A stretch of 43,209 nt of DNA from IMG/VR virus record IMGVR_UViG_3300045988_076668, positions 1 to 43,209 of that record. One strand, written 5' to 3'. Below, piece by piece: positions 1-43,209 of the stretch. How positions within the stretch are numbered: position 1 is the first letter of the stretch; each line of letters opens with the position of its first letter. Under the pieces are notes generated by a model. The model was not told the DNA's origin, did not search any database, and worked only from the letters and a program-made list of their open reading frames with translations. Origin of the DNA: a virus. The translations under genes and the position numbers were made by a program.

Positions 1-99
1 AAAATTATCAGTTCGCTCATTTACACACTCCTTCTCATCGTTATCATATTTATGTTTATTAGTTGTTCGCGTTTACGCGAGTTAATCAGCAAAAAAAAT
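1..99. repeat. Terminal direct repeat copy A (99 bp, exact match to 43111-43209): circular-assembly overlap or terminal redundancy
   Basis: Bases 1-99 (aaaattatcagttcgctcat...gttaatcagcaaaaaaaat) recur exactly at 43111-43209, so the window closes on itself. Confidence 0.95.
67..80. promoter_or_regulatory. 14-bp palindrome TCGCG-TTTA-CGCGA; candidate operator between the cro-like gene and the antirepressor gene
   Basis: Same arms and spacing as the site at 311-324. Lies in the 61-bp gap between the cro-like stop (82) and the antirepressor ATG (position 20 = 43130). Confidence 0.45.
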
Positions 100-294
100 A
101 TCTGTTCGCTCAGTTTCATTAAGATCTAAAATTTCTGAAAGCTTAGAAGCTTGATCTAACGTGAAGGTTGCACCGCCTCTACTTAATTTCCGGTAATACG
201 TAGATTGGTTAATACCAAGTTCCTTGGCTATTTCTGCGCCAGTTTTCTCCTTTTCTACTATTTTTCCTTTCAGGCGATTAATATTTACAGACAA
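82..294 (-). CDS. Cro-like XRE-family HTH regulator (70 aa)
   Basis: Track ORF. TTG start 8 nt after AAGGAG. HTH signature TGAEIAKELGINQSTYYRKL. Divergent from the CI-like gene across a 164-bp switch region. Confidence 0.8.
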   Translation of the reverse strand: MSVNINRLKGKIVEKEKTGAEIAKELGINQSTYYRKLSRGGATFTLDQASKLSEILDLNETERTDIFFAD

Positions 295-310
295 AATAGC
301 TTCTCCTTTC

Positions 311-324
311 TCGCGGCTTCGCGA
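311..324. promoter_or_regulatory. 14-bp palindrome TCGCG-GCTT-CGCGA; candidate operator in the switch region
   Basis: Perfect 5-bp inverted arms with a 4-bp spacer. Sits between the -10 of the cro-side promoter (337-342) and the cro SD. A related half-degenerate copy TCGCG-TATC-CGGTA lies at 344-357 inside that promoter's spacer. Confidence 0.55.
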
Positions 325-336
325 TTTTATACTTAT

Positions 337-365
337 ATAATATTCGCGTATCCGGTAAATGTCAA
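337..365 (-). promoter_or_regulatory. Early (cro-side) sigma-70-type promoter TTGACA-17 nt-TATTAT
   Basis: The minus strand reads TTGACA (365-360), a 17-nt spacer, then TATTAT (342-337). It lies about 40 nt upstream of the cro-like start. Confidence 0.6.
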
Positions 366-373
366 TATATTTT

Positions 374-387
374 TTGCGCTTATGCGA
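374..387. promoter_or_regulatory. Degenerate operator-like site TTGCG-CTTA-TGCGA
   Basis: One mismatch per arm relative to TCGCG-N4-CGCGA. Lies upstream of the candidate repressor promoter. Confidence 0.3.
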
Positions 388-401
388 TATTTTTTTATTC
401 C

Positions 402-430
402 TTGTATTGCATTTTTGCTATGATTATGAT
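402..430 (+). promoter_or_regulatory. Candidate repressor-maintenance promoter TTGTAT-17 nt-TATGAT
   Basis: Read on the plus strand. Several overlapping alternatives exist in this AT-rich stretch (for example TTGCAT-17-TTTAAT at 407-435). Confidence 0.35.
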
Positions 431-458
431 TTAATACAAATGATGAGAGGTGATTAAA

Positions 459-830
459 ATGCGTGTTGGCGAACGCATCAAATCAAGGAGAAAAGAAATT
501 GGATTATCTGCTGAAGAGGTTGCAAAAGAACTTGGCGTTTCTCCAGCAACTGTGTATCGGTATGAATCTAATGATATTATGAACATGAGAATTGATAAGC
601 TGGAACCGATTGCAAAGGCTTTGCGTACAACTCCTGCCTATCTCATGGGTTGGGAAGATGACAAAAAAGAAAATCCTCCGGCCGAAAGCCAGAGGATTCT
701 TGAAAGTGTCAATTCATCTGAAAATATAGACTTGCTTCTTCACATAATAAAGAATGAAGCATCTCTCAGCAGGGAACAACTTTTGAAGCTGCAAGGTTTT
801 GTGTCAGCGCTGGAAGCGGAAGATAAATAA
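459..830 (+). CDS. CI-like XRE-family HTH repressor (123 aa)
   Basis: Track ORF 450..830. ATG 459 is preferred because GAGAGG lies 8 nt upstream. HTH LSAEEVAKELGVSPATVYRYE. Position and divergent orientation are typical of a lysogeny repressor. Confidence 0.85.
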   Translation: MRVGERIKSRRKEIGLSAEEVAKELGVSPATVYRYESNDIMNMRIDKLEPIAKALRTTPAYLMGWEDDKKENPPAESQRILESVNSSENIDLLLHIIKNEASLSREQLLKLQGFVSALEAEDK

Positions 831-870
831 AAGCATTTAACAAGCTGTAAAAAGTCTTTTTCTCTTTATC

Positions 871-1116
871 TTACAGTTTAGACCCTAATATATCTTCTAA
901 ATAGTTTTTTGCGGCTTCAATCGTTCTCTCGCCAAGGTATGCTGGCTCATCTATCATAATATCATTAATTTCAATCGTATATTTAGTTGGTGTTGTAGAC
1001 CTATTAGGGATGTTAATAGCAAAAGAAAAATTCTCTGATGGAATAATCGCTCCGTTTAACATTAAGAGTGCAGATTCCCCGTCCGAGGCAATTAAAACTT
1101 TATTATATCTATCCAT
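871..1116 (-). CDS. Hypothetical protein (81 aa), minus-strand gene inside the lysogeny module
   Basis: Track ORF. ATG 1116 follows GGAGGG. No recognisable motif. Confidence 0.6.
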   Translation of the reverse strand: MDRYNKVLIASDGESALLMLNGAIIPSENFSFAINIPNRSTTPTKYTIEINDIMIDEPAYLGERTIEAAKNYLEDILGSKL

Positions 1117-1148
1117 ACAATCCCTCCAGGATAGACAAAGCCATTATT

Positions 1149-1289
1149 TTAACGAACAAAAAAACCTAATTGCTTTGCTTCTTCTATTACGATTTCTTGT
1201 TTATCTTTAGATAGCTTCATTATACTATTTATCAGTGTATTGCGCAAATCGGAATCAGGAACACATTGTTTCGCACTTTCCATGCACAT
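1149..1289 (-). CDS. Small hypothetical protein (46 aa), upstream partner of 871..1116
   Basis: Not in track (<60 aa). ATG 1289 lies 8 nt after GGAGGG. Translation MCMESAKQCVPDSDLRNTLINSIMKLSKDKQEIVIEEAKQLGFFVR, stop at 1149-1151. Confidence 0.4.
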   Translation of the reverse strand: MCMESAKQCVPDSDLRNTLINSIMKLSKDKQEIVIEEAKQLGFFVR

Positions 1290-1544
1290 AACAAAACCCT
1301 CCATAAAGTAAGCGATAACAGTATCGTGTTATTTTAATCTACAATACCCGTTAGGATCTTCACCGCTGGATTTGTCATATTTTACCATAATATAACAGAA
1401 AAAACAACACAGGAAATGTCGAACGGCATAAAATTTTGCATCCTGCGTTTATTATAGCATATATTTCCCAATTGTGTCTATGGGGAATAAACGAGGAGTT
1501 TTTGTTCCTGTGTCCAGATATTCATGATACAAGGAGGTCTTATT

Positions 1545-2132
1545 ATGAAAAAGAGAGTTCTTGCGCTTGCCCTTTCCCTTGTGGTGGTTGTTTCGGTTTC
1601 GGCGTGTGATTCTTCGGAATCGTCTGCAAACGAACAAGGAGAGAATATTAGTTCAACCGATGTCGTGTCTAAATTCACCTTGCCGGTGGAAGAAGTAACG
1701 ACACTTGGATTCAAATTCCTTGCTCCAAGTACATTGGAAACAAAAAAGTATGAAAATGGAGCTATTAATTATTTTTATTCTCCTGGAGAATATGAAACAA
1801 TTACTATCGGAGTGTGCGAAAACAACTACGATGTCAAAAATGAAAAAGAATTTGTAAAGCACGTCAATGATTTAGGAAAAGATGACGGTTCTGGGTTTAT
1901 TCCTCAAAATTTCAAAGTGATAACAACAGAAAAAAGAAAGAATTCAAACGGATTAACATTCTACTATTACGAAACATCACAGACAATAGGAGATGGGGAA
2001 TTTTTGCAATGCGGCGGAACATTCCCAAACGGCGACACGTCTACATGCATTTTTATCGGTGGTGATAAAGATAAAATAGGGTATCTTATGAGTGACTATT
2101 TTGCAATGTTGGATTCTGTTGAGAAAGCATAA
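1545..2132 (+). CDS. Secreted lipoprotein (195 aa); candidate superinfection-exclusion or lysogenic-conversion factor
   Basis: Track ORF 1524..2132. ATG 1545 lies 7 nt after AAGGAGG. Signal peptide plus lipobox MKKRVLALALSLVVVVSVSA|C. Confidence 0.8.
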   Translation: MKKRVLALALSLVVVVSVSACDSSESSANEQGENISSTDVVSKFTLPVEEVTTLGFKFLAPSTLETKKYENGAINYFYSPGEYETITIGVCENNYDVKNEKEFVKHVNDLGKDDGSGFIPQNFKVITTEKRKNSNGLTFYYYETSQTIGDGEFLQCGGTFPNGDTSTCIFIGGDKDKIGYLMSDYFAMLDSVEKA

Positions 2133-2168
2133 ACAGTAATTTTGAGCGAGAAGGTAACTAATTAGAAT

Positions 2169-2194
2169 CCCCCTGGTGCGGTAACACCAGGGGG
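2169..2194 (+). terminator. GC-rich hairpin downstream of the lipoprotein gene (no U tract)
   Basis: CCCCCTGGTG-cggtaa-CACCAGGGGG, a 10-bp perfect stem. A second hairpin GGGTGATATG...CACATCACCC follows at 2207-2234. Confidence 0.35.
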
Positions 2195-2268
2195 ACCTTC
2201 TAAATAGGGTGATATGAGATGCTCCACATCACCCTCCAATCATATCAGAATGGAGGAAGAAAAGCAAC

Positions 2269-3360
2269 ATGAAAAAGAAAATGCCAACCGCGACAAAGCT
2301 TCCAAGCGGCTCCTGGCGCTGCCTGGTGACCGTAAATGGCAAAAGGGTATCTATTACCGCTGACACACCAAGTGAGGCTCAGGCGAAAGCTATCGCCCTG
2401 AGAGCGGGCCTTATAGATAAGAAGAAGGAAAAGAGAGGGGTGAAAACACTTTCAGAGGCAATCGATGAATATATAGATCAGAAATTTAACGTATTGTCTC
2501 CAGCTACCGTTCGAGGGTACAACACAATCAAGAGGAACAGGTTCAAGACGATTATAAGCAGAAATATTTTTGATCTAAGCAAAGACGACGTTCAAAGAGC
2601 AATAAACGATGAAGTTAAGGTCGCTTCGGCTAAAACAATCAAAAACGCCTATGGGCTTGTTCGGACTGTCTTAGAGGCAAATGAAATTTATATCCGAGGA
2701 ATTAAGCTCCCCCAAATCATAAAACCAAATAAAAAATATATTCAAGAGGAAGAAATATCAAAGTTATTAGAAGCGATCAAGGGTGACCAATGTGAAGCTG
2801 CCATTCTTCTCGCGTTGTGTACTGGTATGCGTAGATCCGAAATCATTGGACTGTGCTCAGACTGTATAAATGTAGAAGCTTGCACGGTAACTGTCCGGCG
2901 AAAGATGGTCCCAAATGATAAAAACAAAATGGTTTTAGTCGGTGGCGCCAAAAATGAAATGTCACAGAGAACTGTAATCTGTCCAAAGTTTGTTATGGAT
3001 AAAATAGAACCATTGATTAAAGAAAATAAGACAACACCGATATTTAAGTTTCATCCTGATACGCTGCGAAAACATATTCATAAAGCCTGTGAAATCGCCG
3101 GGATAACAGATACGGCAACCCATGGGCTTAGGCATACAAACGCCGCATTGATGAAATATCTCGGCGTAGACGATGCCCATGCAATGCAGCGCGGCGGGTG
3201 GTCGAGCGAAGCAACTTATAAAAAAACCTACTCTTATGTATTCGAATCTGCGGCCAAAACAGGGGATGAAAGCATAAACAACTACTTTGACAGTCTTACA
3301 AACAGAGAAAAAATCGCACACGAAACTGCACACGAAATTCTAAAACACATTGATAAATAA
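2269..3360 (+). CDS. int: Tyrosine site-specific integrase (363 aa)
   Basis: Track ORF. Catalytic-region motifs TGMRRSE, HGLRHTNAALM and a C-terminal Tyr region (TYKKTYSYV). Adjacent to attP. Confidence 0.9.
   Translation: MKKKMPTATKLPSGSWRCLVTVNGKRVSITADTPSEAQAKAIALRAGLIDKKKEKRGVKTLSEAIDEYIDQKFNVLSPATVRGYNTIKRNRFKTIISRNIFDLSKDDVQRAINDEVKVASAKTIKNAYGLVRTVLEANEIYIRGIKLPQIIKPNKKYIQEEEISKLLEAIKGDQCEAAILLALCTGMRRSEIIGLCSDCINVEACTVTVRRKMVPNDKNKMVLVGGAKNEMSQRTVICPKFVMDKIEPLIKENKTTPIFKFHPDTLRKHIHKACEIAGITDTATHGLRHTNAALMKYLGVDDAHAMQRGGWSSEATYKKTYSYVFESAAKTGDESINNYFDSLTNREKIAHETAHEILKHIDK
3316..3337 (+). repeat. Two direct GCACACGAAA copies (candidate integrase arm-type sites, left arm)
   Basis: GCACACGAAA at 3316-3325 and 3328-3337, inside the 3' end of int, about 50 bp left of the attP core. 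Confidence 0.5.
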
Positions 3361-3384
3361 GGAAAAATTAAATTTTTTCGGGAT

Positions 3385-3409
3385 GGTTCAAATCCCTCCT
3401 TCTCCGCCA
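3385..3409 (+). other. attP core: 25-nt 3' fragment of a tRNA-Ser-like gene
   Basis: GGTTCAAATCCCTCCTTCTCCGCCA reads as T-loop, 3' T-stem, 3' acceptor strand CTTCTCC, discriminator G and CCA. The sequence 5' of it cannot complete a cloverleaf, so it is a fragment and not a gene. Confidence 0.7.
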
Positions 3410-3417
3410 AAAGAAAA

Positions 3418-3447
3418 GCCTTGATCTTCAATGGATCAAGGCTTTTT
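3418..3447. terminator. Bidirectional rho-independent terminator
   Basis: GCCTTGATC-ttcaatg-GATCAAGGC (9-bp perfect stem) flanked by an A-rich run (AAAGAAAA) on the left and TTTTT on the right. It can stop int (+) and the cargo operon (-). Confidence 0.7.
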
Positions 3448-3536
3448 CCTTTGTGTATCAAAGGTTTTTGCAAATCGAAATGAATTTAATGTGGTTCATT
3501 TTGGAGACACAAAAAAGCAATCAAACCCGAAAAAAT

Positions 3537-3557
3537 GCACACGAAATGCACACGAAA
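3537..3557 (+). repeat. Two direct GCACACGAAA copies (candidate arm-type sites, right arm)
   Basis: GCACACGAAA at 3537-3546 and 3548-3557, with an inverted partial copy CGTGTG at 3564-3569. Confidence 0.5.
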
Positions 3558-3576
3558 AAATACCGTGTGTCCATTT

Positions 3577-4314
3577 TTAATGTTTCACGACATACTCATA
3601 ATAGGAAGCCAGCTTGTCTTTTACTGCATCCTGGTCGTCAAGCCAAAAAGCTTTTGCAAAACTAATATATGCATCAATATTGTTTATTCCCAGCTTCTTA
3701 AAGACTTCGGACAAATCACTATAAGTTGCATTCATGGCAACCTGAAATTTAATGGGGTCCTCTCTTATTCCGTGCTTTTCCATGATGCTACGGATTTGTT
3801 CCATATTCCAGTGAGGCCCACGTGTCCCGTCACTGTTTTCCATTTTCCTCATCCACTCATGAGCAATGGATTCATTGAGTTCTGGAACAAACATTGAACG
3901 AGCACCGCCTACCAGATTGTTTTCTCCGTGCATTCTGTCTCCCTCTCTCTTACTCGGGAAATTTACAACTGAACCACCGTGCATGTTTGTTTCGTAGTTA
4001 CGTTCAAATCCAATAGGACGGGTGTACGATCTATCGTCAGAATAATTCATGCCCATATAGTTATTCTGAGGTTCGTATCTCATGTCAGACCAGTCGCGCA
4101 TTCTCTCAGAGTAATAAGGCGGGAGCCAATGACTGTTTACATCATAATCTCCCATTCTGCTTTGTGGTGCATAGCGGCCGTTGTCATAATGTTCACGCCC
4201 TCTACGATCTCGGAACTTATCTTCGGGACCATATTCCATTCGATATCCCCTATTATATTCCTGATCTCGTTTATTCCCTCCGGCCATCATGAGCATTTTA
4301 GTCGAACGTTTCAT
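3577..4314 (-). CDS. Cargo protein (245 aa): R/D/Y/N-rich low-complexity N-half, globular C-terminal domain; unknown function
   Basis: Track ORF 3577..4362. ATG 4314 lies 8 nt after AAGGAGG. Sequence includes ...RDRRGREHYDNGRYAPQSRMGDYD... and ...GPHWNMEQIRSIMEKHGIREDP...YYEYVVKH. Confidence 0.7.
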   Translation of the reverse strand: MKRSTKMLMMAGGNKRDQEYNRGYRMEYGPEDKFRDRRGREHYDNGRYAPQSRMGDYDVNSHWLPPYYSERMRDWSDMRYEPQNNYMGMNYSDDRSYTRPIGFERNYETNMHGGSVVNFPSKREGDRMHGENNLVGGARSMFVPELNESIAHEWMRKMENSDGTRGPHWNMEQIRSIMEKHGIREDPIKFQVAMNATYSDLSEVFKKLGINNIDAYISFAKAFWLDDQDAVKDKLASYYEYVVKH

Positions 4315-4327
4315 TCGTTTTACCTCC

Positions 4328-4723
4328 TTAAGCAGTGGGTGCGGGCGCTGCCCCGCCATCAATAATCAATAAATTGTTATCAGGAGAACAACAAGGATTT
4401 CCTATCATACGAAACGAACCGCCGGTCGGCGTGGTAGAAACACAGACAGAATAACGTGTACGGGTTCTAATGCCCGCCGCAGTTACTTGAGAACAGTTGC
4501 GCTTAGTCAGTGGATATAATTCGGTCCCAGAACCAATGGTAATATAGACAGGAGCATTAATAGTTGTTGCCGTAGGTATCGTTTGCGCGACAACAATGCA
4601 ATACTTCTCCCTGTTTTTATAACTACCAGCCGGGAGGTTGATTTCAAGATTGCCGCCAGTGAATGCGACAGCCTGGGAAATTACTAAGTTATCGCAAAGC
4701 TTACATACAGGTTTGCAAGACAT
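4328..4723 (-). CDS. Cargo protein (131 aa), Cys-rich termini; unknown function
   Basis: Track ORF. GGAGG 7 nt upstream. Starts MSCKPVCKLCDN and ends near NPCCSPDN. Confidence 0.7.
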   Translation of the reverse strand: MSCKPVCKLCDNLVISQAVAFTGGNLEINLPAGSYKNREKYCIVVAQTIPTATTINAPVYITIGSGTELYPLTKRNCSQVTAAGIRTRTRYSVCVSTTPTGGSFRMIGNPCCSPDNNLLIIDGGAAPAPTA

Positions 4724-4735
4724 AATTTTACCTCC

Positions 4736-4772
4736 AAAAAAATCAAGGGCGGCAGACTATTGCCCGCCGCCC
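4736..4772 (-). terminator. Rho-independent terminator after the 247-aa cargo gene
   Basis: The minus strand reads GGGCGGC...GCCGCCC followed by TTGATTTTTTT. The SD of the next gene follows directly. Confidence 0.65.
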
Positions 4773-4822
4773 GAAGTAATCACGGCAAAGCCGGAATATA
4801 AAAGTGATTTCTTCTAATCAGT

Positions 4823-5566
4823 TTAGCACCCACAGCCACAACCGTTTCCGGTCCCGCAGAAGGGATAAGGCGCAGGAACCTGATATGCCGGGACCGGCAT
4901 CGGATTGATACGACGGATCAGTTCAGAAGTCTGTGCATCCAATGTGGCCGTCAAATAGCTGTTCTGGCTGGCCTGGGATGCTGCTAACTTAAGAGCCTGA
5001 TTCTCAGACTGGAGAGAATCAATCTTAGACTGAACCATGAAATCCATCAGACCGCGATAGTTTGCGTTCTGGTTGTCAATGATATCGCGGGTGCTATTCT
5101 GAATGGTATTTCTGGTATCGCATGCCTGAGTGGCCATGTCATAGCGAACACCCTGAATCGCATTCTGTGTCTGGCAGCAACAATCCTGGAGGTTATAGCC
5201 CAGCTGGCACATAGACTTGTCTACGCCACTGAAACCCTGAAGCATTGCAACATTGGTATTGTTGAATCCACCGGTAATTGCATTGTTCAGCGCATAGGTT
5301 GAATCACAAATACCCTGCTGGATGTTAGAAATACCACGCTCAACGCCATTAAAAGCAATTGCTTCATTCACATCTGCACGAGTGGCATAACCCTGGAACC
5401 CAGGGCTGTTAGAGCCGCCGCCAAAACCGCCCCAACCATTACCGCCCCAGATCATAGCCAAGATAATAATGGCCCACAGACCATCTCCCCAGCCGCCGAA
5501 GCCACTGTTGTTGCCGTTTCCGCTATCACTGCCAAGAGCGTAACCAGTTGCAAAATCATTATCCAT
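4823..5566 (-). CDS. Cargo protein (247 aa): Gly/Trp-rich N-terminus with one hydrophobic helix, Q/N-rich middle, CGTGNGCGCGC tail; unknown function
   Basis: Track ORF. AAGGAG 7 nt upstream. Contains GLWAIIILAMIWGGNGWGGFGGG and a CCC cluster (LQDCCCQ). Confidence 0.75.
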   Translation of the reverse strand: MDNDFATGYALGSDSGNGNNSGFGGWGDGLWAIIILAMIWGGNGWGGFGGGSNSPGFQGYATRADVNEAIAFNGVERGISNIQQGICDSTYALNNAITGGFNNTNVAMLQGFSGVDKSMCQLGYNLQDCCCQTQNAIQGVRYDMATQACDTRNTIQNSTRDIIDNQNANYRGLMDFMVQSKIDSLQSENQALKLAASQASQNSYLTATLDAQTSELIRRINPMPVPAYQVPAPYPFCGTGNGCGCGC

Positions 5567-5589
5567 TTGTTTTCTCCTTATCAGTTATT

Positions 5590-5601
5590 CACACCGGTGT
5601 G
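5590..5601. promoter_or_regulatory. Perfect 12-bp palindrome CACACCGGTGTG upstream of the 247-aa cargo gene
   Basis: Read directly in the 102-bp gap between the 81-aa and 247-aa genes. Function unknown. Confidence 0.3.
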
Positions 5602-5668
5602 CACCCCGGATGCGTACAAAACACATCCAGTTTTTTTCAAGACCCGGAAACTGATAGGGAGTTTTTAT

Positions 5669-5914
5669 TTATCTATTACTTGGGTTGTTTATACCAAGTT
5701 GTCTGGCAATGTCATTGATAGATACGCCACGTTCTTTGGCCATATTTTCTGCCATTGTTTTTAATTGCTGAGGATTCTTTCCTTGAATCATTTTTAATGC
5801 TTGAGCCACTTGTGGATTTTGCCCCGCCATTTTTTGAAGTAGTTGCATAGGGTCTCCACCGCCCCGCATTGTTTGCACAAGCATCATAAGAGGGTTATTC
5901 ATTGGTGCTATCAT
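5669..5914 (-). CDS. Cargo protein (81 aa), Q/M/N-rich; unknown function
   Basis: Track ORF. GGGGGAAAG SD 7 nt upstream. 20-nt overlap with the upstream gene. Confidence 0.65.
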   Translation of the reverse strand: MIAPMNNPLMMLVQTMRGGGDPMQLLQKMAGQNPQVAQALKMIQGKNPQQLKTMAENMAKERGVSINDIARQLGINNPSNR

Positions 5915-6320
5915 TGTTCTTTCCCCCGCCTTGTTTTAACTGTTCTACTTCTTGTCTAAGCAAGTTTAATTCATCCCTTGTTGCAAATTGATTTGTTTGC
6001 TGGAGGGGCGGATCTTGTTCATATCGGAATGAAAGAAAATCTGAGGAGCCGGTATTCTGATTAAATCTTTTGATGTATACCATTCCATGGCCTAAATCTG
6101 GCATAATGGTGCCAGGGCTAAAATAATCAGTCTGGACAGCGACAGCTTCCTCTCTGCTTGTTACCGGACGACAGGTATATCCATTTTGTTGGGTTTGCAT
6201 TGAAGGTTGCTGTGGCTGTTGTGGTATCTGTGACCCAATATAAGTTTGCGGGGACTGATATTGCATCTGCTGCCCTTGGGGATAAAATTGATAGGGATTG
6301 TATCCATAAACTCCAGCCAT
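5895..6320 (-). CDS. Cargo protein (141 aa), Q/P/Y-rich N-terminus; unknown function
   Basis: Track ORF 5895..6395. ATG 6320 lies 7 nt after GAGGG. Starts MAGVYGYNPYQFYPQGQQMQYQSPQ. Confidence 0.65.
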   Translation of the reverse strand: MAGVYGYNPYQFYPQGQQMQYQSPQTYIGSQIPQQPQQPSMQTQQNGYTCRPVTSREEAVAVQTDYFSPGTIMPDLGHGMVYIKRFNQNTGSSDFLSFRYEQDPPLQQTNQFATRDELNLLRQEVEQLKQGGGKNNDSTNE

Positions 6321-6415
6321 TCTTTTTCCCTCGCTCTTTTTTATTGACATTATCATATCAAAAAATGGATATCCGCCTGTCCAAATGAAATCCAAATTAA
6401 GGACAAATTAAATAC

Positions 6416-6445
6416 AAAAAAACTGCGGGGAATCACTCCCCGCAG
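6416..6445 (-). terminator. Rho-independent terminator after the sigma-region-4-like gene
   Basis: CTGCGGGGA-gtgat-TCCCCGCAG (9 bp) followed by TTTTTTT on the minus strand. The stem overlaps the stop codon at 6433. Confidence 0.75.
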
Positions 6446-6654
6446 TAAAAAGATTGTTCTGTTTTCTCCCGGATGTGCCGAAGGGCATTGTTTATTGTCC
6501 CTCTTGAAACATCCATCTCTGCCGCAATGGATTCAATCTGCCATCCACGACGATAAAATAAATTAAATATGGCTTTTTCTCTATCTGTTAGCCACTCACA
6601 TTTTTCCATAGAGTTTAGTTGCTCTATGCTGTAAATGTAACGAGACAGAGACAA
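6433..6654 (-). CDS. Small sigma-70 region-4 / LuxR-type HTH protein (73 aa)
   Basis: Track ORF. LTDREKAIFNLFYRRGWQIESIAAEMDVSRGTINNALRHIREK resembles sigma region 4.2 / LuxR HTH. No region 2 is present. Confidence 0.6.
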   Translation of the reverse strand: MSLSRYIYSIEQLNSMEKCEWLTDREKAIFNLFYRRGWQIESIAAEMDVSRGTINNALRHIREKTEQSFYCGE

Positions 6655-6665
6655 CCGCCCTCCTT

Positions 6666-7430
6666 TTACAGCAAGCCTAAGCGACCAAGGATAGCAATCA
6701 TCTCATCTCTTTTAGCAGGGCGCTCCGGGCTTGTACCATCCACGATGCCATTTGCCGCAGCCTTTGCCCAATGTCCCTCCTGTTGGGACCAGGCGGGCTC
6801 AGACAGCGTCTTCGCGTGGAGCTCTGCTTTCTGCATGAGCTGGTAGGCTTGTTCGTTGGTCATTTCAGAGATCAACTTTGCAATATCCATGGGTTCATCC
6901 TCTCCTTCCAGCCGCCGGTTGACCTCGGCGGCAATCTCTCCGTGCCGATTGTATAGATAATCCCCCGGGCACGCCTTGGCGGCAAACCACCGGTGAACCG
7001 TCATATTCTGCTTGTCCACCTGGCCGATCAGGGATTTATCCCCTTTCCACAGTAGTTTCTTGATCCCATTTCTCCGGCAGATATCCGTCAATAGGTCCAG
7101 CAATGCGGCGTAGGCTCTGTCTGACACCGGCCAATCCGGCGCCCCGCCGTTGTTGGCTACCTCAATGGTAATGGCCCGGTGATCGTTGGAGGCGCTGGAA
7201 GTACACCAGGACCGGTTGGCCTCCTCCACATACAGGGCAATCCGTCCGTCGCTTCCAATCCCATAATTGCTGCTGGCTTTACGAGACGGGTCAGCAAACA
7301 ATGCCCCGCAAGTCTCTACGCTGGCATTGCCTGCCATGCAGTGAACGGAAACGGTGTCGATTACGTGGTTGCGCCGCCCGGAATGGTTGGGGGATAATTT
7401 GGTGTAGGTCACAAGAGGGCTGTTACTCAT
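6666..7430 (-). CDS. Endolysin, N-acetylmuramoyl-L-alanine amidase (Amidase_2/PGRP type) with C-terminal binding region
   Basis: Track ORF. Contains VSVHCMAG...SSNYGIGSDGRI...NDHAITIEV-like motifs. Lies downstream of the holin and XhlA-like genes. Confidence 0.88.
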   Translation of the reverse strand: MSNSPLVTYTKLSPNHSGRRNHVIDTVSVHCMAGNASVETCGALFADPSRKASSNYGIGSDGRIALYVEEANRSWCTSSASNDHRAITIEVANNGGAPDWPVSDRAYAALLDLLTDICRRNGIKKLLWKGDKSLIGQVDKQNMTVHRWFAAKACPGDYLYNRHGEIAAEVNRRLEGEDEPMDIAKLISEMTNEQAYQLMQKAELHAKTLSEPAWSQQEGHWAKAAANGIVDGTSPERPAKRDEMIAILGRLGLL

Positions 7431-7530
7431 CTTTATCTTCCCCTTTTCCGTTGGTCATCTCGTCCAGCATAGATTCTGGAATATCATCTTCTGGATGTAC
7501 AACAGACAGAGGAGCATTCTTTTCTTCCAT
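7423..7530 (-). CDS. Small acidic ORF (35 aa)
   Basis: Not in track. ATG 7530 lies 6 nt after AAGGGGGA. Translation MEEKNAPLSVVHPEDDIPESMLDEMTNGKGEDKDE. Its stop overlaps the endolysin start. Confidence 0.35.
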   Translation of the reverse strand: MEEKNAPLSVVHPEDDIPESMLDEMTNGKGEDKDE

Positions 7531-7543
7531 AGGAATCCCCCTT

Positions 7544-7744
7544 TTACTTAAAAAGGTCTGCCAGTGTCTTTGTCTTAGACTTCATGTAGGAACGCTGAAT
7601 ATCATTCCATTCGTCCATTTCCTTTTCCCAGCCGGTCCAGCCCTGCTGCTGCGCATACATGCGGGAGGCAATGTCTACGTCCACGCCCTCTTTCTCGCTG
7701 ATAGCCTTGATTGCCATGCGATTCGCATAAAAACGATTTGCCAT
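7544..7744 (-). CDS. Hypothetical protein (66 aa)
   Basis: Track ORF between the holin and endolysin genes. Confidence 0.55.
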   Translation of the reverse strand: MANRFYANRMAIKAISEKEGVDVDIASRMYAQQQGWTGWEKEMDEWNDIQRSYMKSKTKTLADLFK

Positions 7745-7765
7745 ACAAATTCTCCTTCTTTGTCT

Positions 7766-7984
7766 TTAGTTTTTGTTTGCGGTTTCTTTCTCAACTTCCG
7801 GCAAGCCCTTGATACTAACCAGCAAGGACAGTATGCCGGACAGTATGGTGGCCGACAGAACCACCGGCCATTCCACCGCAGAAAGCACCGCTGCCGCCCC
7901 AATCGTGGCAATGGCGGTCTCTGCCATGGTCTTGATTGCACGGATTCCCGCCGCTTTCCACCAGGCTTTCCATTTCTCACTCAT
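7766..7984 (-). CDS. Holin (about 72 aa, two predicted TM helices)
   Basis: Track ORF 7766..7993. ATG 7984 lies 6 nt after GAGGGGGTG. Hydrophobic stretches AIATIGAAAVLSAV and VVLSATILSGILSLLV with a charged C-terminus. Confidence 0.7.
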   Translation of the reverse strand: MSEKWKAWWKAAGIRAIKTMAETAIATIGAAAVLSAVEWPVVLSATILSGILSLLVSIKGLPEVEKETANKN

Positions 7985-7999
7985 TCCCTTCACCCCCTC

Positions 8000-8350
8000 T
8001 CACAGCCCGATTTTTGCCAGCAGAAACGCAATCACTGCCGCGAAAACAGCCCAGATTGCTTTATCAGCCAACCCTTCCCACCGGCGTGCGGGCTTGATCT
8101 GGATCTCACTCACCTGGCTGAGTGCCGATGCGATTTTGGAAGACATTTCATCCAGCTTGTCCAGAATCTGAACATACTGTTCGTCCCGGCGTGCGCTCTC
8201 AGTTTCCAGGGCCCGGATGCGGTCATACATCTCCTTATGGGTCTGCCGGGCCGCATCCAAATGGCTGTTCAGAGACTTCTCCAACATGTTAGCCTTTTGC
8301 ATCCCCAAGCATTCATTCCCGGGGTTAAAGGTACACTTGTCCATGGGCAT
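8000..8350 (-). CDS. XhlA-like lysis-associated protein (coiled coil plus C-terminal TM)
   Basis: Track ORF. C-terminal anchor AIWAVFAAVIAFLLAKIGL. Lies immediately upstream of the holin gene. Confidence 0.6.
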   Translation of the reverse strand: MPMDKCTFNPGNECLGMQKANMLEKSLNSHLDAARQTHKEMYDRIRALETESARRDEQYVQILDKLDEMSSKIASALSQVSEIQIKPARRWEGLADKAIWAVFAAVIAFLLAKIGL

Positions 8351-8383
8351 AACAGCCCTCCTCTCTCTGTGTGGGATGGTTCG

Positions 8384-8854
8384 TCAGGGTTCCACTTCCT
8401 CCCAAAACTCCGGGCTTGTCTCCGGGGACCAGGTGTTGGTGTCAATCTTGCTGCGCCAGGTTTTGCCATCTGCGGTACAGCAATCCCCTTTGGCGTAGGG
8501 GGAAGTGGAGAGGGAGAGGAAGGGCAGCGCCTTGTCCGGGTCAGTGGACCAGACAAACCCCCACTGGGCGGGCAGCTCCTCCGACTCCTGGGGATAGATT
8601 TCACTGTCGTAGACCTGGAGGAGCCGAACCACCCGCCCGGCGCTGGACCGGCAGACAAAGCCATCTTTCTGGCCTGCCTTGCGCTCCAGCATGTTTTTGG
8701 CAGCCCTGGCCGCCTGGAAGTCTGGGATATACTCCTCCGCAGCACAGAGTTCCGTGCCGGTCATGGAGAGGGATTCTGCTTGCAAGTTGACTGCGGCAGA
8801 TTTCCCCGCCCGGCGCAGGGTATCCAAAACAAACTCTTTTTCAGTCAACGTCAT
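8384..8854 (-). CDS. Hypothetical protein (156 aa), possible carbohydrate-binding C-terminus
   Basis: Track ORF, chosen over overlapping alternative-frame ORFs by normal composition. Tail ...YAKGDCCTADGKTWRSKIDTNTWSPETSPEFW resembles CBM5/12-type repeats (weak). Confidence 0.55.
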   Translation of the reverse strand: MTLTEKEFVLDTLRRAGKSAAVNLQAESLSMTGTELCAAEEYIPDFQAARAAKNMLERKAGQKDGFVCRSSAGRVVRLLQVYDSEIYPQESEELPAQWGFVWSTDPDKALPFLSLSTSPYAKGDCCTADGKTWRSKIDTNTWSPETSPEFWEEVEP

Positions 8855-9137
8855 TCACTCCTTCTCGAATTGCTGCCGCCATAGCGCCCCAGGTGACGGG
8901 TTCCTCCGGCTCTTCCGGCGGGAGGTCGGGGTGGTCTGCTTCATAGGCGTCCAGCGCCTCCTGGTTGGTCTCCAGGCTTGTCACAGCACCGTCTTCCACA
9001 GTCAAGGTCACAAACCCCTTTGCCGCAAGATAGGGGCTCAGGAGATCGTCAGGTAGGGTCACACAGTTTGGGAAAGGTTGTCCCATGGGGTTGCCGTGGT
9101 TGCCGGTCTCGTTCGGACTTGAGTTGATGTAATACAT
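8841..9137 (-). CDS. Hypothetical protein (98 aa) downstream of the fibre genes
   Basis: Track ORF. Confidence 0.55.
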   Translation of the reverse strand: MYYINSSPNETGNHGNPMGQPFPNCVTLPDDLLSPYLAAKGFVTLTVEDGAVTSLETNQEALDAYEADHPDLPPEEPEEPVTWGAMAAAIREGVNDVD

Positions 9138-9143
9138 TTGTGC

Positions 9144-10631
9144 TCACTCTCCCTCCAAAAATGCAACATACTTATAAGTTTTACCAGAGGAATTCGGGAA
9201 TCGAGAATAATCACCTTTGGATAGGGTCAACTTCCCTCCAGACCAGGTTGCACTCCCCGTATAATTTGAAATTCCGCTGCTTCCAGTCGGCACAATCCAA
9301 TTTGTATCAGTGAACATTGTGACGTCGACATTCAAAAAACCAATCAGCGGCCTATTTTTAAACGGAATTATCACGTTTTCTGTCCCTGTGCCAACGTATG
9401 AACCGTATTTGATGTATCCCAAAGAGGATCCACCAAAGTCCCCCAACACCCCCAGATACTCAATAGTGGTGCCTGCGGGGATGGCGGGGTAGCCGGTGAC
9501 CTGTTGCATTTTATTGACAAGAAATCCATAATTATATGGATAACCGAGAGAGACTCCGTTTTCAAAGTAACTGACAATGGCATCATCGGGGATATAGACA
9601 AGGTTAGTTCCTTCACTTCCACCATTATCTTTTTCTCCACTCACAGTAATAAATTTACCTCTAATAGCACTTTGAATATTAATAACCCAGCTATCATTAG
9701 TGGCATTTGCGGTATAACTTTTTACATTTTCCTGTGTCAATGTCCCAGTATCGGAAACTTTAATTGTCTCGGAGTAATAATAATTGGACGCATTACCAGT
9801 CCACGCCGATGCAAACAGGTATCCACTCACCATATCCCCCAACACATACCCCGCCTCTTTCGCATCGTCTCCCTCCTGGTAGGCGTTGCGGTTGACAGAG
9901 GTTAGGTAGGTGACGTGGGTGCCAGGGGGAACGGCAGGGACTGCACGTACCTCTTGGTATTTGCTGGTATAAATTACTCCACCCAAATAGGTATCTGGTT
10001 CTCTACTTATAGTGGCATCGGAAGGAATGAAATAAACATTTCCTGGGCCTGTCTCAAATTCATTTTCACCACCAATAGTGGAAGAAGGATCGCAATAAAA
10101 AAAGTTACCCTTTAGATTATTTCCTTTTTGTACAGAAGAATCGTCTGAATTAAGACTGAGAGTTTGTTCCCCATTTATAGTTATTGTTCCATTGTCGTCG
10201 ACTGTAATTGTTTTTCCGTAATGAAATGACGCTTGCGTCGACGGGGTTTGGGGATAAGTTAATGCTGCTTTTCCTTCTTCAGGCCCAAGAGAATATGTCG
10301 CAGGTATTTTTTCATCCGTTTTAACCGTCTTCCTCCACACATGGACGTTGCCGACGTTTGCAAGGACATTGAAAGCATCGTTAGGAGTTGAATTAGCTCC
10401 CGTAGAAAGGCCCAGCGTGGAGATCACCGTATCTGAGAGAAGGTTTGCTTTGTTTAGAGGGGTTCCCAGCTGGGTCCAACCATCCTTGTTGATCCCATTG
10501 AAATCTACGGGAAATGTCCCAGCAATCATGGCCTGCAAAAAGTCCTCATAGGTTGGATAGAGGGACAAGGCCTCCTCCACTGTCTTTAGGTATCGTGAAT
10601 TCCCGTTCCCTTTCATAATGGCATCTTGCAC
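9144..10631 (-). CDS. Tail fibre / receptor-binding protein candidate (495 aa) with an internal tandem domain duplication
   Basis: Track ORF. Position is distal in the tail module. Two related segments (NVYFIPSDATIS...VPPGTHVTYL and NLVYIPDDAIVS...IPAGTTIEYL). Confidence 0.65.
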   Translation of the reverse strand: MQDAIMKGNGNSRYLKTVEEALSLYPTYEDFLQAMIAGTFPVDFNGINKDGWTQLGTPLNKANLLSDTVISTLGLSTGANSTPNDAFNVLANVGNVHVWRKTVKTDEKIPATYSLGPEEGKAALTYPQTPSTQASFHYGKTITVDDNGTITINGEQTLSLNSDDSSVQKGNNLKGNFFYCDPSSTIGGENEFETGPGNVYFIPSDATISREPDTYLGGVIYTSKYQEVRAVPAVPPGTHVTYLTSVNRNAYQEGDDAKEAGYVLGDMVSGYLFASAWTGNASNYYYSETIKVSDTGTLTQENVKSYTANATNDSWVINIQSAIRGKFITVSGEKDNGGSEGTNLVYIPDDAIVSYFENGVSLGYPYNYGFLVNKMQQVTGYPAIPAGTTIEYLGVLGDFGGSSLGYIKYGSYVGTGTENVIIPFKNRPLIGFLNVDVTMFTDTNWIVPTGSSGISNYTGSATWSGGKLTLSKGDYSRFPNSSGKTYKYVAFLEGE

Positions 10632-10647
10632 TAAAACACACCCTTTC

Positions 10648-11892
10648 TTAAAATTCTCCGCACATGGCCTCTCCCGCCATGAGATAGGATTTATCCATCC
10701 ATTGGAACATGGATTCTACTTGGACAAGGATCTTTTCCAAATTGTTCGCTTCCTGGAAGGTGAAACTCTGCATATCAGAGGGGGCTTCTGGAAGATCAGG
10801 TACAAAGGGGAAAGTCTCTCGAATCCGTTTAACATTAGAAACATATCCCTCAGATTGCTCTAATGTTGGCTTGTTCTCTTTCACCCAATAATCTCTGCCC
10901 GGTTCTGGATTGACTGGAACATACGGGTTTACATACCCACGGGTATATAAACTATCTGAAAGGAACTCGGCAGCCGTTGTAACCCGGTTCATATCAGTTT
11001 CGTTATATGCTCCCTTATAGCTTGTCTGTGCAAGCTGAATTAGTTCTTCTTCCGTCAGATCTTCTTTGGATAAGATCGTAAGAAGTTCCTCAATGTCCGC
11101 CTGGCTACGGTCTGTAATGAGCCGTATGACATAGAGGCGAAAAGAAGAGGACAGACCTGCTTTGTCTGTTGCGGTAACAGTGATGTAGTTCTCCCCCACG
11201 CGAAGAGGAACCGTGTGTGAAAACTGTCCGTGTTCATCAATAGTCGCTTCCTCCCCTCCCACAAGCAAGGTGACAGGAGATGTCGTCACATCCTTTGTTA
11301 CCCCTTCTACCGTAATAGATTCATCGTCAACGATTTGCCTGTACTCATGCACAGTCAGCTCAGGAGGAACCGTGTCTACAATGTAAACCGAAGATAAACT
11401 GGCTTGATTCCCGTCGTTGTCCTGGATGGAGGTGGTCAAGCTGTGATTCCCTTCGCTCAGTTCATTTCGTGGAGTATAGGTGAACTGATACCCTTTCTCC
11501 GTGGCCTGCGTGGAAATATCTCCCTCGACCCCATCAATCAGCATAGACAGAGAGGATGGATCAATCCCGGAGCCGTTCTCCTCGTCAAATGCTTCTACAA
11601 CAAAGGTCGGAACATTGGTTGTCAATATCCCTTCTGCCGGAGATAATAGCTGAATAGTCGGGGGGACTTCCTCTTGCACCGTCAACCGAAGCCCAGGGAT
11701 ATTCGTCCCATCCGTTGTGGTGGAAACTCCTTTGTCGTTCGTTGCAGTTATCTCTGTGTTGAAATATCCCCCTTCTTCATTGTGGGAGGTTTTGGCCGGA
11801 ACAATGACAGTCTCATATTTCCTTGTCGTTTCATTAAATGTAAGAGTGTATTCCTGTCCATCGAACGTCGCTTTTACCGTAGTTATCGACAT
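10648..11892 (-). CDS. Tail/baseplate protein with Ig-like repeats (414 aa)
   Basis: Track ORF. Beta-rich repeats (VPPTIQLLSPAEG..., VDTVPPELTV...). Confidence 0.65.
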   Translation of the reverse strand: MSITTVKATFDGQEYTLTFNETTRKYETVIVPAKTSHNEEGGYFNTEITATNDKGVSTTTDGTNIPGLRLTVQEEVPPTIQLLSPAEGILTTNVPTFVVEAFDEENGSGIDPSSLSMLIDGVEGDISTQATEKGYQFTYTPRNELSEGNHSLTTSIQDNDGNQASLSSVYIVDTVPPELTVHEYRQIVDDESITVEGVTKDVTTSPVTLLVGGEEATIDEHGQFSHTVPLRVGENYITVTATDKAGLSSSFRLYVIRLITDRSQADIEELLTILSKEDLTEEELIQLAQTSYKGAYNETDMNRVTTAAEFLSDSLYTRGYVNPYVPVNPEPGRDYWVKENKPTLEQSEGYVSNVKRIRETFPFVPDLPEAPSDMQSFTFQEANNLEKILVQVESMFQWMDKSYLMAGEAMCGEF

Positions 11893-11895
11893 GAA

Positions 11896-12057
11896 CTACA
11901 CCTCCCCACTTTGAAACTCACCCGAAACTCTGATCTCTTCTTGCTCTATCGTCTGCACATCAAGTACGATCACTTGGAGCAATACAGAATCCCCGACATT
12001 TGCAGTCGCTGGCGTGAACGTCGCTGAGATCACAATAGGAGACCACTCTTCTGCCAT
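11896..12057 (-). CDS. Small Ig-like-fragment ORF (53 aa)
   Basis: Not in track. ATG 12057 lies 6 nt after GGGGGTGA. Translation MAEEWSPIVISATFTPATANVGDSVLLQVIVLDV.... Stop lies 4 nt before the next start. Confidence 0.4.
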   Translation of the reverse strand: MAEEWSPIVISATFTPATANVGDSVLLQVIVLDVQTIEQEEIRVSGEFQSGEV

Positions 12058-12076
12058 TTAGATCACCCCCATTTTT

Positions 12077-14284
12077 TCACCACTCCACAATAATGCATCC
12101 AGGTTTCCCATCCTGTCCCGGGGTACCGTCTTTTGGGTAGGATGCAATATAAGTTTCTGTATAGCCATCCTCAGAGGTCCACTGTGCATACTTTCCGTTT
12201 CTCCCCTGTTCGCCTCCAGCGCCGCCAGAACCTTCCAAGGCTGTTATAGTCCCTCCATAGTCAGGGCCTTTCTGTGCATATACAGCGCCGCTCTGGATGT
12301 CCATAATGCCAACCGGATATGGTTTTCCATTTGCAGAAGTGTACACTCCAAAAGTAGTGTCTGTGCCAGGGGTGCCGGGTTCACCGTCGTCCCCACGGCT
12401 GCCATTGGTTTCTCCGCCTGCACCGCCTTTCCCGGCAGTTCCACAAGAATAGTCATATTGTTGGTTTGCTATCGCGGTTACCTCGGTAATAAACACATTC
12501 CCGCCATCTCCTCCAATGCCGCCAGCCGTGTCTTCTGGGTCAAAAGAATCGCCCCATAGGATATTCCCTGCACCCCCTCCCATACCACCGGCCCCTCCCC
12601 CTATCAATGTAACGCGGAATTTCCCAGCCTCTTCCTTTACAAATGTTCCAGAACCTGTCAGAACTGTTTTGTTTGAGTATGCAGAATCATTGGGAGATTG
12701 AACGAGATAAGAGGGCATGTTTACCATAACGCCATCTGCCAGGGAGAGCTGTTGCTTATACAATCGAGCAGAGATAGTGGTGAAAAATTGAGTGTCTACA
12801 CTCTGGATATCTCCGCATTCACTGGACGGATTTCCTCTATGCTGTACTTCGAACGAACGTCCACCATACTCAAACAGGCAGGAAATAACCGCTTTTCTCG
12901 CATCATCCGTCGTATGAATAAATGGGTTATCTACGCTTAAAGATATCTCGGATTCGGTGTTATTCCCTGGAAATACCACTTCTTCTCCATCATCCAACGT
13001 AAATGTAATGTCCGAAATATCATCATTTGCAGACATTTCAGGATAGGAGTTCATATTGTCTAAGGTAATCCTATTTCCCTCAATTCTTTGTAATTTCCCT
13101 ACTCTCAATTTCCCGGTCTCAAAATCTTGTCTGGGCCAAGTATTTGTTGCCATGCATGCGAAACGAAGCATTTCACCGCATTTTTTCCCTGTACATTCTT
13201 CTTCTGCTGCTGTAATGGGGATATCCTTTACATCATCATCTACGATATAATTTTTCTGAAAGTTAACGCCAAGAGAAAGCATAATCGCCTCAATCCACCC
13301 AGAAAGCGTTGTGGGAAGTGTATCAGGGACAACAAATTTCCTTTTCGTCAGCGCCCCAATAATATCCAGAAGATCAAATTGTACAGTTAAATCCTTGAGT
13401 TTCCACCCGGCGGATTGCTGATAATACGTTCCTGCGGGCAACCATTCAATAGTTCCATCTTCCAACCGCATTCCAAAATCAACAATGATTCTTTGACGAT
13501 CTTCAATGGATGTGAAGAGCGTATTCGGAGCATAAGGGTCAAATCTGTGGTTTTCGTTGTACAAAACAACTGTGCAAGTAGAATATGGAATGGACAATCC
13601 AGAGAATGTAACCTCAGAATATGTTTCAACTGATTTTAGAATGGACCTGTCCCAAATTTCATATAGGCCGACCATCAGCCGGGGGATTCTAACCCGTCGA
13701 CCACCAAGGCTCCATTTCTTAATGGTAACGCGAATTTTTGTAGGGTTTTGAACGGTAAAGCCATCCAAAACAGTCAACGTACTTTTGTTCCCTGTTTTTG
13801 TGTCTGACCAAAGAAGGGTATCGCCGCTGTAAATATCCAACGTAAATTCTGTTCCAATTCCATTGAATTCTTTTTCACTGAACCGGAAAGAGAATGCTTG
13901 CAATATACTTAGGTTTTGAATTTCAAACTCAATATAAGGATATGGTTCAGAAAAGACGCCGAAAGAATCACATAGAGATTCAGATACCCAACCAACTTGT
14001 CCTATCTGATCCATTGGGTCATCTGGTCGGATATTGAAAGTTCCGTCCAGAATCCATCTGTTAGGCTCCAAGGTCGCTATATTCTGTTCGCTCTCTGTTG
14101 TGCCACGGTTTGTTACCTGATCTGTTAAGGAAATATCACTCTCATCATTTGTTGTTATGTTTGTTATGATCATATCTGGGTCATATAGGTCAAACACAAC
14201 TCGCACAAATTGTCGCCTTGAATCAGATATAACCGCTTTTTCATAGGCTTCACTGTGATCAATCATGGCCATCAATCTCCTCAA
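12077..14284 (-). CDS. Tail-tip protein (Tal position, 735 aa) with Gly-rich/collagen-like C-terminus
   Basis: Track ORF. The C-terminal ~190 aa contain GGGAGGMGGGAGN, GKGGAGGETNGSRGDDGEPGTPGTD and DGTPGQDGKPG. Confidence 0.7.
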   Translation of the reverse strand: MRRLMAMIDHSEAYEKAVISDSRRQFVRVVFDLYDPDMIITNITTNDESDISLTDQVTNRGTTESEQNIATLEPNRWILDGTFNIRPDDPMDQIGQVGWVSESLCDSFGVFSEPYPYIEFEIQNLSILQAFSFRFSEKEFNGIGTEFTLDIYSGDTLLWSDTKTGNKSTLTVLDGFTVQNPTKIRVTIKKWSLGGRRVRIPRLMVGLYEIWDRSILKSVETYSEVTFSGLSIPYSTCTVVLYNENHRFDPYAPNTLFTSIEDRQRIIVDFGMRLEDGTIEWLPAGTYYQQSAGWKLKDLTVQFDLLDIIGALTKRKFVVPDTLPTTLSGWIEAIMLSLGVNFQKNYIVDDDVKDIPITAAEEECTGKKCGEMLRFACMATNTWPRQDFETGKLRVGKLQRIEGNRITLDNMNSYPEMSANDDISDITFTLDDGEEVVFPGNNTESEISLSVDNPFIHTTDDARKAVISCLFEYGGRSFEVQHRGNPSSECGDIQSVDTQFFTTISARLYKQQLSLADGVMVNMPSYLVQSPNDSAYSNKTVLTGSGTFVKEEAGKFRVTLIGGGAGGMGGGAGNILWGDSFDPEDTAGGIGGDGGNVFITEVTAIANQQYDYSCGTAGKGGAGGETNGSRGDDGEPGTPGTDTTFGVYTSANGKPYPVGIMDIQSGAVYAQKGPDYGGTITALEGSGGAGGEQGRNGKYAQWTSEDGYTETYIASYPKDGTPGQDGKPGCIIVEW

Positions 14285-14642
14285 AGGTCAGTTTGTATGC
14301 TGCCCATTCAGGTCCGTTATCTCTCCAACGTGTAAGGGAAGGAGATGGAGGCTCCATCAAGTGAAACCACCCTTGTACCAACTCTGTGCCACCTGTGGAT
14401 GGGAGAAAGAACAACTGATGCCGACGTGATGCCTTGAATACAGTATTGAGACGGGACATTGTTTCATAGTCGATGGATGAAAAGTTGACTTCTACCACCC
14501 ATATAGTGGCACGGATTTCTTCCACTCTTCTGCCGGATATCATCCGCTCAGATACGCCAAGTTCTTCCTCATAGGCGGTGTAATCCCCTTCTTCCAAGTC
14601 TTCAATTTCAATTCCGTCAATTGACAAAAACATATTTTCCAT
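14259..14642 (-). CDS. Tail component in the Dit position (127 aa)
   Basis: Track ORF, immediately after the tape measure gene. Confidence 0.6.
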   Translation of the reverse strand: MENMFLSIDGIEIEDLEEGDYTAYEEELGVSERMISGRRVEEIRATIWVVEVNFSSIDYETMSRLNTVFKASRRHQLFFLPSTGGTELVQGWFHLMEPPSPSLTRWRDNGPEWAAYKLTFEEIDGHD

Positions 14643-17600
14643 TTAATCACTCACAATTCTGGGGGACTGATCCTCTACTGCACGAATATCATTAACAATT
14701 GCTCTTGCAAATGCTTTCCCGTTGACATTCAGAACAATTTCCCTGTCTCCCCGTGGTGCACTGGCAAAAGACACAGCGTTTGCTACCCTGTACGCGCTTC
14801 CGTTACTCTCTACCTGCTTGGCTTCCATGGCGTTATCCGTGCTGCGTGTGAGGCGGTAGGAAGCACTCCCAGCACTCACAGTGACCGTTTCACGAAGCCT
14901 TGCCGCAGCGTTTATCCGGTTAATTTCCGCGATAATACCATCGGCAACTTTCTTCGCTGCGGCAATTGCGGTAGAACCTTCCTCCTGTACACCAACGGCA
15001 AGGGATGTCATAGCATCCTCTCCCGCCGCTTTTAACTCATCAGGCATTTTGTCTACGAATTCTTGGTTAAGAGATTCAAACTCATCCTGATAAATCTGTG
15101 CCGCAATATTCTTTGCCGCTTCCGCCCGTTTCTGGTATGCCTCCATATAGGCAGTATATTGATCGTCATTCAGGCTTAACAGTTTCTCCGCGAAGGCCGT
15201 TGCCTCATCCATCTCCATTTGAAGAATTTCGGAATAGAGGCCAGCATCAACCCCTTTTTCCTGAAGGGCAAGCATTGCATTTCCGTATCGTTCAATCTCT
15301 TGAATATCCTTATCCAGGTTCAGAAGACGGGTTTCTCCCTTATAATCTGTTTCGAAAAGATTATCTCCAGACAATTTAGAAGCCAGGGAATCACGATCAC
15401 TTTTCAGGTCATCCAAAGCACTTTGATACTCATCTTCCATCTCCTCAAGAGCATCAATGGCACTCTGCAATTCTTCCTTCTGTGCCTCTTCCTGCTTTTT
15501 TAGCTGTTTCTCATTCCAATCTTCTTTGAGCTCGGCTATCTCGTCCAAGATATCCTGTCGTTCATCAACTTCTGCCTCTTCCAGCCGTTCATACTTTTCT
15601 GCCAGACTTTTTTCATAGTCCGCGAGCTCCTTTTCATCTGCCCGCTTCTGTGCTGCGGCCTCAATCTCCGCAATCTTGTCATAAAGTTTAGAAGTTTCTT
15701 TTAAGACAACATCAGCAAGTTTTTCAGCCGCTGCTTGTGCGTTTTTTGCCTTGTCATTTAATCCAAGTACCAAACCGGCAACAGATTGCTCGCCAATCCA
15801 GCGAAATGCCTTAGAGGGAGAGTGGATATCCAACGCGCTTTTAGCTGCGGCAAGTGCGCTCTTTGCCATATTGGATGCAGCACTGATTGCTTGGCTTGCC
15901 CCTGCATTGATACCCGCAGCAACACCGGAAGCAATGGCCAGTCCAACACTTTTCGCAGCCCCAGAGGCACCAGTTGCGGAAGAAAGCACCGAAGTAGTCA
16001 CAAGATTATTCAGCGCAGAAACAACATCAGGCGTCCCAGAGGATATCCCAGAAGATATTTTATCAACGATCCCGGTACTAATCAGAGTAGCAGAAGCTGT
16101 TGCACCTAACGCTGATTGAACGCCAGTGTCAATTAGCCCAGAGAATGCTGTGGTGAGCATGCCGCCAGATGCAGTGAGGCCATTTGCCGCAGAGTTTACA
16201 GCTGTTTCACCAACTGTTCCTGCCCCAGATGCAGCGGAATCACCAGCGGAGATTGTGTCTCCCACCACCCCTTTCATGGTAGATGGCATAGAAGATGCTG
16301 ATATCTTGAGAGAGCCATCCGCATTCGTGCCAATCGTATACCCTACTTGTTGCCCACCAGATGCCGCTGCGCCTTGAGCGCCAGAAGTAGCATTGTCGAC
16401 CGCGGTTTTAGTCGATTGCTCCATTTCGGCTTCCGTTGATGGCATGCGGCTTGAGTATCCGTCACCGAATTCTGCTGCTGTTTCGCCTCCATTTTGGGTT
16501 GCTGTCTGCTTCCCCGCTTCGCCCGCTTGATCTGCGACTTGCTTAGTTGCGTCCGAGACCGCTTGTCCATTTGATATAATTCCAGACGCCATTAAAAAAT
16601 CATATATTTGCCCAGAATTTAAAAATGGTGTTCCATTTGTCGCCGCATATTGCGCTGCTTGATCTACTATTTTTTGAATGCTTTCTGGTAAAACATAGGA
16701 ATACTCATTTGCCCCATTGGCGATTTCTGTCGGTATGTATCCACCAGCCTCACGAAAAACACCAACTTGCTCTTGCATAGCGGCTTGGGCTTGCTCAATT
16801 AGGCCAACCATGTTAGCCTGCACAGATGGAGACATTTCGGTCCAAGAAGCGGCAGCGTCCGCAATTAACTGTTGATATAGTACAATTGCATTCCCAACAG
16901 CCGTTTCAACTTCTGCAATATTGCTTCCGTTGAACTCTACAAATCCATCGGAAAGGCGCTGGATAGCTGAATTGAGTTCATCCATGTTCTGTGCGGCTCC
17001 AACAGCTTCAAAATCGTTTATTGTCTGTTGGTAGTCCAGGGCAGAATTTTTGGCGTCCTCATAAGCCCTTTCAGTCTGTCTGACTTTATCCTCTGCCGCT
17101 GATATCTCCGCCAGTGACCGTTCATCTCCCCTGCTGTTTGCTTGTACCTCAGCAAGATTCCGTCTGGCCTCTGCGAGGTTATCCACAGCCTGGGTCAAGT
17201 TTTTATTGGCCTCTATTTGCCCGGTTAAAGCATTGCTATACTCCTCCTGCATAGCATCCAAGGTCATTTCTTTTTTCTTGGCAAAAATCAGTTGGTCAAT
17301 GGAATCCGCTACTTCTATGTAGACGCCAGCCTCATCTTTTGCTAAAGAAATTGCGTTGGGAATGACGCTGTTAATTTGTTCCGCAAGGAATTGGGCTCTC
17401 TGTTCATACCCATCTTTTACTTTCCCATTGGCATCAATCAAACCTTGGAGCTCAGAAATATAATCTTCAGTTGCTCCAATTTCTGCATTTACACTGGAAA
17501 GGTTAGATTCTCTTGTTTGGGCAAGCTCTTCCTGCTGTTGCTTCTGTGCTTCCAGATCATCATTTAACTCTTTGATGCTGTCAGACAGTTGCGCTTGGCT

Positions 17601-19076
17601 ATCCGATGCGTCATCAGTTACTGCGTTGTAAATAACGAATGCGCCGGCAATAGCCGTGACCGCAGCGAGAGCAGCCCCCCAGGGAGTTAATGCCATTACC
17701 GCATTGTAGGCCGTTTGAATGGCCGTCCCAGCCTTGGTGACCATACTAAGCGCCTTTACTGCTTCAGCGCCTGCTTTAACCCCTGTAACAAATTTGGAAA
17801 TATCGCTGATAAGTAGCGCAGCCTTAAATACTCCAATTGAAACTGCCGCAGAGGCAAGAATAGCGACAAAAGTTTTAACCGCATTGACAGCCTGGGTAAA
17901 ATCAAAGTTTCGGATAAACTCCAACGCTGCGTCCGCAATGTCAGACAACGCCGGTTTGATTTGCTCGTAGATAGAGATGGCAAGATTTTGGGCCTCAGTC
18001 TTGACCATCTGTGTCTTGTGCTCCAGCGTATCAGCCATTGTGCTGTACGCTTTCTCTGTGGTACCTGCGCTATTCTGTAACTTCTCCAGGTTGTCATTAA
18101 AGGTGTCAAGGCCCTGGGACACAATAGCGTTTGCAGCTTTGCCAGCTTCGGCGCTCCCCCAAAGATTCATAAGGGCTTCGGCGCTGCCATCAACATGATC
18201 AGAAAGAACCTCAATCACATCGCCAAGGCTCTTTCCTTCCTTCATTAAGGTGCCAAAACTCTTTCCGGTTTCTTTCTTGAGGATCTTCCCAACTTCGCTG
18301 CCGGTGTCGCCAAGCTCATTCAGCATGGAAGAAATATAGGTTGTGGATTCTTCTGTGCTGATACCTGCCTTTGTTAGGCTGACATAGGCAGATTCAAGGT
18401 TGCCCAGATTGACATTATAGGCGGAAGCTGTACTAATCGCTTTGCCCATTGCGCTGGCAAGCTGGTCAATCGTAGTAACACCAAGGTTTTGCGTCTGAAT
18501 CAGGCTGTCCGAAATTGATTCAGCATCGGAAGCACTCATCCCATACGCATTGATGGTGGTTGTGAGGACAGAAAGCGCAGATTCTGCATCTGTGAATCCT
18601 GCTGTGGCAAGTCGGGTTGCATCCCCAACGAGCGAAACCGCGTTTGCAGTATCTCCAGTTGCGGAAATGGCGTTGTAAACCGCCCCAGACAATTCACTTG
18701 CGGATACCCCCATCTCCGAAGACAAGTTCTGGATAGAGCTTTTCATGTCTTCGACGGACATCTGTGAAGTGTCCATGATGGTTTCAACCTGGGCAAAAGA
18801 AGATTCAAACTCTGCCCCGATCTTGCTTATCGCGACAAGTGCTCCAGCGGACGCAGTTGCGACAGCGGCAAGGGCTTTTACGATCCCATTCAATGCTGTT
18901 GTTGCAACAGAATTTAGTTTTTGATAATCCTTTGTAGTAAGTTGTGCATTTTTTTGAATTCCAGAAAACGATTTTTTTGCCTGACTTGCTGCCTTCCCAG
19001 CAGCTTTGTCTAAATCTGAAAGAAATTCTTGATAGTCACCATTAATTTCAATGGTTACAGAACCATCTGCCGCCAT
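14643..19076 (-). CDS. Tape measure protein (1477 aa)
   Basis: Track ORF. Size, Ala/Ser/Gly-rich helical composition, and position after the chaperone/Gp15 genes. Confidence 0.92.
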   Translation of the reverse strand: MAADGSVTIEINGDYQEFLSDLDKAAGKAASQAKKSFSGIQKNAQLTTKDYQKLNSVATTALNGIVKALAAVATASAGALVAISKIGAEFESSFAQVETIMDTSQMSVEDMKSSIQNLSSEMGVSASELSGAVYNAISATGDTANAVSLVGDATRLATAGFTDAESALSVLTTTINAYGMSASDAESISDSLIQTQNLGVTTIDQLASAMGKAISTASAYNVNLGNLESAYVSLTKAGISTEESTTYISSMLNELGDTGSEVGKILKKETGKSFGTLMKEGKSLGDVIEVLSDHVDGSAEALMNLWGSAEAGKAANAIVSQGLDTFNDNLEKLQNSAGTTEKAYSTMADTLEHKTQMVKTEAQNLAISIYEQIKPALSDIADAALEFIRNFDFTQAVNAVKTFVAILASAAVSIGVFKAALLISDISKFVTGVKAGAEAVKALSMVTKAGTAIQTAYNAVMALTPWGAALAAVTAIAGAFVIYNAVTDDASDSQAQLSDSIKELNDDLEAQKQQQEELAQTRESNLSSVNAEIGATEDYISELQGLIDANGKVKDGYEQRAQFLAEQINSVIPNAISLAKDEAGVYIEVADSIDQLIFAKKKEMTLDAMQEEYSNALTGQIEANKNLTQAVDNLAEARRNLAEVQANSRGDERSLAEISAAEDKVRQTERAYEDAKNSALDYQQTINDFEAVGAAQNMDELNSAIQRLSDGFVEFNGSNIAEVETAVGNAIVLYQQLIADAAASWTEMSPSVQANMVGLIEQAQAAMQEQVGVFREAGGYIPTEIANGANEYSYVLPESIQKIVDQAAQYAATNGTPFLNSGQIYDFLMASGIISNGQAVSDATKQVADQAGEAGKQTATQNGGETAAEFGDGYSSRMPSTEAEMEQSTKTAVDNATSGAQGAAASGGQQVGYTIGTNADGSLKISASSMPSTMKGVVGDTISAGDSAASGAGTVGETAVNSAANGLTASGGMLTTAFSGLIDTGVQSALGATASATLISTGIVDKISSGISSGTPDVVSALNNLVTTSVLSSATGASGAAKSVGLAIASGVAAGINAGASQAISAASNMAKSALAAAKSALDIHSPSKAFRWIGEQSVAGLVLGLNDKAKNAQAAAEKLADVVLKETSKLYDKIAEIEAAAQKRADEKELADYEKSLAEKYERLEEAEVDERQDILDEIAELKEDWNEKQLKKQEEAQKEELQSAIDALEEMEDEYQSALDDLKSDRDSLASKLSGDNLFETDYKGETRLLNLDKDIQEIERYGNAMLALQEKGVDAGLYSEILQMEMDEATAFAEKLLSLNDDQYTAYMEAYQKRAEAAKNIAAQIYQDEFESLNQEFVDKMPDELKAAGEDAMTSLAVGVQEEGSTAIAAAKKVADGIIAEINRINAAARLRETVTVSAGSASYRLTRSTDNAMEAKQVESNGSAYRVANAVSFASAPRGDREIVLNVNGKAFARAIVNDIRAVEDQSPRIVSD

Positions 19077-19119
19077 GGGTTACACCACCTTCTCAGTGGG
19101 CCCATCGGCATCTCTGGCA

Positions 19120-19278
19120 CTACTTGGACCGTTCTATTTTAATTTCAAACCAGCGCCCACAATTTCTACCTTTGCAACGTAGAAACAACCCTTCACAAGA
19201 AGCGTTTTCACTTCGTAACACTGGCATTTCGTACCCGCACATAGGGCATCTGATTTTAGTTAGACCCTTTTTCCACAT
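19120..19278 (-). CDS. Small Zn-ribbon protein (52 aa), Mu Com-like Cys pattern
   Basis: Not in track. ATG 19278 lies 9 nt after AGGAGG. Translation MWKKGLTKIRCPMCGYEMPVLRSENASCEGLFLRCKGRNCGRWFEIKIERSK. Confidence 0.45.
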   Translation of the reverse strand: MWKKGLTKIRCPMCGYEMPVLRSENASCEGLFLRCKGRNCGRWFEIKIERSK

Positions 19279-19873
19279 GCTTCTGGGCCTCCTGATACCG
19301 TTTCCGCACCTTTTCGATCAAGGCAGCGTCTCTCTCTTCGACAGTCTGCACTTCTCTCCTTCGATCATCCTTAATCGCATAGAGAGCCCTCATTTTTTTA
19401 TAGTGTTTCTTTTCCTCTTTACTCATTTTGGAAATGTCGGCTGTGCGGTATCGTATGCGCTGCATGAAAAGCGTTTCGGAGGGAAGATTAAATAAGAGAC
19501 GACGAAAAGCCCACCAGTGCAAATCATCCTTAGATAGGTCTATCCCATACGCTGACAGAAAGGAGGCAAGGATTGCTTCTGAATCAATTTCAAAGTCATA
19601 TACCCTGCCTCCTTTCTTTTTTGCTTGTTCTTGTGTTGCCTCTTTGCTTTCTTCCCCACGAAAGAACCACAACATTGCGTCGAACGCTGCGGATATATTG
19701 GAAGGAATCCCGCTCGGGTAAAACAAATTCAAAAGACCTACAACATCTGGATTTTCTTCTTTCAGAATCTCAAGTTCGATAGAAATCCCGACGCGAAAAC
19801 TTGGATTGATCGGGAAGAATTGCCCATCTACATCTACGCTGGTGGGGAATCCGTTAAATGGATTCTCTCTCAC
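19256..19873 (-). CDS. Gp15-family tail-module protein (205 aa)
   Basis: Track ORF (GTG start). FPINPSFRVGISIELEILKEENP... resembles the phage Gp15 family. 20-nt overlap with the chaperone gene. Confidence 0.65.
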   Translation of the reverse strand: MRENPFNGFPTSVDVDGQFFPINPSFRVGISIELEILKEENPDVVGLLNLFYPSGIPSNISAAFDAMLWFFRGEESKEATQEQAKKKGGRVYDFEIDSEAILASFLSAYGIDLSKDDLHWWAFRRLLFNLPSETLFMQRIRYRTADISKMSKEEKKHYKKMRALYAIKDDRRREVQTVEERDAALIEKVRKRYQEAQKHVEKGSN

Positions 19874-20297
19874 GATCTTTTACTCTCTGTTCAGCTTCGG
19901 CACGCAGCTTTGCCCGTTTTTCTGCTCTCAACTGGGAATCATCCATGATAGAGGGAGAAGAAGGCGGATTGAAATCTACCTTCATAGAGCTTACAGTTGC
20001 GGATACTTCTTCGCAAAACTTGGCATAAGCATTGATGATGTCTCTCGCGTTTACATTGTCGCCGAAACACTTCTTGCTCGTCCCTTCGCCACAAAGCACG
20101 TCAAAGAAATCCATAAATGCATTGCACATCATTCTGATTGCCTTAATGCCATTTTTGGCGGGATCTTCCTGAATCATTTCTTTCACACGTTTTCCAACTT
20201 CAGCGATCTCTGTCACACCATTGGTATATAATTCCAAGTTGACGAGATCGAAAGTATCATACTGAATCTCAACGCCGTTGATATTGTAGGTCTCCAT
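19854..20297 (-). CDS. Tail assembly chaperone candidate (147 aa)
   Basis: Track ORF. Position between the major tail and tape measure genes. Acidic/basic helical C-terminus. Confidence 0.6.
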   Translation of the reverse strand: METYNINGVEIQYDTFDLVNLELYTNGVTEIAEVGKRVKEMIQEDPAKNGIKAIRMMCNAFMDFFDVLCGEGTSKKCFGDNVNARDIINAYAKFCEEVSATVSSMKVDFNPPSSPSIMDDSQLRAEKRAKLRAEAEQRVKDRERESI

Positions 20298-20315
20298 AAT
20301 TTATCCTCCTGTCAG

Positions 20316-20822
20316 TTAAACACCGGAATCGTCAGAATATGTGTAGGCAGCGGGAGCAGAGGTCGCCATAATATCAATGTCAATTTCCGAAGATGCACCG
20401 GCATCCCCGGACCCATCAGAGTTCACAATGATAGATGCTGTCCCCTTTTCTCCTTCTCCTGTCAATAGAGAGAAATACACATAAGGTTTAACTACTTTCT
20501 GGCCGGTACCGAACTTAATTGCATGAGACAACACAAAATCCTGGAATTCATCTCCAAAGATACGGTCACCAGTAACATTGAATGTACGCTGAGTAGATGT
20601 TTTGGTAGATACCGCACCCTGTCGGATATACGCTTTTTCATCTGTTTCGGGATTCAACTGACTATCCACCGATGCAATACCGGACTGAACTACGATATAA
20701 TTAGCTACTTTTCCGGCTGATTCTTCCGCGATATCTACGGCAAGAACAAAATCGTCATTTGTTGCAACCCCCGCAAACTCAGCGGAAGGGGTGTAATCAG
20801 CCATCAGAGCGGAAAGTTTCAT
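20316..20822 (-). CDS. Major tail protein candidate (168 aa)
   Basis: Track ORF 20316..20864. ATG 20822 lies 7 nt after AGGAGG. Call is by position. Confidence 0.65.
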   Translation of the reverse strand: MKLSALMADYTPSAEFAGVATNDDFVLAVDIAEESAGKVANYIVVQSGIASVDSQLNPETDEKAYIRQGAVSTKTSTQRTFNVTGDRIFGDEFQDFVLSHAIKFGTGQKVVKPYVYFSLLTGEGEKGTASIIVNSDGSGDAGASSEIDIDIMATSAPAAYTYSDDSGV

Positions 20823-20873
20823 AATATTTCCTCCTAATAAATAAATTTCGGCTCGTCGGCTCACGAAAAAATT

Positions 20874-21323
20874 TTATTCAGATGTGTAATCCATCGTCAT
20901 AATAATTTGGTGATCTTCTGTTCCATCCTCATATCGGTTAAATAAAACGGAATCAGGATCACTTTCGCTTCGAGAAAATTTGACAACCTTTTTCCCGTCC
21001 TCTAATTGAGGCATTGTTCCATTGTTGATAATCCAGTCTGCAAAGCTTTCTAAGGTTTCATCAGCAGTAAGACGCTTGTTATTGCTATTCCCAGGAATAA
21101 CACGGTAAATGATCTTGAATGTATATCTTGCTTGATATGCACCACGAACATATTTCCTAACCATAAATGTGCCCTGGGGCGTGGACAATGACATACCTTC
21201 GGCATCATCAGGAACATAAGTGAAGTTGATCACCCCAACGGGCTTGTCTGGCCAAGTATTGAGCCAAGAAAGCAATGATCTTGAAATAGATTCTTGCTCT
21301 TTATTCGATATTTTTTGTCCCAT
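20874..21323 (-). CDS. Head-tail joining / tail-terminator-position protein (149 aa)
   Basis: Track ORF 20874..21485. ATG 21323 lies 6 nt after GAGG. Confidence 0.55.
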   Translation of the reverse strand: MGQKISNKEQESISRSLLSWLNTWPDKPVGVINFTYVPDDAEGMSLSTPQGTFMVRKYVRGAYQARYTFKIIYRVIPGNSNNKRLTADETLESFADWIINNGTMPQLEDGKKVVKFSRSESDPDSVLFNRYEDGTEDHQIIMTMDYTSE

Positions 21324-21330
21324 AGATACC

Positions 21331-21744
21331 TCACTTAAAGGACTTTTTATATGCCTCTTCCCACCTGGGCATGAACTCTGCCTTTGCCGGTTCAATCCAA
21401 TGTGGTTGAGCAGAGGACCTTGTAAATACCAAAGATTTTCCTGATGGAACCTTCCGAACTCCGGTGCGGGATCTCCACGTCCCATCGGGAAGGCGGAATC
21501 CCGCAGATCCTGTTTGAGGGTCTACGTAAACAATTCCTTCCCAGAGATAATGGGCATAAGGACCAGGATAGATAATTTCATCATCTAAAATCCTTGTGCG
21601 GGCAGCTAAAGTGCCATTCAACCAAGGTAGGAATTTGCTCTCTGTATCTTTCGCTACATTTTTTGTAAGTTCTTTGTTTGCTCTATCAAGTTTTGCTTTG
21701 ATCTTGTCGATATCAATATCAACATGGATAACGACACTTGCCAT
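21331..21744 (-). CDS. HK97 gp10-like head-tail protein (137 aa)
   Basis: Track ORF 21331..21765. ATG 21744 overlaps the upstream TAA. The motif GPYAHYLWEG resembles the gp10 family. Confidence 0.65.
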   Translation of the reverse strand: MASVVIHVDIDIDKIKAKLDRANKELTKNVAKDTESKFLPWLNGTLAARTRILDDEIIYPGPYAHYLWEGIVYVDPQTGSAGFRLPDGTWRSRTGVRKVPSGKSLVFTRSSAQPHWIEPAKAEFMPRWEEAYKKSFK

Positions 21745-22193
21745 TAAGCGCCACCAACTTCCCAATGCTGCATCGAAGGAGAGCCAAAATCTTTTGTATC
21801 CACTTTGGTGATCCTGTGAACATTATCGTAAATCCGATTCATCCACTGAAAGTCCTTCCCTTGCTCAACGATTTCTCCCTTAACAAAGAAAGTAGTTGAG
21901 CTTTGCATAGAATCCGTGTCAAGGGTCCACAAATTGCTTTTATCTTCGGCAGCTTCATATTGCTTTGGGGTTGCAAATCTTTTAGGAAAACCTGTAATCC
22001 CATCAATAGCGTTTACATTAAATGGAATAAATAGGTTGACGACGTCTGCACCTTCCAGCCCACTTTCTCTCACATTGGCGGCATGAGCAGCATCAAAGAA
22101 CACACCCCGCAAAATGGTAATGTTATAAACAGATTCGAAAGTGACTTCATCTTCTGTTATTGTGTAAACAGTTATAGAGTGTGGGGCGTACAT
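21744..22193 (-). CDS. Head-closure-position protein (149 aa)
   Basis: Track ORF 21744..22202. ATG 22193 lies 6 nt after GGGAGGTG. Confidence 0.55.
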   Translation of the reverse strand: MYAPHSITVYTITEDEVTFESVYNITILRGVFFDAAHAANVRESGLEGADVVNLFIPFNVNAIDGITGFPKRFATPKQYEAAEDKSNLWTLDTDSMQSSTTFFVKGEIVEQGKDFQWMNRIYDNVHRITKVDTKDFGSPSMQHWEVGGA

Positions 22194-22573
22194 GGAAAGC
22201 ACCTCCCACCGCGATAGAGCAAGCCAGTTCTTCCAAGATATCTGGATACAATGGAAGACATCTCAACTATAGAGTTCTTCGCTAATTCTGCCGAACTTCG
22301 GTAACTCACAGAGTAACTACCAACCGTCTCACTGGACTTCTCTCCGGTTTCGCTTATAGATGATTCTTGCGCTTTCTCAATAACCTTGTACTGCTCAGAA
22401 AGAGCACAGCAAGCGTCCTTTATTTCCAGCATAGACGCATTCTCAGAGGCTTTTCCGACTGTGATGTAGTCCAGATATTCACTTGCCCGCTTTGCCAGCA
22501 TTGGGAACTCAGATTCTGGAATCAACGTCCCAAGGTAGGTTTCTTTGTAATATGTATAATCCGCATATACCAT
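22172..22573 (-). CDS. gp6-like head-tail connector protein (133 aa)
   Basis: Track ORF. N-terminus MVYADYTYYKETYLGTLIPESEF...ASEYLDYIT is typical of this family. Confidence 0.65.
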   Translation of the reverse strand: MVYADYTYYKETYLGTLIPESEFPMLAKRASEYLDYITVGKASENASMLEIKDACCALSEQYKVIEKAQESSISETGEKSSETVGSYSVSYRSSAELAKNSIVEMSSIVSRYLGRTGLLYRGGRCFPCTPHTL

Positions 22574-22585
22574 AAGAAACCTCCT

Positions 22586-22987
22586 TTATTTTCCCGACTT
22601 TCTGGACGCCTTTGGCTTAGGGTCAAACGTAGCTTTTTTAAAGTTGAATATTACAGCACTTTGCTCATCAACTAAAACCTCAAAAGTATCATTTTCTTCA
22701 ACGCGGAAAATAATATCTGCATCAAAAGGAATGTCCTGTTTGGTTGGCGTTCCATTCTTTTTGAACGTCATTACACTTCCGGTTTTTGTCAGATGAAACG
22801 GGAAATAATACCCGCTCTGCTCTTCTGGGGCGCTGCTGAATTCCGTATAATCAGGAACATAGTGGAATGTCCCGACTACGGAACCATCTTTCTTAACCTT
22901 CAAATCATCACCTACAAGCTCTGAGACTTGTTTCCCCAATAGGGTCTGACTGCTGGGGAAGAGCGTTAAGATGTCAGACCCGATCAT
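22586..22987 (-). CDS. Hypothetical head-module protein (133 aa)
   Basis: Track ORF directly after the major capsid gene. Confidence 0.5.
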   Translation of the reverse strand: MIGSDILTLFPSSQTLLGKQVSELVGDDLKVKKDGSVVGTFHYVPDYTEFSSAPEEQSGYYFPFHLTKTGSVMTFKKNGTPTKQDIPFDADIIFRVEENDTFEVLVDEQSAVIFNFKKATFDPKPKASRKSGK

Positions 22988-23952
22988 TCCCCCGCCGGTG
23001 CATAAATAGCAAAGGGAAATGCCTTTGTATTTTCAACATTATAGGCGTTGATCGGGTTGGGGATTTCCCAGCCCAACCGCATAACGGCACGAAGCGCCAC
23101 CATGTCGTTCTGCATCAAGTTATAGAGAATATTCCCCGTGGATGGATCTTGTACCACGCCGCTGTCGAAAATCTTGAAGGTCATGTCCTGTCGGATGGAA
23201 TAAACCAGCTGGCTCCAGTCACCCACGATGGCAAGGGTCTCCTCCGGGTCATAAGCACCGTTCACGGGAAAATACATGTTCATTCCGTCCAATGCGTAGC
23301 GGGTATCGCCCTGCATATCGGTCTTAAAGATAGGCTGACCGTTCTTGTCCACCAGGCCACGCAGCTTGGCGCGCATCTGAATAGCAGCCATCACGCCGTT
23401 GGGGATATAGCCGCTTTCCTCCACCTTTGCGATCACGCCATCCTCCCCCATGATGTCCTTGAAAATGTCGCTGGTGGCTGTCACAACTGCACTTGCGGTA
23501 GTAGCTGAAGGGACGAGTCCCTCACGCCAAGAGGTGGGCTTATCCGTACCATAAAGGATGGCAGCATCGATAACCTTACCAAACGCCTCTTGGAGGCGGG
23601 GACGAACCTCGCCCCAAATGTCATAATCACTGTCGTCTAATACCGCCTCGGGAATGGGGACGATAACGGCGATCTCCTCGGCGTAAATTTTCTTCTTGTC
23701 CCAGGCCATGTTGGTGGTCTTTTTCAGAGAAGACTTGGAATCGGATGCGCCAGTGGTCGCCTCTCCGTTCACAAAGTAGGCGGTGGGCAAAGCATCCAGC
23801 ACATTAAGAATCTGCGTTTTGCTGGTCATATTGGGTAGCCGCCGGGCCATCCGAAGCACGGCAGATTCCGTAACAGCGCCCTGGATAATCTCGCGGGTCA
23901 CAGGCTCAGGGATAAGCCCGGAAAGTTTACTTCTGTCAATAATATCGGCCAT
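22984..23952 (-). CDS. Major capsid protein (HK97-fold type, 322 aa)
   Basis: Track ORF. Position after the scaffold gene. Contains ...KKIYAEEIAVIVPIPEAVLDDSDYDIWGEVRPRL... Confidence 0.85.
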   Translation of the reverse strand: MADIIDRSKLSGLIPEPVTREIIQGAVTESAVLRMARRLPNMTSKTQILNVLDALPTAYFVNGEATTGASDSKSSLKKTTNMAWDKKKIYAEEIAVIVPIPEAVLDDSDYDIWGEVRPRLQEAFGKVIDAAILYGTDKPTSWREGLVPSATTASAVVTATSDIFKDIMGEDGVIAKVEESGYIPNGVMAAIQMRAKLRGLVDKNGQPIFKTDMQGDTRYALDGMNMYFPVNGAYDPEETLAIVGDWSQLVYSIRQDMTFKIFDSGVVQDPSTGNILYNLMQNDMVALRAVMRLGWEIPNPINAYNVENTKAFPFAIYAPAGE

Positions 23953-23967
23953 CGATAGGCTCCTTTC

Positions 23968-24483
23968 TTATTTGAGTGCGCCCCGTATAAGGGCGTTCAT
24001 TACGTCATTTTCTCCTGTTTGGGGCTTTCCTCCGCCCAAAGGGGCGGTCCAGTCAAAGGTGGTCTTCTTGCGGTCAGCGGTGAGTGCGTCCACGGCCTGC
24101 TCGAAGGTAGTCTTATCGTCTACCATCTTCCCGGCCTTAAATGCAATAAATTCTGCCTCTTCCCCACTAAGACCCTTTTTAAGTACATACAAATCTCTTT
24201 TGAGCTGGTCTCTTTCGTTTTCTGCTGCGGTCAGCTTCCCGGAAAGAACCTCTCTCTCCCCGGTCAACCGTTCCCACTTATCCCTTTCAGACTGCTGATT
24301 TTCTTTCCATGTCCGGAACGCATTTAACTCAGCTTCATCTGGGATACCCTTTGTTGCCTTTGCTACCGCTCTTGCTTTTTCTTTACTGATAAGCGCGTCA
24401 ACTTCGGCCTGAGTAAAGGTCACCTCACCACCTGTCCCCGGTGTCGGGTCCTGTACAACAGGATTGTTAATAGGTTCAGCCAT
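23968..24483 (-). CDS. Capsid scaffolding protein (171 aa)
   Basis: Track ORF 23968..24567. ATG 24483 lies 8 nt after GGAGG. Helical and charged composition. Confidence 0.72.
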   Translation of the reverse strand: MAEPINNPVVQDPTPGTGGEVTFTQAEVDALISKEKARAVAKATKGIPDEAELNAFRTWKENQQSERDKWERLTGEREVLSGKLTAAENERDQLKRDLYVLKKGLSGEEAEFIAFKAGKMVDDKTTFEQAVDALTADRKKTTFDWTAPLGGGKPQTGENDVMNALIRGALK

Positions 24484-24510
24484 TTTACAAACCTCCGTTT
24501 TTTGTTTTTG

Positions 24511-24541
24511 GCCCGTCGGCCACCGTTTAACGCCCGTCGGC
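24511..24541. repeat. Two direct GCCCGTCGGC copies upstream of the scaffold gene
   Basis: Copies at 24511-24520 and 24532-24541, between the terminator and the scaffold SD. Confidence 0.4.
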
Positions 24542-24543
24542 AT

Positions 24544-24586
24544 AAAAAACGAGCCATTAACTACCAAATATGGTAGTCAATGGCTC
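24544..24586 (-). terminator. Rho-independent terminator within the head module
   Basis: 16-bp stem (24551-24566 / 24571-24586) plus TTTTTT on the minus strand. The single non-Watson-Crick position is a G-U wobble on the minus-strand RNA but an A-C mismatch on the plus strand. Confidence 0.7.
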
Positions 24587-24598
24587 AATGGCTCTCGA

Positions 24599-24760
24599 TC
24601 AGTTATATTTGATTTCTCCAGACCAATTACATCTGGTCCCATCCTGTCTTTTTTGTTTGCACATAACATATACGCCGCGTGCCCCAGGTTTTACTGGATG
24701 GATTTTTTTCCCGCAATTTGGGCAACAAAACCATGTTTTCCCATTTATCTCCTTAATCAA
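24599..24760 (-). CDS. Small Zn-ribbon protein candidate (53 aa), TTG start overlapping the upstream TGA
   Basis: Not in track. TTGA overlap with the stop of 24757..25941. Translation (M)IKEINGKTWFCCPNCGKKIHPVKPGARGVYVMCKQKRQDGTRCNWSGEIKYN. Confidence 0.4.
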   Translation of the reverse strand: MIKEINGKTWFCCPNCGKKIHPVKPGARGVYVMCKQKRQDGTRCNWSGEIKYN

Positions 24761-25941
24761 TATGTAACCGCCGCCCTTTCGTATTGTGTTGGAAGTCCAG
24801 CTTTTTTGCTGAACGCATCATAATATTTCCGAAGCCTTTTAATTCGAATATTTACAGCTTGCGCGTCCTCTGAAAGCGCCGCAGCTTCATACGCCTTAGC
24901 TTCTCTTCGTAGTTTTCTAAGCGTTCTTTCCACTCTCCGCTGCTCCTGACTTGCTTCATATTGATTATATTCTTTCCCTTGATAAACGAAGGGCGGTTTA
25001 TCTATCTTATTTAAGTCCTCATCTGTATAGGTTCGATAAGATACTCCTTCTATATACGGATAATATCTGTGGCGGCAATTCCACCCTCCGAGACCGGCAC
25101 CCTGTCCAAAACCTGTTGTCAACTCAAAGTCTTTATACTTTCCTTTTGAGGTTTTCGGCTTCTTTGACCAACGATATACTTTCCCTTGCCATGACGCATG
25201 GTTCTCAATCCCATACCCGGTGTTTCTTGCACCTGCATGAGCTGTTACCTCTACGAGATCGGTCTCCAAGTCATCTTGCAATGTTTCCATATAAACTGTA
25301 TTCATTCGGTTTATGCTTGACATTACCGCCCGCCGGACGGACACATCTACTTGATCTCTATGTCCACTTTCCCAGTCAACCGTTTTTAGGCCGCTGTCCG
25401 CCAGACCTTTCACAGCTTTCCTAATAGCCGAGTTATAATCAATCGCACCAGACATAATCTCAAGTTCCGCCTGGTCTAACGCCCATTGATATGCCTCCAA
25501 CGCAGACATGACTTTTTGGGAATTGCTCATCCCAACAAACCCCATCGAACGAGTGATGTTCCTATATTCTGAAAGAGCTTGCTTTCTAATCGCCTCAACA
25601 TCCACGTCGTTAATCATTAACTTTGGCGTTGTAATCGCTGCGATTGTCAACATTTCCTTCGCATAATTTTGATATCTTGAAATTACATCATCAAGTAGTT
25701 TATTTAACTCTTTCTCTCCAATCTCAGTTACAGAAGATATTGCTTCTTCAATTTCTTTTAGATCAATTCCATGGCTCCTTAATGCTCTGATTGCTTCAAC
25801 TGTTACCTCATTAAGTTCTCCTGCTTTTTTTAGCCTTTTACATATCTCAATAAGAAGTGTATCTTCGAGCCCCCTAAACAGCTTTGCGAGCGGTTCTGGC
25901 ATTGAATCTAAAACTTCTGGAGTGAAAGGATATCTCGGCAT
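24757..25941 (-). CDS. Minor capsid / head-morphogenesis protein (Mu F / SPP1 gp7-like, 394 aa)
   Basis: Track ORF. Position after the portal gene. Motif GGWNCRHRYYPY. Confidence 0.8.
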   Translation of the reverse strand: MPRYPFTPEVLDSMPEPLAKLFRGLEDTLLIEICKRLKKAGELNEVTVEAIRALRSHGIDLKEIEEAISSVTEIGEKELNKLLDDVISRYQNYAKEMLTIAAITTPKLMINDVDVEAIRKQALSEYRNITRSMGFVGMSNSQKVMSALEAYQWALDQAELEIMSGAIDYNSAIRKAVKGLADSGLKTVDWESGHRDQVDVSVRRAVMSSINRMNTVYMETLQDDLETDLVEVTAHAGARNTGYGIENHASWQGKVYRWSKKPKTSKGKYKDFELTTGFGQGAGLGGWNCRHRYYPYIEGVSYRTYTDEDLNKIDKPPFVYQGKEYNQYEASQEQRRVERTLRKLRREAKAYEAAALSEDAQAVNIRIKRLRKYYDAFSKKAGLPTQYERAAVTY

Positions 25942-27365
25942 TACTCCACCTCATCCTGTTCCTCGTCAGTCATATCTTCCATGCGTGGCAGCATCTTTTT
26001 AGCGGTCTTTTCATCTTCATTATACCACTTCATACGATATTCCCAGTCATTCATGATTCCGGCAGCCAAGTCTTGCCGATCATTGTTACGCTCAGTTGTC
26101 TTGTCCTCAATGATGGAATCATCAAAATCAATAGTAACTTTTGCATCCTCGTTCAACCCCGCATCCATAGCTATGTTGCCCAATCGCAAAATGATCCGAC
26201 ACAATTCCCTGATAGCCTGCTCTAAAATAATTTCATGCTTTTTTATCGTTCGAAACATAGTGCTATTTTCACTAATAACTTGAGTTGCCGTTGTAAGATT
26301 CCCTCCGTCAAAACGGTAATAGGTTTCTCCGAATCCGCACTTGCTTGACAAAAGATTTAGTTGAGTTTGGATGCCTGTCGTATGTTCATTGGTCCGCAAA
26401 GTCATATCAATTTGGGTAATCACTGCACCATCGTCTGAAATGTCTTCGGGAAGTACATAAAAAGACAAATCATCAGGGTCAAAAACCGGTTCCCCATCTA
26501 TATATTTTGTCGCTGCCGGTTTCACCATGATTCTCTTTTTGCCAAGGATGAACTCATTCACGTAACTGTCAAATGCAACGTCTACACCCTTTAAGTTATC
26601 AATAGCGTTCGCATACACCGGAATACCAAGCGGAATAGAATAGTCTAAATTGTTTGCAATGTTGGGTCGATCAATAACAAATTGTCGCTTTCCAGAACCG
26701 GTGTGAACAACAGGTGGAACCGTCTCGAAACCAGAGACAGAAGACAGAGATACTTCTTTATCTACATTTCCATTCCTATATAGATAAATCCGATTTTCTA
26801 TGTCATAAAATCCATTGACTTTATGATGAATTTGCAGGTAACAGTAATCTTCCCCATCAACCGTGACAATACTATCAAACGCGCATTCTATGATAACCCC
26901 GTTTTGCCAAGACAGCGGCCAAATATGTTCTACAGTCACATAATCAATGATTATCCCAGCTGCACTTCCTGGAATAGGACCTTTTTCCGTTGCCTTCATG
27001 CCAACAACACGTGGGATAAACGCTACCGTTCCAAGGGCAAAAGCGAATTCCTGCATTTCATTGGATTTTACCCTAAAGTTGTTCCCTTCAAAAACTCGAT
27101 CAATAAACGCCTGTTCCTTAGACCCCTCCAGCGTAATTTCCACCCGCTCATTCATGAGCAAGTTTGCCCAATCTTCTGATACCTTCTTCCCCATATTGAG
27201 GGAATATCTCTTGCACCGGACGATACCGCTTCCGTTTCGTATTTTATATCGATGGAACCCCTTCACATCTCCCTCGTGCCAACTTTTCCATTCTTGCACT
27301 TTGGAATAAAAACTCTCATTGATCGTTGTGAAACCTAATTCTTTTAACTTGTCTGCAATGGTCAT
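25941..27365 (-). CDS. Portal protein (474 aa)
   Basis: Track ORF. Size and position directly after terL. Acidic C-terminus. Confidence 0.88.
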   Translation of the reverse strand: MTIADKLKELGFTTINESFYSKVQEWKSWHEGDVKGFHRYKIRNGSGIVRCKRYSLNMGKKVSEDWANLLMNERVEITLEGSKEQAFIDRVFEGNNFRVKSNEMQEFAFALGTVAFIPRVVGMKATEKGPIPGSAAGIIIDYVTVEHIWPLSWQNGVIIECAFDSIVTVDGEDYCYLQIHHKVNGFYDIENRIYLYRNGNVDKEVSLSSVSGFETVPPVVHTGSGKRQFVIDRPNIANNLDYSIPLGIPVYANAIDNLKGVDVAFDSYVNEFILGKKRIMVKPAATKYIDGEPVFDPDDLSFYVLPEDISDDGAVITQIDMTLRTNEHTTGIQTQLNLLSSKCGFGETYYRFDGGNLTTATQVISENSTMFRTIKKHEIILEQAIRELCRIILRLGNIAMDAGLNEDAKVTIDFDDSIIEDKTTERNNDRQDLAAGIMNDWEYRMKWYNEDEKTAKKMLPRMEDMTDEEQDEVE

Positions 27366-27369
27366 TCTT

Positions 27370-28572
27370 TCACCTCATAACCGGAAAATGCCGGACCATA
27401 ATCGTATTACAAAAGTACCTTATGTCATCCATTGCATGATCATCTTCTTTAATTACTTTGTCTACCGTAGAATCTTCATCCCAACGATATAATCTAAACT
27501 CTCGGATAGCATCTTTGCAACTACGATGTATTTTGAGACGACCATCTTTCAAATAAACCGATGTTCTTCTAATTCCATCCATAACATCGTTATTTGCTTT
27601 TACCACTTGGAATTCTCCGTGGCGAAAAATTGTCGTAATGAATGAGGCGGCAGAAGGATCAACTATAACGTAATCCACATTATATCCCTTCGCTAAATCT
27701 CGTAATGCCTGATAATACTCTTCGTCTGTTTTTTGTATGTTGGTTCTTCGTCCGCTGTGATAGTATTCTTTGATCCGAACCGCCCCTTGTTTTGTCACGC
27801 ACCACAGCCCAGCGGAGAAAGGATTCAGCGTGCCATAATCTACGGAAATATAATATCGACCTGATGCAGGCTCTTCATCCACCACACAATGCTCTCCAAA
27901 ATGCGGATATACCAGCCCCTCCGCCGGAATCCACAACCCTCTAATGAACCGATCATAAAACACGCCGGAAAACATGGATTCATACTGCTCAATGACCTTC
28001 TCCGTCAGCCCTGGGTTATCTCGCATGGTAAAGTGAAGATACAGTGCATTTCTTTTATCATGCTTCTTAATCCATTCCAAATAAAACCAATGCTGCGGAC
28101 TTTCTGGGTTGCAGGAGAACCATTTCTTGTTTCCATCTACAGAACAACGCGCCAGGGCCTGTTCCACGAAGGAACGGGGCATAAGCGCAACCTCATCCAA
28201 TAGAACACCTGCCAGCGTTCGCCCTTGGATCAGTGCTGCGCTGCTTTCATCCTTGCCGCCAAACACCTCAAACCAATTTGTCGTAGTTCCCCGGCGCACC
28301 TCAAGGATCTTCTCTGATCGGCGCCAACGCATGGTATACTTTTCTTTTGCCAGCGTCATAGCTGTGAAAGGGACAATAATATTCTTTGAGCATGAATCAA
28401 CGGTTTTCCCACAAATACCAAACCGCTGACCAGAGAAGTTTTCCATGGCCCAGCGAACAAACGCCCACATCATGATAGAGGTTTTGCCCGATCGGACTGC
28501 ACCGTCACAGATAATGGCATCATATTTGGAGTATGGGAATGCAAGGATTTTCTTTTGTTGTGGACTAATCAT
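27370..28572 (-). CDS. terL: Terminase large subunit (400 aa)
   Basis: Track ORF. Walker A-like DGAVRSGKT near the N-terminus. C-terminal nuclease-type acidic motifs (VIVDPSAASF, DHAMDD). Confidence 0.92.
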   Translation of the reverse strand: MISPQQKKILAFPYSKYDAIICDGAVRSGKTSIMMWAFVRWAMENFSGQRFGICGKTVDSCSKNIIVPFTAMTLAKEKYTMRWRRSEKILEVRRGTTTNWFEVFGGKDESSAALIQGRTLAGVLLDEVALMPRSFVEQALARCSVDGNKKWFSCNPESPQHWFYLEWIKKHDKRNALYLHFTMRDNPGLTEKVIEQYESMFSGVFYDRFIRGLWIPAEGLVYPHFGEHCVVDEEPASGRYYISVDYGTLNPFSAGLWCVTKQGAVRIKEYYHSGRRTNIQKTDEEYYQALRDLAKGYNVDYVIVDPSAASFITTIFRHGEFQVVKANNDVMDGIRRTSVYLKDGRLKIHRSCKDAIREFRLYRWDEDSTVDKVIKEDDHAMDDIRYFCNTIMVRHFPVMR

Positions 28573-28984
28573 CGCTTTCCAACCCTTCCGCCAGTTCTCT
28601 CAAACTCTGGCTCAAACCATCTTCCTTGGCATCATTCCCAGGACCACCGCCAAAGGCTGTGAATTTATCAATCAGTGTCCCAAGCGCTGTCGTAACCTCT
28701 GCGGCGCTGCGCGCATTCTGAATCTTCTCTGGAAGAACGGAAAGTCCTACCTCAATAATATCGCATACTGCTTGCCTGCGACTTTCCATGTAGGCCAGGA
28801 TATCGGCTGTATTTTCTTCCTTTTTTTGTCTAAGTTTCTCTGCGAAATCTTCAGATGCCTCCACGACACGCCGAGCAGTTTCCCCACACACATGATTTCT
28901 TTTGGCAACTGCGTTGTAGCTGCCAAGTTCCAGATAATCAGCCACTATTTTCTTTTTCTGCTTATCTGTCAACCGTGCAGCCAT
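28565..28984 (-). CDS. terS: Terminase small subunit candidate (139 aa)
   Basis: Track ORF 28565..29158 extends spuriously through the tRNA. ATG 28984 lies 7 nt after GAGG. N-terminal HTH-like MAARLTDKQKKKIVADYLELGSYNAVAKRN. 8-nt overlap with terL. Confidence 0.75.
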   Translation of the reverse strand: MAARLTDKQKKKIVADYLELGSYNAVAKRNHVCGETARRVVEASEDFAEKLRQKKEENTADILAYMESRRQAVCDIIEVGLSVLPEKIQNARSAAEVTTALGTLIDKFTAFGGGPGNDAKEDGLSQSLRELAEGLESDD

Positions 28985-29013
28985 AACTAACCTCATCAAT
29001 AAAAATCTATTTT

Positions 29014-29090
29014 TGGTGGTCCGCCCTGGAGTCGAACCAGGATGTCCCCGGTTATGAGCCGGGCGCTCTGACCATTTGAGATAGCGGACC
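29014..29090 (-). tRNA. tRNA with CAU anticodon (Met or Ile2/lysidine type), CCA-encoded, 77 nt
   Basis: Folded by hand: acceptor GGTCCGC/GCGGACC, U8, A14, G18G19, anticodon arm CCCGG-CTCATAA-CCGGG, T arm CCTGG-TTCGACT-CCAGG, discriminator A, CCA. The D stem has only 3 Watson-Crick pairs. Confidence 0.85.
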
Positions 29091-29518
29091 AGATACCCCT
29101 TGCGGGGTATGTCGGGGGTTTTGTCAGGCTTCCCGAAGGCCTGTTTGTACTTCCGCACGCACCTTCACTTAGATTGTCTGCGTCTCCAACCGCAGGTTTC
29201 AGTGAAATGGAGAATGGTACGTGCTTAGGTTCACTTTGCGGCCGCAAAGCAATTTGCTGATTCGATGAAAGCACAATCTCCTTCCATCAAATTTCCCCAG
29301 CTGGGAATGGTCACCCGTTTTGGAGTTGCACCAAAATCCGCTCTGGCCGGGTGATAGGGAGGCGAGAACAAGGCTCGCGCTCCCAAAGAAAAAGGAGGTA
29401 CGCCCGATATTAAGACCGCCTCGGAGCCGGGCGAAGGAGGAAGAAAATCTTCTGTTTTATACATAGCGAGAAAGAAAATAAATTTTCTTTCTCGCGTATA
29501 TGTATAAAACCATTTCCT
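29091..29518 (-). ncRNA. About 430-nt highly structured untranslated RNA between a consensus promoter and the tRNA; class unknown
   Basis: No credible CDS. At least 9 hand-paired helices, including a GNRA-capped stem abutting the tRNA. See finding. Confidence 0.5.
29454..29510 (-). other. 57-nt bulged hairpin (26 bp) at the 5' end of the predicted transcript
   Basis: GTTTTATACATA/TATGTATAAAAC (12 bp), a 3-nt bulge, then GCGAGAAAGAAAAT/ATTTTCTTTCTCGC (14 bp). No U tract follows on either strand. Confidence 0.8.
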
Positions 29519-29524
29519 GCTTAA

Positions 29525-29553
29525 ATTATATCGCAGCCCTCCATTTCGGTCAA
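29525..29553 (-). promoter_or_regulatory. Near-consensus sigma-70/sigma-A promoter TTGACC-17 nt-TATAAT facing terS
   Basis: Minus strand: TTGACC at 29553-29548, a 17-nt spacer, TATAAT at 29530-29525. It starts 27 nt after the RuvC-like stop. Confidence 0.7.
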
Positions 29554-29579
29554 ATTGTTAGACGATCTTAACACTTTGT

Positions 29580-30047
29580 TTACAATTTTAATTTTGTCTC
29601 TGTGTACGTAATTCCAACCGCATACGCCGCCCATACATCGGCAGAGAACCCATAGAACCAATCTGGATTCTTTTTGGTTCCCTTCCCGTTTTTCAGATCA
29701 TGGGTTGCAAATCGGTCAATCAGTGCGCGGCGGATATTGGCATCCTTGGCCCTGCTGTCATGGCAGAGATGGAGCTTTTCATCCTGGCGGTATATGTAGT
29801 CCACTGGCTTCTGTGCTGCTTGCGTGAATCTCCCAACCCATTCGCAGGTTTCAAAAACATTGCGTCCAACCGGCATGCCGTAGCTTGCCAAACGCTCAAT
29901 CACCACAAGATCATACTTCTCCAACTGGAGAATCAAAAGGACCACGGCATTTTGTTCTTTGCCAAACCGCAGCGGACGTAAATCTTCGCTGTCTATGAAG
30001 CAATAGGCGCTCTGCTTGTCCCCTGGGTCAATCGCTAAGATTGTCAT
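29580..30047 (-). CDS. RuvC-like Holliday-junction resolvase (155 aa)
   Basis: Track ORF. N-terminal MTILAIDPG and an acidic IERL motif are typical of the RuvC/RNase H fold. Confidence 0.78.
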   Translation of the reverse strand: MTILAIDPGDKQSAYCFIDSEDLRPLRFGKEQNAVVLLILQLEKYDLVVIERLASYGMPVGRNVFETCEWVGRFTQAAQKPVDYIYRQDEKLHLCHDSRAKDANIRRALIDRFATHDLKNGKGTKKNPDWFYGFSADVWAAYAVGITYTETKLKL

Positions 30048-30502
30048 TCATTGCCCTCATGCTGTCCGCCCTCCCCGTCGTGGATGGAGCCGATGACCTC
30101 AATTCTGCTCGTTGACAGATGCATATTTACGCCCATGCTTTCAGCGCCATTCAACCAAACACAAAATCTATTCCACTCTTGGTCATAGCATACAGGGGCT
30201 TCTTTTTGTTCGCCGTTCCAGTTCGTCCAATGGATGATATCCCCCTCAAAAATCTTCGTTCCGTTCTTATCGGTCATTCCGGTGTACTCGCAGACCGTGG
30301 AGGGGGCAACAGGAAACACCTCCTTCATAATTCGCTGCGTGCTTTTTGCGCTATGAAATGGGCGAAGTTCTCTCGCTAAAGACTTGCTGATTACCTGATT
30401 GCCTGCCGGGTAAATCCAAGATTTGTTGTCTCTTTCAACGTAGTACCCTTCCACCCATTCGCCATTATCCAGCCGCTTAGCTTTGAAAAGGATTTCTCTC
30501 AT
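30044..30502 (-). CDS. YopX-family protein (152 aa)
   Basis: Track ORF. Contains MREILFKAKRLDNGEWVEGYY, EYTGMTDKNGTKIFEGDII and IEVIGSIHD. Confidence 0.78.
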   Translation of the reverse strand: MREILFKAKRLDNGEWVEGYYVERDNKSWIYPAGNQVISKSLARELRPFHSAKSTQRIMKEVFPVAPSTVCEYTGMTDKNGTKIFEGDIIHWTNWNGEQKEAPVCYDQEWNRFCVWLNGAESMGVNMHLSTSRIEVIGSIHDGEGGQHEGNE

Positions 30503-30897
30503 TCTGCACCTCCGATGATCTCGTCAAGGGTGATGATTTCATTTTGGCGAAGAGAAGGAAACAAAGAGGGGTCGAGTATTGCAATGACAAGTTTCCTGTT
30601 GAAAACTCTAATGCCGAAGCCATACATCTCAATGCTTTCTGCCTCTGAGTATAACATCTTGATAGCCTTCGCCCTCTCCACCTCCTGCTCCGTCCAGCGG
30701 GGCTCGCGGATGATGCAGTCGGGGTGATTGATAATGTAACAAAGTTCGCTGGAGGCCACTTCTCCACCATGTACATTTCTAATTTCTCCATCTGTGCCGA
30801 TAAAATAACTTTTCACTTCGTCAAATGGGAAATCATTAAACTGGAAGTTCTGGTTTACCTCCATCCCAAGCACCTCGCAAATTCTCGGCTTGTTCAT
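30499..30897 (-). CDS. Hypothetical protein (132 aa)
   Basis: Track ORF 30499..30957. ATG 30897 lies 5 nt after GGAGGAGG. Confidence 0.55.
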   Translation of the reverse strand: MNKPRICEVLGMEVNQNFQFNDFPFDEVKSYFIGTDGEIRNVHGGEVASSELCYIINHPDCIIREPRWTEQEVERAKAIKMLYSEAESIEMYGFGIRVFNRKLVIAILDPSLFPSLRQNEIITLDEIIGGAE

Positions 30898-31150
30898 GTT
30901 GTCCTCCTCCTTTTTTTGCGACTGAATTGCGACTTTTTTGCGACTGGTCGCAATCATCCTCTACCACCTCATAACCCATCAAGCGAGCAGCTTCATTTGG
31001 GTTGTCATTTATCCAGGTGGAACACATACCTTTTGTTTTATTCGATATAGGACAAAACAAACAAGACAAGTTAGCACAAAATCCTGACGCTTCACAGTTA
31101 TTATGTACTACTTCATACACTTCTTTTGTATTCGGATTCCGAAACTTCAT
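30836..31150 (-). CDS. Hypothetical Cys-rich protein (104 aa)
   Basis: Track ORF. The 3' 62 nt overlap the next gene, so the true end is uncertain. Confidence 0.5.
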   Translation of the reverse strand: MKFRNPNTKEVYEVVHNNCEASGFCANLSCLFCPISNKTKGMCSTWINDNPNEAARLMGYEVVEDDCDQSQKSRNSVAKKGGGQHEQAENLRGAWDGGKPELPV

Positions 31151-31152
31151 GG

Positions 31153-31404
31153 TCAGCCATCCTTTCGCTTTCCTTCACTACAAAATCCATTAAGCGGCAT
31201 AGCTTTCTCACCGCACCAAACATAGCCGGACCCACCTGGTTTAGCTTTTTCGCATTCTCGGCAATAGCACCCGCCAGCGACATGGACGGGGTCAATGATT
31301 GGCTGCTCGTCTATAATCTGGGGGATGAATGCTTCTCCCCAATTACTCATTATGGGTAGTCCTTTTACTTGTCTTTTCAGTTCATCAACATCAATTAGTC
31401 TCAT
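31153..31404 (-). CDS. Hypothetical Cys-rich protein (83 aa)
   Basis: Track ORF 31153..31446. ATG 31404 preferred (MRLIDVDELKRQ...). Confidence 0.5.
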   Translation of the reverse strand: MRLIDVDELKRQVKGLPIMSNWGEAFIPQIIDEQPIIDPVHVAGGCYCRECEKAKPGGSGYVWCGEKAMPLNGFCSEGKRKDG

Positions 31405-31804
31405 GGTTGGCCCCGCTTCCCATTGCTTTATCAAAACAATCTTCACACCACGGTTTCCCGTCCACTGTGCAGATTATTTCTTTTATTTCCCCACATTTTG
31501 CGCATTTAACCTCATGCTTATCCTCCTGGCCCATGCGAACGCCATAAGAGCAATAATCCGTTTCGCTAATTTTCATTCCGGATGCTGGGCAAATCAGAAA
31601 ACCTTTCTTGTTGGTTTTTGCGTCCTGATAATATTGGCAATCTTTACAGAGCACCACCTCCGCAACGTCGGCGGCGGGGACAGCAGATAGAGCGTCCCGA
31701 CACCTTCTTGCAACCAGCTCATCGCAATCATCATGCATCTCATATTCCTGCCGCAAAACTTCAAGTTCCTGCACGGCAACCGCCCTCTCGATGTACTCCT
31801 TCAT
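31391..31804 (-). CDS. Hypothetical Zn-ribbon protein (137 aa)
   Basis: Track ORF. Contains CKDCQYY...CPASG and CAKCG...CEDC. Confidence 0.55.
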   Translation of the reverse strand: MKEYIERAVAVQELEVLRQEYEMHDDCDELVARRCRDALSAVPAADVAEVVLCKDCQYYQDAKTNKKGFLICPASGMKISETDYCSYGVRMGQEDKHEVKCAKCGEIKEIICTVDGKPWCEDCFDKAMGSGANHETN

Positions 31805-32112
31805 TCCTTTTCCCTCCGTAGTGCGGCCTCAATTTCCAAAATCGAGAATGTATGACTTAATGGCTCTGCATTCGGTATTTCAGTCTCCGCCGTGATAAAT
31901 ATATTTTCAGGCGTGTAATCCTTAATAACCGCATTGCACCAAAATCCTGTGCTGCTCTTGTATGAAATTTTATACCCAGGTTGGCACGGCATCACCACGC
32001 ACCGCCTCTCTCTGTCCGCCAAGGCCAGTTCCCACAGGCGATCAAATGAAACCCCAAAAATATCCTCAATGATTTCTGAAAAGGTCATATCAAACAGGCT
32101 GCATTTATTCAT
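31801..32112 (-). CDS. Hypothetical protein (103 aa)
   Basis: Track ORF 31801..32202. ATG 32112 lies 8 nt after GGAGGA. Confidence 0.55.
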   Translation of the reverse strand: MNKCSLFDMTFSEIIEDIFGVSFDRLWELALADRERRCVVMPCQPGYKISYKSSTGFWCNAVIKDYTPENIFITAETEIPNAEPLSHTFSILEIEAALRREKE

Positions 32113-32113
32113 T

Positions 32114-32563
32114 TTACAATTCCTCCTTCTTATCGCGTGGCTTCTGAATATTCCACTTTTCTGTGCTGCCGGGATATTCTGATGGGATAACCATAATTCC
32201 ATTCTCTCTCATTATTTTCTTCATCCGCTCCAACGGGCGGCGGTAGGCAGTCCATGTAGACCCATAGGTATCCATTTCGATGGCATAAAACCCGTCCACA
32301 CAACTTGCCATTTCGAGCACATCTTCATAGTCCACGTCGCAAACAAGTTCCCATCGTCCAGAGCCATCAAGTCCTGTCGTTACCGTCCAGACAGGCTGGC
32401 CTTTCATCTCCCGCAGCTCCTCCAGCGTCAGCGGCTCGTTCGGCGGGGTGAGGGTGGGCATACCCAAAACAAGATCCTCTGCTCGCTCCTTATCCTGTTC
32501 GCTATCCCAGCTACATACCTGGATTTCAACCATCAGTTCATTGGCATCAATCGCCCTTGCCAT
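32114..32563 (-). CDS. Hypothetical protein (149 aa) with the PTLTPPNEPLTLEE module
   Basis: Track ORF. Shares a module with 33516..33833. Confidence 0.6.
   Translation of the reverse strand: MARAIDANELMVEIQVCSWDSEQDKERAEDLVLGMPTLTPPNEPLTLEELREMKGQPVWTVTTGLDGSGRWELVCDVDYEDVLEMASCVDGFYAIEMDTYGSTWTAYRRPLERMKKIMRENGIMVIPSEYPGSTEKWNIQKPRDKKEEL
32427..32459. repeat. 33-bp exact repeat, copy 1 (matches 33703-33735)
   Basis: gtcagcggctcgttcggcggggtgagggtgggc read at both sites. Encodes PTLTPPNEPLT on the minus strand. Confidence 0.9.
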
Positions 32564-32765
32564 CTTTCAGCGCCTCATTCAATCTCCCCACCAAAATTTC
32601 TTCCCCGTTTTCAGTAAGCGGCGCTCCGCATCCCGGACAAAAATGTAGGGAAAAGAGGCCTTTATTCCCGCAAAAAATAAATTGTCCATCAAAGCTTCTC
32701 CCGTCCTTGCAGTGGTGGCAACGCTGTTTTCGCATCTTCTTAGCTAATTCTTCCGCTTTAATCAT
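32547..32765 (-). CDS. Small Zn-ribbon protein (72 aa)
   Basis: Track ORF. Contains CHHCKDG...CPGCG. Confidence 0.55.
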   Translation of the reverse strand: MIKAEELAKKMRKQRCHHCKDGRSFDGQFIFCGNKGLFSLHFCPGCGAPLTENGEEILVGRLNEALKDGKGD

Positions 32766-33516
32766 TTTTCAGTACCTCCTGCACGATCTTCTTTGCAGCC
32801 TTGTTCCCGCACTCCCGGCTGATGGGGCGGAGGGCGGAGATGGCGGCTTCCTCGTGGGTCAAAATCTCAAATGACCACAGAGCGCAGTAATCATCTGTTC
32901 CCGCGTGACCACACCTGTACATCCAGTCGGGCTTTTCGCCAAGGAGATGGAGTTCTGCCGTTCTAACCTCCCAGGCATCGCCAAAGCGGTCATAAATTGC
33001 ATCGCCTATGGTGTACTTCGAGATTTTCCCCTCCCTGTCCGCCTGGGCCAGTTCGCGGAGGCGGTCAGGCGTAACGCCCAGAAGCTGGCCTGTCAGTTTT
33101 AGCAGTGCGTCCTCGGTGAATGCTCTCTTAAGGTCCTCCGGCGCCAGCTCCGTTTCCTCATAAGCAGCAAGGCGGTCAAGGATTTTACTATCTATCTGAC
33201 AATCCCCACCCATTTTCCTGCAATCATCTCTTGCCATATTGCATGTAAGTTCTCCATTGCCAAGCCTATGAGTTAATCTTTCCATATGCTTCTTTAGATG
33301 ACCCAACTCCATTCCAAGCCGTAAAATTTCAGCGTCTTTTGTACGAGCAAAATCTAAAGATTCACGAGCTTGAGACATCTCGGCCCGCAGCTTCTTATTT
33401 TCGGATTGGAGAGTTGAGAGGGCGGTGGCGGCTTCCATCCTCTCTTTGTCCACCAAGTGCGCAGATTCTCCCCAGCACGGTTTTTTAAGCCACTCAATCA
33501 GCTTTTCGTAGTCCAT
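32758..33516 (-). CDS. Hypothetical protein (252 aa), coiled-coil N-half
   Basis: Track ORF. Confidence 0.6.
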   Translation of the reverse strand: MDYEKLIEWLKKPCWGESAHLVDKERMEAATALSTLQSENKKLRAEMSQARESLDFARTKDAEILRLGMELGHLKKHMERLTHRLGNGELTCNMARDDCRKMGGDCQIDSKILDRLAAYEETELAPEDLKRAFTEDALLKLTGQLLGVTPDRLRELAQADREGKISKYTIGDAIYDRFGDAWEVRTAELHLLGEKPDWMYRCGHAGTDDYCALWSFEILTHEEAAISALRPISRECGNKAAKKIVQEVLKND

Positions 33517-33833
33517 CAGGTGTCCTCCTCTCCCTCCGGCGGGCGGCGGTAGGCTTTGAACCTATACCCCCACTCTTCGCACAAAGTTTCCCAACTCATC
33601 AGCTCCTCAGATCCAAAGAATAGCACCCCGAAAGACGTTACTTTCGCCCAGTCATTCAGCGGGGTAAACCAAATATACCGTTCTTTCTTGGCATCCTCAA
33701 GTGTCAGCGGCTCGTTCGGCGGGGTGAGGGTGGGCTGAAGTGCCTTTCTGGCCCAGAAGTATGCCTTGGCCTGCTCCTCGTTTTCAGGTACAGCAATCAC
33801 AAAATACTGGTACGCCTTTTCGGCATCAGTCAT
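33516..33833 (-). CDS. Hypothetical protein (105 aa) with the PTLTPPNEPLTLED module
   Basis: Track ORF. Confidence 0.6.
   Translation of the reverse strand: MTDAEKAYQYFVIAVPENEEQAKAYFWARKALQPTLTPPNEPLTLEDAKKERYIWFTPLNDWAKVTSFGVLFFGSEELMSWETLCEEWGYRFKAYRRPPEGEEDT
33703..33735. repeat. 33-bp exact repeat, copy 2 (matches 32427-32459)
   Basis: Read directly. Confidence 0.9.
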
Positions 33834-33987
33834 CTTTCAGCGCCTCCCTCTCCGCCGTTTTCCAAACGCTGTTATGAAATTTTGCTATATCTTGTGTGCC
33901 CTTTTTGTACCCTGCTAAATAGCAACAGGTGCATAAAATCAGGAGCAATATCGCTCCAAAAAGAGCACAAACCACGATTTTATCCAT
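33826..33987 (-). CDS. Small membrane protein candidate (53 aa)
   Basis: Not in track. Its ATG overlaps the upstream stop. Translation MDKIVVCALFGAILLLILCTCCYLAGYKKG... has one TM helix. Confidence 0.4.
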   Translation of the reverse strand: MDKIVVCALFGAILLLILCTCCYLAGYKKGTQDIAKFHNSVWKTAEREALKDD

Positions 33988-34171
33988 CTTTCATCGCCTC
34001 CAATCTCAACGCCTCAGTCAAAAGTGACTGCACTTCTTCACTGATTCTCGCATCACTTTTTGCCAGACAACTATCCAGGTAGTTTTTATCATGGTATGCC
34101 AATGTTTCGATTGCCAGCGCAACGCGAATACACTCCTCCGGTGTCTTACATACACATTCAGGTGCTTTCAT
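33980..34171 (-). CDS. Hypothetical protein (63 aa)
   Basis: Track ORF. Confidence 0.5.
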   Translation of the reverse strand: MKAPECVCKTPEECIRVALAIETLAYHDKNYLDSCLAKSDARISEEVQSLLTEALRLEAMKDG

Positions 34172-34505
34172 ATAGCGCCTCCAATCTCTCCATCACCTTC
34201 TGCTCGGCCTCGCCCGTCATGGAAGCGCCGCAGTTGTGGCAATAGTTATAACCAAAAATGGATTTCGCATGACACTCACTGCACTCGTCATAGCCCTCAT
34301 GCTTAATCCATCTCCCATGCCGCACCTTCTCCACCTGCTCCCGGCTGACGGAGCGGAGGGCGGAGAGGGCAATCTCAGCCATCTCTTTTCTCCTACGGTA
34401 TAGAATGTCGTTCTCTCCCGGATTACTACCAAATCCGCTATCAAGCACCACTCGCGCCGCTGTGAGCTGTTTTTCAAAAAGGGTAATCGCTTCTTCCCGT
34501 GTCAT
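34158..34505 (-). CDS. Hypothetical protein (115 aa) with a C-terminal Zn ribbon
   Basis: Track ORF. Contains CSECH...CHNCG. Confidence 0.55.
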   Translation of the reverse strand: MTREEAITLFEKQLTAARVVLDSGFGSNPGENDILYRRRKEMAEIALSALRSVSREQVEKVRHGRWIKHEGYDECSECHAKSIFGYNYCHNCGASMTGEAEQKVMERLEALYEST

Positions 34506-34507
34506 TT

Positions 34508-34702
34508 TTATACGACCTTTCTCTTTCGTTCATTAGCAATATACTGACACCCACAATTAGGGCAATCAAAGGCATCGTATAAGGTAGGCTCCATTTTATT
34601 AGAAGCTATAAGAAACAGTTCTGTTTTTTCACGGGCAATATAATGTCGCTCCTTAGTTAGTTCAAATACATGCCCGCATACTTTGCACGTTATTTCACTC
34701 AA
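34508..34702 (-). CDS. Small Zn-ribbon protein (64 aa)
   Basis: Track ORF. Contains CKVCG...CPNCG. Confidence 0.55.
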   Translation of the reverse strand: MSEITCKVCGHVFELTKERHYIAREKTELFLIASNKMEPTLYDAFDCPNCGCQYIANERKRKVV

Positions 34703-35127
34703 TTTGTCTTTTCTCCTCTCTCGGGTGGCCTAAATATCACAACCATGCTCGGAAACGGTGCATTCCATTTTGCGCCGCCAAATTTTAGGCGGCCAGCCAC
34801 AAACCGGATATCTGCCTGGTGATAGATGTACCGGTGAAACCACTGCGTATCCGTTCTGGCTGGCAGCAGCATCACAACCGTAGCACCATCTGCGGCGCTG
34901 GCAGCCGCTTTTTCAACCCATTTCCCGATCTGACGGCCATAGGGAGGGTTGCACCACACGACACCGGTCCAGGGCTGAGACAATCCGTCTTGCTCTGGGG
35001 TATAGTAGCTTTCACACTTCGCGTTCCAAGGCAGAGCGCATGCGTCCAGGGTAAAACAAAACTCTGTATTGAGTTGGTCAAAAAATGCTTGGGGTGTTTC
35101 CCAGAGATCCGTTGTGCTGGTGAACAT
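34699..35127 (-). CDS. DNA methyltransferase, phage Dam-like N6-adenine (or N4-cytosine) type (142 aa)
   Basis: Track ORF 34699..35241. ATG 35127 preferred (MFTSTTDLWETPQAFFDQL...). Catalytic motif VVWCNPPYG. The SD is poor, possibly because of the adjacent HNH insertion. Confidence 0.78.
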   Translation of the reverse strand: MFTSTTDLWETPQAFFDQLNTEFCFTLDACALPWNAKCESYYTPEQDGLSQPWTGVVWCNPPYGRQIGKWVEKAAASAADGATVVMLLPARTDTQWFHRYIYHQADIRFVAGRLKFGGAKWNAPFPSMVVIFRPPERGEKTN

Positions 35128-35141
35128 TCCTTTTGTGATAC

Positions 35142-35774
35142 TCAATCCTTCCCCCCCAGCGTCGCCAATCCCCCGCCGCAAGCTGCGTAGCGCCATTCGT
35201 ACCCGGCTGTTCTTTTCCTTCGACCTTTCAGCACTGCGCAAATATTTGATGAATCAGCCCCTATACTTTCTGCCGCGTCTTTAGTTGAACTATACTTTCT
35301 AACAACAACTCCATTCTGCAAGCACTCAACCGGAATAGACAATTTAGATGCAATTTTCTTTCTACTCTCTTTCGATAGAGACCGCCCAAGCAACTGTTTT
35401 CGCACTCGATCATATTCTGACGGATTTTTCTCAAAGTGCGCTTTCATGGATTCACTCATTTTCCTTCTTGCTTGCCCATAATTTACATTATACTTCGCCG
35501 TACACCATTCTAAATTCCTAACATTATTGTTAGATTTGTTTTCGTCTATATGGTTTATAATCGGAAAATTATTGGGATTCTCTATAAATGCCTCAGCAAC
35601 AAGCCTGTGGACAAAAAAATTTTTCCATTTCCCATCATCGTACAGCCTAACCTTTACGTAGCCTCCATGCCCTTTCTTTATCGGCTTTAACTCCTTTGTT
35701 TTCCCGCGCTTCTTCGAGAAAACTTTTCCGTCTTCGGAAACGAAGTAATCTTTCCCATAATCAATCTTTTTCAT
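35142..35774 (-). CDS. Free-standing HNH homing endonuclease (NUMOD4/HNH_3/NUMOD1-like, about 210 aa)
   Basis: Track ORF 35142..35783. Contains KIDYGKDYFVSEDGKVFS, HRLVAEAFIENPNNFPIINHIDENKSNNNVRNLEW and a C-terminal HTH-like SSTKDAAESIG. Markedly AT-rich relative to its flanks. Confidence 0.85.
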   Translation of the reverse strand: MKKIDYGKDYFVSEDGKVFSKKRGKTKELKPIKKGHGGYVKVRLYDDGKWKNFFVHRLVAEAFIENPNNFPIINHIDENKSNNNVRNLEWCTAKYNVNYGQARRKMSESMKAHFEKNPSEYDRVRKQLLGRSLSKESRKKIASKLSIPVECLQNGVVVRKYSSTKDAAESIGADSSNICAVLKGRRKRTAGYEWRYAACGGGLATLGGKD

Positions 35775-36084
35775 ATTCCCCACCTACGTCGGTTTCTCTT
35801 GTCGCTATTTCTCCTCCGCAGCAACCGTATCCGACCAAATCAATCCAGCTATCAATGTGCTCAGGGTTTACAGATGCCCGGGCAATCTTGAGCAAGGCCA
35901 TCATGGCCGCCACATCCTCCGGGTCTAACTGCACATGGACCCCAGCGGCAACACACTTCGCACTGAGGTAGGTGTGCCAAAATTCCGCAATCAAACGGAA
36001 GCTATTTTCTGGAATTCCATAATCCTGCTCCCGATCTCCACACACGCACTTCTCCGCAGCGGCGAGAATTTCTTTTCTTGTCAT
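35761..36084 (-). CDS. Hypothetical protein (107 aa), DUF6378-like motif CVCGDREQDYG
   Basis: Track ORF 35761..36138. ATG 36084 sits in an ATGA overlap with the upstream stop. Confidence 0.6.
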   Translation of the reverse strand: MTRKEILAAAEKCVCGDREQDYGIPENSFRLIAEFWHTYLSAKCVAAGVHVQLDPEDVAAMMALLKIARASVNPEHIDSWIDLVGYGCCGGEIATRETDVGGEYEKD

Positions 36085-36230
36085 GGGGTTCCCTCCTTCT
36101 TCTTCCTTGGCATTCCAAACCTCTGCGCCATATAACACTTCCTGCCACAGTAGATGTCCTTGCCTGTGGTTGAGAGAAATTTTGTTTTACACACCGGGCA
36201 GGTTTTAATCTTCCATGTCTCTCTGTCCAT
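36081..36230 (-). CDS. Small Zn-ribbon protein (49 aa)
   Basis: Track ORF 36081..36266. ATG 36230 lies 7 nt after AGGAG. Contains CPVCK...CGRKC. Confidence 0.45.
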   Translation of the reverse strand: MDRETWKIKTCPVCKTKFLSTTGKDIYCGRKCYMAQRFGMPRKKKEGTP

Positions 36231-36750
36231 TGCTCCACTCCTGATAGATCCGGCTGGCCACCACATCCCGGCTGCCCTGGTACTTTCCGTGGTATTGGCT
36301 TAAAATCTCGCCGGTGGTGGTCTGATAATAAATCTGGCAAATCTCCATGCCGGGGTACACCCGCACCGGCTGCACGCAGGTCAGTTCCAGGGTCCAGTTC
36401 CCAGAAAAACCCACATCGCCAAACCCGGCGGTCACGTGGACAAAGATGCCCAGGCGTCCAATGGAGGACCGGCCCACCAGCATGGGGACCAGGTTGTGGG
36501 TCTCGGTATATTCCATGGTTTTGGCCAGGTAGAGCCGCCCAGGGTGCAGCACCAGGCCCTCCTCTGGGATCATCAGCCGCCCCGTCCGGTTGTCCTGCTT
36601 CGGGTCCAGGACAGCCTCCTTGTAGGCCATCAGCTCGGGGGACAGCCGCAGGTTGTAGCTGTTTGGTCCCAACCGGGATTCCTCCCAATCGCTGATGATG
36701 ATGTTGCCCGCCTCCCGTTGGAGTTTGATTTCATTGCCCGTTAGAATCAT
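36205..36750 (-). CDS. dcd: dCTP deaminase (dUTPase-superfamily, 181 aa)
   Basis: Track ORF. Contains MILTGNEI, GPNSYNLRL, VGRSSIGRLGIFVHVTAGFGDVGFSGNWTLEL and GMEICQI. Confidence 0.88.
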   Translation of the reverse strand: MILTGNEIKLQREAGNIIISDWEESRLGPNSYNLRLSPELMAYKEAVLDPKQDNRTGRLMIPEEGLVLHPGRLYLAKTMEYTETHNLVPMLVGRSSIGRLGIFVHVTAGFGDVGFSGNWTLELTCVQPVRVYPGMEICQIYYQTTTGEILSQYHGKYQGSRDVVASRIYQEWSNGQRDMED

Positions 36751-36917
36751 GTTGTCTCCTCCAGTTTTATCTGTTCTGGTTTGAATGCGCTGTCTTTGAT
36801 GTCCACATAACGTACGGTCCCGTATTTCTCCAGGTCACAGGCAATCGCCTCCCGCGTTCCTTCGGGATTCTCAAGGCTGGACGGAATGGGCCGCAGCTTT
36901 ACGGTGATCTCCCACAT
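36747..36917 (-). CDS. Small acidic protein (56 aa) between the MazF-like gene and dcd
   Basis: Not in track. ATG 36917 lies 4 nt after the MazF-like stop. Its TGA overlaps the dcd ATG. Translation MWEITVKLRPIPSSLENPEGTREAIACDLEKYGTVRYVDIKDSAFKPEQIKLEETT. Confidence 0.4.
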   Translation of the reverse strand: MWEITVKLRPIPSSLENPEGTREAIACDLEKYGTVRYVDIKDSAFKPEQIKLEETT

Positions 36918-36920
36918 GGC

Positions 36921-37241
36921 TCAAAGCTCCAACAGGCGGCAGAGGGTTCCCTCTACCCGGGCCATAGCATGCCGGGAGAGATGGTCCTTTCTGCGCTGCA
37001 AGCTGCGCTCCGGCAGTGATTTGACGTGCTCCAGGACCGCCACATAGGTTTGGCCTTGGACACTCTCCACGGCGATATGGGACGCCGCCGCGTAGCGTTC
37101 CCGGGACACCAAGGGCGCCGCCACCACGCACCCGGTTTCCCGGTTGTTCTCGGCGGAAGAGAGGATCAGAACTGGTCTGCCATAGTCCTTCTTTCCGCCT
37201 CGGTATCGGTCGGTCAAGTAAATTTCGCCTTTGTGAATCAT
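36921..37241 (-). CDS. MazF/PemK-family toxin-like protein (106 aa)
   Basis: Track ORF. GEIYLTD, GRPVLILSS, VVAAPLVS and a C-terminal helix ...LSRHAMARVEGTLCRLLEL are collinear with PemK/MazF signatures. ATGA overlap with the DnaC-like stop. Confidence 0.72.
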   Translation of the reverse strand: MIHKGEIYLTDRYRGGKKDYGRPVLILSSAENNRETGCVVAAPLVSRERYAAASHIAVESVQGQTYVAVLEHVKSLPERSLQRRKDHLSRHAMARVEGTLCRLLEL

Positions 37242-38074
37242 GCCTGCCTCCTTGCTGTCCGCCAGTTCCTTGCTCTGGAACAGTCCATGTAATATCCGCC
37301 TGCCATCTCAAACAGCCTTGAGCCGATGGCTTCATCGCCCCGGAGAATCGCCTCCAGCGTGTTCTCGCTGGAAAGGATGGTGGGCTTTTTGCTGATGTAT
37401 CGCGCGTTAATCAGCTCGAATGCCAGGTGAACATCCGCCGGCCGAATTTCCCCCTTCCAGAAATCATCCAGATAGAGTAGCGGCGTATTTTTCAAGGGTT
37501 CGGTTTCTTCCCGGAAATCGTCCCGGTCATTTCCAACCGCCTTGGCCCTTCGCGCAAACTCCCGCCACGAAACATACAGGCCGGGTTTGCCGCCCTCAAC
37601 GATGGCCCGGAAAATGGTGGTGCATAACGTCGTTTTCCCGCAGCCCGGGGTCCCGCAGATGATGAACCAGGAGGGATCTCCCGCCGCGATTTGCTGTACG
37701 TAGTCTTGCGCCATGGCAAGTGCTCTCCTCTGCCAGTTCTCCGGCGTTTTCCAGTTCTCCCAGGTGCAAGCCGCCAAGGCATCCGGCGGGATTCCGCTGC
37801 GGTCCATGGCCCCCATGGCGTCACGGATGCTCTGGCATTTGCATCGCTGAAACCGCAGCGCCCCATTTTCCTCCACTGTCATGTATCCGCCCCGGTCATG
37901 GCACGCGGGGCAATGATAGCCTTTCAGCGTCCCGGGGGTCGCGTTGAAAAGTTCCGCCCGTTTCCGCTGTGCTGCGAAGAAATCAAAATGGCTCGTCGTC
38001 CCAGCATCCGTCAGTCGCGGAGGGGAGTTTGTCGATGATTGGGCCCTTGTTGGGAAGTCTTGCAAATGGATCAT
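37238..38074 (-). CDS. DnaC/IstB-like helicase-loader ATPase (278 aa)
   Basis: Track ORF. Walker A GTPGCGKTT, Walker B LLYLDDF, N-terminal CPACHDRGG...CKC Zn motif. The start may instead be TTG 38065, 8 nt after AAGGAGG. Confidence 0.8.
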   Translation of the reverse strand: MIHLQDFPTRAQSSTNSPPRLTDAGTTSHFDFFAAQRKRAELFNATPGTLKGYHCPACHDRGGYMTVEENGALRFQRCKCQSIRDAMGAMDRSGIPPDALAACTWENWKTPENWQRRALAMAQDYVQQIAAGDPSWFIICGTPGCGKTTLCTTIFRAIVEGGKPGLYVSWREFARRAKAVGNDRDDFREETEPLKNTPLLYLDDFWKGEIRPADVHLAFELINARYISKKPTILSSENTLEAILRGDEAIGSRLFEMAGGYYMDCSRARNWRTARRQA

Positions 38075-38696
38075 CCTCCTTTGCCCGCTTTTTCTTCTCG
38101 TCCTGGAGCCGAGTTACCACCCAGTTCAGAATGGCTCTGTAATCGCTCTTGTAGGTCTTCCCCGTCGCCCCTTTGTAGTTGTCCAGAATCTCGATCAAAC
38201 GCTCGGTGTCGGCGGGGCCATGAGTGTCAAGCAACTTCTGGTGCTCGGCATTGGTCATGGAAACAAACTCCGCCCATTGGACCTTGGGCTCTTGTTCGGA
38301 TTCTCCGACAGTTTTTTTCTTCTCCGTTTTCGCGCGCGCCCTTTTACGTGGGGGGGTGGGAGAGAAAGGGGGATTATAGGGGGATAGAGAGATAGGGGTT
38401 TCAGGGGAAAGAGAGGAAGGGGGAAGAAAGGGGGGAGGAGAGGGCGGGGGTGCGTTACTGTAACTGTTACTGTAACGGTTACAGTAACGCTCTCTATACT
38501 TTTTTACCCTGTCCGCAGTCTTTTTCCGGGCCGCAATCTTCTTTCGGATTGATGCCAAAGAATCTCGTTCCACTTCCCCCCAATCCTCTGCTGCCTCTTC
38601 CCCAGCGAGAAGGGCGAAAAACACCCGATCTCGCTGGATGCTGGAGAGGCTGAGAAGCAACGTCCTGTCCTCTTCCGTGAAAGAAAGTGTAATCAT
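37983..38696 (-). CDS. DnaD-like replisome organiser / replication initiator (237 aa)
   Basis: Track ORF. C-terminal ...FVSMTNAEHQKLLDTHG...YRAILNWVVTRLQDE resembles DnaD-domain phage proteins. A central Pro/Ser-rich linker is encoded by the polypurine tract. Confidence 0.62.
   Translation of the reverse strand: MITLSFTEEDRTLLLSLSSIQRDRVFFALLAGEEAAEDWGEVERDSLASIRKKIAARKKTADRVKKYRERYCNRYSNSYSNAPPPSPPPFLPPSSLSPETPISLSPYNPPFSPTPPRKRARAKTEKKKTVGESEQEPKVQWAEFVSMTNAEHQKLLDTHGPADTERLIEILDNYKGATGKTYKSDYRAILNWVVTRLQDEKKKRAKEDDPFARLPNKGPIIDKLPSATDGCWDDEPF
38350..38450. repeat. About 100-bp polypurine (plus strand) / polypyrimidine tract with many G runs
   Basis: Counted by hand: 11 pyrimidines in 101 nt. 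G runs of 3-7. Lies inside the organiser gene, adjacent to the iterons. Confidence 0.85.
38454..38488. repeat. Three tandem 11-bp palindromic iterons GTTAC(T/A)GTAAC at 12-bp spacing; candidate origin
   Basis: Copies at 38454-64, 38466-76 and 38478-88, read directly. Confidence 0.6.
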
Positions 38697-38720
38697 CTTT
38701 TGCCTTCTTCCCTGTTGAAA

Positions 38721-38918
38721 TCATAAGCGAATCCCAGAGGTATAGATCGAACCCCCGCGTTTGGATAAGAAGGCTTTCAATTCGTCCGGGGGAAAATAAA
38801 CCCGGGCGCCAATATTGATTCCTTGAATGAACTTGGCTGCTCTCAACCTGTCCAATGTGTCCACACTGATATTAAGGGCCTGAGCGGCCTCTTTCCGGGT
38901 CAACAGCAATTTTTCCAT
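38721..38918 (-). CDS. Excisionase-family (HTH_17/MerR-like) DNA-binding protein (65 aa)
   Basis: Track ORF 38721..38936. ATG 38918 lies 7 nt after GAAAGGAG. Contains LLTRKEAAQALNISVDTLDRLRAAKFIQGINIGARVYFPPDELKAFL. Confidence 0.7.
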   Translation of the reverse strand: MEKLLLTRKEAAQALNISVDTLDRLRAAKFIQGINIGARVYFPPDELKAFLSKRGGSIYTSGIRL

Positions 38919-38932
38919 TTTATGCTCCTTTC

Positions 38933-39532
38933 TCAAAACGGCAGCGGTCCGTCCCCACTGTCATTGTCCCAGGGCAAGGGCCCATCATCAGGAATGGCGG
39001 CGAAGCCGTTCGAGGGCGCTGTGGCCTTTTTCAAGGGCTTATCCGGGGGCAAGGTGTATTCCCCGTTGCGGACCCGATCTGCGCTCATGGCGCGGAAAGG
39101 ACGCACCGCCCAGCCGGTTTTCCCGTTATAGGACCATTCCTCATTCCGGAAGAGGATGCCCACCAACTTTCCCACCAGGGAAGTCTCCTCCCAGTTCCAG
39201 GTGTAGCCGGGGTTGGAGTGCTCAAAGGCGGTGGTCAAGCCTTTGAAAGAACTCTTTGTCCATTCATCGTTGTCAGTCCCATCGTCTTTGGGCAAGAACT
39301 GACGAATAACCCCCTTCCACTTTTTATCCTGCATGGTGTTGGCCTTAAACTCTTTGGAGAAGAACCCTCTCTGCTCTCCCTCCTCAATGTCGAAGAGGAC
39401 CAGCAGCTGGGGGCCATAATTGGTATCCGCAAAGGATACCTGTTTGACCCGGCAGACATAGGCGTCCAGGGGGAGTTTGGGACGGTCAGAGAACTCCTGC
39501 ACGGAATCCCAATTTTTCGGTTTTTGAATCAT
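38933..39532 (-). CDS. DUF669-like ssDNA-binding protein candidate (199 aa)
   Basis: Track ORF. Contains LPLDAYVCRVKQVSF...LLVLFDIEEGEQRGFF and an acidic SSB-like tip DNDSGDGPLPF. Adjacent to the AAA_24 ATPase. Confidence 0.68.
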   Translation of the reverse strand: MIQKPKNWDSVQEFSDRPKLPLDAYVCRVKQVSFADTNYGPQLLVLFDIEEGEQRGFFSKEFKANTMQDKKWKGVIRQFLPKDDGTDNDEWTKSSFKGLTTAFEHSNPGYTWNWEETSLVGKLVGILFRNEEWSYNGKTGWAVRPFRAMSADRVRNGEYTLPPDKPLKKATAPSNGFAAIPDDGPLPWDNDSGDGPLPF

Positions 39533-39705
39533 GGTTTTTGTTCCTCCTTGTGGTTGATTTGATTTAATTCATTTCGGATTGTATCCAGAATGCCGATTAC
39601 GGAGAAAATGACTTCTTCCTGATAATGAAGAAGTAATATGCAAGACTTTGACAGGCTGTTTAATTCTTCATTGATGTCAGCTTTGTTCTCCGGTGCTTGA
39701 ATCAT
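39529..39705 (-). CDS. Small hypothetical protein (58 aa)
   Basis: Track ORF 39529..39828. ATG 39705 sits in an ATGA overlap with the upstream stop, with GGAGGAA upstream. Confidence 0.45.
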   Translation of the reverse strand: MIQAPENKADINEELNSLSKSCILLLHYQEEVIFSVIGILDTIRNELNQINHKEEQKP

Positions 39706-39935
39706 TCGCTTTGTTCCTCCTTGGTGTAAAATATAAGGGGGCATCTGCTCCCGATGTATTTGTCTGGGTACTCGCAAATTTCCCCGTTGAGACCGCAGCT
39801 GCGGTAGTTGCGGCGGTAGTATTTGCACTGATAGCAGCTAATGTCCACGTTACCCTTAAAGTCAACGGGAAACGTCACCTCAACCATGGCGCGGGCGCGG
39901 ATATATTCCTTCACCCCACGGGAGAATTCAGCCAT
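39702..39935 (-). CDS. Cys-rich hypothetical protein (77 aa)
   Basis: Track ORF. Its ATG overlaps the ATPase stop (ATGGCTGA). Confidence 0.55.
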   Translation of the reverse strand: MAEFSRGVKEYIRARAMVEVTFPVDFKGNVDISCYQCKYYRRNYRSCGLNGEICEYPDKYIGSRCPLIFYTKEEQSE

Positions 39936-40575
39936 TGTCTGTCGCCTCCTTGGGAGATGTGGTGGGGAGCAGCCCCCAATACTCTCTAATCCGCTGATCG
40001 ACGAATTTCAGATCATTCTCAATCTCCAGGTCAAACATTTCTTCGGGCGACTTAGAAATGTCCATTCCATTGGATTGGGTGCGGAAGAAATGGCGGTCCC
40101 CTTCCACCATGCAGCGCAGACAGATTGTGACCATCCCCTCAATGCAAACCTTCTCGTCCAGCAGCTTTCCAATGGTCCGCAGCTTGGTTTCTCCAAAGTC
40201 AGAGGTGGTTTCGTGCATGAGGATATAGACAATGACATCCTCTGGAAGCTGCGCCTGAATGAACATCAGCAGCCGCCAGAAATTGTCCGCGATATCGTTG
40301 TAGAGATCGAAGGTTGAGCTGCCCGCTTTGGGGGCGGAATGGCCTTTCATGAAAGTGTTCGTCAAAAGGTACCCAGCGTCATCAATGACAGCGGTTTTGG
40401 TGGGCATCTTTTGCAGGCCAGTGGTAATGGTCTGGTAGCTGTCTGTCTTCATCTGGTATCGGAAGGTCCCGGGGAAAGGCAAGCGTTTGCCCACCACGTT
40501 AATCAAAAAGATTTCATCTGGGGCAAAGTTTTTCAGGGAACGGGACTTCCCAGACCCGCTCTTGCCATAAATCAA
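39928..40575 (-). CDS. AAA_24 / Sak4-like recombination ATPase (about 215 aa)
   Basis: Track ORF (TTG start). Walker A YGKSGSGKS, Walker B AVIDDAGYL. The start codon is uncertain (see finding). Confidence 0.8.
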   Translation of the reverse strand: MIYGKSGSGKSRSLKNFAPDEIFLINVVGKRLPFPGTFRYQMKTDSYQTITTGLQKMPTKTAVIDDAGYLLTNTFMKGHSAPKAGSSTFDLYNDIADNFWRLLMFIQAQLPEDVIVYILMHETTSDFGETKLRTIGKLLDEKVCIEGMVTICLRCMVEGDRHFFRTQSNGMDISKSPEEMFDLEIENDLKFVDQRIREYWGLLPTTSPKEATDNG

Positions 40576-40593
40576 AACTGGAATCCCGATAAG

Positions 40594-40797
40594 TCATTCC
40601 CCCTTTTCGCCGCAGTCCAGGTATTCCTGAAATAGGTCCATCTTCTCGTCCAGATAGGCGGACATGGTGAAACTGTTATATAAGAACATGTAATCCATGA
40701 AGTCATCCAGGCATGTGTCCATGATAAAGTTCCGGCATGTCCTGGCAGAAACCTCTATGACCACCTTTTTGGGGAAAAAGTTGATTCGTTCCTCCAT
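40594..40797 (-). CDS. Hypothetical protein (67 aa)
   Basis: Track ORF. ATG 40797 lies 9 nt after GGAGG. Confidence 0.5.
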   Translation of the reverse strand: MEERINFFPKKVVIEVSARTCRNFIMDTCLDDFMDYMFLYNSFTMSAYLDEKMDLFQEYLDCGEKGE

Positions 40798-40798
40798 C

Positions 40799-40826
40799 TT
40801 GACAAACCTCCAATTTTTGTTACAAT
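40799..40826 (+). promoter_or_regulatory. Plus-strand promoter TTGACA-16 nt-TACAAT with TG extension
   Basis: TTGACA at 40799-40804 and TGtTACAAT at 40818-40826. It faces against the early operon and overlaps the SD of the 40797 gene. Confidence 0.6.
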
Positions 40827-40832
40827 AAAGTT

Positions 40833-40916
40833 AAGCGGAAGAAACATAGCTTATTTTTTCAAGTATTCTCCTTTCTGAACTCTGCCGGTGCTGCAAACCG
40901 GCAGAGTTTATTTTTC
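40833..40916 (+). ncRNA. About 85-nt antisense sRNA candidate (5' stem-loop, U-rich/anti-SD single strand, intrinsic terminator)
   Basis: Bounded by the promoter above and the terminator below. Contains no ATG. See finding. Confidence 0.5.
40878..40915 (+). terminator. Rho-independent terminator oriented for the plus strand
   Basis: AACTCTGCCGGT-gctgcaa-ACCGGCAGAGTT (12-bp perfect stem) followed by TATTTTT on the plus strand. The minus strand has no U tract after the stem. Confidence 0.75.
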
Positions 40917-41255
40917 GCCTTTTCCACGGAGTTCTTTTTTCCATCGGGTGATAACCGTGGTATTCACGCCGTAATGGTCGATCAGCTCATGGTATCGAAG
41001 CAGCTTCTCCTTCTCTGGGAAGTCCTCCGGCATGGGGATGCGGGGACGGCCTACCTTCTTCCTTGATTTACTCGGACAGCGCCCGCTGCAATCTGGATTG
41101 GTACAGTGCAAGCACTGCTGGATTTTCTCCGGGGAATCCCATCCAGGGTAGATTCCATTGCGTTTTCGGCGTTGGCCGGGAATGGGTTCAGAGGGCGCGT
41201 CGGCCCACGGCTTCCTCCCTTCGGTCTGCACCTTGACCCCGTTGATCTTCACCAT
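40908..41255 (-). CDS. Cys-cluster plus C-terminal HTH-like regulator candidate (115 aa)
   Basis: Track ORF. Contains CLHCTNPDCSGRC and ...LIDHYGVNTTVITRWKKEL. Confidence 0.6.
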   Translation of the reverse strand: MVKINGVKVQTEGRKPWADAPSEPIPGQRRKRNGIYPGWDSPEKIQQCLHCTNPDCSGRCPSKSRKKVGRPRIPMPEDFPEKEKLLRYHELIDHYGVNTTVITRWKKELRGKGEK

Positions 41256-41370
41256 ATCCCCACCCCCTTTCGCACCTGGGGCAGAGATATACCTTCTCTC
41301 CAGGTTCCAGGGCGGACACGTTCCACCGCTGCTTGCACCGGCGGAAGAGACGATACACCGCGCCCCTCAT
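41188..41370 (-). CDS. Possible small ORF (60 aa) overlapping the next gene by 68 nt
   Basis: Track ORF. ATGA coupling to the upstream small ORF. Contains CPRC. The extent is doubtful. Confidence 0.3.
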   Translation of the reverse strand: MRGAVYRLFRRCKQRWNVSALEPGEKVYLCPRCERGWGYGEDQRGQGADRREEAVGRRAL

Positions 41371-41534
41371 ACCACACGGAAGGGGATGCCCCGGCGGGCC
41401 AAGGCGGCGTTGATCCGGCTCTTCCCTACCTCCCTTCTGCGCCGGGCCTCCTGGCGCTTTCTGGCCGCTGGGGTAATGGCCCGTAACAGGATGTCCATAT
41501 CATGGCGTTGCTTGATCTCTTGTACTGGGTTCAT
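41367..41534 (-). CDS. Small basic protein (55 aa)
   Basis: Not in track. ATG 41534 follows GAAAGGAGAA. Translation MNPVQEIKQRHDMDILLRAITPAARKRQEARRRREVGKSRINAALARRGIPFRVV. Confidence 0.45.
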   Translation of the reverse strand: MNPVQEIKQRHDMDILLRAITPAARKRQEARRRREVGKSRINAALARRGIPFRVV

Positions 41535-41549
41535 TCCAAGTTCTCCTTT

Positions 41550-41804
41550 CTAAATTTTCCCGGCATGAATGATTGTTAAGTAATCCTCATCTGTAAAGCG
41601 AAGTGCTTCCCCCATAAGGATCAATTCATTGAGGGTAAACTTCCCTGGGTCTTTTCGACGGGCCTGCAATGGAGGTCTCGTTTGCAATCCGATGAGCATC
41701 GCAATGTTTTCTTCTGTCAGTCCAGCTCTTGCTTTTCCAATACGATACACAACGCCGAATTCATCCCGCCACCGGTCTACCCGGTTTTGCTTCTTCCTTC
41801 CCAT
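41550..41804 (-). CDS. Hypothetical DNA-binding-like protein (84 aa)
   Basis: Track ORF 41550..41939. ATG 41804 lies 7 nt after AGGAG. Confidence 0.5.
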   Translation of the reverse strand: MGRKKQNRVDRWRDEFGVVYRIGKARAGLTEENIAMLIGLQTRPPLQARRKDPGKFTLNELILMGEALRFTDEDYLTIIHAGKI

Positions 41805-42018
41805 TGTTTCGCTCCTTTCTGGATGTCTCAATGTCAGAGACATTACAGCGGTAAATTCTCGCCAGATGTACCCACTTCTTCCGCAGAGGGAACGTATTTC
41901 CTTGTTCCCAATGACTAATTGCAGATCGCTCAAGATCAAGCATCTTTGCTGCGGCTTCCTGGGTTAAACCGGCATTGATTCTCAATTCTTTCAGATTGAT
42001 AAAAATCACTCCATTCAA
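41761..42018 (-). CDS. XRE-family HTH regulator (85 aa)
   Basis: Track ORF (TTG start; GTG 42009 is also possible). Contains LKELRINAGLTQEAAAKMLDLERSAISHWEQG. Confidence 0.7.
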   Translation of the reverse strand: MNGVIFINLKELRINAGLTQEAAAKMLDLERSAISHWEQGNTFPLRKKWVHLARIYRCNVSDIETSRKERNNGKEEAKPGRPVAG

Positions 42019-42274
42019 TTGTTTTTTGTATGAATCGCCACTATCAAAAACACACTATCTCATGCGAAAATGTTTGTAGCGAAGCAAATCCAAATAAAGG
42101 AGATATCAGAAAACAATGCAAAGCAGGCAACAATGTTGCGCCAATTTGTATTATCTTCTTGACCACTTCCTGGAGTTATGCTCAAAAGCAACCATCTTAA
42201 ATTTGCTATAATCGTAATGACGAAATGACAAATTATGTAAGTGTTTATTGGGAATTGACCTCTTTTCTTCCAAC

Positions 42275-42374
42275 CCAGCGCATGAGGGACGGTTCCATAA
42301 AAGAAAGGAAACGAAGCATCAAGGGGGAGAGATGCTGAAATAAGGTTAAATCGGAACCGCCCCTCATACGCTGG
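42275..42374. other. 100-nt long-stem hairpin (22-bp stem, 56-nt internal region with a nested 5-bp hairpin) just downstream of the antirepressor stop
   Basis: Arms 42275-42296 and 42353-42374. The two non-Watson-Crick positions are G-U on the minus-strand RNA and A-C on the plus-strand RNA. Confidence 0.8.
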
Positions 42375-42392
42375 ATTTAGTTATTTCTATTA

Positions 42393-43130
42393 TCATCCTG
42401 CTTTCAGGAATAGTAATCGGAAGGTTTCCCTCCCCTTTGGTGTTACCAAGGTCTGTGTCCCAGTCCATTGGGTCTTCTCGTTGAAGCACTCTTTCAATTC
42501 AAACAAACCGTTGTTAACATGAACCTGATAGGGCATCAGCTTACCTTTTTTGTCCCGGTACAGGTATTTACGAGAAAGAAGGAAAGAAATAAACTCTTTC
42601 GGTTTGACCCCGAGTTCCTTGGCTGTTTCCCGAAGACCTGTTAAAAGATTCCGGTCTACCAAATCGTCAAAGTAGTCCGCCTTTGGCTGCATGATCTGGT
42701 TTTCCACCGTCAGGGCGGACAGTCGGACTTTCTGATTCTCGATGGTCTTGTTCGCCATAATGAGCGCCGCCGCCATGAGTTCCTCGGGGGTCATGTTCTC
42801 CTGGCCGTTGATGTACCCACCGTTCTTGCGGATGGAGGGGAGAACCTCATCAAAAATCCAGCGTTCAAATTGATCCGCACCTGGTAATTCTGACCTGGCA
42901 GCCAGGCGGTAGATATCACCCTCGGGGATAAAGTTCATTTCCTGTTCTCCTCCGTTTGTAAGGGTGCGGCGCTTCACCGCCCCCTTGCAATGAGCAGAAA
43001 CCGCGTCCTTCGGGCGCTTATACCCAAGTGCCTTTGCTACATCAGACCCGCAGAACAGCACCTTGCCATCTTCTTCGATGGTGCGGATTTATCCAAACTC
43101 GGGATTGTTGAAAATTATCAGTTCGCTCAT
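42393..43130 (-). pseudogene. Bro-N / KilAC-type antirepressor interrupted by an in-frame TAA at codon 14
   Basis: ATG 43130 lies 7 nt after GAAGGAG and gives MSELIIFNNPEFG-TAA(43091-43089)-IRTIEEDGKVLFCGSDVAKALGY.... The track ORF 42393..43061 restarts at GTG. The C-terminal KilAC-like region is intact. Confidence 0.75.
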
Positions 43131-43209
43131 TTACACACTCCTTCTCATCGTTATCATATTTATGTTTATTAGTTGTTCGCGTTTACGCGAGTTAATCAGC
43201 AAAAAAAAT
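43111..43209. repeat. Terminal direct repeat copy B (exact match to 1-99)
   Basis: Read directly. Confidence 0.95.

Follow-up and report, generated by a model that had tools for sequence, protein, structure and literature searches.

Morons of temperate phages, for which we take bor and lom of lambda and gp15 of HK97 as comparators, are extra stretches of DNA beside the lysis genes and the attachment site, bounded by terminators, dispensable, and swapped among near-identical phages. In these respects they resemble a cassette of six minus-strand genes (g1 to g6) at positions 3577 to 6654 of a viral DNA of 43,209 nucleotides (IMGVR_UViG_3300045988_076668), the whole of which is referred to here as the window. 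The cassette differs from morons in that it holds five to six genes rather than one and stays together in phages from different phyla, crAss-like phages among them.

A second group of comparators comes from lysis: the spanins, represented by Rz/Rz1 of lambda and LysB/LysC of P2, and holin T of T4 with its antiholin RI. These share with the cassette an N-terminal membrane helix, a long helical Cys domain, a Pro-rich end, and a position beside lysis genes, but there is no sequence match and no lipoprotein partner, and the closest hosts of the cassette have a single membrane. Module-bearing crAss-like phages also carry a LysB-like gene of their own. Two catalogue families have clear members in the cassette, namely phrog_16490 (g4, E = 3.6e-73, residues 17-247) and DUF7841 or PF25223 (g6, 6.9e-30, 104.1 bits against a cut-off of 25.2, residues 140-240); their entries give no function and capture neither the multi-gene module nor its RNA elements. 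Literature searches for DUF7841, PF25223, phrog_16490, C3_41T2LP, and csAssE-Sib found no naming paper.

Gene content of the cassette

Open reading frames and Shine-Dalgarno (SD) sequences, read directly, show that the six minus-strand genes 3' of the endolysin are real, and their lengths were reproduced by independent gene calls on other contigs. g1 (6654-6433, 73 aa) has a TTG start after AAGGAGGG and is followed by g2 (6320-5895, 141 aa) and g3 (5914-5669, 81 aa), which starts 20 nt before g2 ends. Then come g4 (5566-4823, 247 aa), g5 (4723-4328, 131 aa), and g6 (4314-3577, 245 aa), the last with an ATG after AAGGAGG. Holin and endolysin precede the cassette, which lies directly downstream of the late/lysis operon on the same strand. 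The genes, two terminators, and a 12-bp palindrome were all found where the original prediction had placed them.

Profile searches assigned the cassette genes to no ordinary known family, and among g2 to g6 only g4 and g6 matched catalogue families, both function-less. The predicted status of the block as an accessory cassette with neither virion nor replication functions is supported. PADLOC-DB profiles gave no match for g2 to g6 and matched g1 through HTH-bearing models only, and profile searches of g2, g4, g5, and g6 against PDB sequences returned nothing significant. A strong hydrophobic segment is present in g4 only; g2, g3, and g6 have none, and an N-terminal stretch of g5 is moderately hydrophobic. 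By inspection, no signal peptide with a lipobox occurs in any of the six proteins; on this ground, and with Clostridia as the closest hosts, a two-component spanin was rejected.

Distribution, exchange, and hosts

The genes co-occur elsewhere: the order g2 to g6 is kept in about 75-79 of 83 related loci, and a census of 84 loci found g2 and g4 in nearly all. Phages with endolysins 90-98% identical carry the same cassette, another version of it, or none, and homology is lost either at the endolysin stop (6665) or past g1, at 6350. Given breaks at the endolysin stop and presence or absence among close relatives, the cassette is, as judged from these comparisons, a mobile, dispensable, and exchangeable module. 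g2 to g6 represent a single copy of an accessory operon that is autonomous and exchangeable and is found in many gut viruses, not cargo private to this phage: the g5 family alone comprises 4,841 clusters at 90% identity. The module ranks with the most common uncharacterised gene sets in phages of the human gut and crosses host phyla. If its function were known, genes across a large part of gut viromes could be annotated, and an infection-cycle step missing from model phages might come to light.

The predicted position next to attP was confirmed by a 1.54-Mb bacterial contig, whose sequence agrees fully with the window between the g6 stop and about 3388 and then continues with the rest of a tRNA gene. 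The attP core (3385-3409), which corresponds to the 3' end of this tRNA gene, delimits the module on its outer side in the integrated state. In the integrated copy, the cassette is the terminal part of the prophage and adjoins the tRNA attachment site.

The cassette closes the phage DNA at the host junction, has terminators at its bounds, is dispensable and mosaic, and encodes a membrane protein; on these grounds it could be a lysogenic-conversion locus that is expressed from its own prophage promoter and alters the host membrane or surface, for example in superinfection exclusion or adhesion. Two features of morons were found, an own terminator and dispensability among close relatives (breakpoints 6665 and 6350). 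The terminators, the attP-adjacent position, and the co-occurrence stand as originally described; the lysogenic-conversion reading itself is weakened by the occurrence of the core triad (g4, g5, and g6) directly 3' of holin genes in crAss-like phages, and by core genes in a plaque-isolated Bacteroides uniformis phage. The shared strand with the late/lysis operon directly upstream and the lack of a PADLOC defence family for g2 to g6 also argue against this reading, which we consider rather unlikely, though it is the main rival to a role in lysis.

Besides Clostridia, which are the closest, the hosts include Prevotella, Bacteroides, and Paludibacteraceae. Core genes were also found in a genome of Prevotella, and a single virus record carries an assignment to Methanomassiliicoccales. 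g4 has homologues in crAss-like phages, in a Bacteroides phage, and in the Methanomassiliicoccales-assigned virus. No integrase was seen in the crAss-like stretches inspected. In cr4_1 and cr125_1, the order is holin, LysB-like gene (variably), DUF7841, and a g4-like gene, to which cr4_1 adds a g5-like gene and cr125_1 a 142-aa ORF. The context varies elsewhere: Bacteroides phage C3_41T2LP has its g4 homologue among recombination genes, and Dulem virus 35 has the cassette with its g4 homologue between head genes.

The regulator slot, g2, and g3

The sigma-like factor of the original prediction proved to be a region-4 HTH without the rest of a sigma factor. g1 matches sigma-70 region 4 only (Pfam Sigma70_r4_2, 2.3e-7; Sigma70_r4, 4.9e-7), as well as phrog_1190 (4.5e-8). 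Membership in the sigma-70 family requires regions 2 and 4, and the 73-aa protein was rejected as a sigma factor. Only 10 homologous ORFs of g1 were found across 164 loci; in other cassette copies, the regulator slot holds unrelated small HTH genes, one of which (in locus L078) matches Sigma70_r4 at 1.7e-8, and in L449 and L112, g1 accompanies a different cassette version. g1 is a lineage-specific small DNA-binding protein that fills the regulator slot of the module.

An intrinsic terminator on the minus strand (6446-6422) overlaps the g1 stop codon and consists of an 11-bp stem with 7 GC pairs followed by TTTTTTT. Both it and the second terminator, after g4, bore out the predicted internal terminators; the scan gave 13 terminator-like sites, against 5.4 expected in shuffles. 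The minus-strand g2 leader is short (6421-6321) and contains the palindrome GGATATCC (6374-6367) and an extended -10-like sequence, TGATATGAT (6360-6352), which was picked out by eye as a candidate promoter and was not detected by the consensus scan. The same terminator is followed by TGn-TAnnAT in L449 and by TATAAT in L112. The consensus scan of the minus strand found no sigma-70-type promoter, so that the predicted "own regulation" of the cassette is established only as far as its terminators go; the candidate -10 favors, and the negative scan disfavors, expression from a prophage promoter.

In six related cassettes, the RNA RAGATH-31 (RF03101) lies about 200 nt upstream of a g2 homologue and so belongs to the same module family. 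The window contains none at the gathering score or at E ≤ 10; its place is taken here by g1, the terminator, and the short leader. The main text of Weinberg 2017 makes no mention of RAGATH.

g2 is a soluble protein with a Q/P/Y-rich N-terminus, a conserved domain of about 55 aa, and a short helical tail. No match was found in Pfam, PHROG, NCBIfam, or PDB, and no hydrophobic N-terminus was detected. A g2 homologue adjoins g4 in nearly all of the 84 censused loci. g3 is a soluble Met/Gln-rich protein that belongs to no family in Pfam, PHROG, or NCBIfam; its HMM matches about half of the loci, and the remaining loci have a divergent M/Q-rich ORF in the g3 slot.

The membrane protein g4

g4 is a predicted membrane protein and the centrepiece of the module. 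Its N-terminal hydrophobic helix (approximately aa 29-41) is flanked by Gly and Trp. After it come a long Q/N/T-rich stretch, in which a CCC is invariant, then a Pro-rich segment, and finally the tail, CGCGC. The charges flanking the helix favor an N-out/C-in orientation in 84% of 170 homologues, although the signal is weak (K+R of 0.35 on the N side vs. 0.48 on the C side). The earlier comparison of g4 with YjcZ-type peptides found no support, as there was no match to YjcZ/tiny_TM_bacill (TIGR01732) and no NCBIfam match at E ≤ 0.1. GenBank annotators have labelled crAss-like homologues of g4 "viral fiber" or "spike".

Together with the low-complexity character of g2, g3, and the N-terminal half of g6, the lack of signal peptides in these partner proteins, and the broad host span, the predicted topology is compatible with a cytoplasmic organiser, in which the Q/P/Y-, M/Q-, and R/D/Y-rich proteins would form a condensate or scaffold nucleated by g4 on the inner face of the membrane. 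This idea draws on composition and on a weak charge signal, and we regard it as improbable.

The leader RNA of g4

Upstream of g4, a predicted structured leader RNA of approximately 90 nt (5661-5574, minus strand) comprises an outer helix, P1, in which CUCC.. pairs with the g4 SD (AAGGAG); a hairpin, P2, with the invariant loop UCUUGA..AAAAA; and a hairpin, P3a, that encloses the 12-bp palindrome. The alignment was built from trimmed sequences and a covariance model, R1, which matched the window at 73 bits (E = 9e-13) and recovered copies absent from its building set. In the alignment, 89% of cells were paired, compared with 34-54% when the partners were slid. Compensatory changes occurred in 17 of 24 leader pairs, a level reached by none of 500 shuffles. 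P1 was present in all 18 sequence variants, and 8 of its 13 pairs were changed on both sides. Since the alignment was fitted to the model, the counts of changed pairs are biased in its favor.

Translational riboswitches and RNA thermometers likewise pair a ribosome-binding site in a conserved helix, but the g4 leader, an RNA distinct from RAGATH-31, has no Rfam family and is limited to one cassette clade, with 28 matches. Both features that mark an SD-sequestering regulatory leader, a conserved helix over the SD and compensatory changes, were found in the predicted structure. SD sequestration was rejected as a family-wide property, since g4 SDs across the family are no more paired than those of other genes. 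Rfam searches at the gathering score and at E ≤ 10 gave nothing real in the region; a freshwater-2 match (E = 1.6) consisted mostly of the SD and was rejected. A scan of viral contigs with a degenerate DNA pattern was too loose and gave mostly chance hits, and the loci from it (L164-L278) were disregarded.

The palindrome, CACACCGGTGTG (5590-5601), is present as the original prediction had noted; it is exact and unique in the window, where about one such match would be expected by chance at two mismatches. It is best explained as part of the conserved leader RNA hairpin rather than as an operator.

The terminator after g4

A second intrinsic terminator (4737-4772, minus strand; hairpin 4772-4747) has an 11-bp stem with 9 GC pairs followed by a T-run, and its U-run leads directly into the g5 SD. 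Transcripts of g5 and g6 must therefore read through it. A terminator-like hairpin was found 3' of the g4 stop in 101 of 169 distinct homologous loci, compared with 6% in shuffles; such hairpins were found at 0 of 160 loci after g2, 1 of 98 after g3, and 0 of 77 after g5. The suggestion that the g4-g5 spacer is more conserved than coding DNA was not upheld, as the nucleotide identities of spacers (0.57-0.76) and neighbouring coding DNA (0.69-0.76) were about equal.

g5 and g6

g5 is the most conserved protein of the module, with 82-85% identity where g4 shows 70-73%, and has an invariant N-terminal C-X3-C-X2-C. Its AF2 model, of moderate confidence (pLDDT 71.6), has 8 strands in a beta-sandwich. 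Matches in BFVD were to C-terminal knobs of tail fibres (E = 1e-4 to 1e-3), and the best PDB match, the fibre of Pseudomonas phage Pa193 (9b45_2), was weak (E = 0.18). According to the model, g5 is probably a beta-sandwich resembling the distal knob of phage tail fibres, and probably a trimer; it differs from those knobs in being a free-standing protein of 131 aa with no fibre shaft.

This resemblance, the location of the cassette between head genes in Dulem virus 35, and the GenBank labels of the crAss-like g4 homologues would fit virion-associated parts, with g5 as a fibre-tip or decoration protein and the others as assembly factors. Such a role is very doubtful, since tailed virions lack a membrane whereas the hydrophobic helix of g4 is of the membrane type, near-identical phages lack the cassette or carry another version, the module has its own HTH gene and terminators, and its position varies, even to a place among recombination genes.

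The original prediction had also proposed a spore-coat or exosporium add-on. The Cys-rich g4 and g5 and the clostridial closest hosts are consistent with this proposal, as is a weak BclA_C match (E = 0.003, 17.8 bits, below the cut-off of 38) of an alternative protein, g5' (locus L133, Prevotella), which takes the place of g5 in some cassettes. Yet g5 itself gave no BclA_C (PF18573) match, no BclA or ExsFA chain was among its top 50 Foldseek PDB matches, the collagen-like region of the Bacillus exosporium proteins is absent, and g4 did not match YjcZ/TIGR01732. With core genes in Prevotella, Bacteroides, Paludibacteraceae, crAss-like, and methanogen-assigned viruses or genomes, the proposal is close to refuted.

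g6 has both parts that had been predicted, a disordered half (residues 1-140) and a compact C-terminal domain (residues 145-245, pLDDT above 90). The R/D/Y-rich disordered arm bears the invariant motif FRDRRGREHYDNGRYAP, and the C-terminus is modelled as the five-helix DUF7841 bundle. No PDB match was found for g6 by sequence or fold; the best Foldseek PDB match of the DUF7841 model, to retroviral matrix proteins (E = 1.7), had an rmsd of 9-10 and was dismissed as chance. A crAss-like virus encodes a g5-like fold and DUF7841 in a single chain, and the homologues of g6, g4, and g5 are adjacent in cr4_1; we counted this physical link between g5 and g6 in favor of a common assembly.

A proposed membrane-anchored assembly linked to lysis

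We propose that the operon products, namely the membrane protein g4, the beta-sandwich g5, g6 with its arm and DUF7841, and the soluble low-complexity g2 and g3, form a late-expressed assembly anchored on g4 and linked to the lysis genes, for which a supporting part in lysis, in release, or in the handling of the envelope is the most likely function. We rate the proposal as a whole somewhat below an even chance. During late lytic growth, in step with the lysis genes, g4 would collect the soluble parts at the cytoplasmic membrane of infected cells, and the assembly may well lie on the cytoplasmic face because these parts lack signal peptides. By the anatomy of the operon, output is dosed at three points: the terminator after g1 insulates the operon from the lysis transcript, the leader keeps the g4 ribosome-binding site in a helix until it is opened, and the terminator after g4 passes only read-through transcripts to g5 and g6, so that g4 should be in excess. 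A host range of single-membrane, double-membrane, and archaeal cells favors a target that is universal or the phage's own.

The link to lysis takes into account the holin and endolysin neighbours in the window and the holin neighbours in cr4_1 and cr125_1. In temperate phages, however, any cargo usually sits between the lysis genes and the attachment site, so this adjacency may mean little. We counted against the lysis proposal the contexts in C3_41T2LP (recombination genes) and Dulem virus 35 (head genes), the candidate extended -10 after the g1 terminator, which could act in a lysogen, the weak flank charges of g4, and the restriction of the SD-locking leader to one clade. The leader and the internal terminator offer two simple experimental handles, and the integrated copy is a natural lysogen.

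A bolder version of the membrane-anchored assembly, which we consider distinctly unlikely, is that it is linked by Cys or metal, works in any bacterial or archaeal cell, is found only in viruses that infect strict anaerobes, and sets the time of progeny release or brings it to completion, with an undescribed riboregulator gating the synthesis of the anchor. Candidate Cys or metal sites are the C-X3-C-X2-C of g5 and the CCC and CGCGC tail of g4.

Organization of the cassette

The six genes that follow the endolysin belong to a widespread, self-contained and dispensable phage module with layered control and one membrane protein at its center. The window is a complete virus record of 43,209 bp with direct terminal repeats. 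Its minus strand holds almost all genes, from replication through packaging, head and tail to lysis, and its plus strand carries the integrase (2269-3360) and the repressor side. Downstream of the endolysin (Amidase_2, 6666-7430) in the minus-strand gene block lie six minus-strand ORFs, designated g1 (6654-6433, 73 aa), g2 (6320-5895, 141 aa), g3 (5914-5669, 81 aa), g4 (5566-4823, 247 aa), g5 (4723-4328, 131 aa) and g6 (4314-3577, 245 aa). All are preceded by good ribosome-binding sites (SDs), and their products were reproduced by gene calls on independent contigs. ORF reading, a terminator scan and exact palindrome matching confirmed the six genes, the two terminators and the 12-bp palindrome described in the original prediction; both terminators are strong, intrinsic and on the gene strand (minus, 6446-6422 and 4772-4747).

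Profile searches identified g1 as a sigma-70 region-4 HTH without any further domain, as had been proposed, and placed g4 in phrog_16490 (3.6e-73) and g6 in Pfam DUF7841 (6.9e-30), two families without a known function. The same searches returned no curated family for g2, g3 or g5, and PADLOC matched only the HTH among the cassette proteins. The suggested compositional likeness of g4 to YjcZ-type peptides found no support in profile searches, in which the YjcZ-type model gave no match. Within the literature library searched, no paper mentions DUF7841, PF25223 or phrog_16490.

The cassette is exchangeable and lies at the prophage end

The comparison set consisted of phages sharing 90-98% endolysin identity with the window. 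Seven of them carry a cassette of the window type, thirteen carry other versions, and several have no cassette within 5 kb. In L447, L475 and L470, similarity to the window at the nucleotide level is lost exactly at the stop codon of the endolysin (6665). In L471 and L474 the break falls within the endolysin gene, ~30 nt from its 3' end (6694). Because the cassette is carried, replaced or absent among these phages, with breakpoints at its edge, it is an exchangeable and dispensable module. In L449, homology ends at 6350, just past g1 and its terminator, so g1 is able to travel with different cassette versions. In other cassette copies, the g1 slot holds small HTH genes that are unrelated to g1, although one is likewise of the region-4 type. 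The GC content of the lysis block (7000-9000) is 52-58%, against ~45% in its flanks, which, together with the homology of relatives ending exactly at the endolysin stop, points to module mosaicism.

The same cassette genes are present in a 1.54-Mb bacterial contig (GCA_964261755.1), in which identity to the window extends from the g6 stop down to ~3388 (junction at 4739-4940 of the retrieved locus, L442) and is followed by the rest of a tRNA gene and then ordinary bacterial genes. The phage is thus temperate, with attP at ~3385-3409. The cassette is the final phage DNA at one end of the prophage, and this integrated copy bears out its predicted attP-adjacent position. Partial tRNA matches were also seen 3' of the cassette in L018 and L150.

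A dispensable, exchangeable block beside attP is what one would look for in a moron expressed from the prophage, the lysogenic-conversion role originally assigned to this locus. We nevertheless consider this rather unlikely, as core genes of the module occur in crAss-like phages and in a plaque-isolated Bacteroides phage, which weakens a purely lysogenic role. We tentatively favor another reading, plausible if short of probable, in which the cassette would be expressed late in lytic growth and would serve an accessory membrane role tied to lysis or release; the prophage-expressed moron is its main rival.

Conservation and host range of the module

Co-occurrence was assessed in the neighborhoods of g4 relatives, 80 from IMG/VR and three from GenBank gut phages (n = 83). 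The g2-g6 order was kept in 75-79 of these 83 loci, and g1 and the window's endolysin were confined to near-identical phages. At loci where g4 is 70-73% identical, g5 retains 82-85% identity, compared with 64-75% for g3, 33-43% for g2 and 38-41% for g6, which makes g5 the most constrained part of the module. The g5 family comprises 4,841 clusters at 90% identity.

An HMM census of 80 bacterial-genome loci and four reference loci revealed a recurrent layout. Nearly all loci have g2 and g4, with a small Met/Gln-rich ORF (g3 or a divergent analogue) between them; g4 is followed by g5 or an alternative ~140-aa beta protein (g5'), and then by g6 or an alternative helical protein (g6') with a GYSRD-type low-complexity stretch. 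In approximately half of the cassettes, g5' (MAEYT..QTV..HREGSG) and g6' stand in for g5 and g6 (L002 6757-7634; L100 5742-6713; L133 4810-5984). An extra conserved gene of ~120 aa (M.YKFYNANARG.F.NDCT.RAIS..), which had no Pfam match, follows the cassette in loci from Bacilli, Gastranaerophilaceae and Prevotella (L122 4130-4504; L125 5751-6107; L127 5697-6050; L133 5984-6352).

The nearest bacterial carriers are Clostridia, namely Agathobaculum desmolans ATCC 43058, Butyricicoccus, Muriventricola, and MAGs of Oscillospiraceae and Lachnospiraceae. The g4 of A. desmolans ATCC 43058, a cultured strain, is 74% identical to that of the window. The module was also found in a 557-kb Prevotella scaffold, a Paludibacteraceae genome, a Collinsella MAG and a Gastranaerophilaceae MAG. 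Many crAss-like phages have DUF7841 and g4 homologues: in cr4_1, HMMs placed g6-like (3e-31), g4-like (9e-22) and g5-like (1.6e-9) genes in that order after the holin, and in cr125_1 the holin is followed by a LysB-like gene, DUF7841, a g4-like gene and a 142-aa ORF. Bacteroides phage C3_41T2LP, obtained from plaques on B. uniformis, has a g4 homologue amid recombination genes, and a virus record that lists Methanomassiliicoccales as host contains a phrog_16490 gene. This span of hosts, from Clostridia to Prevotella, Paludibacteraceae, Bacteroides and crAss-like phages and a Methanomassiliicoccales-assigned virus, makes the spore-coat or exosporium kinship that had been suggested very unlikely. 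Separately, many annotated CDSs of cr4_1 (L439) contain in-frame stops under table 11, which would fit stop-codon reassignment in its crAss-like lineage.

Membrane topology and predicted structures

A strongly hydrophobic segment is present in g4 alone; g2, g3 and g6 lack one, and the moderately hydrophobic N-terminal stretch of g5 is read as a probable beta strand. Charges around the g4 segment were compared across 170 homologues: the N-terminal side is acidic (mean -1.55), the C-terminal side is neutral, and in 84% the C-terminal side is the more positive of the two. By the charge rule, applied here to flanks with few basic residues, an N-out/C-in orientation would be favored, under which the entire assembly may lie at the cytoplasmic side of the membrane. 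That the products act as a cytoplasmic scaffold is a proposal to which we give little weight. The invariant cysteines of g4 are a CCC cluster and a C-terminal CGC, and g5 has an invariant N-terminal C-X3-C-X2-C.

The g6 model consists of a disordered arm (residues 1-140) and a five-helix bundle (residues 145-245, pLDDT >90). The arm contains a nearly invariant 17-residue motif, FRDRRGREHYDNGRYAP, duplicated in some homologues. For g5, the prediction, of moderate confidence (pLDDT 71.6, pTM 0.65), shows a beta sandwich with eight strands. Foldseek comparison, run on these two proteins, found nothing for g6 in the PDB (best E 1.7), and the top PDB match of g5 was a chain of the Pa193 phage baseplate/tail-fiber complex (E 0.18). 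BclA and ExsFA chains were absent from the top 50 PDB matches of g5, which also speaks against a spore-coat role; a weak, sub-threshold BclA_C match was limited to g5' of the Prevotella locus. In a search of predicted viral structures, g5 first matched its own family and then the C-terminal ends of 400-900-aa proteins (E 1e-4 to 1e-3) named as tail fibers, collagen-repeat proteins or hyaluronidase fibers. A virion-associated role nonetheless appears improbable to us. A further match of g5 was a crAss-like virus protein of 294 aa, named 'DUF7841 domain-containing protein', in which a g5-like and a g6-like part seem to be naturally fused.

RNA elements and control of expression

The g3-g4 spacer is filled by a structured leader of ~90 nt (5574-5661, minus strand). 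In its outer helix, P1, the g4 SD is base-paired to CUCC.., an arrangement possible in all of the 18 sequence variants; P2, a hairpin of 3-4 bp, closes an invariant loop (UCUUGA..AAAAA); and P3a is a hairpin holding the exact 12-bp palindrome (5590-5601), so that this supposed regulatory mark is part of the leader. A covariance model based on this structure found 28 copies, among them L086, L087, L279, L280, L283, L291, L312-L314 and L324, which lie outside the model-building set. In the alignment, which was fitted to the model and whose structure was derived from the same sequences, 89% of cells were paired, compared with 34-54% when partners were slid by 1-3 columns, 17 of 24 pairs had a compensatory change, and none of 500 shuffles reached the observed values. 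The leader matched no Rfam family and is restricted to the cassette clade having g3, g5 and g6. In a family-wide test of g4 SDs, pairing was not unusual.

Of 169 distinct homologous loci, 101 have a terminator-type hairpin 3' of the g4 stop, compared with 0/160 after g2, 1/98 after g3, 0/77 after g5 and 21/64 after g6 (6% in the shuffle control). In the window, the U-run of this terminator runs directly into the g5 SD, so g5 and g6 would be made from read-through transcripts only. Both spacers (g3-g4 and g4-g5) are as conserved in nucleotide sequence as the flanking genes. What this window documents is a covariation-supported g4 leader, internal-terminator statistics and exact recombination and prophage boundaries, along with an argument, drawn from flank charges and signal peptides, that the products would assemble at the cytoplasmic side of the membrane. 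L024, L050 and L074 have a 75-aa ORF (MHTIDEVKQELIEHLY..) between the conserved terminator and g5, ~230 nt past the terminator, which stays 5' of the insertion.

A consensus scan from the g1 terminator to g2 found no promoter. An extended -10-like element, TGATATGAT (6360-6352), spotted by eye, is a possible g2 promoter, and L449 and L112 have comparable elements, likewise 3' of the g1 terminator. Just upstream, between the g1 terminator and this element, is an 8-bp palindrome, GGATATCC (6367-6374), a candidate binding site of g1 or a repressor that is not conserved in L449.

RAGATH-31 (RF03101), absent from the window, occurs in six related loci (L018 4962-5014; L020 4963-5016; also L026, L034, L058 and L087), where it precedes the g2 homologue by ~200 nt. 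This orphan Rfam motif gains a defined gene context from the cassettes.

Follow-up and report, generated by a model that had tools for sequence, protein, structure and literature searches.

On the minus strand of the window, by which we mean the entire 43,209-nt stretch of viral DNA analysed here (IMG/VR record IMGVR_UViG_3300045988_076668), a 489-nt region and a tRNA-Met(CAT) gene (29014-29090) lie between the replication and the DNA-packaging genes. The tRNA was identified by ARAGORN and fits the cloverleaf covariance model of Rfam RF00005 with 53.2 bits, where the gathering score is 29. It is followed by a gene (28565-28984) that, judged by its position and its relatives, putatively encodes the small terminase subunit and is the first of the packaging/late operon. 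The large terminase gene (28572-27370) comes next, and Pfam matches in the operon are to large terminase, an SPP1-type portal and minor capsid protein 2. An intrinsic-terminator-like hairpin (24587-24550), consisting of a 17-bp stem and then UUUUUUAU, separates the gene for minor capsid protein 2 from the scaffold/capsid genes within the operon and is predicted to be a candidate terminator. No promoter-like site was found between this hairpin and the scaffold gene.

An earlier reading of the letters by a model (hereafter the sequence-only reading) had claimed that the 489-nt region contains no credible coding sequence, and comparison with related loci bears this out. One open reading frame (29274-28996) reads across the tRNA and another (29464-29231) across a hairpin described below, while relatives carry frame-breaking indels inside these frames, a 5-nt deletion and a 29-nt insertion. 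A coding reading was dropped because of these indels and the overlap with the tRNA. The same earlier reading had pointed to a minus-strand promoter, TTGACC-17-TATAAT (29553-29525), which proved to be the single 11/12 match on that strand within 28000-30500. Across 29 versions of the region (the window and 28 distinct relatives) the -10 hexamer TATAAT (29525-29530) is invariant and the -35 hexamer TTGACC (29548-29553) is unchanged in 28, whereas the spacer varies by up to five substitutions. The promoter is of the sigma-70 type by sequence, from which transcription would start at approximately 29518, and no minus-strand terminator was found between it and the small terminase gene. Scans upstream of the RNA in other family members returned only weak 9/12 sites; possession of a strong promoter of its own thus characterises the window's family and not the RNA family as a whole.

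A folded non-coding RNA between replication and packaging genes

The folded non-coding RNA specified by the stretch between the replication and the DNA-packaging genes is real and approximately 430 nt long. The minimum free energy of 29520-29014 is -196.7 kcal/mol, compared with -155.2 +/- 6.2 kcal/mol for shuffled sequences (z = -6.7), and the covariation that had been named as a test of the proposed structure is present among relatives, with compensatory changes in the first hairpin of the transcript (hairpin 1), in a module termed M3 and in a 3'-terminal core, including its pseudoknot. As judged from predicted folds and homology, the architecture is modular, comprising a 5' module, family-specific helices, M3 and the core.

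The core (29091-29145, minus strand; 75.5 bits with covariance model R1) forms the final 55 nt of the RNA and consists of an H-type pseudoknot plus a 7-bp hairpin. Helix P1 pairs 29143-39 with 29129-25, the pseudoknot pairs 29136-32 with 29116-12, an A-rich linker spans 29124-17, and P2 (29110-04 / 29099-93), closed by a GCAA loop, is followed by the 2-nt spacer CU (29092-91). Both P1 and the 7-bp stem next to the tRNA had been drawn by hand in the sequence-only reading, and both display compensatory changes among distinct cores; the UUCG-containing apex assigned to 29125-43, by contrast, is no tetraloop, since 29136-29132 pairs with 29116-29112 as the pseudoknot. The stems of P1 and P2 are nearly invariant in most versions, and in a first count of 32 closely related cores just one pair had changed on both sides; only when divergent cores had been recovered by covariance-model search did covariation become informative. 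Among 53 distinct cores, compensatory changes occur in P1, in P2 and in four of the five pseudoknot pairs (covariants GCGG/CCGC, CCGG/CCGG, CGGG/CCCG, GCAGG/CCUGC and GUGAG/CUCAC), in an alignment that is fitted to the structure and so leans towards it. This alignment was made by script in a fixed register, with mismatched sequences kept, and replaced a covariance-model alignment whose pseudoknot register was wrong. The loops of the core vary while the stems stay, and its unpaired nucleotides include invariant ones.

Module M3 (29155-29224, minus strand; z = -3.5, with covariation within the family) is built from an outer helix (29224-16 / 29163-55), an inner helix (29207-01 / 29169-63) and a variable hairpin (29195-178), with the conserved junction strands GAAAC (29200-196) and ACAAUCUA (29177-170); the same module with GAAAAC / GUGACAAUCUA strands occurs in many other families. 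Compensatory changes are found in five of the seven pairs of the inner helix, where AU/UA/GC covariation supports the previously proposed pairing 29206-01 / 29169-64, and the inner hairpin 29195-91 / 29182-78 is likewise upheld. A further proposed helix, 29221-26 / 29269-74, competes with the better supported long-range outer helix.

At the other end of the RNA, just after the predicted start, lies hairpin 1 (29454-29510, minus strand), a 26-bp bulged hairpin or palindrome whose 57 nt are far more stable than expected (z = -10.5) and in which three pairs show double compensatory changes, in agreement with the earlier proposal. It is specific to the window's family, and in the related locus L035 a gene for an XRE-type helix-turn-helix (HTH) protein occupies its place. 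The 5' module (29401-29443, minus strand) combines a CU-rich tract (29443-29433) with the hairpin CGCCCGG...UCGGGCG (29433-27 / 29407-01), which in the predicted fold contains the proposed helix 29433-28 / 29406-01. Alone it is no more stable than shuffled sequences; its homologue in L281 and L285, two short forms, is fused straight onto the core. There follows (29357-29399, minus strand; z = -4.3) a second CU-rich, anti-Shine-Dalgarno-like tract (29399-29385) with the hairpin GGGAGCGCGAG...CUCGCCUCCC (29384-29357), itself part of the earlier proposal; L035 has a different 10-bp hairpin in its place, and related GGGAGC...GCUCCC hairpins are present in other families. Together with the CU tract, the GGGAGC...GCUCCC hairpin of L134 and of phage Chenonceau has a terminator-like score, a reading that was not applied to the window because its CU tract precedes the hairpin. 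The central, family-specific part (29278-29354, minus strand) is predicted to contain the proposed hairpin 29354-48 / 29317-11 with its inner stem, the hairpin 29307-29293 and a purine tract, GGAAGGAG (29285-78), that would pair with the CU tract 29399-85. Its helices display no double compensatory changes among close relatives, so that covariation speaks neither for nor against them. The 16-nt palindrome CUUUGCGGCCGCAAAG (29234-29249, minus strand), predicted to form a hairpin, shows one-sided G-U changes only, and L144 carries a 5-nt deletion in its 3' arm. The window's family retains approximately 290 extra structured nucleotides.

Spacing to the tRNA and genomic context

The start of the tRNA is held at a nearly fixed distance from the core, namely at +2, the offset in the window, in 15 distinct contexts, at +4 in three and at +1 in one. 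At least five different tRNA genes take the core-adjoining position in related loci, and the dinucleotide after P2 is not conserved (CU, AU, AC and CC are all found). As an alternative to the tRNA, a covarying hairpin with a GCNNGA loop begins 4 nt after the core, and one copy of this hairpin ends in ...GGC-ACCA, resembling the acceptor end of a tRNA. M3 and the core obey a common slot rule, each being followed by AUAU or CU and next by a tRNA or a GCNNGA hairpin. Even where an anti-repressor gene has been inserted, a P2 hairpin still stands immediately in front of the tRNA.

In all loci examined the core precedes the packaging module, whatever first gene follows; behind it come putative small-terminase genes of several unrelated types or, in front of the terminase genes, one for an HNH endonuclease or an anti-repressor. 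Most other families have a small gene for an XRE-type regulator upstream of the RNA. Three layouts depart from the simple order: in L209 the modules are split apart by small ORFs and tRNAs, in L131 an opposite-strand gene block separates the RNA from the small terminase gene, and in L113 the core lies 13-20 nt past the stop codon of a coding sequence, without a promoter of its own.

Distribution and relation to known RNAs

Copies of the core turned up in more than 118 IMG/VR contigs, in genomes of gut Clostridia and in Chenonceau (ON453904.1), an inducible prophage of Flavonifractor plautii YL31. Modules related to those of the RNA are also present in a second prophage of this strain, Castelnaud (ON453903.1). 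M3 and the 5' CU-rich module (29443-29401) are shared across families, and family RNAs range from approximately 150 to 450 nt. When the RNA of the window was compared by blastn with 50,697 phage records, similarity was confined to the tRNA; members from other lineages matched two Flavonifractor phages. A whole-window Rfam scan at gathering thresholds gave nothing, missing even the tRNA, and because this result is unreliable alone we relied on permissive local scans. Against Rfam 15, cmscan returned the tRNA and noise only, both for 28700-29900 (E<=10) and for seven other family members (E<=0.5). The core sequence had no match in 200 of the 408 supplementary files of a catalogue of candidate structured RNAs (PMC8040213), and a prior listing is possible. 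On the evidence of these sequence comparisons, the RNA belongs to a modular family that occurs in phages of gut Clostridia and has no counterpart in Rfam.

ROOL and GOLLD are large multi-helix RNAs of Firmicutes phages and prophages that often lie beside tRNAs or contain them, and the sequence-only reading had offered kinship with them as its first hypothesis. What stands is membership of a loose class of large ornate phage RNAs, since the present RNA is multi-helix, tRNA-adjacent and covarying, a class that is descriptive and not a homologous family. The kinship itself does not: in the scans of 28700-29900 (E<=10) and of the seven other members (E<=0.5) neither the curated ROOL model (RF03087) nor that of GOLLD (RF01998) was matched and no relative was detectable, and the present RNAs are shorter (approximately 150 to 450 nt) and made of other modules. 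As no Rfam family matches, the RNA is taken not to be ROOL, GOLLD, pistol or HDV-like.

Discussion

The reading that we favour, with a probability of roughly 0.4, is that the region specifies a non-coding leader RNA of the packaging/late operon that would be cut by RNase P at the tRNA and may be an antiterminator. Host sigma-A RNA polymerase would initiate at approximately 29518 and transcribe, in order, hairpin 1, the CU-rich 5' module, the family-specific helices, M3 and the 55-nt core, before running on through tRNA-Met to the gene for the small terminase. The 5' end of every bacterial tRNA is matured by RNase P; it speaks against the model that a hairpin starting at -3 should hinder the binding of the RNase P protein to the leader. 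We infer a cut at 29091/29090, which would release an RNA of approximately 428 nt that ends in the P2 hairpin with a 2-nt overhang; the core would therefore be a built-in 3' cap, and the RNA would presumably be stable. In phages that lack a tRNA here, the GCNNGA-loop hairpin fills the same slot. At the 3' ends of MALAT1 and MEN-beta, a triple helix is followed by the tRNA-like mascRNA, and cleavage by RNase P leaves a protected 3' end upstream. The likeness is that of a compact structure with an A-rich strand directly upstream of a tRNA or tRNA-like element; those RNAs, however, are eukaryotic and nuclear and form a U-A-U triple helix, whereas the present core is an H-type pseudoknot plus a hairpin with a presumed RNase P cut.

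More tentatively, and by analogy, the nascent or released RNA might act on the transcribing polymerase as a processive antiterminator, like HK022 put, EAR, canT and conAn2. Late transcription could thereby pass terminators such as 24587-24550; the presence of this strong predicted terminator inside the operon is what suggests antitermination. Two traits of the class are found at the locus, namely a promoter-proximal leader, with approximately 430 nt between the upstream promoter and the tRNA and small terminase gene, and a predicted internal intrinsic terminator (17-bp stem plus U-run) between head genes. Cis-acting antiterminator RNAs of 70 to 450 nt are on record, some of them from Firmicutes mobile elements (PMC9378689, PMC11658703, PMC8191782). 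HK022 put (putL/putR) consists of two stem elements and a triplex-forming strand, acts on RNA polymerase without protein factors and is found near the start of a long phage operon, behind a promoter, putR being approximately 270 nt from the start (PMC9378689). The present RNA resembles put in heading a phage operon downstream of a promoter, but shares no sequence or structural homology with it, and put, from an enterobacterial phage, has neither an H-type pseudoknot nor a link to tRNA. The leader canT of Tn916 is a structured cis-acting RNA of 341-452 nt in the operon of a Gram-positive mobile element (PMC11658703), and canT, conAn2 of pLS20 (which requires the ConAn1 protein) and EAR are cis-acting leaders of long operons with internal terminators (PMC11658703, PMC8191782). 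These three, set against the present RNA by description and not by sequence, serve conjugative elements or a host operon instead of phage late operons, and none is reported to adjoin tRNAs.

A late-operon leader had already been among the proposals of the sequence-only reading. The position at the head of the packaging module, the upstream promoter or XRE-type gene and the internal terminator all speak for it, but the fixed spacing of 2-4 nt to the tRNA is not accounted for by antitermination, and the layouts of L209 and L131 look, from their gene order, more like RNA punctuation than a single leader. A near-consensus constitutive promoter ahead of late genes also needs some repression mechanism; that hairpin 1 could be an operator is a guess. 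If the leader reading is correct, a large group of temperate phages infecting dominant gut Clostridia (Oscillospiraceae and relatives) opens its packaging/late operon with a conserved, modular RNA, which would be a candidate for late transcription control in phages lacking any known late regulator and would add one well-supported pseudoknot motif and two modules to the structured RNAs outside Rfam. The strict spatial rule ties a structured RNA to tRNA 5' ends and so points to a coupling of tRNA processing and phage gene expression. The presence of the family in the inducible prophage Chenonceau of a cultivable OMM12 strain makes these ideas directly testable.

A rather doubtful alternative is that the RNA, made from its own promoter and trimmed by RNase P at the tRNA, is a stable stand-alone molecule that acts in trans on a host or phage target (in anti-defence, as a scaffold or as a sponge) and not on its own operon, as is suspected for ROOL and GOLLD. 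Consistent with such a role are the strong promoter, the protected 3' end, the strictly conserved junction nucleotides of M3 and the core, which suggest a specific partner, and the CU-rich anti-Shine-Dalgarno-like tracts, which could bind purine-rich RNA. The modular, insertion-tolerant layout with embedded tRNAs also fits, an architecture of this kind having been reported for GOLLD. It should be emphasized, however, that no terminator follows the RNA, so that transcription would continue into the small terminase gene, that the RNA always heads the packaging module, and that some cores, as in L113, are promoterless.

It is unlikely that M3, the core and the GCNNGA hairpins are purely punctuation in RNA, that is, processing and stability signals, with no further activity, that mark the excision of tRNAs or tRNA-like elements, protect the new 3' ends and uncouple the fate of early from that of late mRNA. 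The single slot rule behind both modules, the acceptor-like end of one GCNNGA hairpin, the lone P2 hairpin retained before the tRNA after gene insertion and the interspersion of modules with ORFs in L209 are all to be expected of such signals. A protective hairpin, however, needs no conserved pseudoknot, A-rich linker or invariant GAAAAC / GUGACAAUCUA strands, nor does this role explain the approximately 290 extra structured nucleotides kept in the window's family.

It is very improbable that the core is a new small self-cleaving ribozyme whose cut, at its 3' border, generates the 5' end of the tRNA independently of RNase P and separates the leader from the late mRNA. The compact pseudoknotted fold with invariant unpaired nucleotides, the sharp module borders and the fixed distance of 2-4 nt to tRNA +1 would suit a ribozyme, and the topology is partly that of pistol, an RNA of approximately 50 nt in which the loop of a 5-bp hairpin pairs with a strand further downstream, the hairpin being followed by an A-rich linker and a second hairpin. 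The order of these elements is the same in the core; however, the core lacks a P2-type helix, its linker has 7 nt instead of approximately 17, and it conserves neither a G-U cleavage site nor the nucleotides where the cut would fall (CU, AU, AC or CC). Pistol (RF02679) was rejected, as its model gave no match and the linker has no conserved complement in the sequence that follows P2. Theta ribozymes reportedly sit on the 3' side of the tRNA, where they cleave at their own 5' terminus. These minimal HDV-like ribozymes adjoin tRNA genes in human gut phages and have a proposed role in tRNA maturation (PMC10879173). The core, in contrast, lies 5' of the tRNA, and the nested double pseudoknot cannot be drawn on it; the strand after P1 is A-rich (ACCAAAC, ACAAAAC, GAAAAA) and has no upstream complement in any family, on which grounds an HDV-like or theta fold was rejected. 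Neither an HDV-type nor any other ribozyme family of Rfam matched in 28700-29900 or in the seven other members. The wider proposition, that the core is either a self-cleaving class or an obligatory guide for a nuclease cutting 2-4 nt past the last helix, is also highly unlikely; were it true, a cut independent of downstream sequence would make tRNA 5' ends and detach the leader from the late mRNA, and the theta ribozymes, said to sit 3' of gut-phage tRNAs, would have in the core their counterpart on the 5' side.

Hardly credible, finally, is a site acting as DNA (cos/pac, as the sequence-only reading had also considered, a site bound by the terminase or a regulator, or an operator), in which the palindromes are inverted repeats bound by protein: the location just upstream of the terminase genes, the near-invariant P1 and P2 stems of most versions and the 26-bp palindrome by the promoter, replaced in L035 by the gene for an XRE-type regulator, would fit, but the compensatory changes in the pseudoknot and in hairpins with variable loops argue that selection acts on a folded single strand, the element is specific to one strand and shares the orientation of the tRNAs, and the large terminase and the portal of SPP1 type hint weakly at a headful mechanism and not at cos.

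In current annotation the RNA appears either not at all or as small 'hypothetical proteins'.

A structured non-coding RNA upstream of a tRNA

On the minus strand of the window a promoter-like site, TTGACC-17-TATAAT (29553-29525), comes after a Holliday-junction resolvase gene (30047-29580, PHROG 1770) and is the sole 11/12 consensus match on this strand in the 2.5 kb scanned. Some 430 nt without a credible coding sequence then lead to a tRNA-Met(CAT) (29090-29014, identified by tRNA calling and a local Rfam scan), a putative small terminase gene starting at 28984, and genes for the large terminase, SPP1-type portal and minor capsid protein 2. Two ORFs within the gap cross the tRNA or begin inside hairpin 1 (29510-29454), the 26-bp palindrome after the promoter. 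The 507 nt from 29520 to 29014 have a minimum free energy of -196.7 kcal/mol, compared with -155.2 ± 6.2 kcal/mol for dinucleotide shuffles (z = -6.7).

Resolvase and small terminase queries each retrieved about 80 IMG/VR loci, among which the gap occurs in 28 distinct versions with 87-97% identity. The -10 hexamer is invariant, the -35 hexamer is unchanged in 28 of 29 gap versions, and the spacer carries at most five substitutions. Because a 5-nt deletion and a 29-nt insertion in relatives fall inside its ORFs, the gap is non-coding. Compensatory changes occur in hairpin 1 (A-U to G-C once, and the block GAG/CUC to GGC/GCC) and in inner helices of the 3' domain, where one pair is AU (10), UA (8) or GC (4) and others alternate CG/UA or GC/UA; the long-range helix 29224-16/29163-55 shows many G-U changes on one side only. 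One locus, L035, has an XRE-type helix-turn-helix gene (4478-4696) in place of the promoter and hairpin 1, and an unrelated 10-bp hairpin where the window has hairpin 29384-29357. Homology among relatives ends sharply at 29092-29091, past which lie the same tRNA-Met, another tRNA-Met, or a hairpin and then an anti-repressor gene. The sequence-only reading, which had placed a structured non-coding RNA 5' of the tRNA, is thus borne out, with two corrections, by the promoter-like site, the indels, the fold and the covariation, the last extending through hairpin 1, module M3 (29224-29155) and the core described below.

A conserved pseudoknot and its accompanying modules

In far more distant phages only the last 55 nt of the RNA (29145-29091, the core) are conserved, the 5' flanks being unrelated; in some, a DNA methylase gene stop codon lies 13-20 nt before the core. 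A pattern scan of IMG/VR recovered at least 118 stretches comprising at least 51 distinct versions, which were too alike to show covariation. Divergent cores were retrieved by covariance model search, in L120, L135 and L139, and later in L116, L279, L281, L285, L291 and phage Chenonceau. Pairs were counted in a hand-made alignment that sets 53 distinct cores in a fixed register, is fitted to the structure proposed and keeps sequences with mismatches. One pair of helix P1 was AU in 45 and CG in 6, and one of hairpin P2 was CG in 47 and GC in 6. Between the P1 loop and the downstream linker, the first pseudoknot pair was GC in 39 and CG in 11, the second CG in 47, GC in 3 and UA in 2, an inserted pair AU in 6 and GC in 2, the fourth GC in 47 and AU in 2, and the fifth GC in all 53; non-pairs numbered at most four at every core pair. 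The pseudoknot therefore exists as GCGG/CCGC, CCGG/CCGG, CGGG/CCCG, GCAGG/CCUGC and GUGAG/CUCAC variants, the window having CGGG/CCCG with the register shifted by one on both strands. Judged from this alignment, the core forms an H-type pseudoknot crossed by an A-rich strand, and what had been read as a UUCG-containing apex is instead the pseudoknot's 5' strand. The sequence A-R-C follows, and then a 7-bp hairpin whose loop is NNAA.

Many families have M3, with GAAAAC and GUGACAAUCUA as its near-invariant junction strands, and five of the seven pairs of its inner helix show changes on both sides. The 5' module (29443-29401), a CU-rich tract plus hairpin, is homologous to a segment in the short forms L281 and L285, where it is fused straight to the core and a tRNA comes next. 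As 5' module and core are adjacent there, the window's family has about 290 nt between them, M3 included; in other families tRNAs, tRNA-like sequences or small ORFs lie between modules. In L134 (3750-3780) and L292 (phage Chenonceau, 2295-2322) a weak promoter-like site stands just 5' of a GGGAGC...GCUCCC hairpin with a CU-rich tract behind it. Hairpin and tract together score as an intrinsic terminator and may be a leader attenuator; the window has the reverse order, with the CU tract 5' of the hairpin.

Spacing to tRNAs

Counted from the end of P2, a tRNA that follows the core starts at 2 nt in 15 distinct contexts, at 4 nt in three and at 1 nt in one; at least five different tRNA genes take this position. 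When no tRNA follows, a 12-13-bp hairpin with a GCNNGA loop begins 4 nt after P2 (L134 3896-4000; L113 3938-4000; L290, L291 and many others). Its consensus is AUAUGCCGYGCC...GCAUGAGAC...GGGGGCGG, and its stem covaries freely. A paralogous hairpin often lies upstream of the core, and its end, ...GGUGGC-ACCA, resembles a tRNA acceptor end. M3 obeys the same rule, being followed by AUAU and then tRNA-Thr (L209) or the GCNNGA hairpin. In L045, where an anti-repressor gene is inserted between core and tRNA, a second copy of a P2-type hairpin (1571-1607, ACACCCC-GAAA-GGGGUAU) stands alone, 2 nt 5' of the tRNA. If the core acts as a cap beside the tRNA, its nearest analogue is the MALAT1 triple helix, which adjoins mascRNA. 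In L238 (~3400-3560), L139 (~3640-3780) and L203, the interval between the ACCA-ending hairpin and the core contains a tRNA-like sequence (GAGCGGUGGCGGAAUAGGUAGACGC ... CCGCUCA) interrupted by a long insert; ARAGORN called no tRNA in it.

Genomic context and hosts

Among the matches listed, pattern-only loci have the core on the same strand as the packaging genes and ahead of them, with several unrelated putative small-terminase types downstream; alternatively, it precedes an HNH endonuclease or anti-repressor gene set before the terminase genes. A small XRE-type gene lies upstream of the RNA at 79 loci in most families (L113: 2763-2963); it is absent from the window, whose family has the consensus promoter and hairpin 1 in that place. 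The hosts are gut Clostridia: Muriventricola aceti (Oscillospiraceae), Flavonifractor plautii, a 'Clostridiales' isolate genome and Ruminiclostridium-labelled MAGs. The inducible OMM12 prophage Chenonceau (ON453904.1) has the core; in Castelnaud (ON453903.1) similarity to a family member covers M3 and the GCNNGA hairpin, the core covariance model giving no match there. Both share the order regulator, RNA, anti-repressor or HNH, small terminase, large terminase; the overlapping small 'hypothetical proteins' called by PHANOTATE over the RNA (Chenonceau 18215-18698, Castelnaud 22244-22744) are probably false gene calls. Cultivable lysogens carry the RNA, which opens the family to experimental testing. 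On a Muriventricola aceti contig (L291, 1662-1709, minus), about 5 kb 3' of the core on the same strand, the Rfam gut-2 RNA motif is matched just below threshold (37 bits against a gathering score of 39.8, E = 3e-4).

Relation to known RNAs and possible function

Nothing but tRNAs and noise came out of permissive Rfam 15 scans, run at E<=10 for the window region and at E<=0.5 for seven other members of the family, so the RNA does not belong to ROOL or GOLLD, the classes first suggested for it, nor to pistol, HDV-like, EAR or other curated Rfam families. The absence of matches at gathering thresholds across the full window should not be trusted alone, as that scan missed the tRNA which the local scan found at 29017-29090 (53 bits against a gathering score of 29). 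What emerges is a new and well-supported family of structured RNAs, unusual in its tie to tRNA 5' ends.

Given a functional, co-transcribed tRNA, RNase P would be strongly expected to cut at 29091/29090, leaving an upstream RNA that ends in a hairpin with a 2-nt overhang. Such an overhang would be too short for a 3' exonuclease to engage. More tentatively, the RNA may be a leader that acts as an antiterminator, as one of the first proposals had it, making RNA polymerase terminator-resistant. It lies at the head of the operon, and no minus-strand terminator was found between the promoter and the small terminase gene. The late operon also contains a strong intrinsic-terminator-like hairpin (24587-24550, minus; a 17-bp stem, then UUUUUUAU), which follows the gene for minor capsid protein 2 and precedes those for scaffold and capsid; no promoter-like site was found between it and the latter. 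By position and size the nearest analogues are the cis-acting antiterminators put (~70 nt, two stems and a triplex; PMC9378689), canT (341-452 nt; PMC11658703) and conAn2 (PMC8191782). Antitermination, however, leaves the spacing rule unexplained, ORFs are interspersed among the modules in some lineages, and L131 has opposite-strand genes between RNA and small terminase gene. That the RNA is instead a stable species acting in trans is possible if rather doubtful, and that it serves purely as punctuation for processing and stability is a little less probable again. A new ribozyme is very improbable: the core shares with pistol a loop-to-linker pseudoknot and a second hairpin, but lacks pistol's P2 helix and cleavage-site dinucleotide, and an HDV-like fold would have the 5' end form a helix with the strand following the first hairpin, a strand that in the core is A-rich and without a partner. 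We give equally little credence to a DNA site, the proposed cos/pac region having found no support.

Elsewhere in the window, on the plus strand, a 14-bp terminator-like hairpin (40876-40910) lies no more than 50 nt downstream of a TG-extended promoter-like site (11/12; 40799-40826), and the pair could specify a short transcript or attenuator of the early or lysogeny region.

What the first reader, a model, noticed from the sequence alone, without database searches (positions are those of the whole stretch)
40799..40916. OOP-like antisense sRNA candidate inside the early operon
In the 110-bp gap between two minus-strand early genes, the plus strand carries a strong promoter (TTGACA-16-TACAAT with a TG extension, 40799-40826). 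About 85 nt downstream it carries a textbook intrinsic terminator: a 12-bp perfect stem at 40878-40908 followed by TATTTTT. The U tract exists only on the plus strand. The predicted RNA (about 40833-40916) has no ATG and a 5' stem-loop (UAAGC/GCUUA, 40832-40853). It also has a single-stranded U-rich segment containing UUCUCCUUUCU (40866-40876). It is antisense to the intergenic part of the early mRNA, and its terminator overlaps the stop codon and last codons of gene 40908..41255. The geometry resembles lambda OOP RNA opposite cII. The 11-mer is identical to plus-strand 301-311, so it is perfectly complementary to the SD region of the cro-like mRNA (AGAAAGGAGAA). It has 9-nt matches to other SDs (upstream of 38918 and 41534). 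It could therefore also act in trans as an anti-SD RNA.
Basis: partly seen in the sequence, partly recalled or inferred. Interest (0 to 1): 0.62.

Follow-up and report, generated by a model that had tools for sequence, protein, structure and literature searches.

The report
Backward small-RNA gene in phage early operon
A gut Clostridia phage carries, between two early genes, a conserved backward-pointing promoter and terminator that most likely make an ~84-nt antisense RNA like lambda's OOP, but its "anti-ribosome-site" stretch is only the mirror image of an overlooked ribosome site on the gene strand.

Summary
On the plus strand, TTGACA-16-TGtTACAAT (40799-40826) is one of only four sites with at least 11/12 promoter matches in this 43-kb circular phage. 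The hairpin plus T-run (40876-40916) is the third-strongest terminator. The ~84 nt between them hold no ATG.

Across 60 related sequences (29 haplotypes) from gut viromes and metagenomes, promoter and stem are the most conserved stretches of the region. The loop, the RNA's 5' half and the flanking gene ends vary freely. One lineage changes the -10 to perfect TATAAT.

More distant relatives lack the whole cassette, so it is an accessory plug-in.

That site serves a conserved minus-strand mini-ORF (TTG/ATG-AAA-AAA...). The same 11-mer is this phage's standard ribosome site, with three exact copies. The trans "anti-SD" idea therefore rests only on automatic complementarity. The 5' stem-loop is weak and not conserved.

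No Rfam family matches.

Verdict: a probable cis-antisense sRNA gene with OOP-like geometry but no homology to OOP, a new member of a known kind. Other agents of this scan flagged similar cassettes in other phages.

The parts
40799..40804 (+). -35 hexamer TTGACA. It lies in the spacer between the SD and the ATG of the minus-strand 67-aa gene.
   Evidence: Variable in 1 of 6 columns over 29 haplotypes: TTGAAA in L178/L183. CTGACA occurs in L185, which was left out of that count.
40818..40826 (+). Extended -10, TG-T-TACAAT.
   Evidence: TG is invariant. The only change is C to T, giving perfect TATAAT in the L034/L184/L187 lineage.
40833..40916 (+). Predicted non-coding antisense RNA of about 84 nt. 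The TSS is inferred 7 nt after the -10, and the 3' end in the T run.
   Evidence: No ATG. Fold -27.9 kcal/mol, z = -4.5. Length is 84-85 nt in all three diverged alleles. No Rfam match. Expression was not tested.
40876..40910 (+). Terminator hairpin: 14 pairs (12 perfect) with a 7-nt loop.
   Evidence: Stem variable in 3 of 27 columns against 6 of 7 for the loop. Three one-sided changes keep pairing on the plus strand (G-U to G-C, A-U to G-U). On the minus strand, the haplotypes that carry a G-U have an unpairable A-C there.
40911..40916 (+). T tract of the terminator. It overlaps the last codons of the 115-aa gene.
   Evidence: It is kept (TTTTT or TTTTTT) behind at least five diverged alleles of the upstream gene's 3' end, and is weaker (AATTTT) only in L021/L153.
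40866..40876 (-). Shine-Dalgarno AGAAAGGAGAA of a minus-strand mini-ORF.
   Evidence: Three exact copies in the window, all with the SD sense on the minus strand. There are 5 nt between GGAG and the start codon.
40851..40862 (-). Mini-ORF TTG AAA AAA TAA (MKK*).
   Evidence: Relatives have ATG AAA AAA followed by TAA (L034), by 9 codons MKKLFSL[CY]S (L020-L022), or by 26-35 codons (L007, L015). Only the start and the two Lys codons are conserved.
40755..40847 (-). 30-aa ORF starting 3 nt after the mini-ORF stop and overlapping the start of the 67-aa gene out of frame. Probably not a conserved protein.
   Evidence: Its length and sequence vary with changes that are synonymous or conservative (I/V) in the 67-aa gene, and it is absent in L020-L022.
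40594..40797 (-). 67-aa early gene of unknown function, first gene of the recombination/replication block. It has its own GGAGG SD at 40808-40812.
   Evidence: The next gene downstream is a Sak4-like annealing protein (39928-40575; phrog_2872, 1e-70).
40908..41255 (-). 115-aa early gene of unknown function, with a Cys cluster and a basic C-terminus. Its stop codon lies inside the hairpin base.
   Evidence: no family. 20 IMG/VR relatives.

Best explanation
This is a small accessory gene for a cis-antisense RNA of about 84 nt. A near-consensus, regulator-free housekeeping-sigma promoter with an extended -10 fires backwards into the phage's minus-strand early operon, and a strong intrinsic terminator stops transcription after about 84 nt.

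The RNA is perfectly complementary to the early mRNA across four features:
- the stop codon of the 115-aa gene;
- a stable hairpin;
- the strong ribosome site;
- the start of a mini-ORF that precedes the recombination/replication block (67-aa gene, Sak4-like protein, replisome organiser, DnaC-like loader).

Inferred mechanism: pairing makes an ~84-bp duplex. The duplex occludes the mini-ORF ribosome site and offers a substrate for RNase III, so the early mRNA is cut or destabilised at this junction. Convergent transcription adds interference. Because the promoter needs no phage factor, the RNA would be made in lysogens as well. There it would damp leaky or incoming expression of the replication block.

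Shown here: the signals, their statistical rarity, their conservation, and the complementarity. Inferred: transcription itself, RNase III involvement and the phenotype.
For: - **Rarity of the promoter.** It is one of four sites with at least 11/12 matches in the genome. With the TG extension 0.03 are expected per genome. One of the other three is the expected cro-side early promoter, so the scan is meaningful here.
- **Rarity of the terminator.** It is the third-strongest in the genome. It lies about 50 nt downstream of the promoter on the same strand, inside a 110-nt intergenic gap. The U tract exists on the plus strand only.
- **Conservation.** 60 sequences give 29 haplotypes. Variable columns:
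  - -35: 1/6
  - spacer: 1/13
  - TG plus -10: 1/9
  - stem: 3/27
  - loop: 6/7
  - RNA 5' half: 77%
  - 3' end of the 115-aa gene: 80%
  - 67-aa gene: 36%
- **Direction of the changes.** The single -10 change improves it to TATAAT. The -10 stays conserved in the L020-L022 alleles, where it is non-coding on the minus strand.
- **Strand bias of the stem.** Stem changes give G-U or G-C on the plus strand; where the plus strand has G-U, the minus strand has A-C. The hairpin is 3-4 kcal/mol more stable on the plus strand in three of five stem variants.
- **T tract and length.** The T tract is kept behind at least five diverged upstream-gene alleles. RNA length is constant (84-85 nt) across three essentially unalignable alleles of its 5' half.
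- **No ORF** on the plus strand.
Against:
- All carriers are close relatives (Sak4-like protein at least 94% identical) and the genomes are mosaic. Part of the conservation may therefore reflect recent shared ancestry or recombination at module boundaries rather than selection.
- Both conserved islands also hold minus-strand signals: the RBS and start of the 67-aa gene, and the hairpin plus SD of the mini-ORF. Conservation alone does not say which strand is selected.
- No compensatory double change was seen in the stem.
- Three haplotypes weaken the -35: TTGAAA in two and CTGACA in one.
- The 67-aa gene has its own good RBS, so blocking the mini-ORF need not affect it.
- More distant relatives do without the cassette.
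Confidence: 0.5

Rival explanations
1. Sense-strand element only. The conserved hairpin and strong SD/mini-ORF act on the minus-strand early mRNA. Possible roles are a processing or stability element (a 5' hairpin plus ribosome-bound 'STAB-SD'-type protector of the downstream replication-block mRNA in a Firmicute host) or a ribosome-loading leader. Under this reading the plus-strand promoter and U tract are by-products of an AT-rich RBS region and a Lys-rich C-terminus.
For: - The SD belongs to a mini-ORF whose start and MKK codons are conserved in all alleles.
- The -35 lies in the SD-to-ATG spacer of the 67-aa gene. The T tract is the codons GAA AAA TAA.
- The hairpin is nearly as stable on the minus strand, at -19 to -27 kcal/mol.
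- Conservation cannot assign a strand.
Against: - An 11/12 promoter with TG extension is expected 0.03 times per genome. Having it in the right order and at the right distance from one of the three best terminators is far less likely by chance.
- The -10 stays conserved where it is non-coding, and its one change is towards consensus.
- G-U pairs favour the plus strand.
- The T tract persists when the C-terminal coding sequence is replaced, as in L034.
Confidence: 0.25
2. Empty or decayed moron slot. The promoter and terminator are the shell of an accessory cassette whose gene was lost, or the minus-strand small ORF is the remnant of a lost gene. Any RNA made has no function.
For: - The cassette is absent in more distant relatives, where the flanking genes abut or overlap.
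- The mini-ORF is truncated by TAA at codon 4 in the commonest haplotype.
- The middle part is hypervariable.
- The site tolerates an IS110-type insertion (L185) and a tandem hybrid (L156).
Against: - None of the 60 relatives carries a gene between promoter and terminator.
- Length is held at 84-85 nt in all but one.
- Promoter and stem are the most conserved parts of the region.
Confidence: 0.12
3. Trans-acting anti-SD regulator. The U-rich 11-mer pairs with the ribosome sites of the cro-like gene and other early genes and represses them.
For: There are exact 11-nt complements at the SDs of the cro-like gene (301-311) and of the 55-aa gene (41541-41551), and a 10/11 match at 38923-38933.
Against: - The 11-mer is the complement of a local SD, so these matches are automatic.
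- It shares 9 of 11 nt with the 3' tail of Firmicute 16S rRNA (own knowledge). It would therefore match any strong SD of phage or host without specificity.
- Pairing does not extend beyond the 11 nt at 301-311 (read).
- The segment is partly paired in the MFE fold.
- In L034 the SD is weakened to AGAAAAGAGAA with no matching change elsewhere.
Confidence: 0.07
4. Type I toxin-antitoxin pair. The minus-strand small ORF is a toxic peptide and the antisense RNA is its antitoxin.
For: The anatomy fits in outline. There is a small ORF of 26-35 codons with a strong SD in some relatives (MKKQSMFLPLSFIVTKIGGLSRWRNE...), overlapped at its 5' end by a constitutive antisense RNA. Prophages often carry such pairs (PMC3531473, title and abstract).
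Against: - The peptide is not conserved. It is 3 codons in the window and the commonest haplotype, 9 codons in a second allele, and 26 or 35 in others. Its length is set by changes that are synonymous or conservative (I/V) in the overlapping 67-aa gene.
- Its hydrophobic stretch is only about 10 residues, which is no transmembrane helix.
- The ORF has no promoter of its own.
Confidence: 0.05

Closest known systems
Lambda OOP RNA (77-nt cis-antisense RNA from pO opposite cII; RNase III-dependent decay of cII mRNA; PMC12197685)
   Same: - A short (~80 nt) non-coding RNA with its own backward-facing promoter and intrinsic terminator inside the rightward-equivalent early operon.
- It is placed at the junction between small early genes and the replication genes.
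- Its terminator overlaps the 3' end of the upstream gene.
   Different: - No sequence or structure homology, and no Rfam match.
- The host is a Lachnospiraceae-type Firmicute, not an enterobacterium.
- The overlap with the upstream gene is only its last 9 nt (40908-40916). OOP overlaps about 55 nt of cII (own knowledge).
- The main target here is an intergenic hairpin plus the RBS of a mini-ORF.
- The upstream 115-aa gene has no recognisable cII-like family.
- RNase III dependence is untested.
P22 sar RNA (68/69 nt, pairs with the ant mRNA ribosome site; PMC12197685) and the P1/P7 c4 RNA, which blocks the RBS of the small upstream ORF icd to shut off ant (own knowledge)
   Same: - A small phage antisense RNA that covers a ribosome site in an early transcript.
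- In the c4 case the occluded RBS belongs to a small upstream ORF.
   Different: - sar and c4 control an antirepressor. Here the antirepressor gene (42393-43061) lies 1.5 kb upstream and is not overlapped.
- c4 is processed from the same-sense transcript and acts in trans.
- No homology.
Phage morons / plug-in sRNA cassettes (accessory units with their own promoter and terminator between phage genes); an earlier scan note, e1-3133979, describes one in another gut phage
   Same: - A self-contained promoter-terminator unit inserted between two genes that abut in more distant relatives.
- GC dips to 37% against 50-60% in the flanks.
   Different: - No protein-coding cargo.
- No flanking repeats.
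- The cassette also carries a sense-strand SD and mini-ORF.

Membership tests
Lambda OOP RNA family | Sequence or structure homology to OOP of lambdoid phages | tested here: not met
   No Rfam family reaches its gathering score in the window. The permissive scan of 40600-41100 gives only noise at E = 0.7-7. No DNA match in 50,697 phage records. I did not verify that Rfam holds an OOP model.
Lambda OOP RNA family | Own promoter facing against the early operon, about 80 nt upstream of an intrinsic terminator that overlaps the 3' end of the upstream early gene | tested here: met
   The last 9 nt of the predicted RNA (40908-40916) cover the stop codon and the last two codons of the 115-aa gene.
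Lambda OOP RNA family | The target gene is the cII lysogeny activator | tested here: inconclusive
   The 115-aa protein matches no Pfam or PHROG family.
Lambda OOP RNA family | RNase III-dependent cleavage of the paired mRNA | not testable with these tools
   Needs an experiment.
Cis-encoded antisense sRNA gene (generic) | The RNA is actually transcribed from the antisense strand | not testable with these tools
Cis-encoded antisense sRNA gene (generic) | Promoter and terminator conserved in relatives beyond the background | tested here: met
   29 haplotypes: -35 variable in 1/6 columns, TG plus -10 in 1/9, stem in 3/27, against 36-80% in the flanks and 86% in the loop. Caveat: the relatives are close and the genomes mosaic.
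Rho-independent terminator | G+C-rich stem-loop directly followed by a U tract on the transcribed strand | tested here: met
   14-pair stem, 7 of them G-C, then TTTTT on the plus strand only.
Type I toxin-antitoxin system | Conserved small hydrophobic (transmembrane) toxin ORF | tested here: not met
   The ORF is 3, 9, 26 or 35 codons in different haplotypes. Only M-K-K is conserved.
Trans-acting anti-SD sRNA | A target-specific seed beyond what complementarity to any SD gives | tested here: not met
   The 11-mer is the complement of the phage's standard SD. There is no extension of pairing at 301-311.

The most novel reading that the evidence does not exclude
The cassette could be an RNA-based cross-immunity (heteroimmunity) determinant. 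A resident prophage would constitutively make the antisense RNA, which would pair with the identical junction of the early mRNA of incoming related phages and block their replication block.

The 5' half of the RNA is where antisense pairing usually starts. It exists in at least three essentially unalignable alleles of the same length, flanked by invariant promoter and terminator islands. One contig, L156, is a tandem hybrid of two alleles. These alleles would then be specificity variants exchanged by recombination, as with the antisense-RNA incompatibility groups of plasmids or P1/P7 c4.
Probability: 0.12. Interest if true: 0.6.

Novelty: new member of a known kind. Interest (0 to 1): 0.36.

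Why it matters
Antisense control of temperate-phage early operons is textbook for enterobacterial phages (OOP, sar, c4, anti-Q). It is hardly documented for phages of gut Clostridia, which dominate the human virome.

If expressed, this RNA would be a simple, testable handle on how such prophages keep their replication genes silent. Its allelic 5' half could explain interference between co-resident relatives.

The check also shows that an "anti-SD" stretch in an antisense RNA is uninformative when a sense-strand ribosome site lies opposite. That is a recurrent trap for sequence-only reading.

Tried and rejected
- **Rfam.** The gathering-threshold scan of the whole window and the permissive scan of 40600-41100 found nothing credible.
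- **blastn of 40300-41600 against 50,697 phage records.** No match.
- **Profile search of metagenomes with a 67-aa family alignment.** A single-protein search was used instead.
- **Hairpin pattern in genome contigs.** 32 hits, mostly Streptomyces and all unrelated chance palindromes. The two 'Clostridiales' hits (L141, L143) also lie in a different context. No host genome was found this way.
- **Covariance model R1 of the RNA, searched in 58 more distant relatives.** No diverged copy. The only extra hit, window 662-746 on the minus strand (28 bits), is another terminator.
- **5' stem-loop and SD/CU-tract pairing.** The energies are weak (-5 to -12 kcal/mol), mostly not better than shuffles and not strand-diagnostic.
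- **Flanking repeats that would mark a mobile insertion.** None.
- **Type I toxin reading and trans anti-SD reading.** Rejected for the reasons given under the rival explanations.
- **L185 as a natural hairpin-less variant.** Rejected. It is an IS110-family transposase insertion between the SD and the hairpin.

Full report
**Context.** The window is a complete IMG/VR virus record of 43,209 bp with direct terminal repeats.
- Its first ~100 nt repeat its last ~100 nt.
- Nearly all lytic genes lie on the minus strand.
- A CI-like gene (plus strand, 459-830) and a cro-like gene (minus strand, start near 297) face each other at the window start. Early transcription therefore runs on the minus strand across the junction into 43,061 and downwards.
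- Around the finding, in minus-strand order, lie:
  - an antirepressor (Bro-N/ANT, 42393-43061);
  - an HTH protein;
  - several small genes;
  - a 115-aa gene (40908-41255);
  - a 110-nt gap;
  - a 67-aa gene (40594-40797);
  - a Sak4-like annealing protein (39928-40575);
  - further on, a replisome organiser and a DnaC-like loader.
- By Sak4-like protein similarity, the nearest cultured phages infect Anaerostipes, Mediterraneibacter gnavus and Roseburia. All related contigs come from human-gut samples. The host is most likely a Lachnospiraceae-type Firmicute, for which the sigma-70-type consensus with a TG extension is appropriate (own knowledge).

- The plus strand carries TTGACA (40799-40804), a 16-nt spacer and TG-T-TACAAT (40818-40826), an 11/12 match.
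- My scan of the whole window on both strands finds only four sites with at least 11/12 matches. A first-order Markov simulation gives 0.69 expected, and 0.03 for sites that also have TG.
- The other three are the cro-side early promoter at 365, a promoter at 1480 in front of a small minus-strand accessory unit, and one at 29553 at the early/late boundary. These are biologically sensible places, so the scan is informative in this genome.
- About 50 nt downstream on the same strand lies a hairpin with a 12-bp perfect core, 14 pairs in all (40876-40910), and a 7-nt loop, followed by TTTTT. It ranks third among all terminator-like hairpins of the genome.
- On the minus strand the same stem is followed by UUCAGAAAGG, so the terminator is plus-strand specific.
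- The 84 nt between the inferred start (about 40833) and the T run contain no ATG and no credible ORF.
- The RNA folds at -27.9 kcal/mol, z = -4.5, almost entirely because of the terminator stem.

Read on the minus strand, the gap is:
- the stop of the 115-aa gene;
- the hairpin;
- AGAAAGGAGAA;
- 5 nt;
- TTG AAA AAA TAA;
- GCT ATG..., a 30-codon ORF that runs out of frame into the start of the 67-aa gene.

The "single-stranded U-rich segment UUCUCCUUUCU" is therefore the reverse complement of a strong Shine-Dalgarno site that serves a mini-ORF.

Relatives confirm this. All have a start codon at the same place (ATG in several lineages, TTG in the commonest) followed by AAA AAA. After that they differ:

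| Lineage | After AAA AAA |
|---|---|
| Window type, L034 type | TAA (3 codons) |
| L020-L022 | 9 codons, MKKLFSL[CY]S |
| L007 | 26 codons |
| L015 | 35 codons |

- The peptide beyond MKK is not conserved. Its length changes with substitutions that are synonymous or conservative (I/V) in the overlapping 67-aa gene.
- The same 11-mer occurs exactly three times in the window (301-311, 40866-40876, 41541-41551) and twice with one mismatch. In every case the SD sense is on the minus strand, in front of minus-strand genes.
- It is the phage's standard ribosome site, nearly the full complement of the 16S rRNA 3' tail (own knowledge).
- Complementarity of the antisense RNA to "other SDs" is therefore automatic and says nothing about action in trans.

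**Relatives.**
- I collected 20 IMG/VR loci through the 115-aa protein, 80 through the Sak4-like protein, 22 through the hairpin pattern and 38 metagenome loci through the 67-aa protein.
- The cassette is present in every contig whose Sak4-like protein is at least 94% identical. L041 is the one locus where the upstream region was not held.
- It is absent from more distant relatives (83% identity or less). There the homologue of the 67-aa gene abuts or overlaps the preceding gene. A covariance model of the RNA finds no diverged copy in them.
- The cassette is therefore an accessory insertion of one clade. It has a GC dip to 37% and no flanking repeats.

**Conservation pattern.** Sixty sequences give 31 unique haplotypes. 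Of these, 29 were aligned; L185 and L156 were set aside.

| Segment | Variable columns |
|---|---|
| 67-aa gene | 36% |
| Start codon / -35 / SD block | 1 of 18 |
| -35 | 1 of 6 |
| Spacer | 1 of 13 |
| TG plus -10 | 1 of 9 |
| RNA 5' half (40831-40856) | 77% |
| Stem arms | 3 of 27 |
| Loop | 6 of 7 |
| T tract | 2 of 6 |
| 3' end of the 115-aa gene | 80% |

- Two islands thus stand out of a variable background. One is the promoter, which overlaps the RBS of the 67-aa gene. The other is the SD plus hairpin plus T tract.
- The stem-versus-loop contrast shows that the hairpin as a structure is selected.

Four details favour the plus strand:
1. The -10 is conserved in the L020-L022 alleles, where it is non-coding on the minus strand.
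2. Its only change is C to T, giving a perfect TATAAT in the L034/L184/L187 lineage.
3. The one-sided stem differences give G-U or G-C on the plus strand; a G-U there is an A-C mismatch on the minus strand. The hairpin is 3-4 kcal/mol more stable on the plus strand in three of five stem variants.
4. A T tract follows the stem behind at least five different alleles of the upstream gene's 3' end, including L034, where the C-terminal coding sequence is replaced.

Also, the RNA keeps a length of 84-85 nt in three alleles whose 5' halves are essentially unalignable.

Against over-reading:
- All carriers are close relatives with mosaic genomes.
- There is no compensatory double change in the stem.
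- Three haplotypes weaken the -35 (TTGAAA, CTGACA).
- Both islands also carry minus-strand signals.

**Structure of the RNA.**
- Only the terminator hairpin is a consensus structure.
It is no better than shuffles in the window allele (z = +0.4) and is replaced by other sequence in L020-L022.
- In most alleles a purine-rich tract near the 5' end can pair weakly with the U-rich segment. On the mRNA, equivalently, the SD can pair with a downstream CU-rich tract. The energies are small and not strand-diagnostic.

**Most likely mechanism.**
- I read the unit as a cis-antisense sRNA gene. A constitutive promoter makes an ~84-nt RNA that is fully complementary to the early mRNA from the stop codon of the 115-aa gene through the hairpin, the SD and the start of the mini-ORF.
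- Pairing would occlude that ribosome site and create a long duplex for RNase III. This would uncouple or destabilise the downstream recombination/replication block. Convergent transcription would add interference.
- These steps are inferred by analogy with OOP/cII (PMC12197685) and with RNase III-dependent antisense control in Firmicutes (PMC3531473). None is shown here.
- The 67-aa gene has its own GGAGG site, so an effect through translational coupling alone is not compelling.
- I give this reading 0.5.

The rivals:

| Reading | Confidence |
|---|---|
| Islands serve only the sense-strand mRNA | 0.25 |
| Functionless cassette shell | 0.12 |
| Trans anti-SD action | 0.07 |
| Type I toxin-antitoxin pair | 0.05 |

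**Comparison with known systems.**
- The geometry matches lambda OOP: size, own promoter and terminator, and position at the boundary with the replication genes.
- There is no homology and no Rfam match, and the overlap with the upstream gene is only 9 nt.
- The idea of an antisense RNA covering the RBS of a small upstream ORF recalls P1/P7 c4-icd-ant, but that RNA is processed from a sense transcript and acts in trans (own knowledge).
- Other agents of this scan reported comparable backward promoter-terminator cassettes in other phages. One of them reached the same conclusion about automatic RBS complementarity. I treat these as leads, not evidence.
- Verdict: a new member of a known kind, of moderate interest, unproven until a plus-strand transcript is shown.

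**Most novel reading not excluded.** The three length-matched but unalignable alleles of the RNA's 5' half sit between invariant promoter and terminator islands, and one contig is a tandem hybrid (L156). These would fit specificity alleles of an RNA-based cross-immunity between related prophages. I put this at about 0.12.

Noticed in passing
L185:1-1200 (metagenome contig OKSC01003122.1): In this relative an IS110-family-like transposase gene (319 aa or more, opposite strand) sits exactly between the mini-ORF SD and the place of the hairpin. The promoter, mini-ORF and 67-aa gene remain, but the terminator is displaced. The insertion point is next to the palindrome, a kind of target such IS elements are known to prefer (own knowledge).
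   Followed up: partly
L156 (ENA OVGQ01005020.1), upstream of the 67-aa gene: This is a tandem hybrid of two alleles of the cassette's middle part: the L020 type followed by the window type, joined at the shared TTTTTTCAT motif. The predicted RNA would be about 35 nt longer. This is evidence of recombination inside the cassette.
   Followed up: no
window 670-700 (minus strand) and 1451-1480 (minus strand): A strong minus-strand terminator (14-pair stem plus TTTTTT, fourth-strongest in the genome) lies inside the CI-like repressor gene (459-830). It is fed by an 11/12 promoter with TG at 1480 that precedes a small two-gene minus-strand unit. That transcript would overlap the last ~160 nt of the repressor mRNA convergently.
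   Followed up: partly
window 1-99 and 43111-43209: A direct terminal repeat of about 99 nt. The plus-strand promoter-like site TTTACA-16-TATCAT appears at both 20 and 43130. Features near the ends are therefore counted twice in whole-window scans.
   Followed up: partly
window 40876-40795 (minus-strand mRNA): In six of seven cassette haplotypes folded, including all three diverged alleles, the MFE fold of the early mRNA pairs the mini-ORF SD with a CU-rich tract 15-25 nt downstream (UUUCUUCC, UUUUCUCUUU). The energies are weak and the significance is unclear.
   Followed up: partly
window 29524-29553 (minus strand): TTGACC-17-TATAAT (11/12) at the early/late boundary is one of the four best promoter matches of the genome. 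An earlier scan note places a ~430-nt structured leader RNA and a tRNA there.
   Followed up: no
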